Shown here: positions 1 through 64,000 of the stretch, piece after piece
How the letters are laid out: each line of letters begins with the position of its first letter
Numbering within the stretch: the stretch's first letter is position 1
Sequence record: OR844650.1
Reading direction: 5' to 3' (one strand)
DNA length: 64,000 nt
Notes under the pieces: generated by a model
Databases searched by the model: none
The model's input: the letters and a program-made list of their open reading frames with translations, nothing else
What the model was told of the DNA's origin: nothing
Program-made: the position numbers and the translations under genes

Positions 1-1
1 C

Positions 2-283
2 TTGTTCTTCGGGCTTAACTTCAAAACTCTCATCATCCCATACTTCATCCGTACCATGTTCAGTACTATGAAGTTGATGTTCAGGGATATAATCAGGAAT
101 TTGCATTTCTCGTTCTTTTTCTTGAATCAACTCTTCACGAGTTTTAATAATTGTTCCACCGGAACCGATTTTATCACCACGTGCGTTTAGATTAGCATTA
201 CCCAATGCTACCTGATGTTGATTTTGGTACTTGAGCATATCCATGTCAATTGTTGTACCACGATAAGTTGTATGTTTAGACAT
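2..283 (-). CDS. Conserved hypothetical phage protein, partial (runs off left edge; not in ORF track)
   Basis: Manual translation from ATG at 283: MSKHTTYRGTTIDMDMLKYQNQHQVALGNANLNARGDKIGSGGTIIKTREE..., open to the window edge; AAAGGA RBS upstream. Confidence 0.75.
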   Translation of the reverse strand, partial: MSKHTTYRGTTIDMDMLKYQNQHQVALGNANLNARGDKIGSGGTIIKTREELIQEKEREMQIPDYIPEHQLHSTEHGTDEVWDDESFEVKPEEQ

Positions 284-346
284 ATCAAAATCCTTTTATT
301 GTATGTGTGATATAAGCCTACAATAAACATTATATCACATGTTTTT

Positions 347-865
347 CTACCATTTCAAAAATTCGTTAACATCAAGTTCGTACTTCAATGAATCTACCAT
401 ATGTAGTCCAATCAAAAACAAACAGTATGATGCAACAGAGCTTCCACGACCTAGACCCCAAAAGATCTCATTTTCTTCCATATAATCAACAAGCCATATC
501 ATACATCTTAGTAGCTTTGTCATATTATAATATTCATATAAATCAAGTTCATACTCAACACGTTTTCGTGCTTCATCGGATGTGCATTTTTGTAAGAAAA
601 AGTCACGCAGATTTATATTGTCGTATACTGGATCATATCGCCACAGTTCATGATTTTTATCATGCTCAATTGTATAATCCAGCATACGTTGTTCTAAGCC
701 AAATTTTTTACAGTTATCATTGAATTTCAACCTTTCAGGTTCATCAATTTCCTGCAATTGTAAGTACTGGATATCTGCACCGCAATTGATTGCATAAACA
801 ACTGCGTTAAGATTACATTTCACATCACCATTGGGACTTATAAATCTGTTTCCTTGTACTTTCAT
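347..865 (-). CDS. DnaE/Pol III alpha-like N-terminal piece of polymerase core (split gene, part 1)
   Basis: RVEYELDLY...WGLGRGSSVASYCLFLIGLHMVDSLKYELDVNEFLK matches DnaE RLExEL...VGPGRGSGAGSLVAYALxITxLDPLxxDLLFERFL; ends immediately before the catalytic DxD motif. Confidence 0.85.
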   Translation of the reverse strand: MKVQGNRFISPNGDVKCNLNAVVYAINCGADIQYLQLQEIDEPERLKFNDNCKKFGLEQRMLDYTIEHDKNHELWRYDPVYDNINLRDFFLQKCTSDEARKRVEYELDLYEYYNMTKLLRCMIWLVDYMEENEIFWGLGRGSSVASYCLFLIGLHMVDSLKYELDVNEFLKW

Positions 866-1136
866 TTTTCTTCTTCTGGGCCTCTTCGTTGTCAGTTAGA
901 TATGAATCCATATCGAAGATACATGGGTCTTCTTCGTCATAAACAGTTTTTTCTTTTTGTCCTTGGCGAAGTTCTAGTTCAGCATAACATTGATTTAAGA
1001 CAGTTTGCATATTACCAATAATCATGTCGCTTAGGCCAGCAGCACGAGCAGAAGTTAAACGCATAGACTGTTCATTAATTTTTAACTGTAGTTCTTTTTC
1101 CGTCATTCCAGACGGGTCAAAAAACGGATTAAACAT
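825..1136 (-). CDS. Hypothetical protein
   Basis: 103-aa ORF, AGGAGG RBS, tightly packed with its neighbours. Confidence 0.7.
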   Translation of the reverse strand: MFNPFFDPSGMTEKELQLKINEQSMRLTSARAAGLSDMIIGNMQTVLNQCYAELELRQGQKEKTVYDEEDPCIFDMDSYLTDNEEAQKKKNESTRKQIYKSQW

Positions 1137-1137
1137 A

Positions 1138-3531
1138 TTAACCTCCTATGTTATTGTTTTGCAATGTAATCAAAAATGTATCTGAAACATAATTCACTGA
1201 TTCATGCGAAAAGTATCCGAATTCAACCGATGTGATTTCGAACTCTACACCTACCATTGTACCATGTTCATTGTTCTGAAGTAAAGTGTTGAAAAATGCT
1301 TCACCTTTCCCTGGTTGACAATATGCAACTGGAATGATAGGCATGAATTTTTTCTGTATACCATCTTCAATGTATGGGTGATTCATAAATCTTGGAACCG
1401 TATCAAGCATTTCATCACTGATACTTGGTATCGCATCAACGTATAGACCACGATTTTGTAAATCGGTTGGGTCTTTTACTAAGTTGGTTGTGTCTTCACC
1501 AATAGCCTGAAAAATATTTTGTCGTAAACCAAATAATTCACCAAGCTGACCGTTGTCGATTTGAGTATATTGACGTGGATTTTTGGATACAGATACTAAA
1601 GATCCTTCAGGTAAAACCTCTCTATATAATAGATCATATTGTAAGTTACCTTGATTGTCAAGTGCTGATATTATTTTATAATTACCCATTACCATTTTAA
1701 ATTTTCCATTTGGAATAGTAGTTCCATTTGGGTTAATTATACTATTTCTCAATACTTTCTTGATATCAGAAAGGTTAGTATATGGATACGTTTGACTTAG
1801 GAAGTTTTCTTTCAATAACATCTTCGGTATTTTCTGAAGACCATATCTATTGTCAGATTGTCGGAAAAATAGTTGATTAGTGAATGATGAAGTACTGATA
1901 CATTTAAACCATTCTCTCTCAAATGCAACCGAAGGTAATACATGTGCACTCAAATAATTCTGTCCGAATCCTCTTACAATCTTAAGGTTAAATATTTTTC
2001 TTGCTTCACCACCTTCAGTACTAAATGCTTTAACATAAAACGATAATTTAATATCATCATTTTCACTAAAATCAATACTTTTGGCATATGCAGTTCCTAC
2101 AAGATATCCATCTGGTGTCAAATCTATCCCATACTTTCTAATGTCATCACCACCATCTAAAACATACGAAACTTGATTAGAGCTATCAGTTTCAATTTTA
2201 GGATATATACTGTCTCCAAAATATTCACCAACATGTATGGTTCCTAAATCACTATCAGTAATAAAGTTTATATTATTACCTTCTTCTGCGTTTATCAAAA
2301 CCCTGAACATTTTTTGCATACCAATGATATTATCACCAAGAGTAGAGTCATAATATCCTAAATCAATCCAATCACTACTATCATAAACGGGCTTAATTGT
2401 TCCATTATCGTATTCACCACTAATTACGTATGGATACACAACATTATCTTTTAATTGATATAAATGATTGGGTAGTGGTTTTTCTGAAATAGAATATATA
2501 GTATCTATGTCTTCAGGACAAACCCACATTTGATATGCTTTATATCGTTGATTGATAGCAAACCTTTCACTTTCTTCGGTGTATGTACTTAATATATCAA
2601 CAATCTCAACTTTAAAATATGCATCACAAGCATCTGAGTCATATAAAAATGTTTGCAATAATTGCCCATTTGGGTTGAACACCATTCCAGTGTCAATTAA
2701 ATTACCATTTCTATTTTGAATATTAACTTTTACTTCTTTGTTTATACCAGAAATAGGCCATGTTGATTGTGCTGGCTTGAATACTGCGAAATCATTCGTA
2801 ATATGTTTATCTGGAACTTCAGAAATATCCATGTCAATCAAACGATATGCTGGAAAAAAGACACGAGGTGTAATATCAGTAGTCATGTCAGTACCCAAAA
2901 TGAAAGGTCGTCTTCTTCCAAATCCTTGAACGAACAATGTACTGTTGGAGCCATACTCAACATCACCAATACAATAAAGCTTTTTGTCATCACCAATCTC
3001 AACTCCGGGTGTAACCCAAACTTCTTGACTATCATATGTTATTGATGTATCAGTTAATCCTAGAACACCACTTGGTGAAATATTTCCAAAATACATAACA
3101 TTTACTGCTTGTAAATAAAAATTTATAATTTCTGTATTATTATAGGTTCCATCATTTTTACAATGAATTTTTATAAAATAAACATCTTCACTATTAGTAC
3201 TTGCAGATAAGTTAAATTCATTTTTGCTGATTTTACACTTATGCTTACCATTTACTAATTTATTACCAGTTGTACCATCTGAAATAGGAACAAAAGTATT
3301 TTCGTCATTACCAACATAAAAAGTATAATGTGGTTCTGGATCAAATACAGCACCTGAACTATCCAAGCATTGTATGTTAAGAATCATTTCTAAGTATTCA
3401 TCTTCATTTAATACATAGCTATCATCCGTTGTGCTTTCTTTATTGATACTCAAACGCACAAGAATGTCTTGTCCTTCTTGTATATATCGAGCATCGGCTT
3501 TTATATCCCATCGTGGGGTAAAAGTTGTCAT
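1138..3531 (-). CDS. Large virion structural protein (baseplate-associated-like, Ig/cadherin-like segment)
   Basis: About 800 aa, beta-rich, with a DLGTIHVGE...YVLDGG...LTPDGYLVG Ig-like segment; likely start MTTFTP at 3531 (GGAGA RBS); TAAATA upstream. Confidence 0.55.
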   Translation of the reverse strand: MTTFTPRWDIKADARYIQEGQDILVRLSINKESTTDDSYVLNEDEYLEMILNIQCLDSSGAVFDPEPHYTFYVGNDENTFVPISDGTTGNKLVNGKHKCKISKNEFNLSASTNSEDVYFIKIHCKNDGTYNNTEIINFYLQAVNVMYFGNISPSGVLGLTDTSITYDSQEVWVTPGVEIGDDKKLYCIGDVEYGSNSTLFVQGFGRRRPFILGTDMTTDITPRVFFPAYRLIDMDISEVPDKHITNDFAVFKPAQSTWPISGINKEVKVNIQNRNGNLIDTGMVFNPNGQLLQTFLYDSDACDAYFKVEIVDILSTYTEESERFAINQRYKAYQMWVCPEDIDTIYSISEKPLPNHLYQLKDNVVYPYVISGEYDNGTIKPVYDSSDWIDLGYYDSTLGDNIIGMQKMFRVLINAEEGNNINFITDSDLGTIHVGEYFGDSIYPKIETDSSNQVSYVLDGGDDIRKYGIDLTPDGYLVGTAYAKSIDFSENDDIKLSFYVKAFSTEGGEARKIFNLKIVRGFGQNYLSAHVLPSVAFEREWFKCISTSSFTNQLFFRQSDNRYGLQKIPKMLLKENFLSQTYPYTNLSDIKKVLRNSIINPNGTTIPNGKFKMVMGNYKIISALDNQGNLQYDLLYREVLPEGSLVSVSKNPRQYTQIDNGQLGELFGLRQNIFQAIGEDTTNLVKDPTDLQNRGLYVDAIPSISDEMLDTVPRFMNHPYIEDGIQKKFMPIIPVAYCQPGKGEAFFNTLLQNNEHGTMVGVEFEITSVEFGYFSHESVNYVSDTFLITLQNNNIGG

Positions 3532-3587
3532 TATAATTCTCCATAGCCAAGCTGCCATTATCTATAGATTATTTATATAAAGGACAA

Positions 3588-3608
3588 GGAAGACCCATAA
3601 GGTCTTCC
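3588..3608 (-). terminator. Intrinsic terminator after topoisomerase medium subunit
   Basis: GGAAGACC-5nt-GGTCTTCC hairpin. Confidence 0.6.
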
Positions 3609-3618
3609 ATTAAATATA

Positions 3619-5031
3619 TCAATTGTCTGATTTAGGAGTAAAGTCAATCTTTCTTAGTTCTTTTAGTTCAGATTTATAAATGTCCCAAATTAAGTCATGA
3701 TTAGATAACAGTTCATTGTACTTATCCATCAAATCAAGATTATCTTGAATATCTTGTAGTACTGATTGATAATTATCTTGCGTCCAGCGATATGAAGGGA
3801 AGTTTACAATGCTTTGAATATTCTCTTCCGTTGCTTCAATTTCGGTATTTAACGATTTAACGAATTCAACCATTTCAGCACGGTTTGCAAATCCTTTTAC
3901 CTTAGCAATCATATCATTATCGAAACATTCTTTAATTAGAATTTTATAACGAACTTCAGCAGCACAATCATCAAGTTTCTTTTCATAACGCTTGATGTAA
4001 TATTTGAAACGGAAATCAACGAAGTCTTTAATCAAATCCATCGTAGTATCGTAAACTTTCACTTTGCCATTTTCACCTAGAACAGTTAAATGTTGAGTCA
4101 TTTTTTTGTTAATGCCAAAATACTCAATAACATCCATCTCTGTCCATTTAGCTGACGTTCCACGTGGAAGTTTAATGGTAATATCAATTACATCAGTACT
4201 ATCATTGTCATAATCACGAATCTCACCATCATCACTCATTTTGATTAGTTTTTCGATGAATTTCTCAATACTGTAATTAGGTGGTAAGCCTGTTACTTTA
4301 ACAGTGCTTGCATCAATAACCTCAGCTTTACCATAGAATTCATACTTATTTTCATCAAGCTTAGTCACAACATCACTTGCACCACATGAAACATAATATG
4401 GGGTCATTTCTTTTAGTGGTTTTTTATCAATAGCACGAATGCAATTATCAATAATATCTTCAATTTTATGTGGTAGAATTGTACTCTTATAACCAACTGA
4501 CATACTATCATTACCAAACAATGATAATGGAATAATAGGCAAGAAATGAACAGGTTCATATGTTGTCCCGTCATAGTTCTCTTTCATTGGTATAATATCA
4601 GCATCACGCAAAACAAGCATCTCAGTACTCTTATTCTTTTTAACATAAGTGTAACGAGCAGATGCTGGTGTACTGTTTACTTGTGTACCAAAACCACCAC
4701 GTTTTCCAATAAGAGGATAGTTGTTAGCTACTGGAGATGCTAGATTTTGAAGTGTTCCTGATGCTGACGTGTCTCCATGAAGATAGATACCATCACTAAT
4801 CATTTTTCCAGCACATGATACTGTTTTAATTTCCCCACTAATTTTAGATAATGTGAAGATTGCTTTACGTTGTGAACTCTTTAGACCATCAATTCCAGGA
4901 ATAGCACGGTCTAGTGTATACATCGAATATTCTAGTGATGTTGTATTCACATAATCAGAACTGTTATAATCTAGTAGAGTTAGTGTTTGGTTATCGATAT
5001 TATGATTTTCTGTTTTTTTACTTTTAGCCAT
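3619..5031 (-). CDS. Type IIA DNA topoisomerase, GyrA/gp52-like subunit
   Basis: DRAIPGIDGLKSSQRK, YLHGDTS and active-site ASARYT motifs. Confidence 0.95.
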   Translation of the reverse strand: MAKSKKTENHNIDNQTLTLLDYNSSDYVNTTSLEYSMYTLDRAIPGIDGLKSSQRKAIFTLSKISGEIKTVSCAGKMISDGIYLHGDTSASGTLQNLASPVANNYPLIGKRGGFGTQVNSTPASARYTYVKKNKSTEMLVLRDADIIPMKENYDGTTYEPVHFLPIIPLSLFGNDSMSVGYKSTILPHKIEDIIDNCIRAIDKKPLKEMTPYYVSCGASDVVTKLDENKYEFYGKAEVIDASTVKVTGLPPNYSIEKFIEKLIKMSDDGEIRDYDNDSTDVIDITIKLPRGTSAKWTEMDVIEYFGINKKMTQHLTVLGENGKVKVYDTTMDLIKDFVDFRFKYYIKRYEKKLDDCAAEVRYKILIKECFDNDMIAKVKGFANRAEMVEFVKSLNTEIEATEENIQSIVNFPSYRWTQDNYQSVLQDIQDNLDLMDKYNELLSNHDLIWDIYKSELKELRKIDFTPKSDN

Positions 5032-5047
5032 TCCATTGTCTCTTGGT

Positions 5048-5070
5048 AAAAGGGGAACACCATGTTCCCC
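5048..5070 (-). terminator. Terminator-like hairpin between the two topoisomerase genes
   Basis: GGGGAACA-3nt-TGTTCCCC followed by TTTT on the minus strand. Confidence 0.6.
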
Positions 5071-5081
5071 ATTAGTCTATA

Positions 5082-7046
5082 TTATTCCATCCAGTTCTTA
5101 CGATCATCTGCACGTTTCTTGTTGAAAATCAAATCAAGAGTTTCTCCAAGACGTCCATCATCGGTGATCGCTACTGCAACACTATTAGTGAATGCATCAC
5201 GGAAGTTTGCTTTTTCTAAAGTTCCTAAACCTTTTGCACGCGTTGCTTTCCAGCCTTTCCAATCATCTGGGTTATATTCATGCACATTATGACCATAGTA
5301 GTATTTTGATTCTTTACCTTTCTCAAGAATGATAAATGGTGTTTTGAATACATACACAAATGGATTTTCTGGGTCTTGAAACAATTCAGGCCAGAATTTA
5401 AATAAGAAGTTACACACTAGAGCACCAATGTTCTTCCCATCTTCATCTTCATCAGCACAGATGTAAAGCTTACCATAGTTTAGTTCAGAACGTTCTGCTT
5501 TAACACCTGGAACTAAGTTGATACTAGCCATTATATCATGTAAAGCCATTGAATCCATTAATTCTTTGGTTTTCTCAGTACCACTGACGTTCATAATTTT
5601 CCCACGCAATGGTAGAATACCATGAATACTTGGTATACGAGCACTAGCCATGTTGGAAATTGCAGAGTCACCTTCTGCAATCAATAGAATACACTGTGAA
5701 CGGTCTGTTCCAGTACTATCCAATAGTTTTGCAACTTTACCTTTTAGAAGTTTCTTTGCTAGGCGACGATCTTCTTCTGCATCTTTCTTATTTGTACGGG
5801 CAGCACAACGTTCGAAGATTTCATCAACCCATTCTTTGTTCTTCTTAACTAATTCATCAAACCATTCGGTACTCATAGCTTGTTGAATTGGACGGATTAC
5901 GTTTTCATTAGTTAGTTTAGATTTAATCTGTGAGTTGAATGAAGGTGCTTTCATAGTTGTGACATTATAAATCAACAAACCTTCTTCAATATCAGAACGA
6001 TTAGGTTTCATCCTACGTTTCTTAGATTCTTTCTCTAGTGCAGTTCCTACACCGAGTGAGAAGAATTTCTTGAATGTATCAAGATGTGTACCACCATCAA
6101 ATGCAGGAGCATTGTTAACCAACCCATGCATATGGAAATTCGTGTTCATGCCAGCTACTGCATTAGGAACAATATAAAAAGTACTGTTAAAATTGAATGA
6201 ATCATCTTTAACATTCAACTGCATTAATTTAGATGCATTGAAGAGTGCTTTTTCAGTGTTTCCTTTAATAGCAATACGTTTCCCGTTCAGAAAGATTTTA
6301 TAAGTTGGGTTAGCTGCTGCCATTTCTTTAAGAATACTATAAAGTAATTCTGTAGGTAGTTTTCTGTTTGGAAAAACTTCTTTACTCAAAGTAAAACGAA
6401 TTGTTGTTCCAGTTTTATCGGTTTGTACCTTTCTAATAGTAGGTTCGTGTACATGAAGCTCAGGGAACATAATAGTTCCTTCCTCAAACTTCTGATTGAA
6501 CTTATAAAACCCATCATAACCATCATTACTACTTTGTGTTTTATACGGACGACCTTGGCGATGAATTTCTAACTCTGCCTTAGAACTGACAATCATTGCA
6601 ACAGAACCACCTAAACCATTCTGACCAATCGTTTCATCACGTTTTGAATCGTCAAAGTTACGGCCTGTTTTTGTTTCAGTCATTACCATAGTACACAAGT
6701 TTTTCTGATACTCTGGAACATAATCAATTGGAATACCACGTCCATTGTCACTAATTTCAAATGATAGTTCTTCTTCATTGAAATCAACTTTCAAAACAGG
6801 TTCTTTGGTTCCAGCTTTTTTAAATTCATCTAAGCTGTTATCAATAATTTCACGTGTAGCAGTAAGAATTGCAGGAACCCATTCTACGTTCTTAACCTCA
6901 TAACCTGATTCGCCAAAAATCAGTACTTGACTTTCATGCACTGAACGAGAACCAAGATACATCTCGGTACGCAAACGAGCATGTTGATAATCATTTAGTC
7001 GTTGAACATCATGTTCCTGTAGAACAGCACTTTCTTTCTTAGCCAT
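5082..7046 (-). CDS. Type IIA DNA topoisomerase, GyrB-like (gp39+gp60 fused) subunit
   Basis: GHKL motifs EIIDNSLDE, DNGRGIP, GQNGLGGS; TOPRIM motifs EGDSA, PLRGK, DEDEDG, KGLG. Confidence 0.96.
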   Translation of the reverse strand: MAKKESAVLQEHDVQRLNDYQHARLRTEMYLGSRSVHESQVLIFGESGYEVKNVEWVPAILTATREIIDNSLDEFKKAGTKEPVLKVDFNEEELSFEISDNGRGIPIDYVPEYQKNLCTMVMTETKTGRNFDDSKRDETIGQNGLGGSVAMIVSSKAELEIHRQGRPYKTQSSNDGYDGFYKFNQKFEEGTIMFPELHVHEPTIRKVQTDKTGTTIRFTLSKEVFPNRKLPTELLYSILKEMAAANPTYKIFLNGKRIAIKGNTEKALFNASKLMQLNVKDDSFNFNSTFYIVPNAVAGMNTNFHMHGLVNNAPAFDGGTHLDTFKKFFSLGVGTALEKESKKRRMKPNRSDIEEGLLIYNVTTMKAPSFNSQIKSKLTNENVIRPIQQAMSTEWFDELVKKNKEWVDEIFERCAARTNKKDAEEDRRLAKKLLKGKVAKLLDSTGTDRSQCILLIAEGDSAISNMASARIPSIHGILPLRGKIMNVSGTEKTKELMDSMALHDIMASINLVPGVKAERSELNYGKLYICADEDEDGKNIGALVCNFLFKFWPELFQDPENPFVYVFKTPFIILEKGKESKYYYGHNVHEYNPDDWKGWKATRAKGLGTLEKANFRDAFTNSVAVAITDDGRLGETLDLIFNKKRADDRKNWME

Positions 7047-7080
7047 TTGAATTCCTTATCATGTCTCTTTGTCATAAAAC

Positions 7081-7109
7081 ATTGTATCACCAATGTTTTG
7101 TTTGTCTCA
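7081..7109 (-). promoter_or_regulatory. Putative middle-type promoter (TGAGACAA box plus extended -10) for topoisomerase
   Basis: TGAGAC-17nt-TACAAT with TGn extension. Confidence 0.7.
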
Positions 7110-7116
7110 AAAAAAA

Positions 7117-7141
7117 ATATCGGAACGATTTGTCCCGATAT
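7117..7141 (-). terminator. Intrinsic terminator
   Basis: ATATCGG...CCGATAT hairpin followed by a T-run on the minus strand. Confidence 0.55.
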
Positions 7142-7145
7142 ATTA

Positions 7146-7936
7146 TTATTTTACTAACATAAGTTGAAGTTCGGCACTTGGACTTGATTCATCATCACTC
7201 CAGTACTTATGAACCTTATCTGGACTCGCCTTTGCAAGTACTTCACCGCCACCAACAATATAAACTTGATGGGAACCAATTAAACGGGTCCAGAATTTAA
7301 TCGCATCATCAGTATGCAGACTATCACTCAGAACTTTAATACCATGTGATATCATATCCATAAAGATATTATAAATTATACCTTTAGTTCCAGTTTTAGA
7401 AGCAGTTGCGGCAATTTCAAAAACGTTTTGAACACCAAGTACTGCATCATTGGATAAATGCCCACTAACTATAGCAAGCTGTTTACCAGACTTATCGTAA
7501 GCGATAAATCCAGTACCGTTTTTGTTCATATATACATCATAGTCTTTATGTTCTGCGAACTTAACCATGTTGTGCTTACCTGTCATTTCGGCAGTTTTAT
7601 CGACAAACTCGTCTCGGTCTTGACCTTGAAAACTATCGAAACGTTGTGGCATTTCATCCAACTTATCTTTGTCGTCTTCACATGAATCCATTATATCACA
7701 AGTTCTGTCGTCTGTATCAGCTAATTCTGCATCTTGTACAATATCGACTAAACTACGCATACTTGCTTCTTTTACTTTATTAGGAAGTTTAGAACTTTTT
7801 TTAAGATTTCCTTCCTTTTCATCAGCGGCATTCCATTCTTTAGCAGCACTTTGTGAAATTCCAGCTTTCTTTGCAAATTCTGGATTGTGTGCGGCGGCTG
7901 CGAAGAATTTAGCCTGACTTTTACTCTTACTTGGCA

Positions 7937-7937
<1 letters not shown>
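7146..7937 (-). CDS. Putative head-associated protein with small N-terminal module and GNAT-like C-terminal domain
   Basis: N-terminal MPSKSKSQAKFFAAAAHNPEFAKKAGISQSAAKEW module; C-terminal KGIIYNIF...VLSDSLHTDDAIKFWTRL resembles phage GNAT-like folds. Confidence 0.45.
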
Positions 7938-10103
<2,166 letters not shown>

Positions 10104-10114
10104 AAGTCTATATT

Positions 10115-11177
<1,063 letters not shown>

Positions 11178-11221
11178 GTAATAAAAGCTCCAATATGATT
11201 TTAATGTTTTGTTCGATAGTA

Positions 11222-11250
11222 ATTATAGGATAGAACATTAGTTCTGTCAA
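11222..11250 (-). promoter_or_regulatory. Consensus sigma70 (early) promoter upstream of infC
   Basis: Perfect TTGACA-17nt-TATAAT. Confidence 0.85.
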
Positions 11251-11441
11251 GCACTATCATTGTGTTTTTTAATTGCTTCACAGATTGCTTGAACTTGAAC
11301 AAGATAAGTTTTTGCAAATTCTGCTTGGGTTCGCACACGTGGGTTTGGTGCGTCTTTGATCATAAGTTCTAGGTCATAAACTACCTTATCAAAAACTCCC
11401 TTGTCTTCAATAATACGATCATAAAATGTTTTGTCAGTCAT
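11247..11441 (-). CDS. Small hypothetical protein
   Basis: 64-aa ORF with GGAG RBS. Confidence 0.65.
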   Translation of the reverse strand: MTDKTFYDRIIEDKGVFDKVVYDLELMIKDAPNPRVRTQAEFAKTYLVQVQAICEAIKKHNDSA

Positions 11442-11464
11442 GTCAAGAACTCCATGTTATAAAA

Positions 11465-12055
11465 TTATAATTTAACGTAAGATACTACAGATGCATCAGA
11501 AACAGAAGGAACATTAAGATACACGTTCTCATACTCAATGAAATCAACAGTACTCGTAGTAAGAGCATTCTTGATACGTTGTATGGTTTTTTGTACAGTA
11601 ATTTCTTCATTTTCTAGTGCATTAGTGCCATTACCTTTCAATGAATCATTGATTAGTGTTTGGATAATCTCAGCAGCTTTTGCTGTTTTCATATCTTCAC
11701 TAGTTAGTGCTGCTTGCTCTGCAACACTCAAAGTACTAAGAAAAGGTTGATAACTAATATATCCAACAGTGATTGTTGCACCAGTTGGGATCGTTTTTGC
11801 AGTTCCTGGCGTAGCAAATTCAACATTGCTATAAACTGGTACTGAATAAGTTGAAAGCAAACGAGAAAGTTGTAGGTAACGCAAAAGTGCAATTGACTTA
11901 TCAATAGTTTGCTGGTCAGTCGGTGCGGTTGTTGGGGAAGATGAATCATAATCACCATACATATAATATGGGATATTATCTAGGTTCGTCCCTGCAACTT
12001 CAATTTTAAATACTTGTAGTAAATTGTTCATTGTATATTCTTCTCCATAATACAA
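11465..12055 (-). CDS. Hypothetical, probably structural protein (likely start MNNLL at 12031)
   Basis: TAAATA upstream; GGAG RBS before the internal Met. Confidence 0.6.
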   Translation of the reverse strand: MYYGEEYTMNNLLQVFKIEVAGTNLDNIPYYMYGDYDSSSPTTAPTDQQTIDKSIALLRYLQLSRLLSTYSVPVYSNVEFATPGTAKTIPTGATITVGYISYQPFLSTLSVAEQAALTSEDMKTAKAAEIIQTLINDSLKGNGTNALENEEITVQKTIQRIKNALTTSTVDFIEYENVYLNVPSVSDASVVSYVKL

Positions 12056-12114
12056 AACACTTTTGATTATTTATTATTAAAAATCAAAAATATTTACGTA
12101 TAACATTTAGTCTT

Positions 12115-13458
12115 TTAGAATCGTGCATTTTGTCTCAACATAACACTATAACGTGGACGTGTCATGGCAGTGTATAAAATTCTACACTTAGTATCATTTG
12201 TACCAATACGTTCAATAAAATCAGTATCAAACCAAATGTTATCAAAAGTACTTCCTTGCGATTTATGAACAGTTGTTGCGTAAGGATAATTGATAATATG
12301 CAATTTATTCTTTATTACATAGTAATCCTGCCACATATATGGTTTCTTTGTCAATGGATTTATTTCTTTTTTCTCAATATCCTTAACAAGTTTATCTAGT
12401 TTTTCGTCCATTGCAATTCTTGTTTCTGGTCCTACGCCTAAAATATAACTACCATTAGGTAAACGGAATTGCCAACAATCAATCCCCATAAAACTTTCAC
12501 GTTTCACTTCAGGACATTGTATAATTTGTTGTACTACATATGGACTATTCTCAGTTATGCTTTCAAAAACAATTGGTTCACCTTTAGTAAATTCATCTGG
12601 TACTTCAAATAGTTGACTTCTAATGTAAATATTAGCCAAATTAACTCGATAGTTAGTATATGCTAAGATTTTATTTTCATTTACGAAATCAAATATTTTT
12701 TTAGATGAACCCTTGTTTTCCATAATAAATTCACGATAAACATCTAAAAATAAATCTTCATCATCAATAGGTGTAATAGTGCTTAAACCATATGTCTGAT
12801 GCATAATATCAAATGGATTTTTACTAGTCCCAATACACTCTCGAATAGCAGTTGCAACTGCCAAAATCGGATTATCCAATGCTTGACGTAAAACCTCAGT
12901 TAACTCATATTGAACAGGTACATCAAACGTAGGAGACAATTTAGTCTCTCCCATTGTACCTTCGGACTCAACTGGGGGCAATTGACAACGATCACCAATG
13001 AATAAAACTGCTCGACGGACACGCCACAATTGATCCTGAATATGTTGGAATAATTCTTCTGAAATCATACTACACTCATCAACAATAAGAATGTCAACGT
13101 TAGTATTACTAACTTTACTTTGGGGATCATGTTTCAGTACTTGACGATTCTTTTCATATACTAATTTTAGTCCTAAAAAAGAGTGTATTGTACTAACTTG
13201 TGCATCTTCCTTAGTAAGACCAGCATTATTGATTAGCATATTACGAATAACAGCATTGGCTTTATGTGTAGGTGAAGTTACTGCAATATTATAGTTTTTA
13301 CATAGTGCTTTTACAATCTCAGCAGTAGTGAATGTTTTTCCAGTTCCTGCTGGGGCAGACAAAACCGAAATGGTCTTACCTGCATAGTTGTAAACACGAT
13401 CTATAAAATCATCAAAGATTTCTTGTTGCTTATCCGTAAGCTTAATTTTACTCATCAT
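12115..13458 (-). CDS. dda: Dda-like SF1B DNA helicase
   Basis: APAGTGKT, SPTHKA, TIHSFL, VDECSM, GDRCQLPPV, TTVHKSQGSTF, LYTAMTR. Confidence 0.9.
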   Translation of the reverse strand: MMSKIKLTDKQQEIFDDFIDRVYNYAGKTISVLSAPAGTGKTFTTAEIVKALCKNYNIAVTSPTHKANAVIRNMLINNAGLTKEDAQVSTIHSFLGLKLVYEKNRQVLKHDPQSKVSNTNVDILIVDECSMISEELFQHIQDQLWRVRRAVLFIGDRCQLPPVESEGTMGETKLSPTFDVPVQYELTEVLRQALDNPILAVATAIRECIGTSKNPFDIMHQTYGLSTITPIDDEDLFLDVYREFIMENKGSSKKIFDFVNENKILAYTNYRVNLANIYIRSQLFEVPDEFTKGEPIVFESITENSPYVVQQIIQCPEVKRESFMGIDCWQFRLPNGSYILGVGPETRIAMDEKLDKLVKDIEKKEINPLTKKPYMWQDYYVIKNKLHIINYPYATTVHKSQGSTFDNIWFDTDFIERIGTNDTKCRILYTAMTRPRYSVMLRQNARF

Positions 13459-13485
13459 TCCCTCGACTGATTTTTACATTTCAAG

Positions 13486-14788
<1,303 letters not shown>

Positions 14789-14873
14789 ATTACTTCTTTC
14801 TCCATATAAACTATGTAAAACGTAAAATTGGGTAAATACTTTATAAAAATAACAATAAGATTGGAGATTAACA

Positions 14874-16276
<1,403 letters not shown>

Positions 16277-16279
16277 AAT

Positions 16280-16310
16280 AAAAGGAGCAACATTTTGTTG
16301 CTCCTTTTTT
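16280..16310. terminator. Bidirectional terminator between convergent genes
   Basis: AAAAGGAGCAAC-loop-GTTGCTCCTTTT. Confidence 0.85.
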
Positions 16311-16311
16311 A

Positions 16312-17912
<1,601 letters not shown>

Positions 17913-17928
17913 ATATTATACCCATAAG

Positions 17929-17953
17929 AAAAGGGATTCTATGAATCCCTTTT
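17929..17953. terminator. Terminator after nrdB
   Basis: AAAAGGGATTC-TAT-GAATCCCTTTT. Confidence 0.8.
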
Positions 17954-17962
17954 AGTTACAAT

Positions 17963-19087
17963 TTATAGTTTGAATGGTGTGAATGTATCTACTTGGATAT
18001 CATTCACAATACCACCAATGATATAAGAACTTATTTCAGTTTCTTGTGGTGCAACTTGTACTGAACCACCACTAACCCAATGCTCAGTCCAAGGTAGTGG
18101 GTTACTCTTAGATACGGTATATGGACATTTAATTCCTAGTGCAGTCATACGCTTAGAACCAATCCAACGAACATATTGTTTTAGGATTTCTGCATTCAGC
18201 CCAATGATTGAACCATCTTTAAAGAGGAAGTCTGCCCAAGCTTCTTCTTGACGGATAGCAGACATAAACATTTCCAGTACTTCATCATAACACTCTTCTG
18301 CTATTTTTACCATATCTGGATCTTCTTTTTTCAGAAGACGTAGAATCATTTGGGTTGCTGCTAGGTGTAGGTTTTCATCACGACAGATTAGACGGATAAT
18401 CTTAGCATTACCTTCCATTAGATTGTTTTCAGCAAACGCCCAAGAACACGCAAAGCTTGCATAAAAACGAACACCTTCAAGAATGTTAATACTATTCAGA
18501 CACAACCAAAGTTTTTTCTTTAGTTCGTACAAACTAATTTCAACTGTTTCACCATTGATTGTATGTGTTCCAACGCCCAATGCACGGTATAAAGTTCCTA
18601 ATACATCAAGTTCATCGTAGTATTTGGAAACATCAGCCGCACAATCTGTGATTTCTGGAATGTCCAACATAGTATCAAATACTTCAGATGGATTAGGATA
18701 AATGTTACGAATAATGTGAGTGTATGATTTGCTATGAATCGCACCTTCAAAGAATGCCCATGTCTCTATAAAGTTCTCTAGTTCAGGTAGAGATGCATAT
18801 GGAAGTAACATTAGGTTTGGACCACGACCTTGTACGGAATCAAGAAGAATTTGACGTTTCAAGTTAGAGGTAAAAATGTGCTTCTCGGAATCATTAAGGT
18901 TGGCAAAATCAATTTTATCTTTAGATACGTCAACTTCACCAGGAGTCCAGAAGAAACTTTTCTGTTGCTCTGTTAGTTTTTCAAGTGTAGAGTATTTGTT
19001 ACTTTCAAAGCGTTGGATATCAACACTTTCATCAAAAAACATATTTTTTTCTAGGTGAGACTTCTCGTTAATTTTGAAAACTGACAT
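17963..19087 (-). CDS. nrdB: Ribonucleotide reductase class Ia beta subunit
   Basis: FFWTPGEVD, QILLDSVQGR, EGAIHSKSY, EGVRFYASF, RDENLH, VAPQETE. Confidence 0.97.
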   Translation of the reverse strand: MSVFKINEKSHLEKNMFFDESVDIQRFESNKYSTLEKLTEQQKSFFWTPGEVDVSKDKIDFANLNDSEKHIFTSNLKRQILLDSVQGRGPNLMLLPYASLPELENFIETWAFFEGAIHSKSYTHIIRNIYPNPSEVFDTMLDIPEITDCAADVSKYYDELDVLGTLYRALGVGTHTINGETVEISLYELKKKLWLCLNSINILEGVRFYASFACSWAFAENNLMEGNAKIIRLICRDENLHLAATQMILRLLKKEDPDMVKIAEECYDEVLEMFMSAIRQEEAWADFLFKDGSIIGLNAEILKQYVRWIGSKRMTALGIKCPYTVSKSNPLPWTEHWVSGGSVQVAPQETEISSYIIGGIVNDIQVDTFTPFKL

Positions 19088-19117
19088 ATATATTCCTTTA
19101 TATATTTTGAAATAATA

Positions 19118-19135
19118 ATCCCGCCGAAGCGGGAT
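19118..19135 (-). terminator. Hairpin with cUUCGg tetraloop between nrdA and nrdB
   Basis: ATCCCGC-TTCG-GCGGGAT on the minus strand. Confidence 0.7.
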
Positions 19136-19141
19136 CTTAAA

Positions 19142-21460
19142 TTAGATTTTACAACTATCACAATCACCTTCATCCAAATCAGGAAGTGATGGTAATACAA
19201 ATTGTCCAGATTCTGGTTTGGCAGCTTCTTTCAGTACTTTTTCAACGTCTACTTCATCTGAACCATCATTTGTATTATGATAATAAAGATTTTTCAAACC
19301 AACTTTATATGCATACATAAGTTCAGTTAGAAGAGTTGACATTGGCAACTTACCATCAGGGAAGTGTATTGGGTTATAACTAGTATTAACACTGATACTT
19401 TGGTCAATGTATTTTTGTAGAACACCACAGATTTGTAGATAACCAATGTTATCTTTCTGATCCCATAGTAAATCATATTTGTTTTTCAACTTATTGATTT
19501 CTGGAACTACTTGTTTAAGAATACCATCCTTAGATAGTTTCTTCGTTACAAGAGAACGTGGCTTTTCAATACCGTTAGTACTGTTACTGATTTGTGCACT
19601 TGTTTCTGCTGGCATTAATGCCATTGTTGTTGCGTTACGAATACCATATTCTTTGATATCGGCACGTAAGGATTCCCAATCTTGTTTTAGTTCTTTAGTT
19701 ACTAATTCATCAATGTCCGATTTATAAGTATCGATTGGAAGGATACCTTTGGCATATTTTAGATTATCAAATCCTTCACACTTACCTTTCTCTTTAGCAA
19801 GCTGTACAGAAGATTTAATTAGATAGTAAGACCATGCCTCGGCCCACTCGTTAACTGTTTCTAGTGCTGCTTCATTATAACGTAAACCACGTTTAGCAAG
19901 GAAGTATGCAAAGTTAATAATACCAACACCTAGTGGACGATACATTTTTGTAGCACGGTCAGCATGAACTACTGGGTAGTCTTGATAGTCTAATAGAGAA
20001 TCAAGAGCACGAACAGAAAGATCACATGCCGTTTCCATATCTTCTGGACGGTCAAAGTTACCCCAGTTGATTGCACTCAATGTACATAAACTAATCAAAC
20101 CTTCCCCAGTATTAATGTCATCAAATGGCAGAGATGGTAGTGCGATTTCTTGACACAAGTTGGATTGTTCAATAGGTGCAATAGATTCAATAAATGTTGA
20201 ATGAGTGTTTGCATGGTCAATATTTTGAATATAGATACGCCCAGTTTCAGCACGCTCAGTCATTAAAGTACTGAATACTTCAACAGCAGGTACGGATTTT
20301 TTACGGATGCTTTGGTCAGCTTCGTATTTTTTATATAACTTTTCAAATTCTTTTTGATCAGAGCAGAATGCTTCATATAGCCCAGGGACTTCATTAGGAC
20401 TAAAGAATGTAATATTCTTTCCATCAACCAAACGTTGATACAAAGTTTTGTTTACTTGGAAACAATAGTCCAGTTGACGCACACGGTTAAACTCAGTACC
20501 TTTGTTATTTTTAAGGACTACCAAGTTATCAAATTCCAAATGCCACAATGGGAAGTGAACAGTTGCTGCACCACCACGAACACCACCTTGTGAACAGCTT
20601 TTAACAGTCTTAGCAGTAGCTGCAATGAACGGAATCAGCCCAGTGTGTACTGCATCACCTGAACGAATCTCGGAGTCCAGAGCACGAATGCGGCCCATAT
20701 TAATACCAAGACCAGCTTTACGTGAAATATAACGTAGAATAGCGTGGTTAGAGGAACCAATACTATCCAAGCTGTCACCAACGTTTAGTACTACACAAGA
20801 GCTAAACTGACGTGTATTTGTACGTAGACCAGCCATAATAGGCGTAGGAAGACTAATGTCAAAGTTACTTACTGCATCATAAAACTTTTTAACATATGAC
20901 ATACGAACAGAACGATCATACTCCATAAAGATGATTGCTGCAATAGTCATATATGCCATTTGTGGAGTTTCATAAATTTTCTTAGTAACGCGATTTTTGT
21001 AAAGGTATTTTCCTTCCCATTGACGCATTGCAACATAAGTAAATTTATCGTCACGTTTATGTTTGATATAACGTCCAAGCTCTTCTATTTCTTGAAGAGT
21101 ATATTTCTCAAGAATTTCAGGATCATATATTTTGGTATCAACCATTTCTTGAAGATGAGCAGTATATTTAATTGGGTCATACTGCCCATATACTTGCTTA
21201 CGAATACTATAGTTTAATAGTCTTCCAGCAACATATTGGTAATTAGGTGTATCTTCTGAAATAAGTTCTGCTGCTGCTTTAATAAGAATATCATGAATAG
21301 TACTAGTTTCAATACCTTCATAAAACTGAAGCTGTGCTCGGATTTCAATTTCAGAAACTGAAATACCACTTAAACCTTCAGCAGCGAAAAATAAAATTTG
21401 ATGGATCTTATCCAATGATAACGGCTCTTTCATTCCATTACGCTTGGTTACGTTAATCAT
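19142..21460 (-). CDS. nrdA: Ribonucleotide reductase class Ia alpha subunit
   Basis: N-terminal ATP cone, TPIMAG...QFSSC, GGVRGG, QSNLCQEI, C-terminal CDSCKI. Confidence 0.97.
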   Translation of the reverse strand: MINVTKRNGMKEPLSLDKIHQILFFAAEGLSGISVSEIEIRAQLQFYEGIETSTIHDILIKAAAELISEDTPNYQYVAGRLLNYSIRKQVYGQYDPIKYTAHLQEMVDTKIYDPEILEKYTLQEIEELGRYIKHKRDDKFTYVAMRQWEGKYLYKNRVTKKIYETPQMAYMTIAAIIFMEYDRSVRMSYVKKFYDAVSNFDISLPTPIMAGLRTNTRQFSSCVVLNVGDSLDSIGSSNHAILRYISRKAGLGINMGRIRALDSEIRSGDAVHTGLIPFIAATAKTVKSCSQGGVRGGAATVHFPLWHLEFDNLVVLKNNKGTEFNRVRQLDYCFQVNKTLYQRLVDGKNITFFSPNEVPGLYEAFCSDQKEFEKLYKKYEADQSIRKKSVPAVEVFSTLMTERAETGRIYIQNIDHANTHSTFIESIAPIEQSNLCQEIALPSLPFDDINTGEGLISLCTLSAINWGNFDRPEDMETACDLSVRALDSLLDYQDYPVVHADRATKMYRPLGVGIINFAYFLAKRGLRYNEAALETVNEWAEAWSYYLIKSSVQLAKEKGKCEGFDNLKYAKGILPIDTYKSDIDELVTKELKQDWESLRADIKEYGIRNATTMALMPAETSAQISNSTNGIEKPRSLVTKKLSKDGILKQVVPEINKLKNKYDLLWDQKDNIGYLQICGVLQKYIDQSISVNTSYNPIHFPDGKLPMSTLLTELMYAYKVGLKNLYYHNTNDGSDEVDVEKVLKEAAKPESGQFVLPSLPDLDEGDCDSCKI

Positions 21461-21506
21461 GTGTCATCCTTGTTTTTTGATGTAAATTTCTTTTTTTAGT
21501 GGAAGA

Positions 21507-21525
21507 AAAAGGCGGGACGCCTTTT
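21507..21525. terminator. Intrinsic terminator
   Basis: AAAAGGCG-GGA-CGCCTTTT. Confidence 0.65.
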
Positions 21526-22105
21526 AAGGTTTGTCCCACCCACGATATACAAATTCTATATGATATCCTGAATTTAAATAATCCGAGTTAACTATGTTAA
21601 ATTGCATATTTCCAGTTGTAGAATCATATGCAGGATCTTCAAATGAGATAGAAATAATTGCGTCAGTTCTATTTGTATTATTTGACTGTGCAATCATCGT
21701 GTTTGTACCAGCAGCTACAATTTGAATAGTTCCTGATTCCAAAACCGTTTCGGTATCATCATATGCAATATAATCGATGAATACTCTACTTTCACTTTCA
21801 AGAATAACTTCTATACTTTCTTGATTTTGTGGAAGATCAACTTTAAACGGTCTGTTAATTATTTTTGATACCGTTCTCCACGGTGAAAATTCTGTAATTA
21901 TTTCTACGTTTTCTTTACCTGAATTTGGATCAGTAGTCCAAGTTCTACCTGCAACTAAGCTGGCGGGGTCAGATGATGATGGAAGGCCAATAAAAACACG
22001 ACCCACATCAGTACTGAATCCTATCTGACCTTTTTCTAATGCATCAGGTAAGTCTCTCTGTTTACCAGTTCTTACTTGTTGTAAAGCAATTTGTTGTTGT
22101 GCCAT
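21524..22105 (-). CDS. Putative virion structural protein
   Basis: N-terminal LEKGQIGFSTDVGRVFIG resembles fibre/tropism-protein N-terminal modules; TAAATA upstream. Confidence 0.5.
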   Translation of the reverse strand: MAQQQIALQQVRTGKQRDLPDALEKGQIGFSTDVGRVFIGLPSSSDPASLVAGRTWTTDPNSGKENVEIITEFSPWRTVSKIINRPFKVDLPQNQESIEVILESESRVFIDYIAYDDTETVLESGTIQIVAAGTNTMIAQSNNTNRTDAIISISFEDPAYDSTTGNMQFNIVNSDYLNSGYHIEFVYRGWDKP

Positions 22106-22133
22106 AAAAACTATCTCCTATAGTATTATAGGA

Positions 22134-22706
22134 TTATTTAGCTTTTTCTTTAACTTCCGCAATACGCTCATTAATTAGTTGAGATACAACTGAGCTATCT
22201 ACAGAAGATAAAATTTGTTCTGGTACTAAAGATTTTAAATGTTTAACATAGTTGGAAACACTTTTAAATTCTTTAGTCTGTAATGCTTCTTTGATAATGT
22301 CCAAATCTTCTTTAGATGAAACAACACGCTCAATAACGACTTCATCTTCTTCCAATTCAGGAGCAAGTTCTTCTGCAATAATTTCAACTTCTTCAGAAAC
22401 TTTAACTTGTTCTTCACTATCAACAACATACTCTTGGATAACTTCTGGTGGTACATTGCGTGATACTTCATCAACACTAATATCTTGTGCAATTTGTTCT
22501 TTAATTTCTTCAACAGGTTTAGCACCACGTTGTTTATAATCTTTGATATTTAGAATTAGCTTATTTGATAAATCAAGTTTATCAATCTCTTCTTCACTAA
22601 GTTTAATTACTTCTTCTAAATCATAACCTTTACTTACTAGTGCACGAATTGTATATAGATCTTGTTTCATTTTTTTATGCTGCTCCATTTGATTCAATTT
22701 CTCCAC
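22134..22706 (-). CDS. Acidic hypothetical protein
   Basis: 190-aa Glu-rich ORF overlapping the exonuclease stop. Confidence 0.65.
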   Translation of the reverse strand: MEKLNQMEQHKKMKQDLYTIRALVSKGYDLEEVIKLSEEEIDKLDLSNKLILNIKDYKQRGAKPVEEIKEQIAQDISVDEVSRNVPPEVIQEYVVDSEEQVKVSEEVEIIAEELAPELEEDEVVIERVVSSKEDLDIIKEALQTKEFKSVSNYVKHLKSLVPEQILSSVDSSVVSQLINERIAEVKEKAK

Positions 22707-23394
22707 GTAAAATATAGTATTGTTCTACACGTTCAATCCACATATTGACTGCATCTTTGAAGTCTTGACCTTCTATGACAAACTCTTGATATTGTAGATT
22801 GTTAGGATCTTTTCTTACACAGATGAAAATCACACCACGTTCTATATTAGTACCAAACATTTGATTATGGGCTAATGCATATGCTGCAATTTGCATACGA
22901 TAATTTTCGATTTGTCCCCACTTCTTAACTTTACGGGAATTTTTATAATCCATAATGGTTGGGATTCCATCATGAACACCTACTAAATCAGTTGTTCCGG
23001 CCCATAAACCTTCATAGTACAATGGGACTTCCTGTCCCCATACTTCATTAATTCTAGGCCATGCTTCTTGCTGAATTTTGTCAGCCATTCTACGTGCAAG
23101 AACTCGAATTGGCATACCGCCTTCATGGTCTGGCTTTCCTTCCAATCTAAATTCCAAGTTCTCATGCATAAAAGTACCAACTGTACATGCTTCTAATGTA
23201 ATCTCATTAGCCTTTTCTTCACCAACAAATTCTCTCCATTTCTTTAAACCTTCGTCATTCGAGGTCGCACTTAGAATTGTTGTTACTGACGGCAGATTAC
23301 CTGTTGGAGTTGAATAAAGGCGACCTTCTGGGCCGCCTTCAATTCTATTGTAACCAACATATGTATATCTGCTAACAATTGGTGGTGTGTACAT
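22675..23394 (-). CDS. PD-(D/E)XK phage exonuclease (RecB/Cas4-like fold)
   Basis: LPSVTTIL, GTFMHENLE, AGTTDLV, IMDYKNS, YRMQIAAYA. Confidence 0.85.
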   Translation of the reverse strand: MYTPPIVSRYTYVGYNRIEGGPEGRLYSTPTGNLPSVTTILSATSNDEGLKKWREFVGEEKANEITLEACTVGTFMHENLEFRLEGKPDHEGGMPIRVLARRMADKIQQEAWPRINEVWGQEVPLYYEGLWAGTTDLVGVHDGIPTIMDYKNSRKVKKWGQIENYRMQIAAYALAHNQMFGTNIERGVIFICVRKDPNNLQYQEFVIEGQDFKDAVNMWIERVEQYYILRGEIESNGAA

Positions 23395-23407
23395 CCGTGT
23401 ACTCCTA

Positions 23408-23436
23408 ATTATAGCATTATATTTTAATTTGTCTCA
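23408..23436 (-). promoter_or_regulatory. Putative middle-type promoter for the exonuclease
   Basis: TGAGAC(AA)-17nt-TATAAT with TGC extension. Confidence 0.7.
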
Positions 23437-23769
23437 GTTTTTTTGTTTATTTGCTGTCACAGCAGCTTTTGTGGCCCAATCTTCAACTTGCTCTTCAGAA
23501 TCTTGCTCGACTTCTTCTGAACCTTCTGCTGAATTTCCTGCAAAAGTTACAACATCAGAATTAGCATCCTGTACAAAAGGAAGGGAATTCAAAATGTCCA
23601 TCATTACATTGTATGGAACATCGATGTTGGTTCTCTTTTTAATTTCAGAAATCAAAGATTGAACATTTACTTCTTCTCGACCCGTGGACACTAAAGACAA
23701 CGCAATAGTAGTAATCATATTGCGTATATCTTTACCAGGAGCCTCTTCAGTAAGATCACGAAATCTCAT
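23434..23769 (-). CDS. Hypothetical protein
   Basis: 111-aa ORF with RBS. Confidence 0.7.
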   Translation of the reverse strand: MRFRDLTEEAPGKDIRNMITTIALSLVSTGREEVNVQSLISEIKKRTNIDVPYNVMMDILNSLPFVQDANSDVVTFAGNSAEGSEEVEQDSEEQVEDWATKAAVTANKQKN

Positions 23770-23785
23770 GTAGAATTGTCCTTAA

Positions 23786-24442
23786 TTATTTTTTAACGTA
23801 TCCTAGAACACGTTTAACTTTCTTTTCATTCTCAGAAAGCCATGTTTTCATTTCTTCTTTTGAACTAAAGTATTTAGTACCCACAGTTCCGCGAATACTT
23901 TCCATTTTTACACCAACTTTACTTGGTTTAACAGATTCTTTCATTTCACGTTCAGTTGGTACTGGCTCAGAGATAATGTCTTCTTCAAAGTCTGCGTCTG
24001 CATCCATATCAAAAGTTGGGGTATCTGCTGCAATATCAATATCAACATCTTCACTTCCAATATCAGAAACATCTGGACCGTCAGTGATATCACCAGTTAG
24101 TTTAAGTGTTTCAGTACTGATTTTGTCTTTTACATCCATTAAGGTAGTAACTGCATGTTGTAGTAGATGGCGAACATTATCACTAAAATTTTGTGCAGCA
24201 TCTAGACCTTGCTCGGCTTTAATACGGTCAAGTAGTGGGCCTAGTACGTCAACACCCATGTTGTTAATAACCTCAGATTGACGTTGGAGTTTATCCACAA
24301 TCTCACCTTTTACTGAAAGAACAATTTCTGCTTTTTCAATATTAGATTCATTTAGTTGAATAAACTTCATAGCTTCTGCACGAGAAGCTGCTTCCATTAG
24401 TTTTTTATATTTTGACATTTGTATTTCCTTATAAAATATCAC
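23786..24442 (-). CDS. Hypothetical, putative head-associated protein (likely start MSKYK at 24418)
   Basis: Acidic linker, LNES and MKES motifs, TAAATA upstream. Confidence 0.6.
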   Translation of the reverse strand: MIFYKEIQMSKYKKLMEAASRAEAMKFIQLNESNIEKAEIVLSVKGEIVDKLQRQSEVINNMGVDVLGPLLDRIKAEQGLDAAQNFSDNVRHLLQHAVTTLMDVKDKISTETLKLTGDITDGPDVSDIGSEDVDIDIAADTPTFDMDADADFEEDIISEPVPTEREMKESVKPSKVGVKMESIRGTVGTKYFSSKEEMKTWLSENEKKVKRVLGYVKK

Positions 24443-24450
24443 TCATTTAT

Positions 24451-25122
24451 TTACTTTATATAACCTTCGCCTTTTAGAAAGTTTAATACACGCTCTTTTA
24501 ATTTATACGCTTCAGCTTTCTTTTCTGCAATAATTATATCTAAATCTTTTGCTTCATCATACTTCGATTCATTAAGTACGCGTTGACGTTTCTGGGCTGC
24601 TTTCAATGCTTCACTAATCACATTCGTGTATTGAAGACCCGAACTGATTATACCAAGTACTTTTGCATCTGTCAACATTCTTCCTTCATTGAGAAGATTA
24701 ACTAATGTAAGTGCTGCTTCATACATCATAATATTATTCATGATAATTTGTGAACTATGATTACACTTAATGCTATAAACTTTAGTAGATTTAGTACCTT
24801 GTACTTTTTCTTCCACTAAACTCCAATTAGTTTTTGGTTTAAGAGGTGCTTGTGATGGTCGTGGCGAAGGTACTGGTGAATTCCCTGATAAATGTTCATT
24901 ATACGGAGAATTGTATTGAACCATATGTGGATGTTGTGGTTCACCATAATCCATACCTGCTTCATTTAATGAAGTTAAAATAGAAGCCATAGCACCGATA
25001 TCACCACCAGTTTTATATGGAACCCCCGATGCGTTATGTGTTTCACCAGCTTCAATGTCATTCAATCCACTTAACAAATCAGCCATCTGATTAACTGATT
25101 GTTGATCATATTCGTAATTCAT
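24451..25122 (-). CDS. Hypothetical protein
   Basis: 223-aa ORF in a coupled cluster. Confidence 0.7.
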   Translation of the reverse strand: MNYEYDQQSVNQMADLLSGLNDIEAGETHNASGVPYKTGGDIGAMASILTSLNEAGMDYGEPQHPHMVQYNSPYNEHLSGNSPVPSPRPSQAPLKPKTNWSLVEEKVQGTKSTKVYSIKCNHSSQIIMNNIMMYEAALTLVNLLNEGRMLTDAKVLGIISSGLQYTNVISEALKAAQKRQRVLNESKYDEAKDLDIIIAEKKAEAYKLKERVLNFLKGEGYIK

Positions 25123-25337
25123 TTACTACTCCTAACTGTTTGGTAAGATTCAGTACCGTCATCATTTTCTATTTTATTTAGAACACCACGTGATACCATC
25201 TTATCAGCTAATTCCTGATAATATTCATTTACCTTTTCAACTGGAACAGTACCGCGTGCTTTTATCTTTTGTAATAGTTTATATTCTTCATTAGAAACCA
25301 TTGTATTGTGACCATGCACATTTAGTACTGTTCTCAT
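25119..25337 (-). CDS. Small hypothetical protein
   Basis: 72-aa ORF with start/stop overlaps on both sides. Confidence 0.7.
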   Translation of the reverse strand: MRTVLNVHGHNTMVSNEEYKLLQKIKARGTVPVEKVNEYYQELADKMVSRGVLNKIENDDGTESYQTVRSSK

Positions 25338-26335
25338 TAACGACCTCGCATACGATGACAGAAATCGATAATTTGGTCTACCATGTCATCATTATCAGAT
25401 TGTGATGTGTTTGCCATAACACTTTCATCACCATAGATATCATCTTCTTTTTCAATATCAGAAATTGCATGTATCATTTCGCCCATACCAGGTGCGTGAT
25501 GTGACAATGGTGATGGTGTATCAGGATTACTATCAGGCTCTAAACTGGAATTAGCCATAAGTTCACTGTTAATTTCTTGTGGAGATTTTTCTTCACGAAT
25601 TGGATTATTTTGATTATCAATAGGATTAACATCACTCAAAGGAAAAACGTTCAACTCATTTGGCTTAGTCCCACTTTTAGTAATAACTAATGATTGCTCC
25701 GGTGTTTGTCCTGGGTCAACACCAACTACAGGTTCAACCGAATCTGTCCCGCTTTGTGTACCAGGAACACTAACTTTCATATTATTAGCATTTCTTTGCA
25801 ACTCAGCTTGTTTCATTTTAGCTTGAGTTTGTGGATTGACTTGTTGTTGACCCTGAGAAACATTCATTTTAGCAATTTGTTTTGCTTGCATTTGTGTGGC
25901 TTGATTTTGTAAATCTTCAAATACAATTGCTTTTAATTCTTGTGTGGTTAGTTTTGTTATATCTGAATATGTATAATTTTTATGATACTCTTCTGCTAAT
26001 TGCTTTAGTGACATTGAATCAACAATACTATGAAGTTCAGTACTTTCATTAATATGTTTGTTAACATTTTTAGTACTAAAATAATTATAACATTCACTCA
26101 TCTGTGCTTTGTATTTTTGTAAAATTTGGAATATTTCACGATTGTCAGAATTATCAATCGCAGAATTTAAAGTGATAAAATCACCTGCATCCATATTATC
26201 AAGAATAACAGAAACATCAACATTCAAATTATGTGCATCTGCGAACTTTTGAAGTTCAGTTGCTGTTTGGTTTATATCCATAATTTCTCCATATAAAATA
26301 AAAAGACCTCTGTCTTGCTTTATGATATTTATCAC
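25337..26335 (-). CDS. Hypothetical protein with Gln-rich low-complexity region
   Basis: 332-aa ORF. Confidence 0.7.
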   Translation of the reverse strand: MINIIKQDRGLFILYGEIMDINQTATELQKFADAHNLNVDVSVILDNMDAGDFITLNSAIDNSDNREIFQILQKYKAQMSECYNYFSTKNVNKHINESTELHSIVDSMSLKQLAEEYHKNYTYSDITKLTTQELKAIVFEDLQNQATQMQAKQIAKMNVSQGQQQVNPQTQAKMKQAELQRNANNMKVSVPGTQSGTDSVEPVVGVDPGQTPEQSLVITKSGTKPNELNVFPLSDVNPIDNQNNPIREEKSPQEINSELMANSSLEPDSNPDTPSPLSHHAPGMGEMIHAISDIEKEDDIYGDESVMANTSQSDNDDMVDQIIDFCHRMRGR

Positions 26336-26337
26336 AA

Positions 26338-26730
26338 TTAAGAAAAGGTCTGTTTGCTGATGCTAATGTTAATATCATCACCAGATGTGATAAATTTTGT
26401 TATTCGTTTTCCATTTAATTCGGTTGGTAGAACCAATGGTATACCATTCAAACGAAGTTCGACATCCATTGGTAATGCGAATTTGAATGTGCTTATGGTA
26501 CATTTTCCCCAAGAAATTGGCATGTTATAAAAAGATGAATTATTATCTTTATATAAATCGACTTCATTTTTAACAACGCTTACCATCATTGGATAGTCAT
26601 ATACCATAATAGCTTCCAACAACCTAGACAAGTTCATAGCACCAGTGAACTTAGAATCTATGATTGTTGGGGTTTTACCATCACCAATATCTACTACAGT
26701 GTGAATTGTGTAGAATGTATATGGTTTCAT
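26338..26730 (-). CDS. Hypothetical protein
   Basis: 130-aa ORF. Confidence 0.7.
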   Translation of the reverse strand: MKPYTFYTIHTVVDIGDGKTPTIIDSKFTGAMNLSRLLEAIMVYDYPMMVSVVKNEVDLYKDNNSSFYNMPISWGKCTISTFKFALPMDVELRLNGIPLVLPTELNGKRITKFITSGDDINISISKQTFS

Positions 26731-26891
26731 TCTTTGTCCTTATCTTTTTTCTCTACGACTTTGTATCCAAAGAAGTTAGTAGGAGGCAATCTACGATGTA
26801 ATGGATAATGTAAACCAGTACTGACTGATGCAATAGCACCTGCTGAAGTAGCTCCAGAAGATGCATTTTCTTTGATATTCTTTTTCTTCAT
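26727..26891 (-). CDS. Small protein carrying a copy of the capsid maturation-site sequence
   Basis: IKENASSGATSAGAIASV resembles major capsid LTESATSGATTAGNIATL; likely start at 26891 (AAGGA RBS). Confidence 0.6.
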   Translation of the reverse strand: MKKKNIKENASSGATSAGAIASVSTGLHYPLHRRLPPTNFFGYKVVEKKDKDKE

Positions 26892-26892
26892 A

Positions 26893-27165
26893 TTAATTTC
26901 CTTTATTACGTTTTTCATCAAGTGCTATATTCTCTAACCCTTTTTGAAACTTTTTATAATCTCGGTTTTTTATACTTAGAAATAAGCGTTTTTTTAAATC
27001 TTCAGCATCAGTTTGGTTAAACTCATCTTCAATGCTCTCCAATAAATGAATCACAGAGTTTATTGCGTGGTCGGCACGATTACTAAAACTCTGTAATGTA
27101 TCTTTCTCTGGTGTATAGTCAACTATACTATCAAGTAGATTCTTTTTATTGGATTTACTAGACAT
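26893..27165 (-). CDS. Hypothetical protein
   Basis: 90-aa ORF. Confidence 0.7.
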   Translation of the reverse strand: MSSKSNKKNLLDSIVDYTPEKDTLQSFSNRADHAINSVIHLLESIEDEFNQTDAEDLKKRLFLSIKNRDYKKFQKGLENIALDEKRNKGN

Positions 27166-27168
27166 TTA

Positions 27169-28689
27169 TCATTTCCTTTGATTTAACCATTGCTTCATTG
27201 CATGAACACGATCAGTACCAGCATGTGTCTGTGGATTCTGTATTTCGTTTTGTGTCGTAGAGTTAGGAGCACTATCAGTATTTAGTGTTACTGTATTGTC
27301 AGGTTGCACAGATGGTGATTTAGCTGCACCAGAAAGCGAATGACGTAATGTTTGCATAGTGCTGGGTGGTAACGCCATGTTCCCTCCACCAATCTTAGAA
27401 ACACCGCTGTGACGGAATCCATTACCTTCGGTTTCCATTTGTTGTACTGTAGTTGCGTGGTCAAGAACTCTCAATGAATCAATATCATATGACATACGCA
27501 AACGGGAACCTACTGCACTACTGTTACGTGTTTTTTGGAAATCAAACCATAGTTCGCCAGTTTCTTTTTTTGCTTCAATATAAATTACGTTATCAGCAGT
27601 ATAAATTTTTGAAATACCACCAGCAATCTGACTTTGACTTTTCTTATCTTCGTCCATACCACTACGGTTAAACTGAGATGCAGTGAAAACAGTCAAATCC
27701 ATTTTGGATGCAAGAGCACGTAATTCTTCTGATACAAATTTATCTTTAGTAAATGTATTGGATTTATCATTTGGTCCAAGACGATTAGAAGTTAATAGAT
27801 CCAAATAGTCCACGCATACATAATCAAGTTTGATTTCCATCTTAATTTGTAATTCACGTAGATAACTTTCAATATCGTCTGTGGTTGTTACAGATTCAGG
27901 TAAGCGTTTAATACGCAACATACCACTGTTTTTACCTTCAACTTTAACAGCAAATCCAATCTTTTCAGCTTCATTTTTTACATTACTGAGTTTTGATTCA
28001 GTCATCATACCATAGATACGAACAGCAACCAACTCTTCAGCTAGTTCAAGTGAAATGTATGCACCATTCATTCCAGCTTTCGCAAAGTTAACTGCTAAAT
28101 TTTGCAGTACTACTGATTTACCACCACCTGATGCAGCAGCAAAGATCTCTAACTCTCTACGCCCAAATCCACCGAAAAGTTTGTAATCAAGAGTTTCCCA
28201 ACCACTCTTAAATGATCCTTGCATTGTACTGAGTGAGCGGATTGTATCTTCAGGGTTTTCAAAAATATCCAAACCTAACTCATTCTGTACCGTTACCAAC
28301 ATTGCTTCTCGGATTAGTTCTTCGATTCCACCATATTTTTTCTGATGGACAAGTTCCATTCCTTTTTCAACGGCTAACGCTAATGCTTTATGACGACAAA
28401 ATTCACCACAGGTATCAAGTACTGATTGTTTATGTAATTCTTGAACTTCATATTGATCGTATTGATAACCACCTTTAACTTCAATATCTTTCAAAGTAGG
28501 TGATGAACTATATTTTGCAGCATAATCATGCACGTATTGAATACTTTCATGAAATGTTTTATCAAAATATTCTGGTTTAAGGATATTTTTACAACGTACA
28601 TATAAATCAGGATTACTGAAAATCTGAGATAATAAGTATTGTTGTGCATTAATCCCATATTGTTTCACATCCACTGTGCTTTGAATCAT
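27169..28689 (-). CDS. Replicative DnaB/gp41-like helicase
   Basis: AASGGGKS Walker A, ISLEL, VDYLDLL, FTASQFNRSG, FQKTRN. Confidence 0.92.
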   Translation of the reverse strand: MIQSTVDVKQYGINAQQYLLSQIFSNPDLYVRCKNILKPEYFDKTFHESIQYVHDYAAKYSSSPTLKDIEVKGGYQYDQYEVQELHKQSVLDTCGEFCRHKALALAVEKGMELVHQKKYGGIEELIREAMLVTVQNELGLDIFENPEDTIRSLSTMQGSFKSGWETLDYKLFGGFGRRELEIFAAASGGGKSVVLQNLAVNFAKAGMNGAYISLELAEELVAVRIYGMMTESKLSNVKNEAEKIGFAVKVEGKNSGMLRIKRLPESVTTTDDIESYLRELQIKMEIKLDYVCVDYLDLLTSNRLGPNDKSNTFTKDKFVSEELRALASKMDLTVFTASQFNRSGMDEDKKSQSQIAGGISKIYTADNVIYIEAKKETGELWFDFQKTRNSSAVGSRLRMSYDIDSLRVLDHATTVQQMETEGNGFRHSGVSKIGGGNMALPPSTMQTLRHSLSGAAKSPSVQPDNTVTLNTDSAPNSTTQNEIQNPQTHAGTDRVHAMKQWLNQRK

Positions 28690-28711
28690 CTATGTTCCCT
28701 CATTATATGTA

Positions 28712-29767
28712 TTACATCCATTTATCCGTTTGAGCTTTAATATAAAATGGCTCATCTACTATACTATCATGTATTAATTGTAAACAAAATAACCTACCAA
28801 ATCGTGCACAAGCTTCTTCAAAGTCCTTGATATGACGTATTGTACTACCTTCTCTTACAGCACCAAAGTCTGGGAAGGAAACACTGAATCCATTTTCAAG
28901 TGCTTGGTCTATAGTTATTAATCCATCTTTATCTCTATCTGGAACAATAACTATTTTTTTACCTTTTTGCTGTGCATCTTTTAATACATCAATCTGTACG
29001 TTTGATAATTTAAAGTTATTAGCAGATACACCACCCATTAATGCTGCGTCTAACGGACCCTCACATACTAAAATTGTTTTTATTCGTTCATCTTTTAATA
29101 AATCATAGTTATATAGTATATTAGTACTTACTTGATTTATGAACCTGTATGTACTTCCAGGATCTTTTAATTTATGTCGTGCAGTATAACCAATAATTTT
29201 ACCATTCATGAAATATGGAATAATAAATCTGTCATACATTTTATGTTCTTTATTAGGTGACCAATATAATTCTAAGTCTAACAGATATGGGTTTCTTTCA
29301 TTGACATTATGCAAAACACTTATAAATTCTTGTGGAATTTTATCTTCAGGTAAAGAAGCCCATTCCCAAAATGTTTTTGCATTTGATGGCAAATCACGTA
29401 CTGTTACTCGGTCATACAATTTTGATGCAACAGTTTCTTGTGCAGCAAAATCACCGCTGTCAACCATTTCTTTAATATAAAACTTAACTAATTCTATTTC
29501 TTTATCTTGTGCACCAAAAGAAATGAGCAAAGACTCCATATCTTTGCTCATATATTTTCCTGGTTGCCAACCAGTTTTTAAACTACAGTTAAAGCAGTTA
29601 TATGAAACGGAACCATCTGCATTGAACATATGATTACCACGGTGCTTTGTATCCGGCCTTGAATGTCCTCTGAACACACAAGCTGGACAGTTGTGTCGTG
29701 ACCATGTACCAATCGCAGGTACTGGATCATTCATAATTTGTGCCATTATGTTTTGTACAGCGTTCAT
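28712..29767 (-). CDS. DNA primase (gp61/DnaG-like)
   Basis: Zn-binding NCPAC...YNCFNC, FIIPY...GYTAR, TOPRIM VCEGPLDA and VPDRDKDG. Confidence 0.9.
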   Translation of the reverse strand: MNAVQNIMAQIMNDPVPAIGTWSRHNCPACVFRGHSRPDTKHRGNHMFNADGSVSYNCFNCSLKTGWQPGKYMSKDMESLLISFGAQDKEIELVKFYIKEMVDSGDFAAQETVASKLYDRVTVRDLPSNAKTFWEWASLPEDKIPQEFISVLHNVNERNPYLLDLELYWSPNKEHKMYDRFIIPYFMNGKIIGYTARHKLKDPGSTYRFINQVSTNILYNYDLLKDERIKTILVCEGPLDAALMGGVSANNFKLSNVQIDVLKDAQQKGKKIVIVPDRDKDGLITIDQALENGFSVSFPDFGAVREGSTIRHIKDFEEACARFGRLFCLQLIHDSIVDEPFYIKAQTDKWM

Positions 29768-29796
29768 AAGTTAATCCTTGTCTTTTCTTACAAATG

Positions 29797-29825
29797 ATTA
29801 TAGCACACCTTCTAGTTTTGTCTCA
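29797..29825 (-). promoter_or_regulatory. Putative middle-type promoter for primase-helicase
   Basis: TGAGAC(AA)-17nt-TATAAT with TGTGC extension. Confidence 0.7.
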
Positions 29826-30800
29826 TCTACGTATCAAAATTTTAGGTACTGTTAGGAAAGGGTCATACACTTTTCGGACAGCAGCATAGTCATATGGTAC
29901 TGGAACAATTTTGGGATGAATAGCAACCACCAAACGTAACCACATATAATTTCCTTTAAAATTAAATGCTTGTATTCCGTCAAGTTCTTTTGGAAAACCT
30001 TCTGAATCAATTCCATTTTCAATATAATCCTTTCCATCTAATTTAATAATAAACCATTTATAGTTTTCATTATCATTAGGTACGTTGTTACACAAGCACC
30101 CTTGTAGCTGTATTCTACCAATAAATTTATCAAAATAGATTGCAATACTACTTAATCCATCTACTAATCCAAACTGCATTTGTGCTGGTAGTGGAGTTGA
30201 TGCGAGAATATCATATTCACCAATCATACCATTTCCAATTGGTTCATGATATAAACGCTTTATAGTTGTCCATGCTGGATTTTTATTAACTGATATTTCA
30301 GTACTGGGGACAAATACAGGTGCTGCTTGGTCTGAAATTATTAGCTCTGCTGATGCCTCAAAGTTCATCCCTGTGTATAGATATTGTGTTGGTTCTATAA
30401 GTGAACCATCCATTGTTACTTTAGTAATGCTCCATCTATATTTTGAACCAGGACTGGTATCTTGAATAACTCCTGCTGGAACAATACATCCATAATATAC
30501 TTTCTTTTTATTTCCTAATGTTTGTCTTGCTTGTCCACTTTCTGATAACCAACTGGGTTCTTGTTTTTCTAATACAACATCAAATAGTTTAGTATTATTT
30601 CGTGCATCAAAAATCATAAATGTAAGATATTCATTATCTTTCAATAAAGTATATTTTCCATCAGCGTTGTGAACAGTAAAAGATAAATTATTATTTGCCC
30701 CTCTATATATAGTTAGTTTTTCATTGCTATATGGCATATTAAAATTGCCCAATGATACTTCCTGATTATAAGGGTACATAAACACGCCGTGATGAGCCAT
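29823..30800 (-). CDS. Putative virion structural protein (likely start MAHHG at 30800)
   Basis: Beta-rich, IYRGANNNLSFTVHNADG; GGAAGG RBS; TAAATA at 30842-30847. Confidence 0.55.
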   Translation of the reverse strand: MAHHGVFMYPYNQEVSLGNFNMPYSNEKLTIYRGANNNLSFTVHNADGKYTLLKDNEYLTFMIFDARNNTKLFDVVLEKQEPSWLSESGQARQTLGNKKKVYYGCIVPAGVIQDTSPGSKYRWSITKVTMDGSLIEPTQYLYTGMNFEASAELIISDQAAPVFVPSTEISVNKNPAWTTIKRLYHEPIGNGMIGEYDILASTPLPAQMQFGLVDGLSSIAIYFDKFIGRIQLQGCLCNNVPNDNENYKWFIIKLDGKDYIENGIDSEGFPKELDGIQAFNFKGNYMWLRLVVAIHPKIVPVPYDYAAVRKVYDPFLTVPKILIRR

Positions 30801-30857
30801 AGTTTTTCCTTCCATAAATAATAGGTATAAATTTATACTAATATTTATGGAACTAAT

Positions 30858-31211
30858 ATGAATCAATATAACACTATTCCACCATTCATTACTGTAATCC
30901 AGTATGATGGTAAAACGTTTGTTGGTATCATCAAAATCAAAAGCAAACAGTATACAACTCTTTACTGTTTCGATGATATGGATGATTCAATGCAAGACGA
31001 ATTGTTAGGTATAGCACACGATTGGTGGTGGCAAAGTAATAGAACCATTCCAGTTTGTCTATTCTTTCAAGAAGAGATGGAGAAATTTGAACCGTACACA
31101 CAGAGATTCGATACACCGTCGGTGAATTTCGTATGTGGTCCAGTAGTTTCTTTAAGCAATTTGCCACAGAAACGCATCAAGCGTCGTAATGTGGCTCTTA
31201 AGAAGAAGTAA
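30858..31211 (+). CDS. Conserved hypothetical protein
   Basis: 117-aa ORF with phage-like composition; TAAATA at 30815-30820 upstream; converges on the DnaE-like gene. Confidence 0.65.
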   Translation: MNQYNTIPPFITVIQYDGKTFVGIIKIKSKQYTTLYCFDDMDDSMQDELLGIAHDWWWQSNRTIPVCLFFQEEMEKFEPYTQRFDTPSVNFVCGPVVSLSNLPQKRIKRRNVALKKK

Positions 31212-31836
31212 GATGTTCAACTAAAGCATTTAGTTGTACAACAATCATTAAGCTATATGCGTAAGCATGTGGCTTTTTGAAATATCGTAATTTATTTCCT
31301 GCTTGGTCAGTGCCGATAGTACTATAATCCCATATGGTAGCTTTAACTTCGTCCCATGTGTTCATACTTTGGCACTGCCTTTTTCCTGGGCGAATCATTG
31401 CAATAAACATTGCTAGTTCGTCTATAGATTTAGGCTTCCATACATTTAATAAAGTTACATGTTTTTTAATTTGCGATAGATGTTCTACAATTTCGGGTTC
31501 TAACAATAGATCCCAATTTGGTTCCTGATTCATTAGTTCTTTTAAATGCTCTCTATCACGAACATACATGTAAGCTGACTGTGAAAGAATATCAACTTTT
31601 TGATACCCTAACCTTTCAGCTTCTTTATATTGTATACTTGCCAATCCAGTGATTGGGTCAATAGGTATATTATCAAAATGAACACCACTATTATGGGGGA
31701 TTAAACCATCCTCCGTAATTTTTTCAGTACTTCGCACACATGGAAGTTTAGCGATTACGCTTTTACTATCCTTGAAGTCAATGTCAATATCAGTTCGGGC
31801 TTTTCTATAATGTTTAGAATCGGTCGAATCCTGCAT
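31198..31836 (-). CDS. DnaE/Pol III alpha-like catalytic piece (split gene, part 2)
   Basis: RTDIDIDF (DxD), PHNSGV, LGYQKVDILS (third Asp), KPKSIDELAMFIAMIRPG, YFKKPHAYAY. Confidence 0.88.
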   Translation of the reverse strand: MQDSTDSKHYRKARTDIDIDFKDSKSVIAKLPCVRSTEKITEDGLIPHNSGVHFDNIPIDPITGLASIQYKEAERLGYQKVDILSQSAYMYVRDREHLKELMNQEPNWDLLLEPEIVEHLSQIKKHVTLLNVWKPKSIDELAMFIAMIRPGKRQCQSMNTWDEVKATIWDYSTIGTDQAGNKLRYFKKPHAYAYSLMIVVQLNALVEHLTSS

Positions 31837-32143
31837 TTTTTATTTGCTCCTGTAACTGTTTAACTGTATTAGTCAAAGTTGATATTTGATTCTCTAATAA
31901 TCTACAATTTTGTTTCGTCTTTGCCAATTCTTGACTTAAACTGAAAAAGCGTTCTTCGTGTCTTTCTACCAAAGAAATAATTTTTTCAATACGAGCAGGA
32001 TCATGAACTTGAAATGTTTTACCATCTAAAGTTATTTCAGTAATAGATCCTTGTCTAAGTAGAGATATTTGTTTTGATTTTTGTTCTTTAGGTACAGGTA
32101 CATACCCTTCTGGTATTTTATTATATATACTTTTTCCATTCAT
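31814..32143 (-). CDS. Coiled-coil hypothetical protein
   Basis: C-terminal heptad pattern; overlaps both neighbours. Confidence 0.7.
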   Translation of the reverse strand: MNGKSIYNKIPEGYVPVPKEQKSKQISLLRQGSITEITLDGKTFQVHDPARIEKIISLVERHEERFFSLSQELAKTKQNCRLLENQISTLTNTVKQLQEQIKNAGFDRF

Positions 32144-32850
32144 AATCCTGCCTCACATAGCATAATCTTAATTTCATCACAATCCTTTTTGTATTTTATA
32201 GTTTTGATTTCAAAATAACTTGGATCGATGTATTTAAGTATATATTCAATTTCTGAGTTTGATAGTTTTTTAAAAAACTTATTAGTACTTTTTTTAGGAG
32301 CAAGCCAGATAATCCAAGGTGAAATTTTACCACTCTCAATCCATGCAATTGCACGGGCAGAACTTACATTTTCAAAGAAAGTATTCCATTGTACATTCAA
32401 ATTTTCAGCCCATTCAACCAGTGAGATAACACTTCTTGCAATTGCTTCTTTTGGGTGCTCGGCACGAATTGTTTTTAATATCCATTCATCTTTTGCTTTA
32501 TATGTACTCCATTCCGTGATTGGTTTGTTATTGATAATCAAGTACTTTACAAACTCGTCCACATTAATAATATCTCTATTATTCAAATAGTATTCGGCAA
32601 AACTATAAAAATCATTAAAGTACTTTGACTTTATAAAAGCAATAAAAGGCTCTACGCCTTTTTTAAATGGGAACTTATTCAATTCCATAAATTGCATATA
32701 TATACGAAAAGCCTCCATCATCTGGCGGCTTTGGCGGTCTTCGTATCGGTCACGTTTTATACATTTATGTGTGTTTACAGTTTCTTCACGTTTAAATTCA
32801 CGATCACAAAATCTACAGGTATATACTTGATTACTTGATTTCTTTGCCAT
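32140..32850 (-). CDS. Zn-finger-containing hypothetical protein
   Basis: YTCRFCDREFKREETVNTHKC. Confidence 0.65.
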   Translation of the reverse strand: MAKKSSNQVYTCRFCDREFKREETVNTHKCIKRDRYEDRQSRQMMEAFRIYMQFMELNKFPFKKGVEPFIAFIKSKYFNDFYSFAEYYLNNRDIINVDEFVKYLIINNKPITEWSTYKAKDEWILKTIRAEHPKEAIARSVISLVEWAENLNVQWNTFFENVSSARAIAWIESGKISPWIIWLAPKKSTNKFFKKLSNSEIEYILKYIDPSYFEIKTIKYKKDCDEIKIMLCEAGL

Positions 32851-33676
32851 ATTTTTTACATTCTTCTTTAAACAATTTCATCATAGATTTCTTTTCATTA
32901 TCTTGAAAACCATTATTGTCAAGAAATGTCTCAAATGTTTTTTTATCATACTGCAATAGAACAATTTTGTACTCATCTTCATTCATTTGAGTAGATATAG
33001 TATCAGGTTGTGAGCTTTTAATTAACTCAAATAATTCGTTATTTGCCTTTTTGAAATTCTTAGAAAAGTTTAACCAGTTACGTGGCATTTCTTGTCCACC
33101 AATCATATCATGGACTGAACACATAAGCTGATATACTAATTCTGGATGTTCTTTCATATCCCAAAATCCATCATTAACCATATCATTTAGCATAATAAGT
33201 TGGTATTTGACAACTTCAGTATCTACTAATGAAACAATTTCGGAACCTGATACGCCAAATTCGACCATTGAGGATATTAATTTTTGTGCGTCATCTTTTG
33301 ATTGGACTGCAAATTTAATACGCCAATCATAATCACTATGACAGTACTTAGTTACTGATGAAACATTTGTCCCTGAAGACTTTAATTCAGTAACTAGTTC
33401 AGTCAGTGCTTCTTTACCACCAGATTTCCATTTTCCAAATACACTTTCAACTTTACTACTAGGGTAGGTTACTTGTAACGAATCATCTAAAGAGCTTACC
33501 CATCGCAAAACAGTATATGGAGTAAACTCTTTTCGTTCTTTTTCGGTCATGTCATTATAGTACTTATAATCAGCACGGTCAATGTGTTTTAGAAATTCAG
33601 CAATAGAAAAAGAATGCTGTGTTGGTTTTTCATCATCATCGACCGACTTATTTTTAATATCACTGAAATCAAACAC
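32831..33676 (-). CDS. Putative clamp-loader small subunit (gp62-like) with internal insertion
   Basis: FTPYTVLRWVSS ... LNDMVN...HPELVYQLMCSV...RNWL loosely follows the gp62 pattern; located in a replication operon. Confidence 0.4.
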   Translation of the reverse strand: MFDFSDIKNKSVDDDEKPTQHSFSIAEFLKHIDRADYKYYNDMTEKERKEFTPYTVLRWVSSLDDSLQVTYPSSKVESVFGKWKSGGKEALTELVTELKSSGTNVSSVTKYCHSDYDWRIKFAVQSKDDAQKLISSMVEFGVSGSEIVSLVDTEVVKYQLIMLNDMVNDGFWDMKEHPELVYQLMCSVHDMIGGQEMPRNWLNFSKNFKKANNELFELIKSSQPDTISTQMNEDEYKIVLLQYDKKTFETFLDNNGFQDNEKKSMMKLFKEECKKYGKEIK

Positions 33677-33680
33677 TATT

Positions 33681-34178
33681 TTATACTCCTAGATACAAAT
33701 CTTGAATTTTTTCGTTTTCATCTGCAAAGTACACACATGGTGGATTTTCACCACTATGTAGTGGGACGCATAGTAAATTCTTTTTAGGTAACATTGGTAT
33801 CTGCCACTTTGTAGTTAATGCAAATACACGTAGTACTTTGACTGGTTCAAACTTAGGATACATTGAACGGATAGGATTGTAAACAAAAGCTTTTGGTTCT
33901 TTCATGTTAAGAATGTTTTCAATTGTACACATCTCAACCATACCAGTTTCTTCATCACCTAACATAATTTGCCATCCTAGAGGCACTTGAATAATCTTTT
34001 CACCAATTTGAAGATCAGCACTAATACTATTAAATGATACGGTGTTTAGAATATGTCTAAAATAAAAATCAGATTCACCATTTGGGCTTAGATCCAAAAC
34101 ACAATACATTTCTTCAGGGATATGTTCTGTTACTAAATCCATGTCAAAAGAATTATTTTCAGGTGTTAATACGTTCAT
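33681..34178 (-). CDS. Conserved hypothetical protein
   Basis: 165-aa ORF with GGAGA RBS. Confidence 0.7.
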   Translation of the reverse strand: MNVLTPENNSFDMDLVTEHIPEEMYCVLDLSPNGESDFYFRHILNTVSFNSISADLQIGEKIIQVPLGWQIMLGDEETGMVEMCTIENILNMKEPKAFVYNPIRSMYPKFEPVKVLRVFALTTKWQIPMLPKKNLLCVPLHSGENPPCVYFADENEKIQDLYLGV

Positions 34179-34187
34179 GTCATCTCC

Positions 34188-34616
34188 TTAGTACTGCGAA
34201 TCTTCTTCGTCATCATAATATTCTTCATCATCTTGGTCTTCTACGCCATAAAATTCAAGTCCATAAGTTTCACACATCTCTTGAATTTTATCTACATCAG
34301 TATCCAGATATGAATCAAAATTACCACTTAGACTTACTACATCAATAAAAGTTTTCGTGTCAGTACTTGCATAGATGATATCATATTTCAATGATTCTAC
34401 TTTAGAATCAATTCGTGTCTGTAATTCATAGATATTAATCCAAGAATCACTATCAATATTACATCTCCATACGTTAGTATCATCCGTTTCTAGCTCAGGT
34501 ATATAGTCAAGAGAAGATACCATGTCATCCATAATACCATCATCGTTCAACAATACATCCATAACTTCTAAAGTTTCTTGGTCACAAATAAAAGCAATAC
34601 TAGATCTCAATTCCAT
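34188..34616 (-). CDS. Highly acidic hypothetical protein
   Basis: 142-aa Asp/Glu-rich ORF. Confidence 0.7.
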   Translation of the reverse strand: MELRSSIAFICDQETLEVMDVLLNDDGIMDDMVSSLDYIPELETDDTNVWRCNIDSDSWINIYELQTRIDSKVESLKYDIIYASTDTKTFIDVVSLSGNFDSYLDTDVDKIQEMCETYGLEFYGVEDQDDEEYYDDEEDSQY

Positions 34617-34650
34617 TTTATTTTACATCCTTGTTGTTGTCATATGACAC

Positions 34651-34679
34651 ATTATATCACAAACAGCGGGTTTATCCCG
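34651..34679 (-). promoter_or_regulatory. Putative middle-type promoter (overlaps a hairpin)
   Basis: CGGGAT(AA)-17nt-TATAAT with TGTGA extension. Confidence 0.5.
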
Positions 34680-36156
34680 CTGTGTTTTCCCAATCTTTAA
34701 CATCTATTATACTATGAGGATATTGTGCTTCCTTATAGTAAGCTAAACGTTCTCGTAAATGCTTGGCACTATACTTATTAGAACCACTAATATCATATAT
34801 TTCTACGTGGTCTTTATCTTCTGCTCGGCGTAATCCACGTCCAATTGACTGTATAGTTCTTACAAAACTTTTTCCTGGCTCAATCAATACTACATTATAT
34901 AACCTTGAAATACTAATACCAGTACTGGCAACGCCGTATGTCGCAATAAGTATTTTATTATCAGCCCAACGAATTTCACCATAAGATGATTCTCGATCTT
35001 TCTTTTTAGTTTCTCCACGAACGAATTCTGATTTGGGAATGCCTAAAAATTCACATAGCAACTCACCTGCTTCAAGTCTATCTACTAAAACTAAAGTGTT
35101 TCCTGATTCAGATAACGCAGATATCAATGACGCTACATATGCCATCCTATCTCTGTCAGTTACTAAGTATTTCAACTCTTCAGCATATGATGCAAACTTC
35201 ATACTACTTTTTAGTTTGATACAATTCACATTACATGTACTTAGTATTTGTTTATCTTGTAATTCCTTTGCAGTTATTTTAAATATAACATCACCAACAT
35301 TACATTTGATTTTCGCGGCAACTACCGGATCTTTAGGAATTGTTCCAGTAAGACCCCAACGTAATGGTACGTTATTCATAACTTTAGAAAGTACTTGAAC
35401 TAATGCGTCACCGCCTGCACCTTGACACTCATCAACGATAACACAAACTACTCCATCGATAAAATCATTCACGTCTTGTTCAGTTAATTCAATTTCACCT
35501 TTCTTGGTTTTCTTCCATAGAGAGTTAAATGATTGCCAAGTCGTAATAGTATGTTGGTGACCAAAATCTTTTTGTGAACCATAGAACATGCCAGTATCCA
35601 ACCCACACATAATGTAGTCATCATATGTTTGTTGTACTAAGTCAGTACTTGGTACTATTATAACAGAACGTCCATACTCTTGCACTTTCTTTGACAATGC
35701 AGCAGTAATGAGAGTTTTACCTGCACCAGTCGCTGCCAATAGCAGTCCGTGTGGATTAGCCAAACATGCATTAACCGCATTAACTTGATGTTCACGTAGT
35801 TTTATGGATTTACCTTCCATGTGGTGTCCTGCACCGAATACAACATCACTAAAAATATCTTCATCAATGGGGTCAAATTTAAATCCATAATCTACCCTAT
35901 GATCTACTAATTCAATGTCAATCTTAGCTTCATCAAGAATAGGCAATAACTTATCTAACATATGATAATAAGTTGTTCCGCCTAAATTCATAAACTGAAC
36001 TTTACCATCCCAACGTCCAATACGTCCTGCTGGTGTGAACTTTGCATATGGTAACACATATTCAGTTGCACGAATCATCTTTTGTCTAATTGAGGGATCA
36101 AGTCCCTCAAATTTACAATTCACCTCATCCAATAAGGTTAACTTACAAGTTTTCAT
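34672..36156 (-). CDS. uvsW: UvsW-like SF2 helicase
   Basis: LREHQ, AATGAGKT, VDECQ, GLTGT, ATYGVASTGISI, QSIGRGLR. Confidence 0.92.
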   Translation of the reverse strand: MKTCKLTLLDEVNCKFEGLDPSIRQKMIRATEYVLPYAKFTPAGRIGRWDGKVQFMNLGGTTYYHMLDKLLPILDEAKIDIELVDHRVDYGFKFDPIDEDIFSDVVFGAGHHMEGKSIKLREHQVNAVNACLANPHGLLLAATGAGKTLITAALSKKVQEYGRSVIIVPSTDLVQQTYDDYIMCGLDTGMFYGSQKDFGHQHTITTWQSFNSLWKKTKKGEIELTEQDVNDFIDGVVCVIVDECQGAGGDALVQVLSKVMNNVPLRWGLTGTIPKDPVVAAKIKCNVGDVIFKITAKELQDKQILSTCNVNCIKLKSSMKFASYAEELKYLVTDRDRMAYVASLISALSESGNTLVLVDRLEAGELLCEFLGIPKSEFVRGETKKKDRESSYGEIRWADNKILIATYGVASTGISISRLYNVVLIEPGKSFVRTIQSIGRGLRRAEDKDHVEIYDISGSNKYSAKHLRERLAYYKEAQYPHSIIDVKDWENTAG

Positions 36157-36171
36157 CCATGATTACCTTTA

Positions 36172-36990
36172 TTAATTAGTTCGAGTATTATATTCGTACT
36201 CAAATGTATATACTAAATCTTTATCACAGTTAGGGTTACTTGCATCTAAAATGTCACTATTAGTAATCATCCATTCAATGTAATTCAATGGAACTGTACT
36301 CATTGGCTCACCTTTGTGTTTACCAAATGGCATGAATTGATAACGCATTGGTGTGTTGCAGAAAGTTACAATTTGCTCACCAATATCACCATTAGGTTCG
36401 ATATGTCCACGTTCGATTGCAATTTCAACTAATTTGATTAGAACCTGATAACACATAAACACATCGTCTTTTGCTGCGTGTGCATTAACAGGTCGATGAA
36501 CATCACGATAACATCCAAACTTATACCACAAATAACTTAGAGTTAAGTTTTTAAATTCAATATCTTCTGCGAACATTTTCTTAGCAAGACGAAGGGTACA
36601 AATCCATTTATTTTCATCAAGTAAGTACTGTGAAATTGAGTTACGATATTTATATTCGTTATCTACCATCATTCTACGGTCAAATTGTACATTATGACCA
36701 ACAAAATACTTACGGCATCCCATAAGTGCATCAATGTTATCTAAATCATCTTTATACCCAACACAATTAGCTACATCCTCAGTACTGATAAAGTGCACAG
36801 CAGATGCCTCTGGTGGAATATCTTTCAAGGGTTTGTATCTCAATGTATAGTTATCAATAGTATCAATGTTTTCATGTGAAGTATGTGGATACGAGATACT
36901 AAATTCAATAATATCATCTTCACTCTCAACCCCAGTAGTTTCAGTATCTAGAACTGCTACATTTGATAAAAACTCATTTAATTTTGTCAT
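36172..36990 (-). CDS. DEDDh 3'-5' exonuclease (ExoX/epsilon-like) with C-terminal MPFGKHKG domain
   Basis: VLDTETTG, GHNVQFD, HAAKDD, MPFGKHKG. Confidence 0.85.
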   Translation of the reverse strand: MTKLNEFLSNVAVLDTETTGVESEDDIIEFSISYPHTSHENIDTIDNYTLRYKPLKDIPPEASAVHFISTEDVANCVGYKDDLDNIDALMGCRKYFVGHNVQFDRRMMVDNEYKYRNSISQYLLDENKWICTLRLAKKMFAEDIEFKNLTLSYLWYKFGCYRDVHRPVNAHAAKDDVFMCYQVLIKLVEIAIERGHIEPNGDIGEQIVTFCNTPMRYQFMPFGKHKGEPMSTVPLNYIEWMITNSDILDASNPNCDKDLVYTFEYEYNTRTN

Positions 36991-37005
36991 TTTATTCTCG
37001 CATAG

Positions 37006-37029
37006 AAAAAGGACGCGATATGCGTCCTT
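37006..37029 (-). terminator. Intrinsic terminator
   Basis: AAGGACGC-loop-GCGTCCTT with a T-run on the minus strand. Confidence 0.75.
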
Positions 37030-37037
37030 AATGATAA

Positions 37038-37499
37038 TTATTCTAAACGTGCATCCTCAATACCAGCGGCACGTAGTCTCACAATATTGTTTAACTGAAA
37101 AGCTTTCATCTCTAAGGATTTAACAATACTTGAATATGTATTTCTTATATAAGATACCTCGTTTATAAGTTCTGCTAACTCACAAACATCTTTATCACCT
37201 TCAACATACTTTTTACAGTCAGATGAAGATAGTGCACGGCGGTATCCTTCGAGAAAGTATTTGAACTTCTCGGCTTGTACCTGACGCATTTCAATTTCTA
37301 ACATTTCCAATACTGCTTCAAGTTCTTGAAGCTGGCTTAGACGCGTCTCATGCCAGCCAGGAATCTCTTGAGCAATTTTTTCAATGATGCCAATCTTCTT
37401 TACTTCACGACGAGCTTCTTCAACTTCGTTGTTAAAGAACTCAATCATTTCAATAATTTTAGATTTATCATCTTTGATAATCCAATGCCAAGGTTTCAT
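37038..37499 (-). CDS. uvsY: UvsY-like recombination mediator
   Basis: Helical protein with FLEGYRRALSSSDCKKYVEGD and KAFQLNNIVRLRAAG; directly downstream of uvsX. Confidence 0.75.
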   Translation of the reverse strand: MKPWHWIIKDDKSKIIEMIEFFNNEVEEARREVKKIGIIEKIAQEIPGWHETRLSQLQELEAVLEMLEIEMRQVQAEKFKYFLEGYRRALSSSDCKKYVEGDKDVCELAELINEVSYIRNTYSSIVKSLEMKAFQLNNIVRLRAAGIEDARLE

Positions 37500-38617
37500 T
37501 ATTCCTCACTAATATCCACATCAGTACCAAAAGTTTCATCACCTTTTTCTTCTTCTTTAACTTCTTCAATCAAAGGATGATTTTTAAATTGATGCATTAC
37601 CAAATCAAGACATGAATCTTCATTACGCATCCACTCTTTGCGATATTTTAGAATCTGTTCGCCAGTTACAATATCAACATACAATAGACGGTTACCTGAT
37701 TTAGTGATTAGACCGTATTTTTCAAACATATCTAGTAGACCACTACGTGGGTCCATACCTTTATCCCAAGGAATTTTAATTTCTACATCTTCGAACGGCT
37801 TGTTGTAACGAGTCTTCATGACTTTACATTTAGCACGAATACCATTTACTTCGGAAGTTTTATTTCCGTCTTCATCTTCTTTAAGTTTTAATTTACCCAT
37901 TGCGATAACCATAGATGAAGCATAAATCAAGCCACTACCACCTGAAACTTTAGGATCTGGGTTAAACATGTCCTGAGATTCATAACTGTGGTTAACGCAA
38001 ACCATACCAATGTTCAATGAACCAATAGAGTTTACACAGTTTGTGATATATGCTTTAAGCTGTTTGGGTTTATGACCCATGTCACCTTTAAGGTTACCCG
38101 CTTTCATTTGATCATTGGCTACTTCAGTGTTTAGCATACCAATTGAATCAATAATAAACAATACTTTTTGACGTTCATCTTTAGGTGTATTTTCGTATTC
38201 TTTACGATATCCTTCAATGAACTCATAGGTGAATTTTGCAACGTCACCAATCATACCCATATTGACTTTCAAAAGTTTTTCTTCAGAAGTGTCAACACCA
38301 AGTGCTTGAAGCCAATCTGAATCCAATGCGTTCTCTGAGTCAATCATAACAACAAAGATGCCTTGTTTTTGAGCTTCACGTGCAATATTACCAGATACGA
38401 TAAAAGATTTACCACTACCTGATTCACCAGCAAACATCGTTACTTTGCCTAGTGGGATACCACGGTCAAAATAGCCACTGATGCGATAATTTAGTGCATA
38501 GTTACCAGTACTAACCCATGTATCTGGATCATGAAAACCAACACTAACACCAGTATTCTTTTTAACACTACCAGTACTGTTTTTAAGAATGTTCGCAAAA
38601 CCACTTGTCATTTTCAT
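37499..38617 (-). CDS. uvsX: UvsX/RecA-like recombinase
   Basis: STGNYALNYRISG, AGESGSGKS, IDSENA, IIDSIGML, VSGGSG. Confidence 0.93.
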   Translation of the reverse strand: MKMTSGFANILKNSTGSVKKNTGVSVGFHDPDTWVSTGNYALNYRISGYFDRGIPLGKVTMFAGESGSGKSFIVSGNIAREAQKQGIFVVMIDSENALDSDWLQALGVDTSEEKLLKVNMGMIGDVAKFTYEFIEGYRKEYENTPKDERQKVLFIIDSIGMLNTEVANDQMKAGNLKGDMGHKPKQLKAYITNCVNSIGSLNIGMVCVNHSYESQDMFNPDPKVSGGSGLIYASSMVIAMGKLKLKEDEDGNKTSEVNGIRAKCKVMKTRYNKPFEDVEIKIPWDKGMDPRSGLLDMFEKYGLITKSGNRLLYVDIVTGEQILKYRKEWMRNEDSCLDLVMHQFKNHPLIEEVKEEEKGDETFGTDVDISEE

Positions 38618-38648
38618 AATTCGCTCCTTGAATTTTATGAAATAAAAC

Positions 38649-38668
38649 GGGGCAAACTCCGTTGCCCC
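38649..38668 (-). terminator. Intrinsic terminator after ssb
   Basis: GGGGCAA-6nt-TTGCCCC. Confidence 0.7.
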
Positions 38669-38686
38669 TTAACTTTTCAAAAACTA

Positions 38687-39739
38687 TTACTTACCTTGTT
38701 GTTTCAAACGAGCAACTAGTGCAGATGCAGATAGTTGTTCTTTTGGTGCTTCAGGAGTGGTTGCTGCTGGGGTAGCGACTGGAGTTACTGGAGCAGCTTG
38801 TGGGGCTGGTGTAACTGGAGCAGTAGGTGCTACTGGTGCAGGTGCTGACTCTTGTTGTACTGGAGCAGGAGTTGGTTTTGATTCAGTAACAGTTCCAGAG
38901 TTAGGTTTTGGTACACCTGCTGGACGATATGCAAATGCCCAACGTGCTGGATCATATGCTTCACCATTTACTGATGCTTCGAACATTTCTTCAATTGCTT
39001 TCAACTCTTCTGGAGTTGGTTGTTTTGGCATAAAATCATTTAGATTGTATAGGCCATATTTTTCAATTGCTGCTAGTTCTTCTTCGTTTAGTGGACGCTC
39101 AGACATGGAGAATTGAGACATGTCGTAGCTATTATAACCACCACCATTCTTAGTTTTAACAATACCAAAATCACGACCTTGAACGTAGTGAGTTGGAGAC
39201 TCTTTGATGCCTGGGTTTAGCAGGATGGATTTAACTTTATCAAAGATATCTTTGTTAGCCAGAATACGACGAATTGGATTTTCTGGTGCAATGTCGTCTT
39301 TTACTGCAACGCTATCAGGAGCAATAAAACATTGCATTAGATAGGTTTTCTTCTTCCAGTAACGACCAGCCATTGCTTTTAGTTCTTCGTTCCCTGTTTC
39401 ATTCGCACTTTGGAACCATTGACGTACTTCTTTCAGAACCGGACAGGATTTAGGAACCCACATTTCGTTACAAGGTACTTGAACGGTAACTTTATCAGTG
39501 TGCATACCGACTACACCATTGAAAGTTAGGTTAATCATGTCACGTTCACGCCAGAAGAATGGGTTAGACTCATCTGCATCTGGTAGAAAACGTAGGTTTA
39601 GTGGTTCGTTATAAGGTACGTTCCAGAAAGCTAAGAACGAATCAGCTTTACGCTCGCCAGTAAATGTACCATTCTTTTGAGCTTCTGCTTTTTCTTGTTC
39701 TGCTTTTAGGTGTGCACGAATTTCAGCTAGAGATTTCAT
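38687..39739 (-). CDS. gp32-like single-stranded DNA-binding protein
   Basis: LRFLPD, VQVPC...SCPV, RYWKKKTY; Pro/Ala-rich tail; next to uvsX. Confidence 0.85.
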   Translation of the reverse strand: MKSLAEIRAHLKAEQEKAEAQKNGTFTGERKADSFLAFWNVPYNEPLNLRFLPDADESNPFFWRERDMINLTFNGVVGMHTDKVTVQVPCNEMWVPKSCPVLKEVRQWFQSANETGNEELKAMAGRYWKKKTYLMQCFIAPDSVAVKDDIAPENPIRRILANKDIFDKVKSILLNPGIKESPTHYVQGRDFGIVKTKNGGGYNSYDMSQFSMSERPLNEEELAAIEKYGLYNLNDFMPKQPTPEELKAIEEMFEASVNGEAYDPARWAFAYRPAGVPKPNSGTVTESKPTPAPVQQESAPAPVAPTAPVTPAPQAAPVTPVATPAATTPEAPKEQLSASALVARLKQQGK

Positions 39740-39826
39740 ATATATCTTCCTTGATTTTGGGTTTCTTTGTTATTTGTTAATTGGCTTCAATGTTTCAGAA
39801 ACTTCATTGTTCCTTCAACGTTTTAC

Positions 39827-45124
<5,298 letters not shown>

Positions 45125-45285
45125 TCATTGATAATTATAGCACATCTTGAATCACTTTCCCAGATTTGATAAATAATATCATAGAAATTCATTAAATATC
45201 TCAGTAAATTTAAATGCTAGTGATATTTTTTGATAAATAACTTTAAGCAGGATATACCTGCACAAAATTTGACAAGGAGATTTTC

Positions 45286-45885
45286 ATGAGTCTTAATTCT
45301 TTTAACCGTAACTATGGTATGTCTAGCGTTGCTCGCGAATGGTGGGGTGGTAATAACGGTTTCGTTACCATCGTAATCGATCTACCAACTGATGTTGAAC
45401 TAGGTACTACCAAAGTTACTTCTGACGGTTCTGATGTTCAAGCTGAAGCGTATCAAACTGCTCTAAGTAATGCTCAATATAACCTATTCATGGTTACCCA
45501 ACTACTACAACAACGTGCAGTTCTAGTGACTACCTCTCTACTAGCTCTTGATTCAGAAGTTGTTATTCCTGCTGATTTCAAAAATGCTAATCCAAACGTA
45601 GTTGCGTTCGGCACTAGTGGTGCTGATGTAGCAGGTGGTGCTAATTCTGTTGCATTGACTTTCATCTGTGAACGTCAAGACGTATTTAACAAGCAAGAAG
45701 TTCGTCCTGGTTCAGCATGTCCTGCTCCAGTTGATCCAACTGTTGACCTAGCTAAGTCTATCGCTCAAGCTAAAGTTTTCCGTACCAAAACTTTCGTAAG
45801 TCAAGGTACTGATGGTGTTGGTGATGCAGGTGCATCTACTGCTGTAGCAATTAAAGTACGTGCTGCTCTTCCTGTTCAACTATAA
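45286..45885 (+). CDS. Highly expressed-type late protein, paralog A (putative capsid/structural)
   Basis: TAAATA at 45170 and 45234, AGGAG RBS, strong codon bias; QQRAVLVTTS and TFICERQDVFNK shared with the next gene. Confidence 0.65.
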   Translation: MSLNSFNRNYGMSSVAREWWGGNNGFVTIVIDLPTDVELGTTKVTSDGSDVQAEAYQTALSNAQYNLFMVTQLLQQRAVLVTTSLLALDSEVVIPADFKNANPNVVAFGTSGADVAGGANSVALTFICERQDVFNKQEVRPGSACPAPVDPTVDLAKSIAQAKVFRTKTFVSQGTDGVGDAGASTAVAIKVRAALPVQL

Positions 45886-45899
45886 TAGGAGGATAGATT

Positions 45900-46589
45900 A
45901 TGTCATATACTAATACTTCTTTTGAACGTATCAATGGTTATTCCTTTGAACGTATTCTAGGTTACTTTTGTGGCACTAACGCCCTAGCATCCATTGCTAT
46001 CAGTAAGCTAGGAAACGTAAACGTTCTAGTTACTGGTGCAGTTTCTTCTTATGCTGGTCTACAACGTTTTCTAAACACTGATATTCCAGAAGAAATTCTA
46101 GCATATCTAAATGATAAAGGTATCAAACGTATTGATGGAACTGCATTTGTTCTTGGCACACTAGAAGCTGATTACAATGCATCTTATGCAGCACAAACTA
46201 ACGTTAAACGTATTGTCGATGTTGTTCAACAACGTGCGGTTATCATCGCTACCTCTAACATCGCAGGTAATGGTCTTGAAGTATTTCCAGTTACTGGTTT
46301 CACCAACGCACCTGATGGTGTATTGAGTGCAGGTTCAGTTAGTATTGCTGATGCTTCTGTTGTTACCTTCCTAGTTGAACGTGCTGGTGTCTTTAACAAA
46401 GATCTTAAATCACCACAAGGTGTACCAAGTACTGAATCCGAAGAAGGCCGTCTACTAATTGATGATCTAACTGGTGTTCCACTACTTGCTAAAGATGGTG
46501 TTACCGAAGTTTACCTACGTTCCCAATCTGCTGATGCAGCAGGTGATTTCGGTGTTAAACTTTTCCAATACATCCCAGCATTGGTTTAA
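45900..46589 (+). CDS. Highly expressed-type late protein, paralog B
   Basis: QQRAVIIATS and TFLVERAGVFNK; AGGAGG RBS. Confidence 0.65.
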   Translation: MSYTNTSFERINGYSFERILGYFCGTNALASIAISKLGNVNVLVTGAVSSYAGLQRFLNTDIPEEILAYLNDKGIKRIDGTAFVLGTLEADYNASYAAQTNVKRIVDVVQQRAVIIATSNIAGNGLEVFPVTGFTNAPDGVLSAGSVSIADASVVTFLVERAGVFNKDLKSPQGVPSTESEEGRLLIDDLTGVPLLAKDGVTEVYLRSQSADAAGDFGVKLFQYIPALV

Positions 46590-46602
46590 TATTTTTCAAA
46601 AG

Positions 46603-46628
46603 AAAAGGAGAGCAAATGCTCTCCTTTT
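46603..46628. terminator. Bidirectional terminator
   Basis: AAAAGGAGAGCA-AA-TGCTCTCCTTTT. Confidence 0.85.
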
Positions 46629-46636
46629 TTTATATG

Positions 46637-47374
46637 TTATCTATATGAACGAAATCCTTCAGGCAAACCAGGTAGCTTGTCTAATCCTTCGTTCGCACTC
46701 ACCAGCTTTGTGTCGTAATCATCACTGAAATCATCCGTAGCAAGTTTACGCCCCAAGTCTCTCACAAAGTTATCGATAATTTCTTCTTCATCATTTCCTG
46801 GATGACCTTCAGCTTTCAACTTTTTCCAGAAATATTCATTATAGTCAAATACAAACTCAACTTCATTAGTTTCAGGATCAAGAACAACATCCAAATCAAT
46901 CCAAGGTTCTTTACGAAGTGTGTATATTTCCTTAGAATATTCACTTTGTGTGATTTCATCGTAACGATATGCAAATTCAATAGCCTTAAGCCTTTTTTCA
47001 TCACCTTCTGGCATTAACTCAATGATTTCCATATCATATTCTTTTTCTGTAATAACTCCAATACTTAGTTTTGCATCAAGAACTTTAACATCATACTGTT
47101 CACGAGTAATTTTAGAATATTTTAGTTCAACATCAAGTACAGCAATTAGATATTCCAAATCTCCAATTACGCTATATTTCTTTTTAATATCCAATTGGGC
47201 CACTTCAACTTCATATGGAGTTAGATATGTCAATTCAGCAACTTTCATATCAGCTTCATAATCATCATTGTAGTAGTATGCTTTAGCTATCTCTTTTGCC
47301 TTTCCAGAAAGTCCCCAGTGAGCAGGGACCATCCAAAATGGAATAAATTTCTTTTTAGCCATTTTTCTTACCAA
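46637..47374 (-). CDS. Conserved hypothetical protein
   Basis: 245-aa acidic helical ORF. Confidence 0.7.
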   Translation of the reverse strand: MVRKMAKKKFIPFWMVPAHWGLSGKAKEIAKAYYYNDDYEADMKVAELTYLTPYEVEVAQLDIKKKYSVIGDLEYLIAVLDVELKYSKITREQYDVKVLDAKLSIGVITEKEYDMEIIELMPEGDEKRLKAIEFAYRYDEITQSEYSKEIYTLRKEPWIDLDVVLDPETNEVEFVFDYNEYFWKKLKAEGHPGNDEEEIIDNFVRDLGRKLATDDFSDDYDTKLVSANEGLDKLPGLPEGFRSYR

Positions 47375-47654
47375 AAATCTCTTCGATTTTCATTACATAA
47401 TATGTATCTTCGCCGCCACCAAGATCTTCAGTCAGTGGTGTGTTCAAAGATGAACGACCAAACACAACCATATCACCTTCTTTAATATTATGTTCTGCAA
47501 GTTGTCCGTTCGGAAGAATTTTACCTGGACCAACGGAAATTACCATCCCAATACATGGTGGTTCAACATTACCTAGAATAATACCACCAGTACTTTTATT
47601 CTGTGCTTCAATTTGTCGAACAAGAACGTAATCATTAATCATTTTAATTTTCAT
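47355..47654 (-). CDS. groES: GroES/gp31-like co-chaperonin
   Basis: MINDYVLVR...KSTGGIILG...VISVGPGK...KEGDMVVF; real start 47654 with GGAGG RBS. Confidence 0.9.
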   Translation of the reverse strand: MKIKMINDYVLVRQIEAQNKSTGGIILGNVEPPCIGMVISVGPGKILPNGQLAEHNIKEGDMVVFGRSSLNTPLTEDLGGGEDTYYVMKIEEIFGKKNG

Positions 47655-47655
47655 A

Positions 47656-47862
47656 TTAGTAACCTCCAGTATTTGCAAACCATTTTCCACGGAAATAAAG
47701 ATTAGCACCCTTATCACCTGGAGTGAACACTTCCAACTTCATAGTTTTTTCACCATTACATTTAGGACAATCATGAGGTTCATCACGATTTGCAATTTTA
47801 ACAATTTTTTCCATGCTATGTTTGCATTCTTCTTTTTCACAACGATATGTATATAATGGCAT
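47656..47862 (-). CDS. FmdB-like zinc-ribbon protein
   Basis: MPLYTYRCEKEEC...CPKCNG...FRGKWF. Confidence 0.8.
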   Translation of the reverse strand: MPLYTYRCEKEECKHSMEKIVKIANRDEPHDCPKCNGEKTMKLEVFTPGDKGANLYFRGKWFANTGGY

Positions 47863-47926
47863 TTTGTATTCCTTTACTTTTTAAATCAAACTAATTTGGG
47901 GAACATAGTGTTCCCCGTTATTTATA

Positions 47927-48658
47927 TTAGCAGCCTGTTACGTAAAATTTGTATACTGCAATTCCAGTATCTAGTGTTACATTTAGCATACCAGTTTTAG
48001 TAATACCAAGTGATACTGATTCGGCATTAGATACGCGAGATAATGCTTGAAGTACGCGATCAATATTATAACCAAAACCAAGACCTAATTCACCTTCAGT
48101 TTTAGAAAAAGCTAGAGAACCAACGTGGTTACTTTTGTTTTTCTCACCAACGTGAAAGTATAGGGTGTCGCCTTCAGTATACGGAGTTACAAGAGAACTA
48201 AAAGATTTAAATACACCAGAAAAACTCTTTAGTTCCTGAACTTTTGCTGCACTAGGAATAACCTGTACGTCATATGGTTGTTCATGAAAACGTGGTTGAA
48301 CTGGAATAAGTTTTTCAGCTTGTACCATAAATGTAGTGCTTGCATCTTCAGATTTAAATGCCAGACTTTTAACTGAACCATCTTTAACATTTGATGTGAT
48401 TGTGGTTCCTTCGGTACTGTATGTTTTTAGAGACATTAGACCCTGAAGAAGACCTAGATTACCTAAGCCAAAACGACCCTGAACTTCAGGAACATCTTCT
48501 TTAGTATATGCTCGCATTACAAGAGTTCGGTCATCTGTGTACGCTTCTAGATATACACGTTGTCCTTCACCACGGTCTTCACTGCTTACTGCAATACAAG
48601 AGAAGTCAATACCACTGGTTGTGTTTACGAGGTCACGTAGTACGTTGCGTAGATCCAT
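47927..48658 (-). CDS. Sliding clamp (gp45-like)
   Basis: 243 aa with two alpha/beta repeats, FGLGNLGLLQGLMS; middle-type promoter; close to the polymerase gene. Confidence 0.7.
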   Translation of the reverse strand: MDLRNVLRDLVNTTSGIDFSCIAVSSEDRGEGQRVYLEAYTDDRTLVMRAYTKEDVPEVQGRFGLGNLGLLQGLMSLKTYSTEGTTITSNVKDGSVKSLAFKSEDASTTFMVQAEKLIPVQPRFHEQPYDVQVIPSAAKVQELKSFSGVFKSFSSLVTPYTEGDTLYFHVGEKNKSNHVGSLAFSKTEGELGLGFGYNIDRVLQALSRVSNAESVSLGITKTGMLNVTLDTGIAVYKFYVTGC

Positions 48659-48722
48659 TATATAATTCTCCGTTTTATTTGTTAATCAAAAAATGTTTTT
48701 ATGTAAGATTACTACAAGCACC

Positions 48723-48751
48723 ATTATATCTCAAAAATGATGCTTGTCTCA
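48723..48751 (-). promoter_or_regulatory. Putative middle-type promoter for the clamp
   Basis: TGAGAC(AA)-17nt-TATAAT. Confidence 0.7.
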
Positions 48752-48759
48752 ATTTTTTA

Positions 48760-49059
48760 TCAGTATTTTGTATTCCAACGTTGAAGATAAGGCTTATCAA
48801 TTGTAGAACTCATGCCAATTTTATCGCGTAATTTTTTCAAGTCTTTTAATGTATGTACATCATCGACAAAAACAACTTTACGCTTTTTCACAAGAGTGTA
48901 AACATCAGCAATCTCTCCGTCAACTTCCACTGAACCAGTGCGAGTAAAACCCGCACCAATTAGAACTACTTCTTCATCATTATCATATGCTAGTACAGAA
49001 TTAATGATACCATTACCTTCTAATACTTCACCAATACGCTTATATATATTACTCATCAT
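48760..49059 (-). CDS. Hypothetical protein
   Basis: 99-aa ORF. Confidence 0.65.
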   Translation of the reverse strand: MMSNIYKRIGEVLEGNGIINSVLAYDNDEEVVLIGAGFTRTGSVEVDGEIADVYTLVKKRKVVFVDDVHTLKDLKKLRDKIGMSSTIDKPYLQRWNTKY

Positions 49060-49198
49060 TTTTACCTTGTAATGAAGTCCATTCTACATATTTTTCCCAT
49101 GCCTCATTTACACTTTCTTCAGTAAGATTCAACATCTCATTAGTGAAAGTATCGTTTACTTCGTCATAGTTTAGTTCAATTTCATTTACAATAACCAT
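49049..49198 (-). CDS. Small acidic protein (49 aa, not in track)
   Basis: MVIVNEIELNYDEVNDTFTNEMLNLTEESVNEAWEKYVEWTSLQGKNDE; AGGAG RBS; fills the gap after the polymerase gene. Confidence 0.6.
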   Translation of the reverse strand: MVIVNEIELNYDEVNDTFTNEMLNLTEESVNEAWEKYVEWTSLQGKNDE

Positions 49199-49209
49199 AT
49201 TATTACTCC

Positions 49210-52200
49210 TTACCAAGTGAAGAATCCATTGTTTACTGACGCAGTACTTTTTTCATGAATACCAATATCCATATCCAAAATACCAAAAATATTCTCTAAT
49301 TTTTTAGTTAGAACAATCTCTTCCATTTTTTCAGTATCAAATGGTAGTTCCAAGAACCATTCTGGAAGATACTCAACACAGTCAATTGGATAACCAACAG
49401 CTTTAATTCCCATAGGATTATCTTTTAAGTTACAGACAATTACTTTTGTTCCATCCGTTACTTCTGGTACAGATTTATCATCATAAACTTCACGTAGACG
49501 GTTCCATTGGATACCAGCAAGAACGTGACCAACTTTACACTTACCAGTTAGCTGATATTCAGCCTCTAAATTAGTGTAGTTTTTTACAGTTTTTGGTGAA
49601 CCTTTTTCATGTACAGGCATATCCTTAAATACGTCCTTAAACTCACGTACACGCTGTTTTAGCTGTTGTTCACTCTCACCTACCAGTAATGCGATTAGAG
49701 TCTCTTCTAGGAAGTTCTGGATGTATTTTGGCGTGTCTGAGCGTTTAATTTCAAGACCCATCGCTTTGATTTCACCTGGTTTACCATCAATATCTTTACG
49801 GAACCCATCTTCCCAGTACTTCAGAATTGCATAACGTTTTTTCTTCAAGAATAGGCCACGCGAACCAACCATCTCAAGGTCTGCACCAACAATCTTACCT
49901 TTTTCAATACCAGTGTTGAACATCTCATGCATAAATGATGGGAAAGATTCACCAACTTCTTCACCAATTTTAATATACATATCAACAATCTCTTCTTTAG
50001 ATAGATTATATGGAATACCTTGTTCTTTCAGATAATGAGTTACACTAAAGTAAACTGAGTCAGTATCACCATAAATTACTGAACCACCTTGGTGGTTATA
50101 TACACCAGTAGTAATTTCATTGATACGACTTGCCATATGTTTGGTCATAGAACGTCCAGTTAATGTTACGGATTGACCTAAACGTTTGTCAAAAAAACGA
50201 GAACCTTTGTTCAATAGTGCACCATATAGACTGTTTAGAAGAATCTTACGAATCTGTTGGTTCTGTTTCCAGAAAGCACTACGTTGTTTGAAGTAATCTT
50301 TTTCTTCTTTAGGACAGAAAATACGACCATCTTTTAGTACTAATCCGTTTTCTACAATCAACTTAGCAACTTCATCCCACTGTCCTTTACCAATTTCTTT
50401 ACGAAGTAAGTATACAGGATCATTATCATGAATATTAGTTCTAAACATTGTACCAGGGGTATAGTTTGATAGTAGTGGTTCAACTTTTTCATAGCCATTA
50501 AACTCCCAACCATCAGTATACATATGTTTGTAGTCAATGACCATTTTTTGCTGTGCTTTACGTTCAGAATACCATTGAGTTAGAATGTCAGGAATTACAC
50601 CAGACTTAGACTTATCAAAAAGTGTTCCGTTTGCACTAAGTACAATAGTACTATCTTCTGCAAAAATAATATCATATAGCTCTTTACCCGTTGCTTTAAA
50701 AGAACTCCCATCTTCTAAATCAACAATCAATGTTTCTTCTGACTTTTCATGAACCATTGTAAATTCAACAGCAGCAAATAAACCATGCCATGCCGCAGTC
50801 CAATCTGGTTCAAATGATTTAGATTTAGATTTGTTCTTCTGTTCTTGGATTTTAGCTGCAAGATACGCATCGGTGTAATCTTGACGTAATTGACCAAGAA
50901 TACATTCAGTACTCATACCCAAAGTACGTAGAACAGTAGGGTAAAGAGAGTTAAAGTCAGTACACCCAAGGTCACTTACAAGTCCTAGTACTGGATCTTG
51001 TACCCATGCACCTGCTGCTTTTGCACTAATTTTCTCATCTTCTTCTTCACCATCTTCACCATAATATTCCATTTCTGGATCAAACTCAAGATCATCTTTC
51101 GGTGCTTTGTTGAAAACAACTTCACCACGAGTATGTGCTAAGTTGATAATAGCAGTGTCGATTAGTGCTACTGAACCCATTGTTGTACTGATAAGTACAC
51201 ATTCTTTGTGTGCAAGTCGATTGTGTAGGTTGATATAGTCACATTTAGCATCAATCTTTTTAAGAAGAATACTATCCTGTTTAGAATAACGCAAGAAAGT
51301 AATGTAATCCTCTCTGTAAAGTTTATCCAATGAACCTTCATAGGATACTTTATTTTCTTTAGTTACTTTTTCAGCAATATAATCTAGTTTATAAGATTGT
51401 TCAACTTGACCAGCATGTTTCTTATACAAAGCCAAATAATCAAGATGGACGCGACCTACCAGATCATATGTTTGAACAGTTTTACCAAAGTTGTCTGCTT
51501 CACGTGAATTTGGTTTTTTATTCCATAAACACCAACGAGCAGTTGTTGCTTCATTGAAGATTTTTTTAGTTCGATTGATCATATATGGAATATCAAAGAA
51601 TTCACTATTCCATCCTGAAATAACATCAGAATCATCAATTAAACTAAAGAATTCCATAAACATTTCCTTTTCGTCTGTATATAAAATTACAGTACTGTTA
51701 GGATCGTTTGTTTCTTCATTTAGTTGGCGAACAATATCTTGTGCTTCATAAATTTCCATATCAGCAGGTGGTAAAGTAAGTACATAATCCTTTCCAGTCC
51801 ATGATTGATATAGAGAAATAGCGGTTACTCGGTTAAACGGGTCTGATGGTGGAGCATAACCAAATTTCTTATGGAAATCAGTCTCGATATCGAAGAACAC
51901 GATGTTCAAATCGGGTGAACCTTTTCCCATATATTCTTTAGCTAATGTTTTAAATGTAATGTTACAATCACTTTCAAAAATACGTAGACCTTCACTTTTG
52001 TGTTGCTCTACACTTTTATTCATTTGAGCTTGAGTTTGAAACTCAAAATGTTTAGCCATTGTACCATAAACAGTTTTATGTGTTCCTTGTGGGGATTCAA
52101 CATAATATTCATATACTGGATCTAATTCGCGTAGAATACGTTTACCATTCTTACGTTCAACTACATGAAGAATATCACCAGTACGTTTACGTTCCATATA

Positions 52201-52215
52201 AGCATCGATATACAT
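49210..52215 (-). CDS. Family B DNA polymerase (gp43-like)
   Basis: Exonuclease motifs FDIETD, WNSEFFDIPY, YSKQD; polymerase motifs DFNSLYP, KILLNSLYG, YGDTDS, KKRY. Confidence 0.97.
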   Translation of the reverse strand: MYIDAYMERKRTGDILHVVERKNGKRILRELDPVYEYYVESPQGTHKTVYGTMAKHFEFQTQAQMNKSVEQHKSEGLRIFESDCNITFKTLAKEYMGKGSPDLNIVFFDIETDFHKKFGYAPPSDPFNRVTAISLYQSWTGKDYVLTLPPADMEIYEAQDIVRQLNEETNDPNSTVILYTDEKEMFMEFFSLIDDSDVISGWNSEFFDIPYMINRTKKIFNEATTARWCLWNKKPNSREADNFGKTVQTYDLVGRVHLDYLALYKKHAGQVEQSYKLDYIAEKVTKENKVSYEGSLDKLYREDYITFLRYSKQDSILLKKIDAKCDYINLHNRLAHKECVLISTTMGSVALIDTAIINLAHTRGEVVFNKAPKDDLEFDPEMEYYGEDGEEEDEKISAKAAGAWVQDPVLGLVSDLGCTDFNSLYPTVLRTLGMSTECILGQLRQDYTDAYLAAKIQEQKNKSKSKSFEPDWTAAWHGLFAAVEFTMVHEKSEETLIVDLEDGSSFKATGKELYDIIFAEDSTIVLSANGTLFDKSKSGVIPDILTQWYSERKAQQKMVIDYKHMYTDGWEFNGYEKVEPLLSNYTPGTMFRTNIHDNDPVYLLRKEIGKGQWDEVAKLIVENGLVLKDGRIFCPKEEKDYFKQRSAFWKQNQQIRKILLNSLYGALLNKGSRFFDKRLGQSVTLTGRSMTKHMASRINEITTGVYNHQGGSVIYGDTDSVYFSVTHYLKEQGIPYNLSKEEIVDMYIKIGEEVGESFPSFMHEMFNTGIEKGKIVGADLEMVGSRGLFLKKKRYAILKYWEDGFRKDIDGKPGEIKAMGLEIKRSDTPKYIQNFLEETLIALLVGESEQQLKQRVREFKDVFKDMPVHEKGSPKTVKNYTNLEAEYQLTGKCKVGHVLAGIQWNRLREVYDDKSVPEVTDGTKVIVCNLKDNPMGIKAVGYPIDCVEYLPEWFLELPFDTEKMEEIVLTKKLENIFGILDMDIGIHEKSTASVNNGFFTW

Positions 52216-52252
52216 CGTTTGTATTCCCTTACGTTTATTAAGTTAAAAAGAA

Positions 52253-52272
52253 AGCCTCCGTCATTGGAGGCT
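52253..52272 (-). terminator. Terminator-like hairpin between dsbA and the polymerase gene
   Basis: AGCCTCC-6nt-GGAGGCT followed by T-rich sequence. Confidence 0.65.
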
Positions 52273-52294
52273 ATTTAATATATTTTAGTACTAA

Positions 52295-52624
52295 TTAGTA
52301 ATCATCTGCTTGTGGAAGATTATTAGTAACACTAAGAATAGTTTCGATATTATCGAGTTTATTTTGTTTGTCAAAGTAATCACCTTTGTACATACGTTGT
52401 GCAGCTTGTTTGATATCAGATGCATCGATACCAAGTTCATCAGAAACACTAGAAACAAAATCAGATAAGGATGCTTTGGTATCATCAATGAAAGTTAGTT
52501 GTACAACAATGTTGTTAAGTGCGTCACCGAGACGTTTACGTTGTTCATCGTTTAGATCACGAATTTCAACTTTAACTTCTTTTTTAGATTTAGCCATTTT
52601 GTATTTCTCCATGTGTGTTTTCAA
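52295..52624 (-). CDS. dsbA: T4 DsbA-like double-stranded DNA-binding protein
   Basis: LSDFVSSVSDELGIDASDIKQAAQRMYK resembles DsbA IKDIRIRAKDELGVDGKMFNRLLALYHK. Confidence 0.65.
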   Translation of the reverse strand: MKTHMEKYKMAKSKKEVKVEIRDLNDEQRKRLGDALNNIVVQLTFIDDTKASLSDFVSSVSDELGIDASDIKQAAQRMYKGDYFDKQNKLDNIETILSVTNNLPQADDY

Positions 52625-52661
52625 AAAAATGTCACCTCACCACAATCGGTGAGATGACTTA

Positions 52662-52690
52662 ATTGTATCACGTCTTTACGTGTTGTCTCA
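52662..52690 (-). promoter_or_regulatory. Putative middle-type promoter for dsbA and the polymerase
   Basis: TGAGAC(AA)-17nt-TACAAT with TGA extension. Confidence 0.7.
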
Positions 52691-53245
52691 TTTTTTTTCC
52701 GGTTTAACTGGAAATGAAAATGTTTTCTTGATCATGTCTGCTGGTTTGATTGAATTCAATTGCGTTACATAATCTTTCAATTTTACAAACAATACAGCTT
52801 CTTCATCAGTTGCTAACTCAAGATCCATAGCAGTTTTTAAGTGTCCAAGTTCTTGAATTGCAATGTATTTCAAATTAGATAATTCATTTTTTAGGCGTTC
52901 AATTTTTTCTTCTTTAGTTTCAATATAGTCATGAATAGTATTTCCATCGTAAACCATACCATAAAGTTTGTTAATATCACCATCATATTCAATTTCAGAA
53001 ACACTAAAACCTAAAGGTACTAGATCATAAATGTTATATGATGCTGAAACAATTAAACCGTTAATATCATACATAAATTTTGCTTTATTAATGTCAAACA
53101 ATTCACGAGATTCATACCAATCCATACCTTCATCGGACATCATATACAAAGAATTAGGATTACCACCTTCTTTTTCATACATCTTAAAATTTGTTAGTTG
53201 CATTACACATTCCTTATTGTTGACGTACTGTTTCCCAGTTACCAT
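52688..53245 (-). CDS. Tail fibre assembly chaperone (Tfa-like)
   Basis: SDEGMDWYE...K...YD..G.I...S....L.P.G.SV...; C-terminal DLELATDEE...F.VKPE; follows the fibre gene. Confidence 0.85.
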   Translation of the reverse strand: MVTGKQYVNNKECVMQLTNFKMYEKEGGNPNSLYMMSDEGMDWYESRELFDINKAKFMYDINGLIVSASYNIYDLVPLGFSVSEIEYDGDINKLYGMVYDGNTIHDYIETKEEKIERLKNELSNLKYIAIQELGHLKTAMDLELATDEEAVLFVKLKDYVTQLNSIKPADMIKKTFSFPVKPEKK

Positions 53246-54824
53246 TTATTTGCATTTGAACATAGCGATAACTAATTCGTTCTAAGTGAGTGCCTGAACT
53301 ACCATTAACAGAAATCCATACGCCATCCATAAATGCACCTTCTGGTGTATATGTCCATGAAGAATCAGGTATTTTACTTGTTTCAATACGTGCACTCAAA
53401 CGAATACTTTGTACGTTATTAGTACTAATTTGCAAAGTAACGTTGCCACTAGCATCAGCAGCAGTACCGTTAATTGAACGAACAATATTTTTACCACCAA
53501 CAGTAGCTGAGTTGTTAGAAACAGTTAATGATGGTGCAGCTAAAGTACCAGAAGAGTTTACAGTAACTTCTGCTCCACCGGAACGTAATCTCAATGTATT
53601 ATTTGAAGAGTTATGATACACTGCCGCACGCTCACCACCGCTTGCGTTACGGAAATATAGAACTAATGATGTATCATTTGACTTAATTGACGCACTGTTT
53701 GCAATAGTCAATGAACCAGTCATTGTATCACCAGTTTTTAGTACATAACGAGTGTTTGCAACTTTTTCACTCAATGCGACGTTAGATTCAGCAATGTTAT
53801 ATAGGTATGCAACGTTAAAGTGTTCCACATCAATGTTGCTAATACCATGATAGTGTGGTTGGTTTCCACCAAGTGTGTTAGTGTTTCCACTAAATGAGTG
53901 AATGTGGTCTGGTGCTTCGTTAATGTTATTGATTACAGTTGGTATACCGTTATCATTACTTGAAGTTAACGCATTTAGACCACTACGGTCCATACCTTTT
54001 AGTGCTTGACTATGACCATGACGACCAGCAGCACCAGTGGTTCCACTAAAACTAAATGAGTGTGATGGTAACTGGGCAACACTTAATACTGTGCCGCTAA
54101 TATTACCGCTACTACCAATAACACTATCAGTTTTAGTTACACCAGATGTAGATATACCTTTTAAGTATGCGTTTTGGTTAAGGTTTGGTACTTGTTTGGT
54201 AATTGTACCATTTTCCCCCTCCCATTGCCACCACATACCATCAGCAAAACACCAACCGTCAGACGTTTTCCACGGAGCACCTTGTGAACCGTTTCGTCCA
54301 CTTTGTCCATTCGATTGCCCTGACATTTGTTCACGTATACTAGCAACAGATTGACCAGAAGTCAATGAATATTGTGTAATAGCACCAGGTTTAAGTGAAG
54401 TGTAAAGACCAGTTGGACCAGAACCACCACTAGAAGCAGTAGGGAATACAATGTTTAAGTTTGTTCCACTAATACTTGCACTAGGAACAGTACTGCTACT
54501 GTATGTTACACTTTCTACTTTTAAATTTAATTTTCTGTTTACTTCATCTAATGAAATTCTAATTGGTTCCAAAATAGTATCAGTATCGTATACTGCAATC
54601 CAACTTGTACCGTTATGATACTTCAAAACTAATTCGTTTCGATCAAAAACCATTGCACCTTGTTCACCAGTAGGTAACGTTTGTACTGGTATAATAACTG
54701 ATGACGAATTAAAACGAATAGGTCTTGGGTTAGTTGGTGTACCACCAAGCACTATTAGTTCTAAAGATCCATTAGCACCAGTACTGGTCATTGTATCCAA
54801 TGGGTTATTAAAACTTATGCTCAT
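53214..54824 (-). CDS. Tail fibre protein with collar domain and HxH metal-binding tip motifs
   Basis: Collar DGWCFADG...VPNLNQNAYLKG; SHSF, RHGH, DHIH, HYH; YVLKTGDTMTG repeat. Confidence 0.85.
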   Translation of the reverse strand: MSISFNNPLDTMTSTGANGSLELIVLGGTPTNPRPIRFNSSSVIIPVQTLPTGEQGAMVFDRNELVLKYHNGTSWIAVYDTDTILEPIRISLDEVNRKLNLKVESVTYSSSTVPSASISGTNLNIVFPTASSGGSGPTGLYTSLKPGAITQYSLTSGQSVASIREQMSGQSNGQSGRNGSQGAPWKTSDGWCFADGMWWQWEGENGTITKQVPNLNQNAYLKGISTSGVTKTDSVIGSSGNISGTVLSVAQLPSHSFSFSGTTGAAGRHGHSQALKGMDRSGLNALTSSNDNGIPTVINNINEAPDHIHSFSGNTNTLGGNQPHYHGISNIDVEHFNVAYLYNIAESNVALSEKVANTRYVLKTGDTMTGSLTIANSASIKSNDTSLVLYFRNASGGERAAVYHNSSNNTLRLRSGGAEVTVNSSGTLAAPSLTVSNNSATVGGKNIVRSINGTAADASGNVTLQISTNNVQSIRLSARIETSKIPDSSWTYTPEGAFMDGVWISVNGSSGTHLERISYRYVQMQINGNWETVRQQ

Positions 54825-54864
54825 GTATAAATCCCTTTATGATTAATATATACTATATTTATTC

Positions 54865-55191
54865 CTATAGCAAGTCGTTATCCATATCATCCCACACAGA
54901 ATCAATGATGTTTGCTGCTATCTTTTTAGACATTTTAAACCACTCCGTATTTGGTTGTCTAGTTGCATTCATTTGTTTAAGCCTTTTATGTATCTCTTTT
55001 TCAGCTAAACGTGCGTCTTCAAAGTGAACTTCATGATAAACTTCAAAATCACGAAACGGGGTAGCTGTCTGATACGTTCTCAAACGCTCTGTCATTTCAG
55101 ATTTAGAAGTGAAACCAATCTTAACATAGTCAGGCCATGCAGAGTTTATTATAACATAACATATCTGTGACATAGATTCAATCTCCATCAT
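54865..55191 (-). CDS. T5orf172/GIY-YIG-like domain protein
   Basis: CYVII...YVKIGFT...RLRTYQTATPFRDF...AEKEIH...TEWF. Confidence 0.8.
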   Translation of the reverse strand: MMEIESMSQICYVIINSAWPDYVKIGFTSKSEMTERLRTYQTATPFRDFEVYHEVHFEDARLAEKEIHKRLKQMNATRQPNTEWFKMSKKIAANIIDSVWDDMDNDLL

Positions 55192-55212
55192 TAATATGGA
55201 GATATTTATCTA

Positions 55213-55572
55213 TCAACTAATAGTGAATTTTAAACCAATATCAATTAAACGTTGAAAAGGATTATGTGGCTGAAATTCCGATGGTTCTTGTGCTATGTTT
55301 AGTACAGGAGCATCAGAATGCAGCACCGACATACGTTCTCTATAATGATCTATGTATTCTTCATACAACATATCTTCAGTATGTGTATTAAGTATATCTT
55401 CTATGAAAGAATCTAAACTATAATCCAATCTATCATCATTATAATACAATGTTTCAGTGGCTTCATCATATCCAACTAACGTACCATAAGGAACATTTAT
55501 TTCTATATTTGAGTACTGACTCTTTAAGTACTCTTCTTTGTTAAATTTGTATACAGTTAACATCCGTGTCAA
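55213..55572 (-). CDS. Hypothetical acidic protein
   Basis: 119-aa ORF. Confidence 0.65.
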   Translation of the reverse strand: MTRMLTVYKFNKEEYLKSQYSNIEINVPYGTLVGYDEATETLYYNDDRLDYSLDSFIEDILNTHTEDMLYEEYIDHYRERMSVLHSDAPVLNIAQEPSEFQPHNPFQRLIDIGLKFTIS

Positions 55573-55586
55573 CTCCTTTAGATTGT

Positions 55587-56510
55587 TTACTTAAAAGTAT
55601 TTACAATTTCTAAAACACTTTCAAGATACTTAGCATCAAATGTTTCAGTAAATCCTGACGGTAACTCTTCAGTACTTACAACACCACTTTCAATGTATTT
55701 CTTTATGAACTTTTCCAACAGTAATGGTTGATTGCCATCTTCAAAGTAGCGTTCTACAAGTACTTCATGCTCGAACTCAGAATTGCGACTTTGTTCGTTT
55801 ACACGGCGTTTCATATCACCAGTGATTCCATACTTGTACACCGTCTTGTCATTGTTAGTTAGTTTTTGAACATAGAAATATCCAGGTTTTGATGGTTGAT
55901 AACCATACTCACCACATGATGGACATCCTCTTCCTGCCATATGAGATTTGGGTATTTGTTTAAAGACACCATGTTCAGGACAAATAATATCCACATGTTC
56001 ATCACTAGTCTTGTAATCCACCAAGCTATAATCATACTTATGGTTATGGATAGGCGACACAAGTTCAATGAAACGTTCAGTACTTCTTCCACCTTTACCA
56101 GAACATATTCCACAACTAGTTTTTCCTTTTAATAATGTTGCGGCTGATACTTCCCAATCATGCACATCATTCGGATCATTATGACATGTAACGATGACTC
56201 GCCCATTACTGTCACTTTGTTTTTTGTAGATAGTTTTCTCAAATGACAATGTTGGATGGATGGTTTTAACTTTTTCAATAAAAGTTTCGGTCGTGTATGC
56301 TGTGTTTTTTTGACAAATGTTACATCCTTTTGCAGAAGGTCGGACTATTTGCATAGGAGTGATTTTGAAATAATGACAACCTTCTACACAATAAAGTTCA
56401 ACCTGTTTATGAGCATTAATATATACCATTTTATCAAACAAATACACACCAGTACCATACTTTTCATTCACTGCATTAATAAATTTTTCTTCATTTGGAT
56501 TCATTGTCAT
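55587..56510 (-). mobile_element. Free-standing homing-endonuclease-like gene (three Cys/His zinc-binding repeats plus GIY-YIG-like domain)
   Basis: Three repeats of FIE..V...H...Y....Y......V...C..H......CxxC; C-terminal YFYVQKL...YKYGITGDMKRR; inserted after the capsid gene with its own TTGACA-17nt promoter. Confidence 0.7.
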
Positions 56511-56580
56511 TTCTCTTCTTCATTTATAATGTACGCGTATTATTACACAAAAAATGTGACATGTCAACACAAAAAAGAAA

Positions 56581-56600
56581 AGGGACTCCGAAGAGTCCCT
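56581..56600 (-). terminator. cUUCGg tetraloop terminator after the major capsid gene
   Basis: AGGGACTC-TTCG-GAGTCCCT followed by a T-run. Confidence 0.9.
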
Positions 56601-56643
56601 ATTGTTTTTAATTTCTTGATTAAATCTTTTAAATCGATTACAA

Positions 56644-57819
56644 TTACATGAAAGTAACGTTTTTGATAGCGATTTTGCTGTAGTAGTCAGCAGCGTTACC
56701 AAGAGAAGAAGTACTATCAGTCAATTGTACATAACCATACCTGGTAAGGAAAGTTGTGACCAATTCCCCAGTGTTAGGGTCCATTACAGTACCGGAAGCC
56801 ATTAGTGGGATGTATGGGCAATAGAACACACCAGCATCAGTTTCTGCATTACCTTTATAACCAATTAGAATATCTTCTGCATCACTTGCATAAGTATCAA
56901 CAAAAATACGCATAGTGCTGTTTAGAGTACCTACAAACTTAACGTTAGTTGGGGCTTCGAAAGTACCTTCAGTGGTACGTGCAAAGCTAGAAGTAGTAGC
57001 AGATTGTAGAATGGTTAGTGCAGTTGGGGAAACAACAGCCCAGTTTGCAGCACCACGCTTAGTACGACGAGCAACTTCGTTTGCTTGACGGTTAATTAGA
57101 GTTGCTAGAGCAGCGTGCTCATCACCAACGAAGGTTGCAACACCAGTAACTTTAGATTGGTCATAAGTTACAGCAGCAGCACCAGGTAGTGCACGTAGAC
57201 GGCTTAGTAGCTCTTGGTCGATTTCTACGGTAACTTCTTGAGCGATTGCAGCCATTAGTTCTGCTTCAACGTCAACACCATGTTGGGATTGTGCATCTTG
57301 TGCAGATTCAACAGTCCAACGTGCAGATAGACGACGAGATTTCGCTTCAACAGTTTCACGTAGAATACGGATGTTAACGCGACGACCCATAGTACCTTCT
57401 AGTTGGCTAGTAGGAGCAGCTTGTGGGTTGCTATTATCCGCATTTAGATCACCAGAGTAAGATTTAGCGATTTTGTATGGAGAAAGCATTTCTTCACCAG
57501 CGATTACACCAGGTGCGTTATCAGCATATTGTACACGTAGGGTGTGGATCTGACCAACTGGACCAGTCATAGGTTGAACACCGATGATTTCGTTAGCAAT
57601 AACGGTTGGCATTACACGACGCATAATTGGTAGAATCACTTTGTTTAGAGTAGCGATGTTACCAGCGGTAGTTGCACCAGAAGTTGCGGATTCAGTTAGC
57701 ATAACTTTACGATGGTTATCAAGAACAGTTTCCATTACAGACTTACGAGTACCCTGTAGACCTTCAACTAGTTTCTCTTTTACTGCTACCCATTTGGATT
57801 CATTTAGTAGTTGTGACAT
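56644..57819 (-). CDS. Major capsid protein (gp23-like)
   Basis: IGVQPMTGPVGQI, VEAKSRRLSARWT, EVTVEIDQE, GAANWAVVSP, GVFYCPYIPL, TRYG. Confidence 0.95.
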   Translation of the reverse strand: MSQLLNESKWVAVKEKLVEGLQGTRKSVMETVLDNHRKVMLTESATSGATTAGNIATLNKVILPIMRRVMPTVIANEIIGVQPMTGPVGQIHTLRVQYADNAPGVIAGEEMLSPYKIAKSYSGDLNADNSNPQAAPTSQLEGTMGRRVNIRILRETVEAKSRRLSARWTVESAQDAQSQHGVDVEAELMAAIAQEVTVEIDQELLSRLRALPGAAAVTYDQSKVTGVATFVGDEHAALATLINRQANEVARRTKRGAANWAVVSPTALTILQSATTSSFARTTEGTFEAPTNVKFVGTLNSTMRIFVDTYASDAEDILIGYKGNAETDAGVFYCPYIPLMASGTVMDPNTGELVTTFLTRYGYVQLTDSTSSLGNAADYYSKIAIKNVTFM

Positions 57820-57910
57820 TATATATCTCCTTAAAGATGTTATATTCGTTTTTCAGTATGATATTATTTATAGAACTGAAAAATTTGATTATTAAAATGC
57901 TTTAAAATGT

Positions 57911-59026
57911 TTATTTTTTATTGATACCTGAAAGAACATCTAGTTCTTTTAGGAATGCCATATCGTCAGCGGTCATTTCTTCGCTTTCAACAATAGCCTG
58001 ACGGTTGCCAGTGATTACTTTACCTTCTGCAAGAGTTTTCTTAGCGGAAGACTGAACTGCTTGACGAGTGGTAGCAGATTCATTTACTTTAGTACCGTTA
58101 AGTACTGACTTATGGTACTTGCTGAAATCTTCTTTAAGCTTTTCAGTAGGTGAAGTAGCTAGAAGGGATTCCATAATTTGTTTTTGCTGTGCAGTTAGTG
58201 GTTTTACTAGTTCAGACATAATCGCATTACGTGCTTGTGCATCTTCCATAATACGTAGTTTGGTTTTAGCAGCTTTAACGGCATTAGCAGTTTCATGTAG
58301 TTCTTGCTTAACTTGAGCAATTTCATCTTCTTTAGATTTAATTGATTCAGTTAGGGAACGTAGCAATGAGTTTTCATTAAATTGTTTGACATTAAACTCT
58401 TGAGCAAATGCTTCAAAGATTTTACGACCAAACATATTTTGTTTTGCTTCCACTAGATCTTGTTTCAACGCATATAGATTCTTCTGAGTGGTTTCTGCAA
58501 TATATTTAGCAGCACTTTCAGATGTACGTTTGATGAAGTTATTACGAGCTTCAGCAATTTGACGTGAACCTTCAGCAAGTAGTTTAACGCGAGTTTCTAC
58601 TAGTTGGCGTTTTTCAGTGTGGAATTCTTTTAGCTCTTCTGCTAGGATACCGTTAGAAAAATTAACGAATTTACCCATGCATTCATGAAGATGCTTACGT
58701 TCTTTACGCATTTGTTTAACTTCTTCAGCCAAAACAGAGTTTGAAAACGCAGAGAAATTGCTTAGTGTTTTACGTAGAGTTACACGATCTTCAACGAGAC
58801 GTTTTTTCTCTTCATATACAGCACCCATTTCTTCAGCAATGACTTGAGTAACCATCGTGTTCAAACCTTCGGTTAGTTCAGCCAAATCTTGCTGATAACG
58901 GCCTTTCATTTCTTCACGCATCTCTGCGGCTAGTGTATTCTTTTCTTCATTCCATGCTTCCTGAATTAGCTGTTTTGCCTCATCAGAAAGAGATGATTCT
59001 TTTAGAAGCTTTTCTAATTTAGACAT
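57911..59026 (-). CDS. Prohead scaffold protein (gp22-like)
   Basis: Long coiled coil between the protease and capsid genes. Confidence 0.8.
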   Translation of the reverse strand: MSKLEKLLKESSLSDEAKQLIQEAWNEEKNTLAAEMREEMKGRYQQDLAELTEGLNTMVTQVIAEEMGAVYEEKKRLVEDRVTLRKTLSNFSAFSNSVLAEEVKQMRKERKHLHECMGKFVNFSNGILAEELKEFHTEKRQLVETRVKLLAEGSRQIAEARNNFIKRTSESAAKYIAETTQKNLYALKQDLVEAKQNMFGRKIFEAFAQEFNVKQFNENSLLRSLTESIKSKEDEIAQVKQELHETANAVKAAKTKLRIMEDAQARNAIMSELVKPLTAQQKQIMESLLATSPTEKLKEDFSKYHKSVLNGTKVNESATTRQAVQSSAKKTLAEGKVITGNRQAIVESEEMTADDMAFLKELDVLSGINKK

Positions 59027-59092
59027 TCGTTCTCTCCTTTAAGTACTGAAATATCTGTACTTCAACATACAGATATTTATATTTTTAAAATG

Positions 59093-59716
59093 TTAACCTT
59101 TTAATTTCTTGAAAAAATCGTATATTTCAGAATCTAAATTATTTACTTTTTTAGATTCAGTGATTTTTTTAGAACTATTACAAGGTGATCCGTACTTACT
59201 CATCAGAGATTCAAATACCGCTGTTGGGTATGCTTCTGGAGCACTAGGTTGAGCAACAATATCAATAGTGATAATTTCAAAATCAGAAACTATTCCATTA
59301 TAATCAACGTTACCGGAACCGCGAGAACTTACACCAAGTTTTACACCAGCCTCTAGCATTTTACGGATATTCTGACCATGTGCAGTATCAAGTAGTTTGA
59401 TTTCTGCCATACCATTAGCACCTTCCATCCAAACCTTAGTAATCATTGCTGCTACACGGTCTAGGTTAATAGTTAGTGTTTCTGGATGGTCACATTCAAC
59501 AAGAATGCTTTCACCTTTAGCTAAACGCTGGTTCATGTTATTTACTGCCCTTGTAATTTCAGATAAAGGGTAAATTCTCTCGTTCAAATTTCGTTGGTCG
59601 GCTTGAATAGCAATACCACGAAGATAGCAGTCACGCCCACCAAATCCATTATCACGATGTTCCAAAACAACTTTAGAATCATTGAATGAAGACCATTCAC
59701 GAATCATACTACTCAT
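59093..59716 (-). CDS. Prohead protease (gp21-like)
   Basis: GIAIQADQRNLNERIYP, ECDHP, GVSSRGSG, DIVAQPSAPEAY. Confidence 0.93.
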   Translation of the reverse strand: MSSMIREWSSFNDSKVVLEHRDNGFGGRDCYLRGIAIQADQRNLNERIYPLSEITRAVNNMNQRLAKGESILVECDHPETLTINLDRVAAMITKVWMEGANGMAEIKLLDTAHGQNIRKMLEAGVKLGVSSRGSGNVDYNGIVSDFEIITIDIVAQPSAPEAYPTAVFESLMSKYGSPCNSSKKITESKKVNNLDSEIYDFFKKLKG

Positions 59717-59736
59717 AATGATCTCCTTTCAGATAT

Positions 59737-60597
59737 TTATTTTAGTTTAGGTTGTGCTTTGCTTAGTGGTGATTTAGAATTAGATGCAGTAGTTTTTGGT
59801 GCTTTAACATCTTTCATTTCACCGCGAGCATTTTTACCAAGATCTAGGCTATCTTTTGGTAGAACAGATTTATCATCTAGGTCTAGTAGTGGGGCTTGGT
59901 CAGTTTTCTTAGCGAATTTAACTGGCTCTGCTCCTGCTACTGGAGATTTAGCTTCTGGTGCTACTGGAGATTTGGAATGAGTGCCAGCTTTTTCTTTCTT
60001 ATCAACTGGAGCAACTTTTTCTAGTTTGAAGGATTCACCGAATTTTTCATCGCCGAATTCAACATCAGCAAATTCGTCGTCACCGTCAACACCAACTTCT
60101 TCTTCGCTATCTTCTACTTCTTCTTCAGAATCTAGATCAACTTCACCGTCACCGATTTCATCAAACATTTGTTGTAGGCCACGGAAAGCATCTTGGATTG
60201 ATTCCCATTGGTCTTCGGAAGGAACATCAGCATCAGCTTTCACTTCAACGTCAACATCGTCTTCACCGTCACCATCTGCATCAGCAGAGAATTCAACTTC
60301 TTCTTCTGCACTTTCATCTTCTTCACCAAGGGTGTATTCGATTTCAGCATTTAGACCTTCGTCTGGTTGTACATCAAAATCTTCGTCAAGCTTTTCTTCA
60401 TCTTTGACTTTAACTTCGACTTCACAATCTTCATCGTCGTCTTCATCTTCCATGCTTTCTTCTAGTTGTTTGTTAATTTCTTGAGCTTGCTCAACGAAAT
60501 ACTTACGCATTTTTTTATCAGCAATATCTTGTTCGCCATTTGCAAACGCCGCAATTGCTTCTTGTAGTAGTTTTAAATTCGCCATTATATCCTCCAT
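59737..60597 (-). CDS. Very acidic prohead core protein
   Basis: Glu/Asp-rich body with a basic tail; sits at the position of gp67/68 in the head operon. Confidence 0.6.
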   Translation of the reverse strand: MEDIMANLKLLQEAIAAFANGEQDIADKKMRKYFVEQAQEINKQLEESMEDEDDDEDCEVEVKVKDEEKLDEDFDVQPDEGLNAEIEYTLGEEDESAEEEVEFSADADGDGEDDVDVEVKADADVPSEDQWESIQDAFRGLQQMFDEIGDGEVDLDSEEEVEDSEEEVGVDGDDEFADVEFGDEKFGESFKLEKVAPVDKKEKAGTHSKSPVAPEAKSPVAGAEPVKFAKKTDQAPLLDLDDKSVLPKDSLDLGKNARGEMKDVKAPKTTASNSKSPLSKAQPKLK

Positions 60598-60643
60598 AGA
60601 TATATTACATTCGTATAAAGTATGATATTATTTAGTACTGAAT

Positions 60644-60682
60644 AAAATCGCCTTTTTTAAAAGCTTTAAAAAGTGCGATTTT
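60644..60682. terminator. Hairpin / terminator
   Basis: AAAATCGC...GCGATTTT long stem. Confidence 0.6.
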
Positions 60683-60686
60683 CGGT

Positions 60687-60914
60687 TTACATTAACCCAG
60701 AACCGTCACCTGTTGGTGCAGCGGCATAAACAACTGCAACCACATTTTTGCGGCGTTGTTCTTCATGTGCTTTAAATTCACGGTACTTTCTTAAGTTGTT
60801 TAATACTTGTAATGTTAGTTTCGGTTTTCTGGAATCAGTAATTTTATATACGTTCTGATCATCTTCAGGGTCGTACATTGAATCACTGCTAGATTCAAAG
60901 ATGTCCTTTAACAT
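60687..60914 (-). CDS. Small conserved head-region protein
   Basis: 75-aa ORF, SRKPKLTLQVLNNLRK. Confidence 0.7.
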   Translation of the reverse strand: MLKDIFESSSDSMYDPEDDQNVYKITDSRKPKLTLQVLNNLRKYREFKAHEEQRRKNVVAVVYAAAPTGDGSGLM

Positions 60915-60987
60915 TTGATCTCCTTGAAATATGCATTATAAATGAGGGTAAAAATAAACCCTCATTCTTATACATTGTTATTTATGT

Positions 60988-62727
60988 TTAAAAAGAATTG
61001 CCTAAATTATTAGGGTCGAAACCACCACTTCCACTCTGTTGCTCTTGGTATTCGGCATCAGCACTTTCCAAATTACCTTCTCCATCAATACCAAGATCCA
61101 TTCCAGGATCATTTGGAGCATCAATACCAACAGACTGCAATCCTGCGGAATCTTCTTCACCACCAGAAGGTTGGGAACCATCTTGTGGATTCTCTTGTAA
61201 CCACAATTGTTCATTCTTAACAATATCAGCTTTAGAAAAGCCCATTTTTTCAAGAATTGTTTGTTTTGCCATATAAGGCAAGTCATTAAGAGGAAGATAT
61301 GTATTAATTAGTTTAGCATCTAGTTCAGCTTTACGATAAGAAGCTAAGTTAATAGGTGGATTCATAATAACTTCAAAAGATGAAGTACTAATGTTATATC
61401 CATTTTTAACCATAAATCTTTTGAATTCAGCATCAAAATGTTTTGCAACTAAACGTTGATAACGCATACATTGATTATTGAATCGCAATTCACTTGCCAT
61501 AGCTTGTGTAGCACCATCACCAAATAATGAAACACCACCATCATCTGGACCTTGTGGTAGATATGAAGCTGGTATTTGAAGACCACGAATCAATTTATTA
61601 TTGAAATAACGTAAGTCATCAATTTGTCCTAAGTTATCACCGCCTGGTAATGTTTGAACATCTGAACCACGACCTTCAGAAGTTTGTGGGAAAAAGTAGT
61701 CTTCTAAAATGCTTAATGGATTATATGCTGCATCCATTAATGAAGTACTTCCACCTTTGTTTGAAGGTATTCTACGCTGGTGGATTTCATTTTTAAATCT
61801 TTCAACATAAGCCATCGCTTGGTGTGCTTGCATATCACCAACATCAATTTTAAATACACGACGCTCAGGTGCACGTTGTACACGATAAATTATGATACTA
61901 TCTTCCAGAAGTTCTTTTTGCTTATAGACTTTAAATACGTCCTCAAGTATACTAGTACCAAAAGGCCATACCCCATCTTGTCCTGTATTTAGCGTTAGAT
62001 GAATTACGTGTTCTGCACCAACAGGAATAACGTCTAATTGACCGTTAGTACTGAATGGATCAGCAGTATTTCCTTGACTTGTAAAACCAGATGCACCACC
62101 CGCAGCTACTGAACCACCACCACCCATTGTTGTCGGAATAGCTCCTGGATAAGCGGTTTTATCAAATCCTACTTGAAGGTTACTAAAAACTTTATCTTTC
62201 AAATTTAATGATACGTCACGTATATAATAAATTACTGGTGTTTTACCAGTGGCTTCGTTAACAAATACTTGCTCAACATTTTTGGGACTTACCCAATACC
62301 AATCGAATGTTTCTGGATCTCGAATGAAAAATTGATCACCATATTTCAGAAGACCACGCACAATTTCATACATTCGTGTTTTAAAATCATTTTGTTCAGT
62401 CCATGCATCTAAACGATCTTCAATAGTAGTTACTTCAGTATCACCAATATCATCTTTATATTTGATTTTATATGGTAAACCAAAATCTTCAGTACTTTGG
62501 GTACAAAAGTCAGCAATTATATTCAATGCAGTTCTAATTTCAGGATCTTGGTCCATTTGCTCATACTGACTATAACGCTCAGTACGGTTTGCCAATCCAT
62601 TATATACAACAGGAAGATAGGAAGCGAAATTTGTTTTCGTTCCTGTTGATTTATTGCTATTACTGGACTGATTCGGGATGGTCGATAGTTTAGACCTTCC
62701 CACTGTCATATGTCGTTTCCAACTCAT
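60988..62727 (-). CDS. Portal protein (gp20-like)
   Basis: YEQMDQDPEI, KQKELLEDSIIIYRVQRAPERRVFKIDVG, EDYFFP, TLPGGDNLG. Confidence 0.96.
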   Translation of the reverse strand: MSWKRHMTVGRSKLSTIPNQSSNSNKSTGTKTNFASYLPVVYNGLANRTERYSQYEQMDQDPEIRTALNIIADFCTQSTEDFGLPYKIKYKDDIGDTEVTTIEDRLDAWTEQNDFKTRMYEIVRGLLKYGDQFFIRDPETFDWYWVSPKNVEQVFVNEATGKTPVIYYIRDVSLNLKDKVFSNLQVGFDKTAYPGAIPTTMGGGGSVAAGGASGFTSQGNTADPFSTNGQLDVIPVGAEHVIHLTLNTGQDGVWPFGTSILEDVFKVYKQKELLEDSIIIYRVQRAPERRVFKIDVGDMQAHQAMAYVERFKNEIHQRRIPSNKGGSTSLMDAAYNPLSILEDYFFPQTSEGRGSDVQTLPGGDNLGQIDDLRYFNNKLIRGLQIPASYLPQGPDDGGVSLFGDGATQAMASELRFNNQCMRYQRLVAKHFDAEFKRFMVKNGYNISTSSFEVIMNPPINLASYRKAELDAKLINTYLPLNDLPYMAKQTILEKMGFSKADIVKNEQLWLQENPQDGSQPSGGEEDSAGLQSVGIDAPNDPGMDLGIDGEGNLESADAEYQEQQSGSGGFDPNNLGNSF

Positions 62728-62738
62728 TATTTTCGTCC

Positions 62739-64000
62739 TTAACTGTTTCTCTCACCTTGAGTGTTTTCAGAGATAGTTCTTAGATAGTTATTTGTCTGTT
62801 GCACGGCAGATAGAGATTGCTCATTAACATCAGCAAGTTTTTTAAGTAACTCTTTCATGTCTTCTGATATTGTGGCATTATTATTATTAGCATTTGCCAT
62901 ACTACTACCACTATTTATCATCGCTTTCATGGCCTCATAATCGTCCGGTTCAGCTTGAATTGGTGGTTCATTTGGACCCCATGCTGATTTATCAAAAGTT
63001 TTTGGAGTTATGGTAACATATGGTGCAACATGTTCAGATTTTTCGATTCTCGCAGTTGCTCTTGGCTTATTTTCAAGACCACTACTAATAAGTTTTTCAG
63101 CAACTGATTCATCAAGGGGTTTTGGTTGTTTAAAGTTTCTACTTGAATTCCATTTTAAAAAACCATCAAATGAACTAGAAATATAATCACCAAATGAATT
63201 CATTTTTTCTTCAAAATAATTATTAACTTTTTCTGCACCATCGGTAACAGAATTGTTTTCTACTTTTACTTTGTCGTCTGAACCACCAAACCAACCTTTA
63301 ACAGAATCCCAAAGTTTACCAGGAAGATCCATTAGGTTATTCATAAAGCTATCAAATGCTTCTGAAACTTTATTATATCCACTACCAAAAATTTCAGTAC
63401 CTAACCCTTCTAACCACTGCTCAAACTCACCACCAATCCTATCCAAATACGCAACTGCATCTTTCGCAATAGGAACCAAACCAAAACCATCAAGTGCTAA
63501 CTCTCCGATAAATTCCCATGCACCATCAGTACGGTCTGCAATATCAGTAAGGTAATCCGCAATAGAATTTTGTGTATCTGCATACATTTTATTAAATGGT
63601 TCAGTAAATTCTTTACTAATCCATCTATTGAATCTATCAGTGAATTGTGTTAGTTTATCTGCTGGTTGACTCTTAGGATCATTAATCGCAGCTTCCATAT
63701 CAAGTAGTTGTTGGTTGAAGGTTGCTGCCGTAGTGTTTCCTAATTGTATCTGATTTAATAAATCTTGCTTTATTAGTTCTTTGTTCTTTTTAACAAATTC
63801 CAATTGTTGACGGCGAATTTCTTGTGAATCAGTAACACCACTACGTACCAAGTTCTCACCTAAATCAGCAAATTGGTTCAGTACTGGAGTCAATAAATCA
63901 TCTGGTACTCCACCAATAGTTAAACGATGTGAAATTAAACGTAGAAAATCTGCACCAGCATCACCCATACTGGCAGCAGCTTCGTTAAATGCTTTTGATG
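62739..64000 (-). CDS. Large helical virion protein (tape-measure-like), partial; start lies beyond the right edge
   Basis: Frame is open to the window edge; helical, with Trp/Phe-Gly periodicity (LWDSVKGWFGG). Confidence 0.5.
   Translation of the reverse strand, partial: SKAFNEAAASMGDAGADFLRLISHRLTIGGVPDDLLTPVLNQFADLGENLVRSGVTDSQEIRRQQLEFVKKNKELIKQDLLNQIQLGNTTAATFNQQLLDMEAAINDPKSQPADKLTQFTDRFNRWISKEFTEPFNKMYADTQNSIADYLTDIADRTDGAWEFIGELALDGFGLVPIAKDAVAYLDRIGGEFEQWLEGLGTEIFGSGYNKVSEAFDSFMNNLMDLPGKLWDSVKGWFGGSDDKVKVENNSVTDGAEKVNNYFEEKMNSFGDYISSSFDGFLKWNSSRNFKQPKPLDESVAEKLISSGLENKPRATARIEKSEHVAPYVTITPKTFDKSAWGPNEPPIQAEPDDYEAMKAMINSGSSMANANNNNATISEDMKELLKKLADVNEQSLSAVQQTNNYLRTISENTQGERNS

Follow-up and report, generated by a model that had tools for sequence, protein, structure and literature searches.

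A probable two-polypeptide minimal DNA polymerase III alpha encoded by distant genes in an Asteriusvirus jumbo phage

In a 64,000-nt stretch of phage DNA (record OR844650.1, hereafter the window), the product of the ORF 347..865 and a 212-aa protein probably form a two-polypeptide minimal C-family DNA polymerase, which would be held together non-covalently and would act as an accessory to a family B replicase. A minimal, split DNA polymerase III (Pol III) alpha encoded by two distant standalone genes has been described in the group 2.2 jumbo phages (Iyer et al. 2021, Viruses 13:63, PMC7824862) and the observation is thus already known. What is new beyond PMC7824862 are the residue-level boundaries of the two pieces, the thumb and finger deletions, the constancy of the split site, the occurrence in a non-jumbo phage and the promoter context. 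No experimental study of the split mini Pol III was found in the literature, and it is not treated in a phage Tn-seq preprint, a 2026 jumbo-phage review or a 2026 bacterial polymerase survey. The two proteins are called N-half and C-half below.

The source phage is an Asteriusvirus (PBECO4/121Q type), a Rak2-like jumbo phage of E. coli, and the first 4 kb of the window show 100% identity with Escherichia phage ECO103 4-12-1, and equally with several further Asteriusvirus genomes, among them PBECO4 and 121Q. PBECO4, 121Q and their kin are Rak2-like jumbo myoviruses with genomes of ~350 kb. In the PBECO4 annotation, gp449 (the N-half equivalent) is a 'DNA polymerase', gp488 (the C-half equivalent) is a second 'DNA polymerase' and gp495 is a 'DNA polymerase exonuclease subunit'; both split proteins are also labelled 'DNA polymerase' in PHROGs and RefSeq. 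Two further genes of the window bear on the role of the pair:

49210..52215, minus strand: family B DNA polymerase, 1001 aa, with its own exonuclease domain (Pfam DNA_pol_B_exo1, E 3.8e-23; DNA_pol_B, E 1.1e-21)
36172..36990, minus strand: DnaQ-like 3'-5' exonuclease, 272 aa (Pfam RNase_T, E 6.7e-15; NCBIfam Pol III epsilon models)

The family B enzyme is presumed to be the main replicase of the phage, and the DnaQ-like exonuclease is a possible partner of the mini Pol III. The other replication genes in the window encode T4-type helicases (UvsW-like), a primase, a gp32-like SSB, UvsX/UvsY (by annotation) and topoisomerase II. Since the window holds a family B polymerase, an exonuclease and a T4-type replication set, the mini Pol III would be an accessory enzyme and not the sole polymerase.

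The two polypeptides and their match to Pol III alpha

N-half and its parts are laid out as follows, with residues of E. coli Pol III alpha (DnaE) denoted Ec:

347..865, minus strand: gene for the predicted N-terminal (nucleotide-binding) subunit of the split minimal Pol III alpha, 172 aa, PBECO4 gp449 equivalent (Pfam, PHROG, NCBIfam, fold)
350..667, minus strand: first segment of the Pol III alpha palm, codons 67-172 (~106 aa), equivalent to Ec 273-394 (VIA-align; hhalign)
437..451, minus strand: GRGSS loop, codons 139-143, the GS motif of a Pol-beta-type nucleotidyltransferase, invariant in 45 homologues
668..865, minus strand: family-specific N-terminal extension, codons 1-66, a beta-hairpin plus two helices (secondary structure of the model)

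The ORF starts with ATG and its product ends in DVNEFLKW. Residues 92-171 match positions 16-95 of the 260 of Pfam PF07733 (DNA_pol3_alpha, the Pol III alpha NTPase/palm domain) at E 1.9e-9, with a score of 37.9 bits vs a gathering cut-off of 23.9. PHROG 11127 covers the protein end to end (E 3e-87), and ten NCBIfam DnaE models match it, some of them starting at about residue 58. When a profile of 45 homologues was aligned with E. coli DnaE by hhalign, residues 98-172 fell on Ec 320-394, ungapped (E 6e-6), with GRGS (139-142) on Ec 361-364 and F169-L170 on F391-L392 of the FERFL motif. The chain stops three residues past the FERFL equivalent and seven residues short of the position of the catalytic DxD. 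A PDB sequence profile search was marginal (E 0.013). The AlphaFold model of N-half (mean pLDDT 87) found C-family polymerases as all 13 of its 13 best PDB matches, and this predicted model superposed with residues 67-172 on Ec 273-394 (Z 9.3-10.3, rmsd 2.7 Å) and on M. tuberculosis DnaE1 at Z 12.2; overall, the VIA-align superpositions of N-half gave Z 9.3-12.2 and rmsd 2.3-2.8 Å over 100-104 residues. Residues 67-172 would form the first part of the palm, with the GRGSS loop holding the triphosphate of the incoming dNTP, by analogy with published DnaE structures.

The first 66 residues are not a PHP domain, being far too short and without its metal motifs. They have no counterpart in any DnaE superposition and no invariant His, Asp or Glu; indeed, there is no invariant residue before W75 among the 45 homologues. 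A look-alike search (Atlas) with the N-terminal 97 residues returned the phage's own families only.

C-half is encoded 30.3 kb from N-half on the same strand:

31198..31836, minus strand: gene for the predicted C-terminal (metal- and template-binding) subunit, 212 aa, PBECO4 gp488 equivalent (PHROG 11778; fold; collinear motifs)
31783..31791, minus strand: D-I-D, codons 16-18, equivalent to Ec D401/D403, invariant in 40 homologues
31591-31593, minus strand: third aspartate, D82, equivalent to Ec D555, invariant in 40 homologues

At the sequence level, C-half matched the Pfam finger domain at E 0.045, with only 10 of the 40 family members giving a match, and the hhalign comparison of its profile with the single E. 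coli DnaE sequence was weak (E 0.03). A PDB sequence profile search was not significant (E 0.45), and it returned four sub-threshold segments collinear with DnaE1. As this support from sequence was weak, a fold comparison was needed to settle the assignment. The nine best PDB matches of the C-half model (pLDDT 93.5) were all Pol III alpha, with a probability of up to 1.00, and the tenth stood at E 2; the Foldseek E-values in this search were modest (0.003-0.03). Residues 8-212 of the model superposed on Ec 394-784 and on T. aquaticus (Taq) alpha 456-841 with Z 8.5-9.6, the next unrelated chain reaching Z 2.3. The likely assignment of C-half to Pol III alpha hence rests on the predicted structure together with collinear motifs, which are the following five:

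TDIDIDF, D16/D18: Ec D401/D403
HNSG, H48: Ec H511
QKVDIL, K80/D82: Ec K553/D555
IRPG, R149: Ec RPGP 639
KKPHAYAY, H190: Ec NKSH, H760

The residues named in these five landmarks do not vary among 40 homologues, whose identity goes down to 40%. Ec D401, D403 and D555 are the catalytic aspartates (Lamers et al. 2006, as cited in PMC7824862); they are missing from the 172-aa N-half and are supplied by C-half as D16, D18 and D82. The spacing of the landmarks shows two deletions in C-half. About 78 residues of the thumb are lost between DxD and HAGG (32 residues from D16 to H48 vs 110 from Ec D401 to H511), and about 80 residues of the fingers are lost between RPG and K-x-H. C-half would contribute the three metal-binding aspartates, the remainder of the palm and a shortened finger module carrying RPG and KKPHAYAY.

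As N-half ends at Ec 394 and C-half starts at Ec 394, the two are contiguous, non-overlapping and gapless parts of one core, with the cut falling in the nucleotidyltransferase palm, after the GS loop and before the DxD motif. The palm and fingers of both predicted models superpose on solved DnaE structures, and the minimal core amounts to ~320 homologous residues over the two chains, with C-half ending at the equivalent of Ec 784. Neither piece contains the PHP, thumb, clamp-binding/HhH, OB or tau-binding regions, and no Pfam match to clamp-binding, HhH, OB-fold or tau-binding domains was found among the neighbouring genes. N-half and C-half are separate genes, each in a replication-gene neighbourhood and with its own start codon, with no intein and no fusion. 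We propose that the two proteins associate non-covalently and rebuild one active site, and that the assembled pair would be a small, low-processivity templated DNA polymerase. Beside the family B replicase, such an enzyme could serve, e.g., in gap filling, repair or the synthesis of one strand, as proposed by Iyer et al., who described the split pair as accompanying a family B polymerase and suggested one-strand synthesis or repair as its role (PMC7824862).

Conservation, pairing and the nature of the enzyme

The N-half profile, searched against 1.84 billion representative proteins, gave 3055 matches at E<=0.001; at E<=1e-30, there were 482 representative clusters. All of the best 150 representatives are 152-196 aa long, with the match reaching the last profile position, and there was no fused or longer form among them; the split site is the same in these 150 and in the 45 family members that were aligned. 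The catalytic and substrate-binding residues of the two families are invariant down to 31-40% identity. For C-half, the clustered database gives a family of 785 members, 120 of which were listed, with lengths of ~157-220 aa. In a phage collection, the counts of N-half and C-half per host genus are near-identical (Escherichia 34/34, Pseudomonas 11/11, Klebsiella 10/11), and they are equal as well for Salmonella, Erwinia, Xanthomonas, Yersinia and Cronobacter.

Distances of 11 to 182 kb separate the two genes in all relatives checked: 30 kb in PBECO4, about 33 kb in RaK2 and GAP32, 43 kb in PA5oct, 182 kb in Atu_ph07, 14 kb in Stenotrophomonas phage CM1 and 11 kb in Alishewanella phage Slickus01. 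Both lie among replication genes in three distant lineages, and the local synteny around both is common to the source phage and PA5oct. In Slickus01, the gene order is N then C, the reverse of that in the Rak2-like phages. The genome of this phage is 142 kb, and the presence of the split mini Pol III in a non-jumbo phage is an addition to the published description.

The sequence-only reading of this DNA had read 347..865 as the N-terminal half of a split DnaE core whose partner lies at a distance of 30 kb, and both statements are borne out, by the Pfam, hhalign and fold matches of the two pieces and by the position of the ORF 31198..31836. It was also right in giving the GRGS region to DnaE, as PF07733 scores above its gathering cut-off there, in letting the protein stop directly behind the FERFL equivalent, and in seeing no PHP metal motifs in the N-terminal part, where the predicted structure is a hairpin and two helices. 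Its DnaE-like C-terminal part is homologous as claimed, though longer, at ~106 aa by superposition instead of ~85 aa. The description as half of the DnaE core is correct as to the split and wrong as to the whole, which is not a normal DnaE but a minimal core beside a family B polymerase. The label 'orphan' has to be dropped, the pairing with C-half being a conserved and published feature of this phage group.

The conservation pattern also bears on whether the proteins are functional at all and on what they do. A 172-aa 'truncated' Pol III alpha, vs 1120 aa, was noted in the CBB genome paper (PMC5259590), which would fit a decaying, functionless fragment of a captured dnaE. This is very unlikely for N-half and was ruled out by the conservation of both families, given the hundreds of clusters with constant length, constant end point and invariant active-site residues at 31-40% identity, the equal constancy of the partner family and the confident folding of both models. 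Split dnaE genes whose products are joined by trans-splicing inteins are known, as in the case of cyanobacterial DnaE, and a post-translational joining of the two halves in this way was considered as well. However, N-half ends at EFLKW without an intein N-fragment, C-half has only 15 residues before its DxD and no intein C-fragment, and lengths are constant in both families; the termini and lengths leave no room for intein fragments, and we rejected this explanation as exceedingly improbable.

More weight attaches to the question of whether the pair is a templated polymerase. Against it speaks the lack of the thumb and of all modules by which DnaE binds the DNA duplex or the clamp, as well as of the OB module, and a complete family B polymerase, exonuclease domain included, is already encoded by the phage. 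The Pol-beta-type fold is, moreover, used by many non-polymerase enzymes. The pair could instead be a nucleotidyltransferase, such as a terminal transferase, a primer-tailing enzyme or a nucleotide-signal synthase, or the halves could act separately, each with other partners. Against this, the DnaE-specific finger motifs RPG and K-x-H-A-x-x-Y, which contact the template and the incoming nucleotide in DnaE, are kept and invariant, and both genes sit among replication genes in the three distant lineages; the near-perfect co-occurrence argues against separate roles of the halves. We give these non-polymerase functions only a small chance and favor a two-polypeptide, accessory C-family polymerase.

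Transcriptional settings of the two genes

The N-half gene closes a three-gene block, and the C-half gene lies in an operon with a different promoter:

3588..3608, minus strand: 9-bp hairpin resembling an intrinsic terminator, between the topoisomerase gene and the late motif that it directly precedes (GAP32 and RaK2 have terminators in this position too)
3570..3577, minus strand: TATAAATA, a T4-type late-promoter motif by its placement, 12 nt before the first ATG of the 806-aa gene
1138..3558, minus strand: 806-aa virion structural protein gene, first of the three-gene block ending with N-half (PHROG 13911; PBECO4 and GAP32 annotation)
825..1136, minus strand: 103-aa ORF (PHROG 15348), 1 nt after the end of the 806-aa gene and overlapping the start of N-half by 41 nt
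329..358, minus strand: sigma-70-like promoter TTGAAA-18-TGaTATAAT for the downstream genes (11/12 matches, TG extension; conserved in GAP32 and RaK2)
34651..34678, minus strand: promoter-like site GGGATAAA-N11-TGATATAAT heading the C-half operon, after the terminator of a helicase gene (by motif class)
31814..34616, minus strand: five tightly packed genes (142, 165, 281, 236 and 109 aa) preceding C-half within its operon, with gaps of -23 to +9 nt

The 103-aa ORF and N-half are probably co-transcribed or translationally coupled. Their arrangement is the same in GAP32 and RaK2, and no terminator was found between the 806-aa gene, the 103-aa ORF and N-half. The -35 element of the downstream promoter falls in the EFLKW codons of N-half. 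The RNA libraries found were wastewater metatranscriptome contigs and one probable DNA run. The contigs on positions 1-6000 are patchy and direction-less, with RNA inseparable from phage DNA, and carry no timing; under the same limit, one X2 contig spans 498-1028 across the junction of the 103-aa ORF and N-half. The 55 virion proteins of CBB do not include N-half, and neither do the proteins flagged by mass spectrometry in PA5oct.

A late motif ATAAATA has been proposed for Rak2-like phages (PMC5259590), and CATAAATA stands at the matching place in GAP32. In the whole window, TATAAATA is not enriched (6 matches vs 10.5 expected), so that the weight lies on its placement.

C-half is the sixth gene of its operon. 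The 165-, 281- and 236-aa genes have syntenic counterparts in PA5oct, EST35_0217-0219, located ahead of the C-half gene there, and the look-alike search (Atlas) with the 236- and 281-aa proteins returned the phage's own families only, plus a C2H2 zinc-finger hint for the 236-aa protein. It is a matter of speculation whether the 165-, 281- and 236-aa proteins or the DnaQ-like exonuclease are further subunits of the polymerase. The pattern G-R-R-A-Y-A-A-A, 10-12 nt, TGnTAYAAT occurs at six sites, all on the coding strand and all before replication-type genes, i.e., those for SSB, the C-half operon, the primase, the exonuclease, a small ORF block and the topoisomerase. The chance expectation for these six sites is 0.015 (dinucleotide shuffles); one position of the pattern was widened after the C-half site had been seen, so that the membership of this site in the class is partly post hoc. 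The sequence-only reading had placed N-half downstream of a virion-protein gene with TAAATA upstream and its partner in a middle-type operon, and both placements agree with TATAAATA before the 806-aa gene and with the replication-gene class of the C-half promoter.

With a late-type promoter on the N-half block and a replication-gene promoter on the C-half operon, N-half may limit when the enzyme forms, in line with the sequence-only reading, which had proposed that timing could control assembly. In the stronger form of this idea, C-half would be made with the replication (middle) genes and N-half with the late virion genes, and the enzyme would assemble only late. The terminator and TATAAATA directly upstream of the N-half block, with no terminator inside it, point in this direction, as do the promoter class that C-half has in common with the SSB, primase, exonuclease and topoisomerase genes and the recurrence of a terminator plus xTAAATA in GAP32 and, more weakly, in RaK2. 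However, the T-tract of the hairpin 3588-3608 is interrupted (TTGTCCTTTA), so the terminator may be leaky and read-through from the topoisomerase operon is possible. Furthermore, the N-half operon of PA5oct is preceded by a terminator and TATAAT, TATAAATA marking a structural gene elsewhere in that phage, and the N-half of Slickus01 lies directly behind a UvsW-like helicase gene in an uninterrupted gene run. N-half thus stands in non-late contexts in both phages, and a late context is not a conserved property of the system. On these promoter motifs, we consider a time-gated enzyme unlikely.

A wider version, which we likewise regard as unlikely, would put the two subunits of the Rak2-like phages in different temporal classes, with the enzyme present only after late transcription starts. 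A mini Pol III formed late may be a gap-filling or end-repair polymerase acting before packaging. The gene separation itself would then be a regulatory device. As a further possibility, the syntenic 165-, 281- and 236-aa (zinc-finger) proteins of the C-half operon may replace the missing DNA-holding domains, which would make up a new multi-subunit polymerase together with the mini Pol III.

Significance and comparison with known systems

In the reading that we prefer, an accessory C-family polymerase made of two polypeptides, no smaller version of the bacterial replicative polymerase fold is known than the split mini Pol III, which is cut in two inside its catalytic palm. Should it prove active, C-family polymerases would have their minimal catalytic unit defined by it, and a widespread group of large phages would have a second polymerase in replication or repair. 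Activity would also have a bearing on the origin of the C-family, since Iyer et al. treat the split mini Pol III as a model of the ancestral enzyme.

The split Pol III alpha of group 2.2 of Iyer et al. is the same system, with an N-terminal NTP-binding protein and a C-terminal Mg- and template-binding protein encoded by distant genes. As in that group, further Pol III domains are lacking, and the pair is accompanied by a family B polymerase in a T4-like background (gp23-type, gp32, UvsW). Atu_ph07, one of the phages named as belonging to group 2.2, has homologues of both window proteins, and nothing essential differs in the source phage.

Compared to bacterial Pol III alpha (DnaE1; E. coli 2HNH, 4JOM and 5FKV; T. 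aquaticus 2HPI, 3E0D and 4IQJ), the phage proteins are collinear over Ec 273-784 and share the palm fold, the GS loop, the DxD plus third aspartate, and the RPG and K-x-H finger motifs. In contrast to DnaE1, the phage version consists of two chains, with ~320 homologous residues vs 1160; it is without the PHP, thumb, clamp-binding, HhH, OB and tau-binding regions, and its fingers are truncated.

Like the split-intein DnaE of cyanobacteria, the phage enzyme would be a C-family polymerase built from two distant genes, but the phage split site is a different one, inside the palm between the GS loop and DxD, and as the phage halves carry no intein fragments, no covalent joining is expected. The gene 43A/43B split family B polymerase of some T4-like phages likewise has its catalytic core on separate, non-covalently assembled polypeptides. 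In phiKZ-like phages, split multisubunit RNA polymerases also have the core on separately encoded polypeptides that assemble non-covalently (PMC7824862). The folds of both gp43A/43B and the phiKZ-like RNA polymerases are unrelated to that of the mini Pol III, and in contrast to the phage Pol III alpha pieces, which make up a minimal core, their pieces sum to a full-size enzyme.

Split mini Pol III and related DnaE genes in other phages

Both halves of the split minimal Pol III alpha subunit (mini Pol III) are encoded by the 142-kb Alishewanella phage vB_AspM_Slickus01 (locus L007), and hence the split enzyme is not confined to jumbo genomes.

L007:8533-9045, N-half of split mini Pol III, vB_AspM_Slickus01
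L007:19884-20495, C-half of split mini Pol III, vB_AspM_Slickus01

The N-half comes first in this phage, immediately after the gene for a UvsW-like helicase; 11 kb further downstream, close to the clamp-loader gene, is the C-half. The GRGS region of the window's N-half (347-865) matches PHROG 13169 at profile positions 339-409 and PHROG 7513 at 363-438, near the C-terminal end of both profiles (about 460 positions each), and PHROG 11165 (782 positions) at 37-111. These match positions suggest that the DnaE genes of other phages may have a comparable split site or no PHP domain.

Genes around the C-half and a standalone exonuclease

Three genes, encoding 165-, 281- and 236-aa proteins, precede the C-half both here and in PA5oct, where EST35_0217-0219 are their syntenic counterparts. 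The 236-aa protein has an N-terminal C2H2-type zinc finger, and all three proteins are candidates for further mini polymerase subunits. On the opposite strand, a 117-aa ORF shares 14 nt with the C-half gene at the latter's 3′ end; the ORF's PA5oct homologue, EST35_0221 (35% identity), occupies the same convergent position.

32140-34178, minus, 165-, 281- and 236-aa genes preceding the C-half (PA5oct counterpart, L003:802-2493)
30858-31211, plus, 117-aa ORF
36172-36990, minus, standalone DnaQ-like exonuclease

The exonuclease carries a C-terminal extension matching Pfam PF12843 (QSregVF_b, E 1.6e-5). Since the family B polymerase already has an exonuclease domain of its own, the DnaQ-like protein may serve either that enzyme or the mini Pol III.

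Promoter-like sites

A near-consensus sigma-70 promoter for downstream genes has its −35 hexamer within the N-half codons for the conserved C-terminal EFLKW, an arrangement also present in GAP32 and RaK2.

329-358, minus, sigma-70 promoter, TTGAAA-18-TGATATAAT

Another class, G-R-R-A-Y-A-A-A followed after 10-12 nt by TGnTAYAAT, was found by pattern match at six sites in the window, compared to 0.015 expected from shuffles, one position having been widened after the C-half site was seen, which makes that site's membership partly post hoc.

39903-39930, minus, promoter-like site
34651-34678, minus, promoter-like site
29797-29824, minus, promoter-like site
23408-23435, minus, promoter-like site
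17711-17738, minus, promoter-like site
7081-7108, minus, promoter-like site

All six lie on the coding strand and exclusively upstream of replication-type genes. This class may be the middle-promoter signal of the Asteriusvirus genus, and it is distinct from TGAAACG, the box described in CBB and GAP32.

Follow-up and report, generated by a model that had tools for sequence, protein, structure and literature searches.

The best structural match for the pair of phage genes described here, and the only one that we obtained, is bacterial Pol III alpha, with matched structures from E. coli (2HNH), Taq (2HPI, 3E0D and 4IQJ) and M. tuberculosis (5LEW). The phage pair shares with it a Pol-beta-like palm, a GS loop, a DxD motif with a third Asp and the proximal fingers motifs, all in the same order. 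Unlike the bacterial protein of 1160 residues, the pair comprises only about 315 homologous residues in two chains, with a reduced thumb and without the PHP domain, distal fingers, clamp-binding motif, OB and tau-binding parts. Cyanobacterial DnaE is likewise encoded by two distant genes, but there the split lies elsewhere and the two products are joined into a single chain by a natural split intein, whereas the phage break is predicted to lie inside the palm and involves no intein. In group 2.2 jumbo phages a "minimal, split Pol III alpha" has been described by Iyer et al. 2021 (Viruses 13:63, PMC7824862), whose account of the pair gives an N-terminal NTP-binding and a C-terminal Mg2+/template-binding unit encoded by distant genes beside a family B polymerase in Rak2-like phages, and proposes a role in repair. 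The N-terminal half was taken as a truncated DnaE in the CBB genome paper, and both halves are named "DNA polymerase" in RefSeq and PHROGs. The suggestion in the original prediction, made from the present DNA, that the function of the pair may have gone unrecognised is thus contradicted by the 2021 description and these database names. Our genes are the same thing as in that description, with no difference in kind, and since the idea of a split Pol III was published in 2021 the finding itself is no addition. Beyond that published account of the pair, we contribute the neighbourhoods of each half, natural fusions, an occurrence in a 141-kb non-jumbo phage and confirmation at the level of the fold. 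Our search of the literature found no biochemical, genetic or expression study of either half.

The window that we analysed, the whole stretch of 64,000 nucleotides from sequence record OR844650.1, comes from an Asteriusvirus (PBECO4/121Q-like, Rak2-like) jumbo coliphage. This phage has a T4-like replisome comprising PolB, DnaB, primase, UvsW/X/Y, SSB, topoisomerase II and a clamp loader. The Pol B said to be in the same phage was found by Pfam (DNA_pol_B_exo1, 3.8e-23; DNA_pol_B, 1.1e-21) and is presumed to be the main replicase. The two genes of interest encode a 212-residue protein beginning MQDSTDSKHYRKARTDIDIDF (hereafter the C-half) and, 30.3 kb away, a 172-residue protein (the N-half); their coordinates and those of their neighbours are collected in Table 1.

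Table 1. Features of the 64,000-nucleotide window, with the evidence for each or its conservation among the viral loci compared
Feature	Position	Strand	Evidence or conservation
Predicted N-terminal unit, split minimal Pol III alpha (N-half)	347..865	-	PF07733, phrog_11127, NCBIfam DnaE, hhalign
114-aa protein, first 94 codons (window edge cuts the rest; phrog_14844)	2..283	-	after N-half in 78/80 loci
DnaB/gp41-like replicative helicase	27169..28689	-	Pfam DnaB_C 3.4e-17; 56/80 loci
gp61-like DNA primase subunit, downstream of C-half	28712..29767	-	RefSeq annotation; 67/80 loci
Convergent 117-aa ORF (phrog_11637)	30858..31211	+	75/80 viral loci, same position and orientation
Predicted C-terminal unit, split minimal Pol III alpha (C-half)	31198..31836	-	phrog_11778, invariant residues, predicted fold, hhalign
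236-aa protein (phrog_11058), one N-terminal C2H2 zinc finger	32140..32850	-	76/80 loci
281-aa conserved operon member (phrog_11758)	32831..33676	-
165-aa conserved operon member (phrog_11279)	33681..34178	-	60/80 loci
UvsW-like SF2 helicase, heads conserved block	34672..36156	-	Pfam ResIII, DEAD, Helicase_C; 57/80 loci
Epsilon-like DEDDh 3'-5' exonuclease	36172..36990	-	RNase_T 6.7e-15; NCBIfam Pol III epsilon 3.7e-23
Family B (T4 gp43-like) DNA polymerase with own exonuclease domain	49210..52215	-	Pfam

The C-half carries the DnaE motifs in DnaE order and at the positions first reported for it: the Asp motif D16-I-D18-I-D20, HxxG (H48-N-S-G51), KxD (K80-V-D82-I-L), RPG (A146-M-I-R149-P-G151) and FxKxH (F186-K-K-P-H190-A-Y-A-Y194). 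The corresponding motifs of E. coli DnaE are DFDVDF (401-406), KHAGGV (510-515), KFDFLG (553-558), ALFRPGP (636-642) and FNKSHSAAY (756-764). In an alignment of 117 homologues with 40-91% identity D16, D18, D20, H48, G51 and D82 are invariant, as are R149, P150, K152, H190, Y194, Q201 and N203. Variable Asp residues would have counted against the original prediction, but D16, D18 and D82 are unchanged down to about 40% identity. The fingers positions F186, H190, Y194 and R149-P150 show no variation among the aligned homologues, and the DnaE-specific fingers motifs FQ, RPG, FxKxH and QxN are all invariant. The protein matches its PHROGs family over its full length (E 2e-108), and its homologues among the matches listed are nearly all of about 190-220 residues and often begin right at MDIDID. 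From sequence and model the C-half contains the putative Mg2+-binding Asp strands (D16/D18/D20 and D82) and shortened fingers (RPG and FKKPH).

Plain sequence searches gave weak matches for the C-half and therefore did not establish its link to DnaE. In HMMER its profile had a single match in the PDB, M. tuberculosis DnaE1 with an E-value of 0.49, a phmmer search of the PDB with the single sequence returned noise only, and a tblastn search of the window with E. coli DnaE detected neither half and no other DnaE piece. Alignment by hhalign placed residues 21-204 on E. coli 485-774 in a single collinear, weak alignment (E 0.013), and a second weak alignment (E 0.04) placed residues 8-20 on E. coli 393-405. 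D16/D18 and D82 thereby align to E. coli 401/403 and 555, so that the proposed equivalence of DIDID with D401/D403 and of the downstream motifs is borne out by collinear alignments of weak E-value and backed by structure. The AF2 model of the C-half has a pLDDT of 93; the best 12 Foldseek matches in the PDB are all Pol III alpha, and 17 of the 18 best matches in BFVD are phage DnaE-type polymerases. The link between the C-half and DnaE, as we see it, rests on this predicted fold, on the fused proteins described below, on hhalign and on published profile analysis.

The N-half was easier to place. It matches Pfam DNA_pol3_alpha (PF07733) with an E-value of 1.9e-9 and its PHROGs family with 3e-87, covers positions 280-394 of the NCBIfam DnaE model and is aligned by hhalign to E. 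coli 320-393 with a probability of 87%; its profile gave nothing in the PDB at an E-value of 0.01 or better. Alignment of both ORFs to DnaE by HMM, proposed earlier as a check, therefore succeeded for the N-half (Pfam and NCBIfam) but was weak for the C-half. The sequence G139-R-G-S-S143 is invariant among N-half homologues, with GRGS aligned to E. coli 361-364, and we predict from the sequence that the palm helix and the triphosphate-binding loop (GRGS) belong to this protein. An extra domain specific to the family occupies roughly the first 60 residues. E168 takes the position of E. coli R390, a difference that weighs against the reading of the pair given below. As had been proposed, the DnaE segment from GRGS to FERFL that immediately precedes the C-half motifs is thus encoded separately. 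Since the N-half matches DnaE up to 393/394, the break lies just before D401, which in sequence and model places it inside the Pol-beta-like nucleotidyltransferase core.

Large parts of the bacterial enzyme are missing. The C-half ends at the equivalent of E. coli residue ~774 and the window holds no further DnaE piece, in agreement with the predicted loss of the clamp-binding and OB parts; the tau-binding parts and the beta- and epsilon-binding modules are also absent, and neither half has a match to a PHP domain in Pfam or NCBIfam. Of the fingers only the proximal part is present. In place of the thumb, between DxD and the HAGG strand, there are about 25-27 residues compared with about 105 in E. 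coli, forming a hairpin (helix 24-30, strand 34-41). None of the missing DnaE domains is resembled by the conserved neighbours that we compared.

The two halves also occur naturally in one chain. Three fused proteins of 375-376 residues (P0308, P0390 and P0391; 78-81% identity) were found on at least 4 contigs, and a fourth of 336 residues (P0373) is unrelated to this group. The fused proteins have a short linker, of 10 residues in P0308, and an E. coli-like spacing, and the Pfam PF07733 alignment runs unbroken over the P0308 junction. Each of the two forms falls within a different clade of standalone C-halves: re-fusion has occurred in two separate lineages and fused forms are rare. Such rare fusions in two lineages argue that the halves work together. 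IMG/VR holds no close relatives of the fused forms, which were found only in a large protein collection. On an 8-kb metagenomic contig (locus L005) the gene for P0373 and a Rep/primase-like gene of family PF03090 are translationally coupled, suggesting a pair of primase and polymerase. PF03090 is the family of the ColE2-type Rep primase, which makes a primer for a dedicated polymerase; ColE2 itself uses the host Pol I.

Co-occurrence of the halves across phages, another check proposed at the outset, is clear: they are present in 96 and 94 phage records, in the same genera. We found 785 and 176 homologues of the two halves, with at least 592 and at least 564 loci in IMG/VR. In the 80 viral loci per half used for all neighbourhood counts, 160 in total, the two halves are never less than 10 kb apart. 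With a dN of 0.13-0.19 and saturated synonymous sites, the family is old, widespread and under strong purifying selection. It extends to the 141-kb non-jumbo phage mentioned above. In representative genomes we found 11 loci, all on MAG contigs; these and viral locus L081 were scanned and phage gene order was seen in all 12, giving no evidence for a cellular version.

The C-half lies in a conserved block with the order UvsX, UvsY, UvsW, the 165-, 281- and 236-aa proteins, C-half, 117-aa ORF, primase and DnaB. The coupled operon proposed from 34616 to 31198 is tightly packed: two gaps measure 9 and 4 nt, and three overlaps 20, 4 and 23 nt. Its boundaries are those of gene spacing only, and a scan of 30400-37200 for promoters and terminators gave 37 sites against 35.2 expected from shuffles. 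The convergent 117-aa ORF overlaps the C-half stop by 14 nt at its 3' end, has no PDB or Pfam relative and is possibly an accessory factor. Upstream, the conserved neighbour of the C-half is the 236-aa gene, here separated from it by a clade-specific 109-aa gene; compared with PDB profiles its product matches C2H2 fingers (E 3e-7) over residues 6-29 only. The 165-aa protein has no PDB relative, and outside the Rak2-like clade only the C-terminal ~155 residues of the 281-aa protein are retained. A gp62-like protein claimed for this operon was not recovered: searches of the 142-, 165-, 281-, 236- and 109-aa proteins against Pfam, PHROGs, NCBIfam and PDB profiles gave no gp62 or clamp-loader match, the C2H2 finger being the sole match. 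The epsilon-like exonuclease is present nearby as claimed, but it is a neighbour only in the Rak2-like clade (6 of the 80 viral loci) and does not generally accompany the C-half. In 54/80 loci the N-half precedes a gp44-like clamp loader gene; here this gene adjoins the N-half beyond the window. Past the clamp loader are 187-aa and 226-aa genes, similar in size to T4 gp62 and gp45, whose products had no relative in PDB profile searches.

Taken together, co-occurrence, invariant residues, predicted DnaE fold and fusions favour the original prediction of a heterodimeric mini C-family nucleotidyltransferase built from two distant genes. That the C-half and N-half constitute a phage-specific minimal split Pol III alpha seems to us very probable, and the sequences and models make it probable that the pair is an active, obligate heterodimeric polymerase. 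The GS loop, DxD and third Asp by which a C-family palm is recognised are all present, spread over two chains: the N-half would provide the GRGS triphosphate loop and the C-half all three catalytic Asp, the KxD strand and the shortened fingers (RPG and FxKxH), and neither chain alone would form the active site. The chains would join non-covalently into one enzyme of ~315 DnaE-like residues, which would copy a DNA template in a Mg2+-dependent manner and have little processivity of its own. This enzyme may work in the T4-like replisome alongside PolB, where it would most likely extend either the RNA primers that the adjacent primase makes or, during recombination-dependent replication, the invading 3' ends, and then hand off the 3' end to clamp-bound PolB. 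As a whole, a DNA polymerase of two obligate subunits that assists the phage replisome, in an exact role that we can only infer, is a likely explanation of the data. It is questionable whether an enzyme that lacks the thumb, distal fingers and clamp-binding motif can carry out templated synthesis efficiently, and it is not obvious why a second polymerase should be needed beside a PolB with exonuclease and polymerase domains of its own.

As for the role, primer extension is a tentative possibility. Small or distributive polymerases extend primers ahead of a processive replicase in other replisomes, namely DnaE before PolC in Firmicutes and Pol alpha before Pol delta/epsilon in eukaryotes, and the phage C-half adjoins a primase; the resemblance is a functional analogy. 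One may speculate further, in what we regard as a rather unlikely extension, that a dedicated primer-extension enzyme, taking over from the gp61-like primase or from D-loops formed by UvsX, gives T4-like group 2.2 phages a two-polymerase replisome in which small neighbours replace the thumb and clamp-binding parts; candidates would be the C2H2 protein, the convergent 117-aa protein and the 114-aa protein beside the N-half. That genes for primase, helicase and recombination are syntenic with the pair is circumstantial evidence, as compatible with repair or recombination-dependent replication as with primer extension. It is conceivable, if doubtful, that the enzyme is an active polymerase that does not extend primers at the fork but serves repair, the bypass of lesions or, in recombination-dependent replication, the extension of D-loops. 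Like many repair polymerases, an enzyme without thumb and clamp would be distributive, and the C-half block opens with UvsX, UvsY and UvsW. Iyer et al., where they discuss the pair, also proposed repair (PMC7824862). The nearest conserved downstream neighbours of the C-half are however the primase and DnaB, the N-half is linked with the clamp loader, and fused P0373 is paired with a Rep/primase-like gene and not with repair genes. The present evidence does not firmly discriminate between repair and primer extension.

Other functions of the pair are less credible. The Pol-beta-like nucleotidyltransferase fold supports many chemistries, and the absence of thumb and distal fingers might be read as a sign of a non-templated enzyme such as a terminal transferase or a nucleotide-signal synthase; this is improbable with the DnaE-specific fingers motifs invariant, the best structural matches being only C-family polymerases and both genes lying within replisome clusters. 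The small size of the halves, in a phage that already has a complete PolB, would suit non-catalytic decoys or scaffolds binding host or phage replisome parts, and a decoy of the host replisome was among the functions first suggested. Since DnaE's beta-, tau- and epsilon-binding modules are missing, we consider this very unlikely; the catalytic residues are moreover all invariant down to ~40% identity. It is still harder to see the halves as decaying relics of a broken dnaE or as mutually independent proteins, despite the reading of the N-half as a truncated DnaE in the CBB genome paper, given that they co-occur, were re-fused in two lineages and belong to an old, widespread family under strong purifying selection. 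Joining of the products after translation by a split intein, for which cyanobacterial DnaE is the precedent, can practically be dismissed: as predicted we found no Hint/intein match, the flanks of 2 residues (N-half, after FL) and 15 residues (before DIDID) are too short for split-intein pieces, many C-half homologues start at MDIDID and the linker in the fused forms is short.

If active, the proposed heterodimer of ~315 residues would be smaller than any other known C-family DNA polymerase and the only one whose active site is put together from two polypeptides. It would then help to delimit the minimal catalytic core and to trace how the bacterial replicase arose. Were it to extend primers, it could serve as a model for the ancestral C-family enzyme. 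The phages that carry the split polymerase are not limited to jumbo genomes, and for work on the biochemistry and role of the enzyme the data on neighbourhoods and fusions supply concrete partners and constructs. An active enzyme would also mean that a large, environmentally abundant group of phages runs a bacterial-type and an archaeo-eukaryotic-type polymerase together.

The DnaE identity of the N-half is straightforward by sequence: its residues 92-171 match Pfam DNA_pol3_alpha (1.9e-9), it matches ten NCBIfam DnaE models, ending at about model position 394, and its family profile aligns with E. coli DnaE (Eco numbering below) both by HMMER (residues 320-392, E 4.6e-7) and by hhalign (residues 320-393, probability 87%). 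That of the catalytic C-half is much harder to establish by sequence alone. Its sole Pfam match, to the fingers, is sub-threshold, a phmmer search of the PDB gave no match, and the family profile reached no better than E 0.49 in the PDB, against M. tuberculosis DnaE1, though in four collinear pieces. Using hhalign against E. coli DnaE, residues 21-204 aligned with Eco 485-774 in a single collinear alignment that pairs HNSG with HAGG, KVDIL with KFDFL, AMIRPG with ALFRPG and FKKPHAYAY with FNKSHSAAY, and a second alignment paired DIDID with DFDVD (E-values of the two 0.013 and 0.04). The AF2 model of the C-half (pLDDT 93) gave Pol III alpha as all of its top 12 PDB structural matches, at probabilities up to 1.00 and followed by noise, and phage DnaE-type polymerases made up 17 of the top 18 in BFVD. 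In natural proteins where the halves are fused, the Pfam DnaE palm model continues unbroken past the junction to take in the DxD strand. Because of these fold matches, the fused proteins and a published profile-profile analysis with the same DnaE result (Iyer et al. 2021, PMC7824862), we accept the link between the C-half and DnaE. The motif correspondences of the original prediction all hold, with D16, D18 and D20 equivalent to Eco D401, D403 and D405, and D82 to D555.

The two chains together keep about 315 DnaE-like residues, comprising the palm (Eco ~280-405), the HAGG and KxD strands and the proximal fingers to Eco ~774. The PHP domain is absent from both, the thumb is nearly gone (27 residues between the DxD and HNSG strands vs ~105 in E. 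coli) and the C-half lacks an internal fingers segment. Nothing lies past Eco ~774, and the clamp-binding and OB domains are missing as predicted, along with the tau-binding parts. The break falls after the GS-loop palm helix and before the DxD-bearing strand, inside the nucleotidyltransferase core, and therefore neither chain would form an active site alone. A split intein joining the halves can be rejected, in line with the original prediction, since it would have no room: the N-half ends 2 residues after its FL motif, the C-half has 15 residues ahead of DIDID, and many C-half homologues begin directly with MDIDID.

Features of the window discussed in the text
Feature	Position	Strand	Description
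N-half	347-865	(-)	172 aa; C-terminal sequence ...GLGRGSSVASYCLF...DVNEFLKW
C-half	31198-31836	(-)	212 aa; N-terminal sequence MQDSTDSKHYRKARTDIDIDF
114-aa protein	2-283	(-)	beside N-half; N-terminal part within window
117-aa ORF	30858-31211	(+)	phrog_11637; convergent with C-half, overlaps its stop by 14 nt
236-aa protein	32140-32850	(-)	directly upstream of C-half in 76/80 loci; here a clade-specific 109-aa gene intervenes
Epsilon-like DEDDh exonuclease	36172-36990	(-)	C-terminal QSregVF_b / ExoX-like_C segment, Pfam 1.6e-5
PolB	49210-52215	(-)	1001-aa family B polymerase with own exonuclease domain

The strongest new argument that the halves belong together is the "Rosetta stone" case of the fused proteins. 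Three of them (P0308, P0390 and P0391; 375-376 aa, 78-81% identical), from at least four contigs of different samples, each hold an entire N-half and an entire C-half. The N-half profile matches residues 10-180 of P0308 and the C-half profile residues 190-370; the linker has 10 residues, and the spacing from FL to DxD is within three residues of the E. coli value. The fused gene of this lineage stands where the C-half normally does, and downstream of it come the convergent ORF and the structural gene. A second, unrelated fused form (P0373, 336 aa) lacks the family-specific N-terminal ~90 residues. On a contig of 8 kb (JGI 3300080032, locus L005, 1516-4181 (+)) its gene overlaps by 4 nt, and is translationally coupled to, the 3' end of a gene whose 552-aa product is PF03090 Rep/primase-like and has an HTH domain; the contig may come from a small phage or a satellite that brings its own primase-polymerase pair. 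It also encodes a PG_binding_1 (peptidoglycan-binding) protein. In a tree of C-half domains the two fused forms fall among standalone C-halves, in different clades with support of 0.98 and 0.96, and therefore the split looks ancestral in the family, with at least two fusion events.

Both halves are widespread and under constraint. A large protein collection held 785 C-half and 176 N-half homologues, IMG/VR at least 592 and 564 loci, and a search of 1.84 billion representatives with the C-half gave 510 matches; among the matches listed, nearly all were ~190-210 aa or shorter fragments. Invariant residues are D16, D18, D20, H48, G51, D82, R149, P150, K152, H190, Y194, Q201 and N203 in the C-half, including every catalytic Asp, and R102, E106, G137, G139-R-G-S-S143, S146, H155 and F169 in the N-half. 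Against relatives of ~80% identity dN was 0.13-0.19 with synonymous sites saturated. As expected for partners in the original prediction, the halves co-occur across phages, in 96 (C-half) and 94 (N-half) records with an identical genus profile. They are always far apart: the distance is 30 kb here and 44 kb in PA5oct, and exceeds 100 kb in Atu_ph07, Phosso and SCTP-2. The partner was found within the 10-kb flanks of 0/80 C-half and 0/80 N-half viral loci. The representative genomes of 185,579 species yielded only 11 loci, all on MAG contigs, and these and one viral locus, all 12 scanned, showed phage gene order; the family is effectively viral. That viral contig (L081, IMG/VR 3300023108_001523) also encodes, at 15545-17215 (+), a 557-aa DnaE-like protein that is unsplit and lacks PHP (Pfam matches to palm, 3.7e-43, and fingers, 8.5e-15), and therefore carries a second DnaE-like gene 5 kb from its standalone C-half. 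The family is not limited to jumbo genomes (>200 kb), because the 141-kb Alishewanella phage vB_AspM_Slickus01 has a C-half, preceded by a gene annotated RFC small subunit and followed by a primase/helicase (OQ508957.1, 62370-74840).

In a comparison of 3.7 kb, the window shares 100% identity with Escherichia phage ECO103 4-12-1 and 99.8% with PBECO4, of the genus Asteriusvirus (Rak2-like jumbo phages). That annotation pipelines would miss the pair was only partly true: RefSeq labels both halves in PBECO4 "DNA polymerase" (gp488, gp449), as does PHROGs (C-half, phrog_11778, E 2e-108; N-half, phrog_11127, E 3e-87). The phage indeed already has a PolB; its Pfam matches cover residues 80-280 (exonuclease) and 645-865 (polymerase), with ~360 residues between them lacking assignment.

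Downstream of the N-half come the 114-aa protein (78/80 loci), a GroES-like protein (75/80) and a gp44-like clamp loader (54/80). In PBECO4 (NC_027364.1, 235903-239851) the GroES/Cpn10-like protein (108 aa, annotated "head morphogenesis") is followed by the clamp loader, an NT5C-like nucleotidase and 187-aa and 226-aa "virion structural" proteins, which correspond to T4 gp62 and gp45 in size; PDB profile searches detected no similarity to either. The C-half block runs UvsX, UvsY, UvsW, 165-aa, 281-aa and 236-aa proteins, C-half, convergent 117-aa ORF, (structural protein), primase and DnaB; this order recurs in PA5oct and is kept down to ~40% identity. Counts were 76/80 for the 236-aa protein, 75/80 for the convergent ORF in identical arrangement, 67/80 for primase and 56/80 for DnaB. 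At the N-terminus of the 236-aa protein a PDB profile search identified one C2H2 zinc finger of eukaryotic style (E 3e-7), the 165-aa and 281-aa proteins have no relatives detectable by PDB profile searches, and a "gp62-like" operon gene found no support. The 117-aa ORF, in which a WWW-x-SNR motif is invariant and the tail (KRxKR) is basic, has no known relatives in PDB or Pfam. The predicted epsilon-like exonuclease is present, as a clade-specific neighbour and not a general partner: like a 142-aa and a 109-aa gene it occurs in the Rak2-like clade only (6-7/80 loci). Both neighbourhoods contain replication genes, and thus both halves are embedded in replisome clusters, but different ones.

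At the sequence level, two conserved and co-inherited proteins jointly hold the full C-family catalytic motif set, split inside the palm. We infer that the active site would lie between the two chains of an obligate, non-covalent heterodimer, which would act as a templated, Mg2+-dependent DNA polymerase with low processivity. A job at the replication fork is suggested by the links to primase/DnaB, UvsX/Y/W and the clamp loader, and by that of one fused lineage to the Rep/primase-like gene. The main rival would be a role in repair, or in D-loop extension during recombination-dependent replication; our tentatively preferred reading is primer extension by the mini Pol III, which would then hand off to PolB, and the sequence data fit both roles.

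The split mini Pol III is already known. The earlier CBB genome paper took the 172-aa piece for a truncated DnaE, Iyer et al. reported the split Pol III alpha and proposed strand synthesis or repair together with PolB, and later genome papers list plain "DNA polymerase III"; our literature search on either half found no experimental work. Since that report predates ours, the finding is a correct, careful rediscovery and no new object: the original observation is confirmed and its interpretation partly supported. Supporting detail added here consists of fold-level confirmation, both neighbourhoods, the natural fusions with their tree placement, and a wider distribution. The split mini Pol III is an attractive target.
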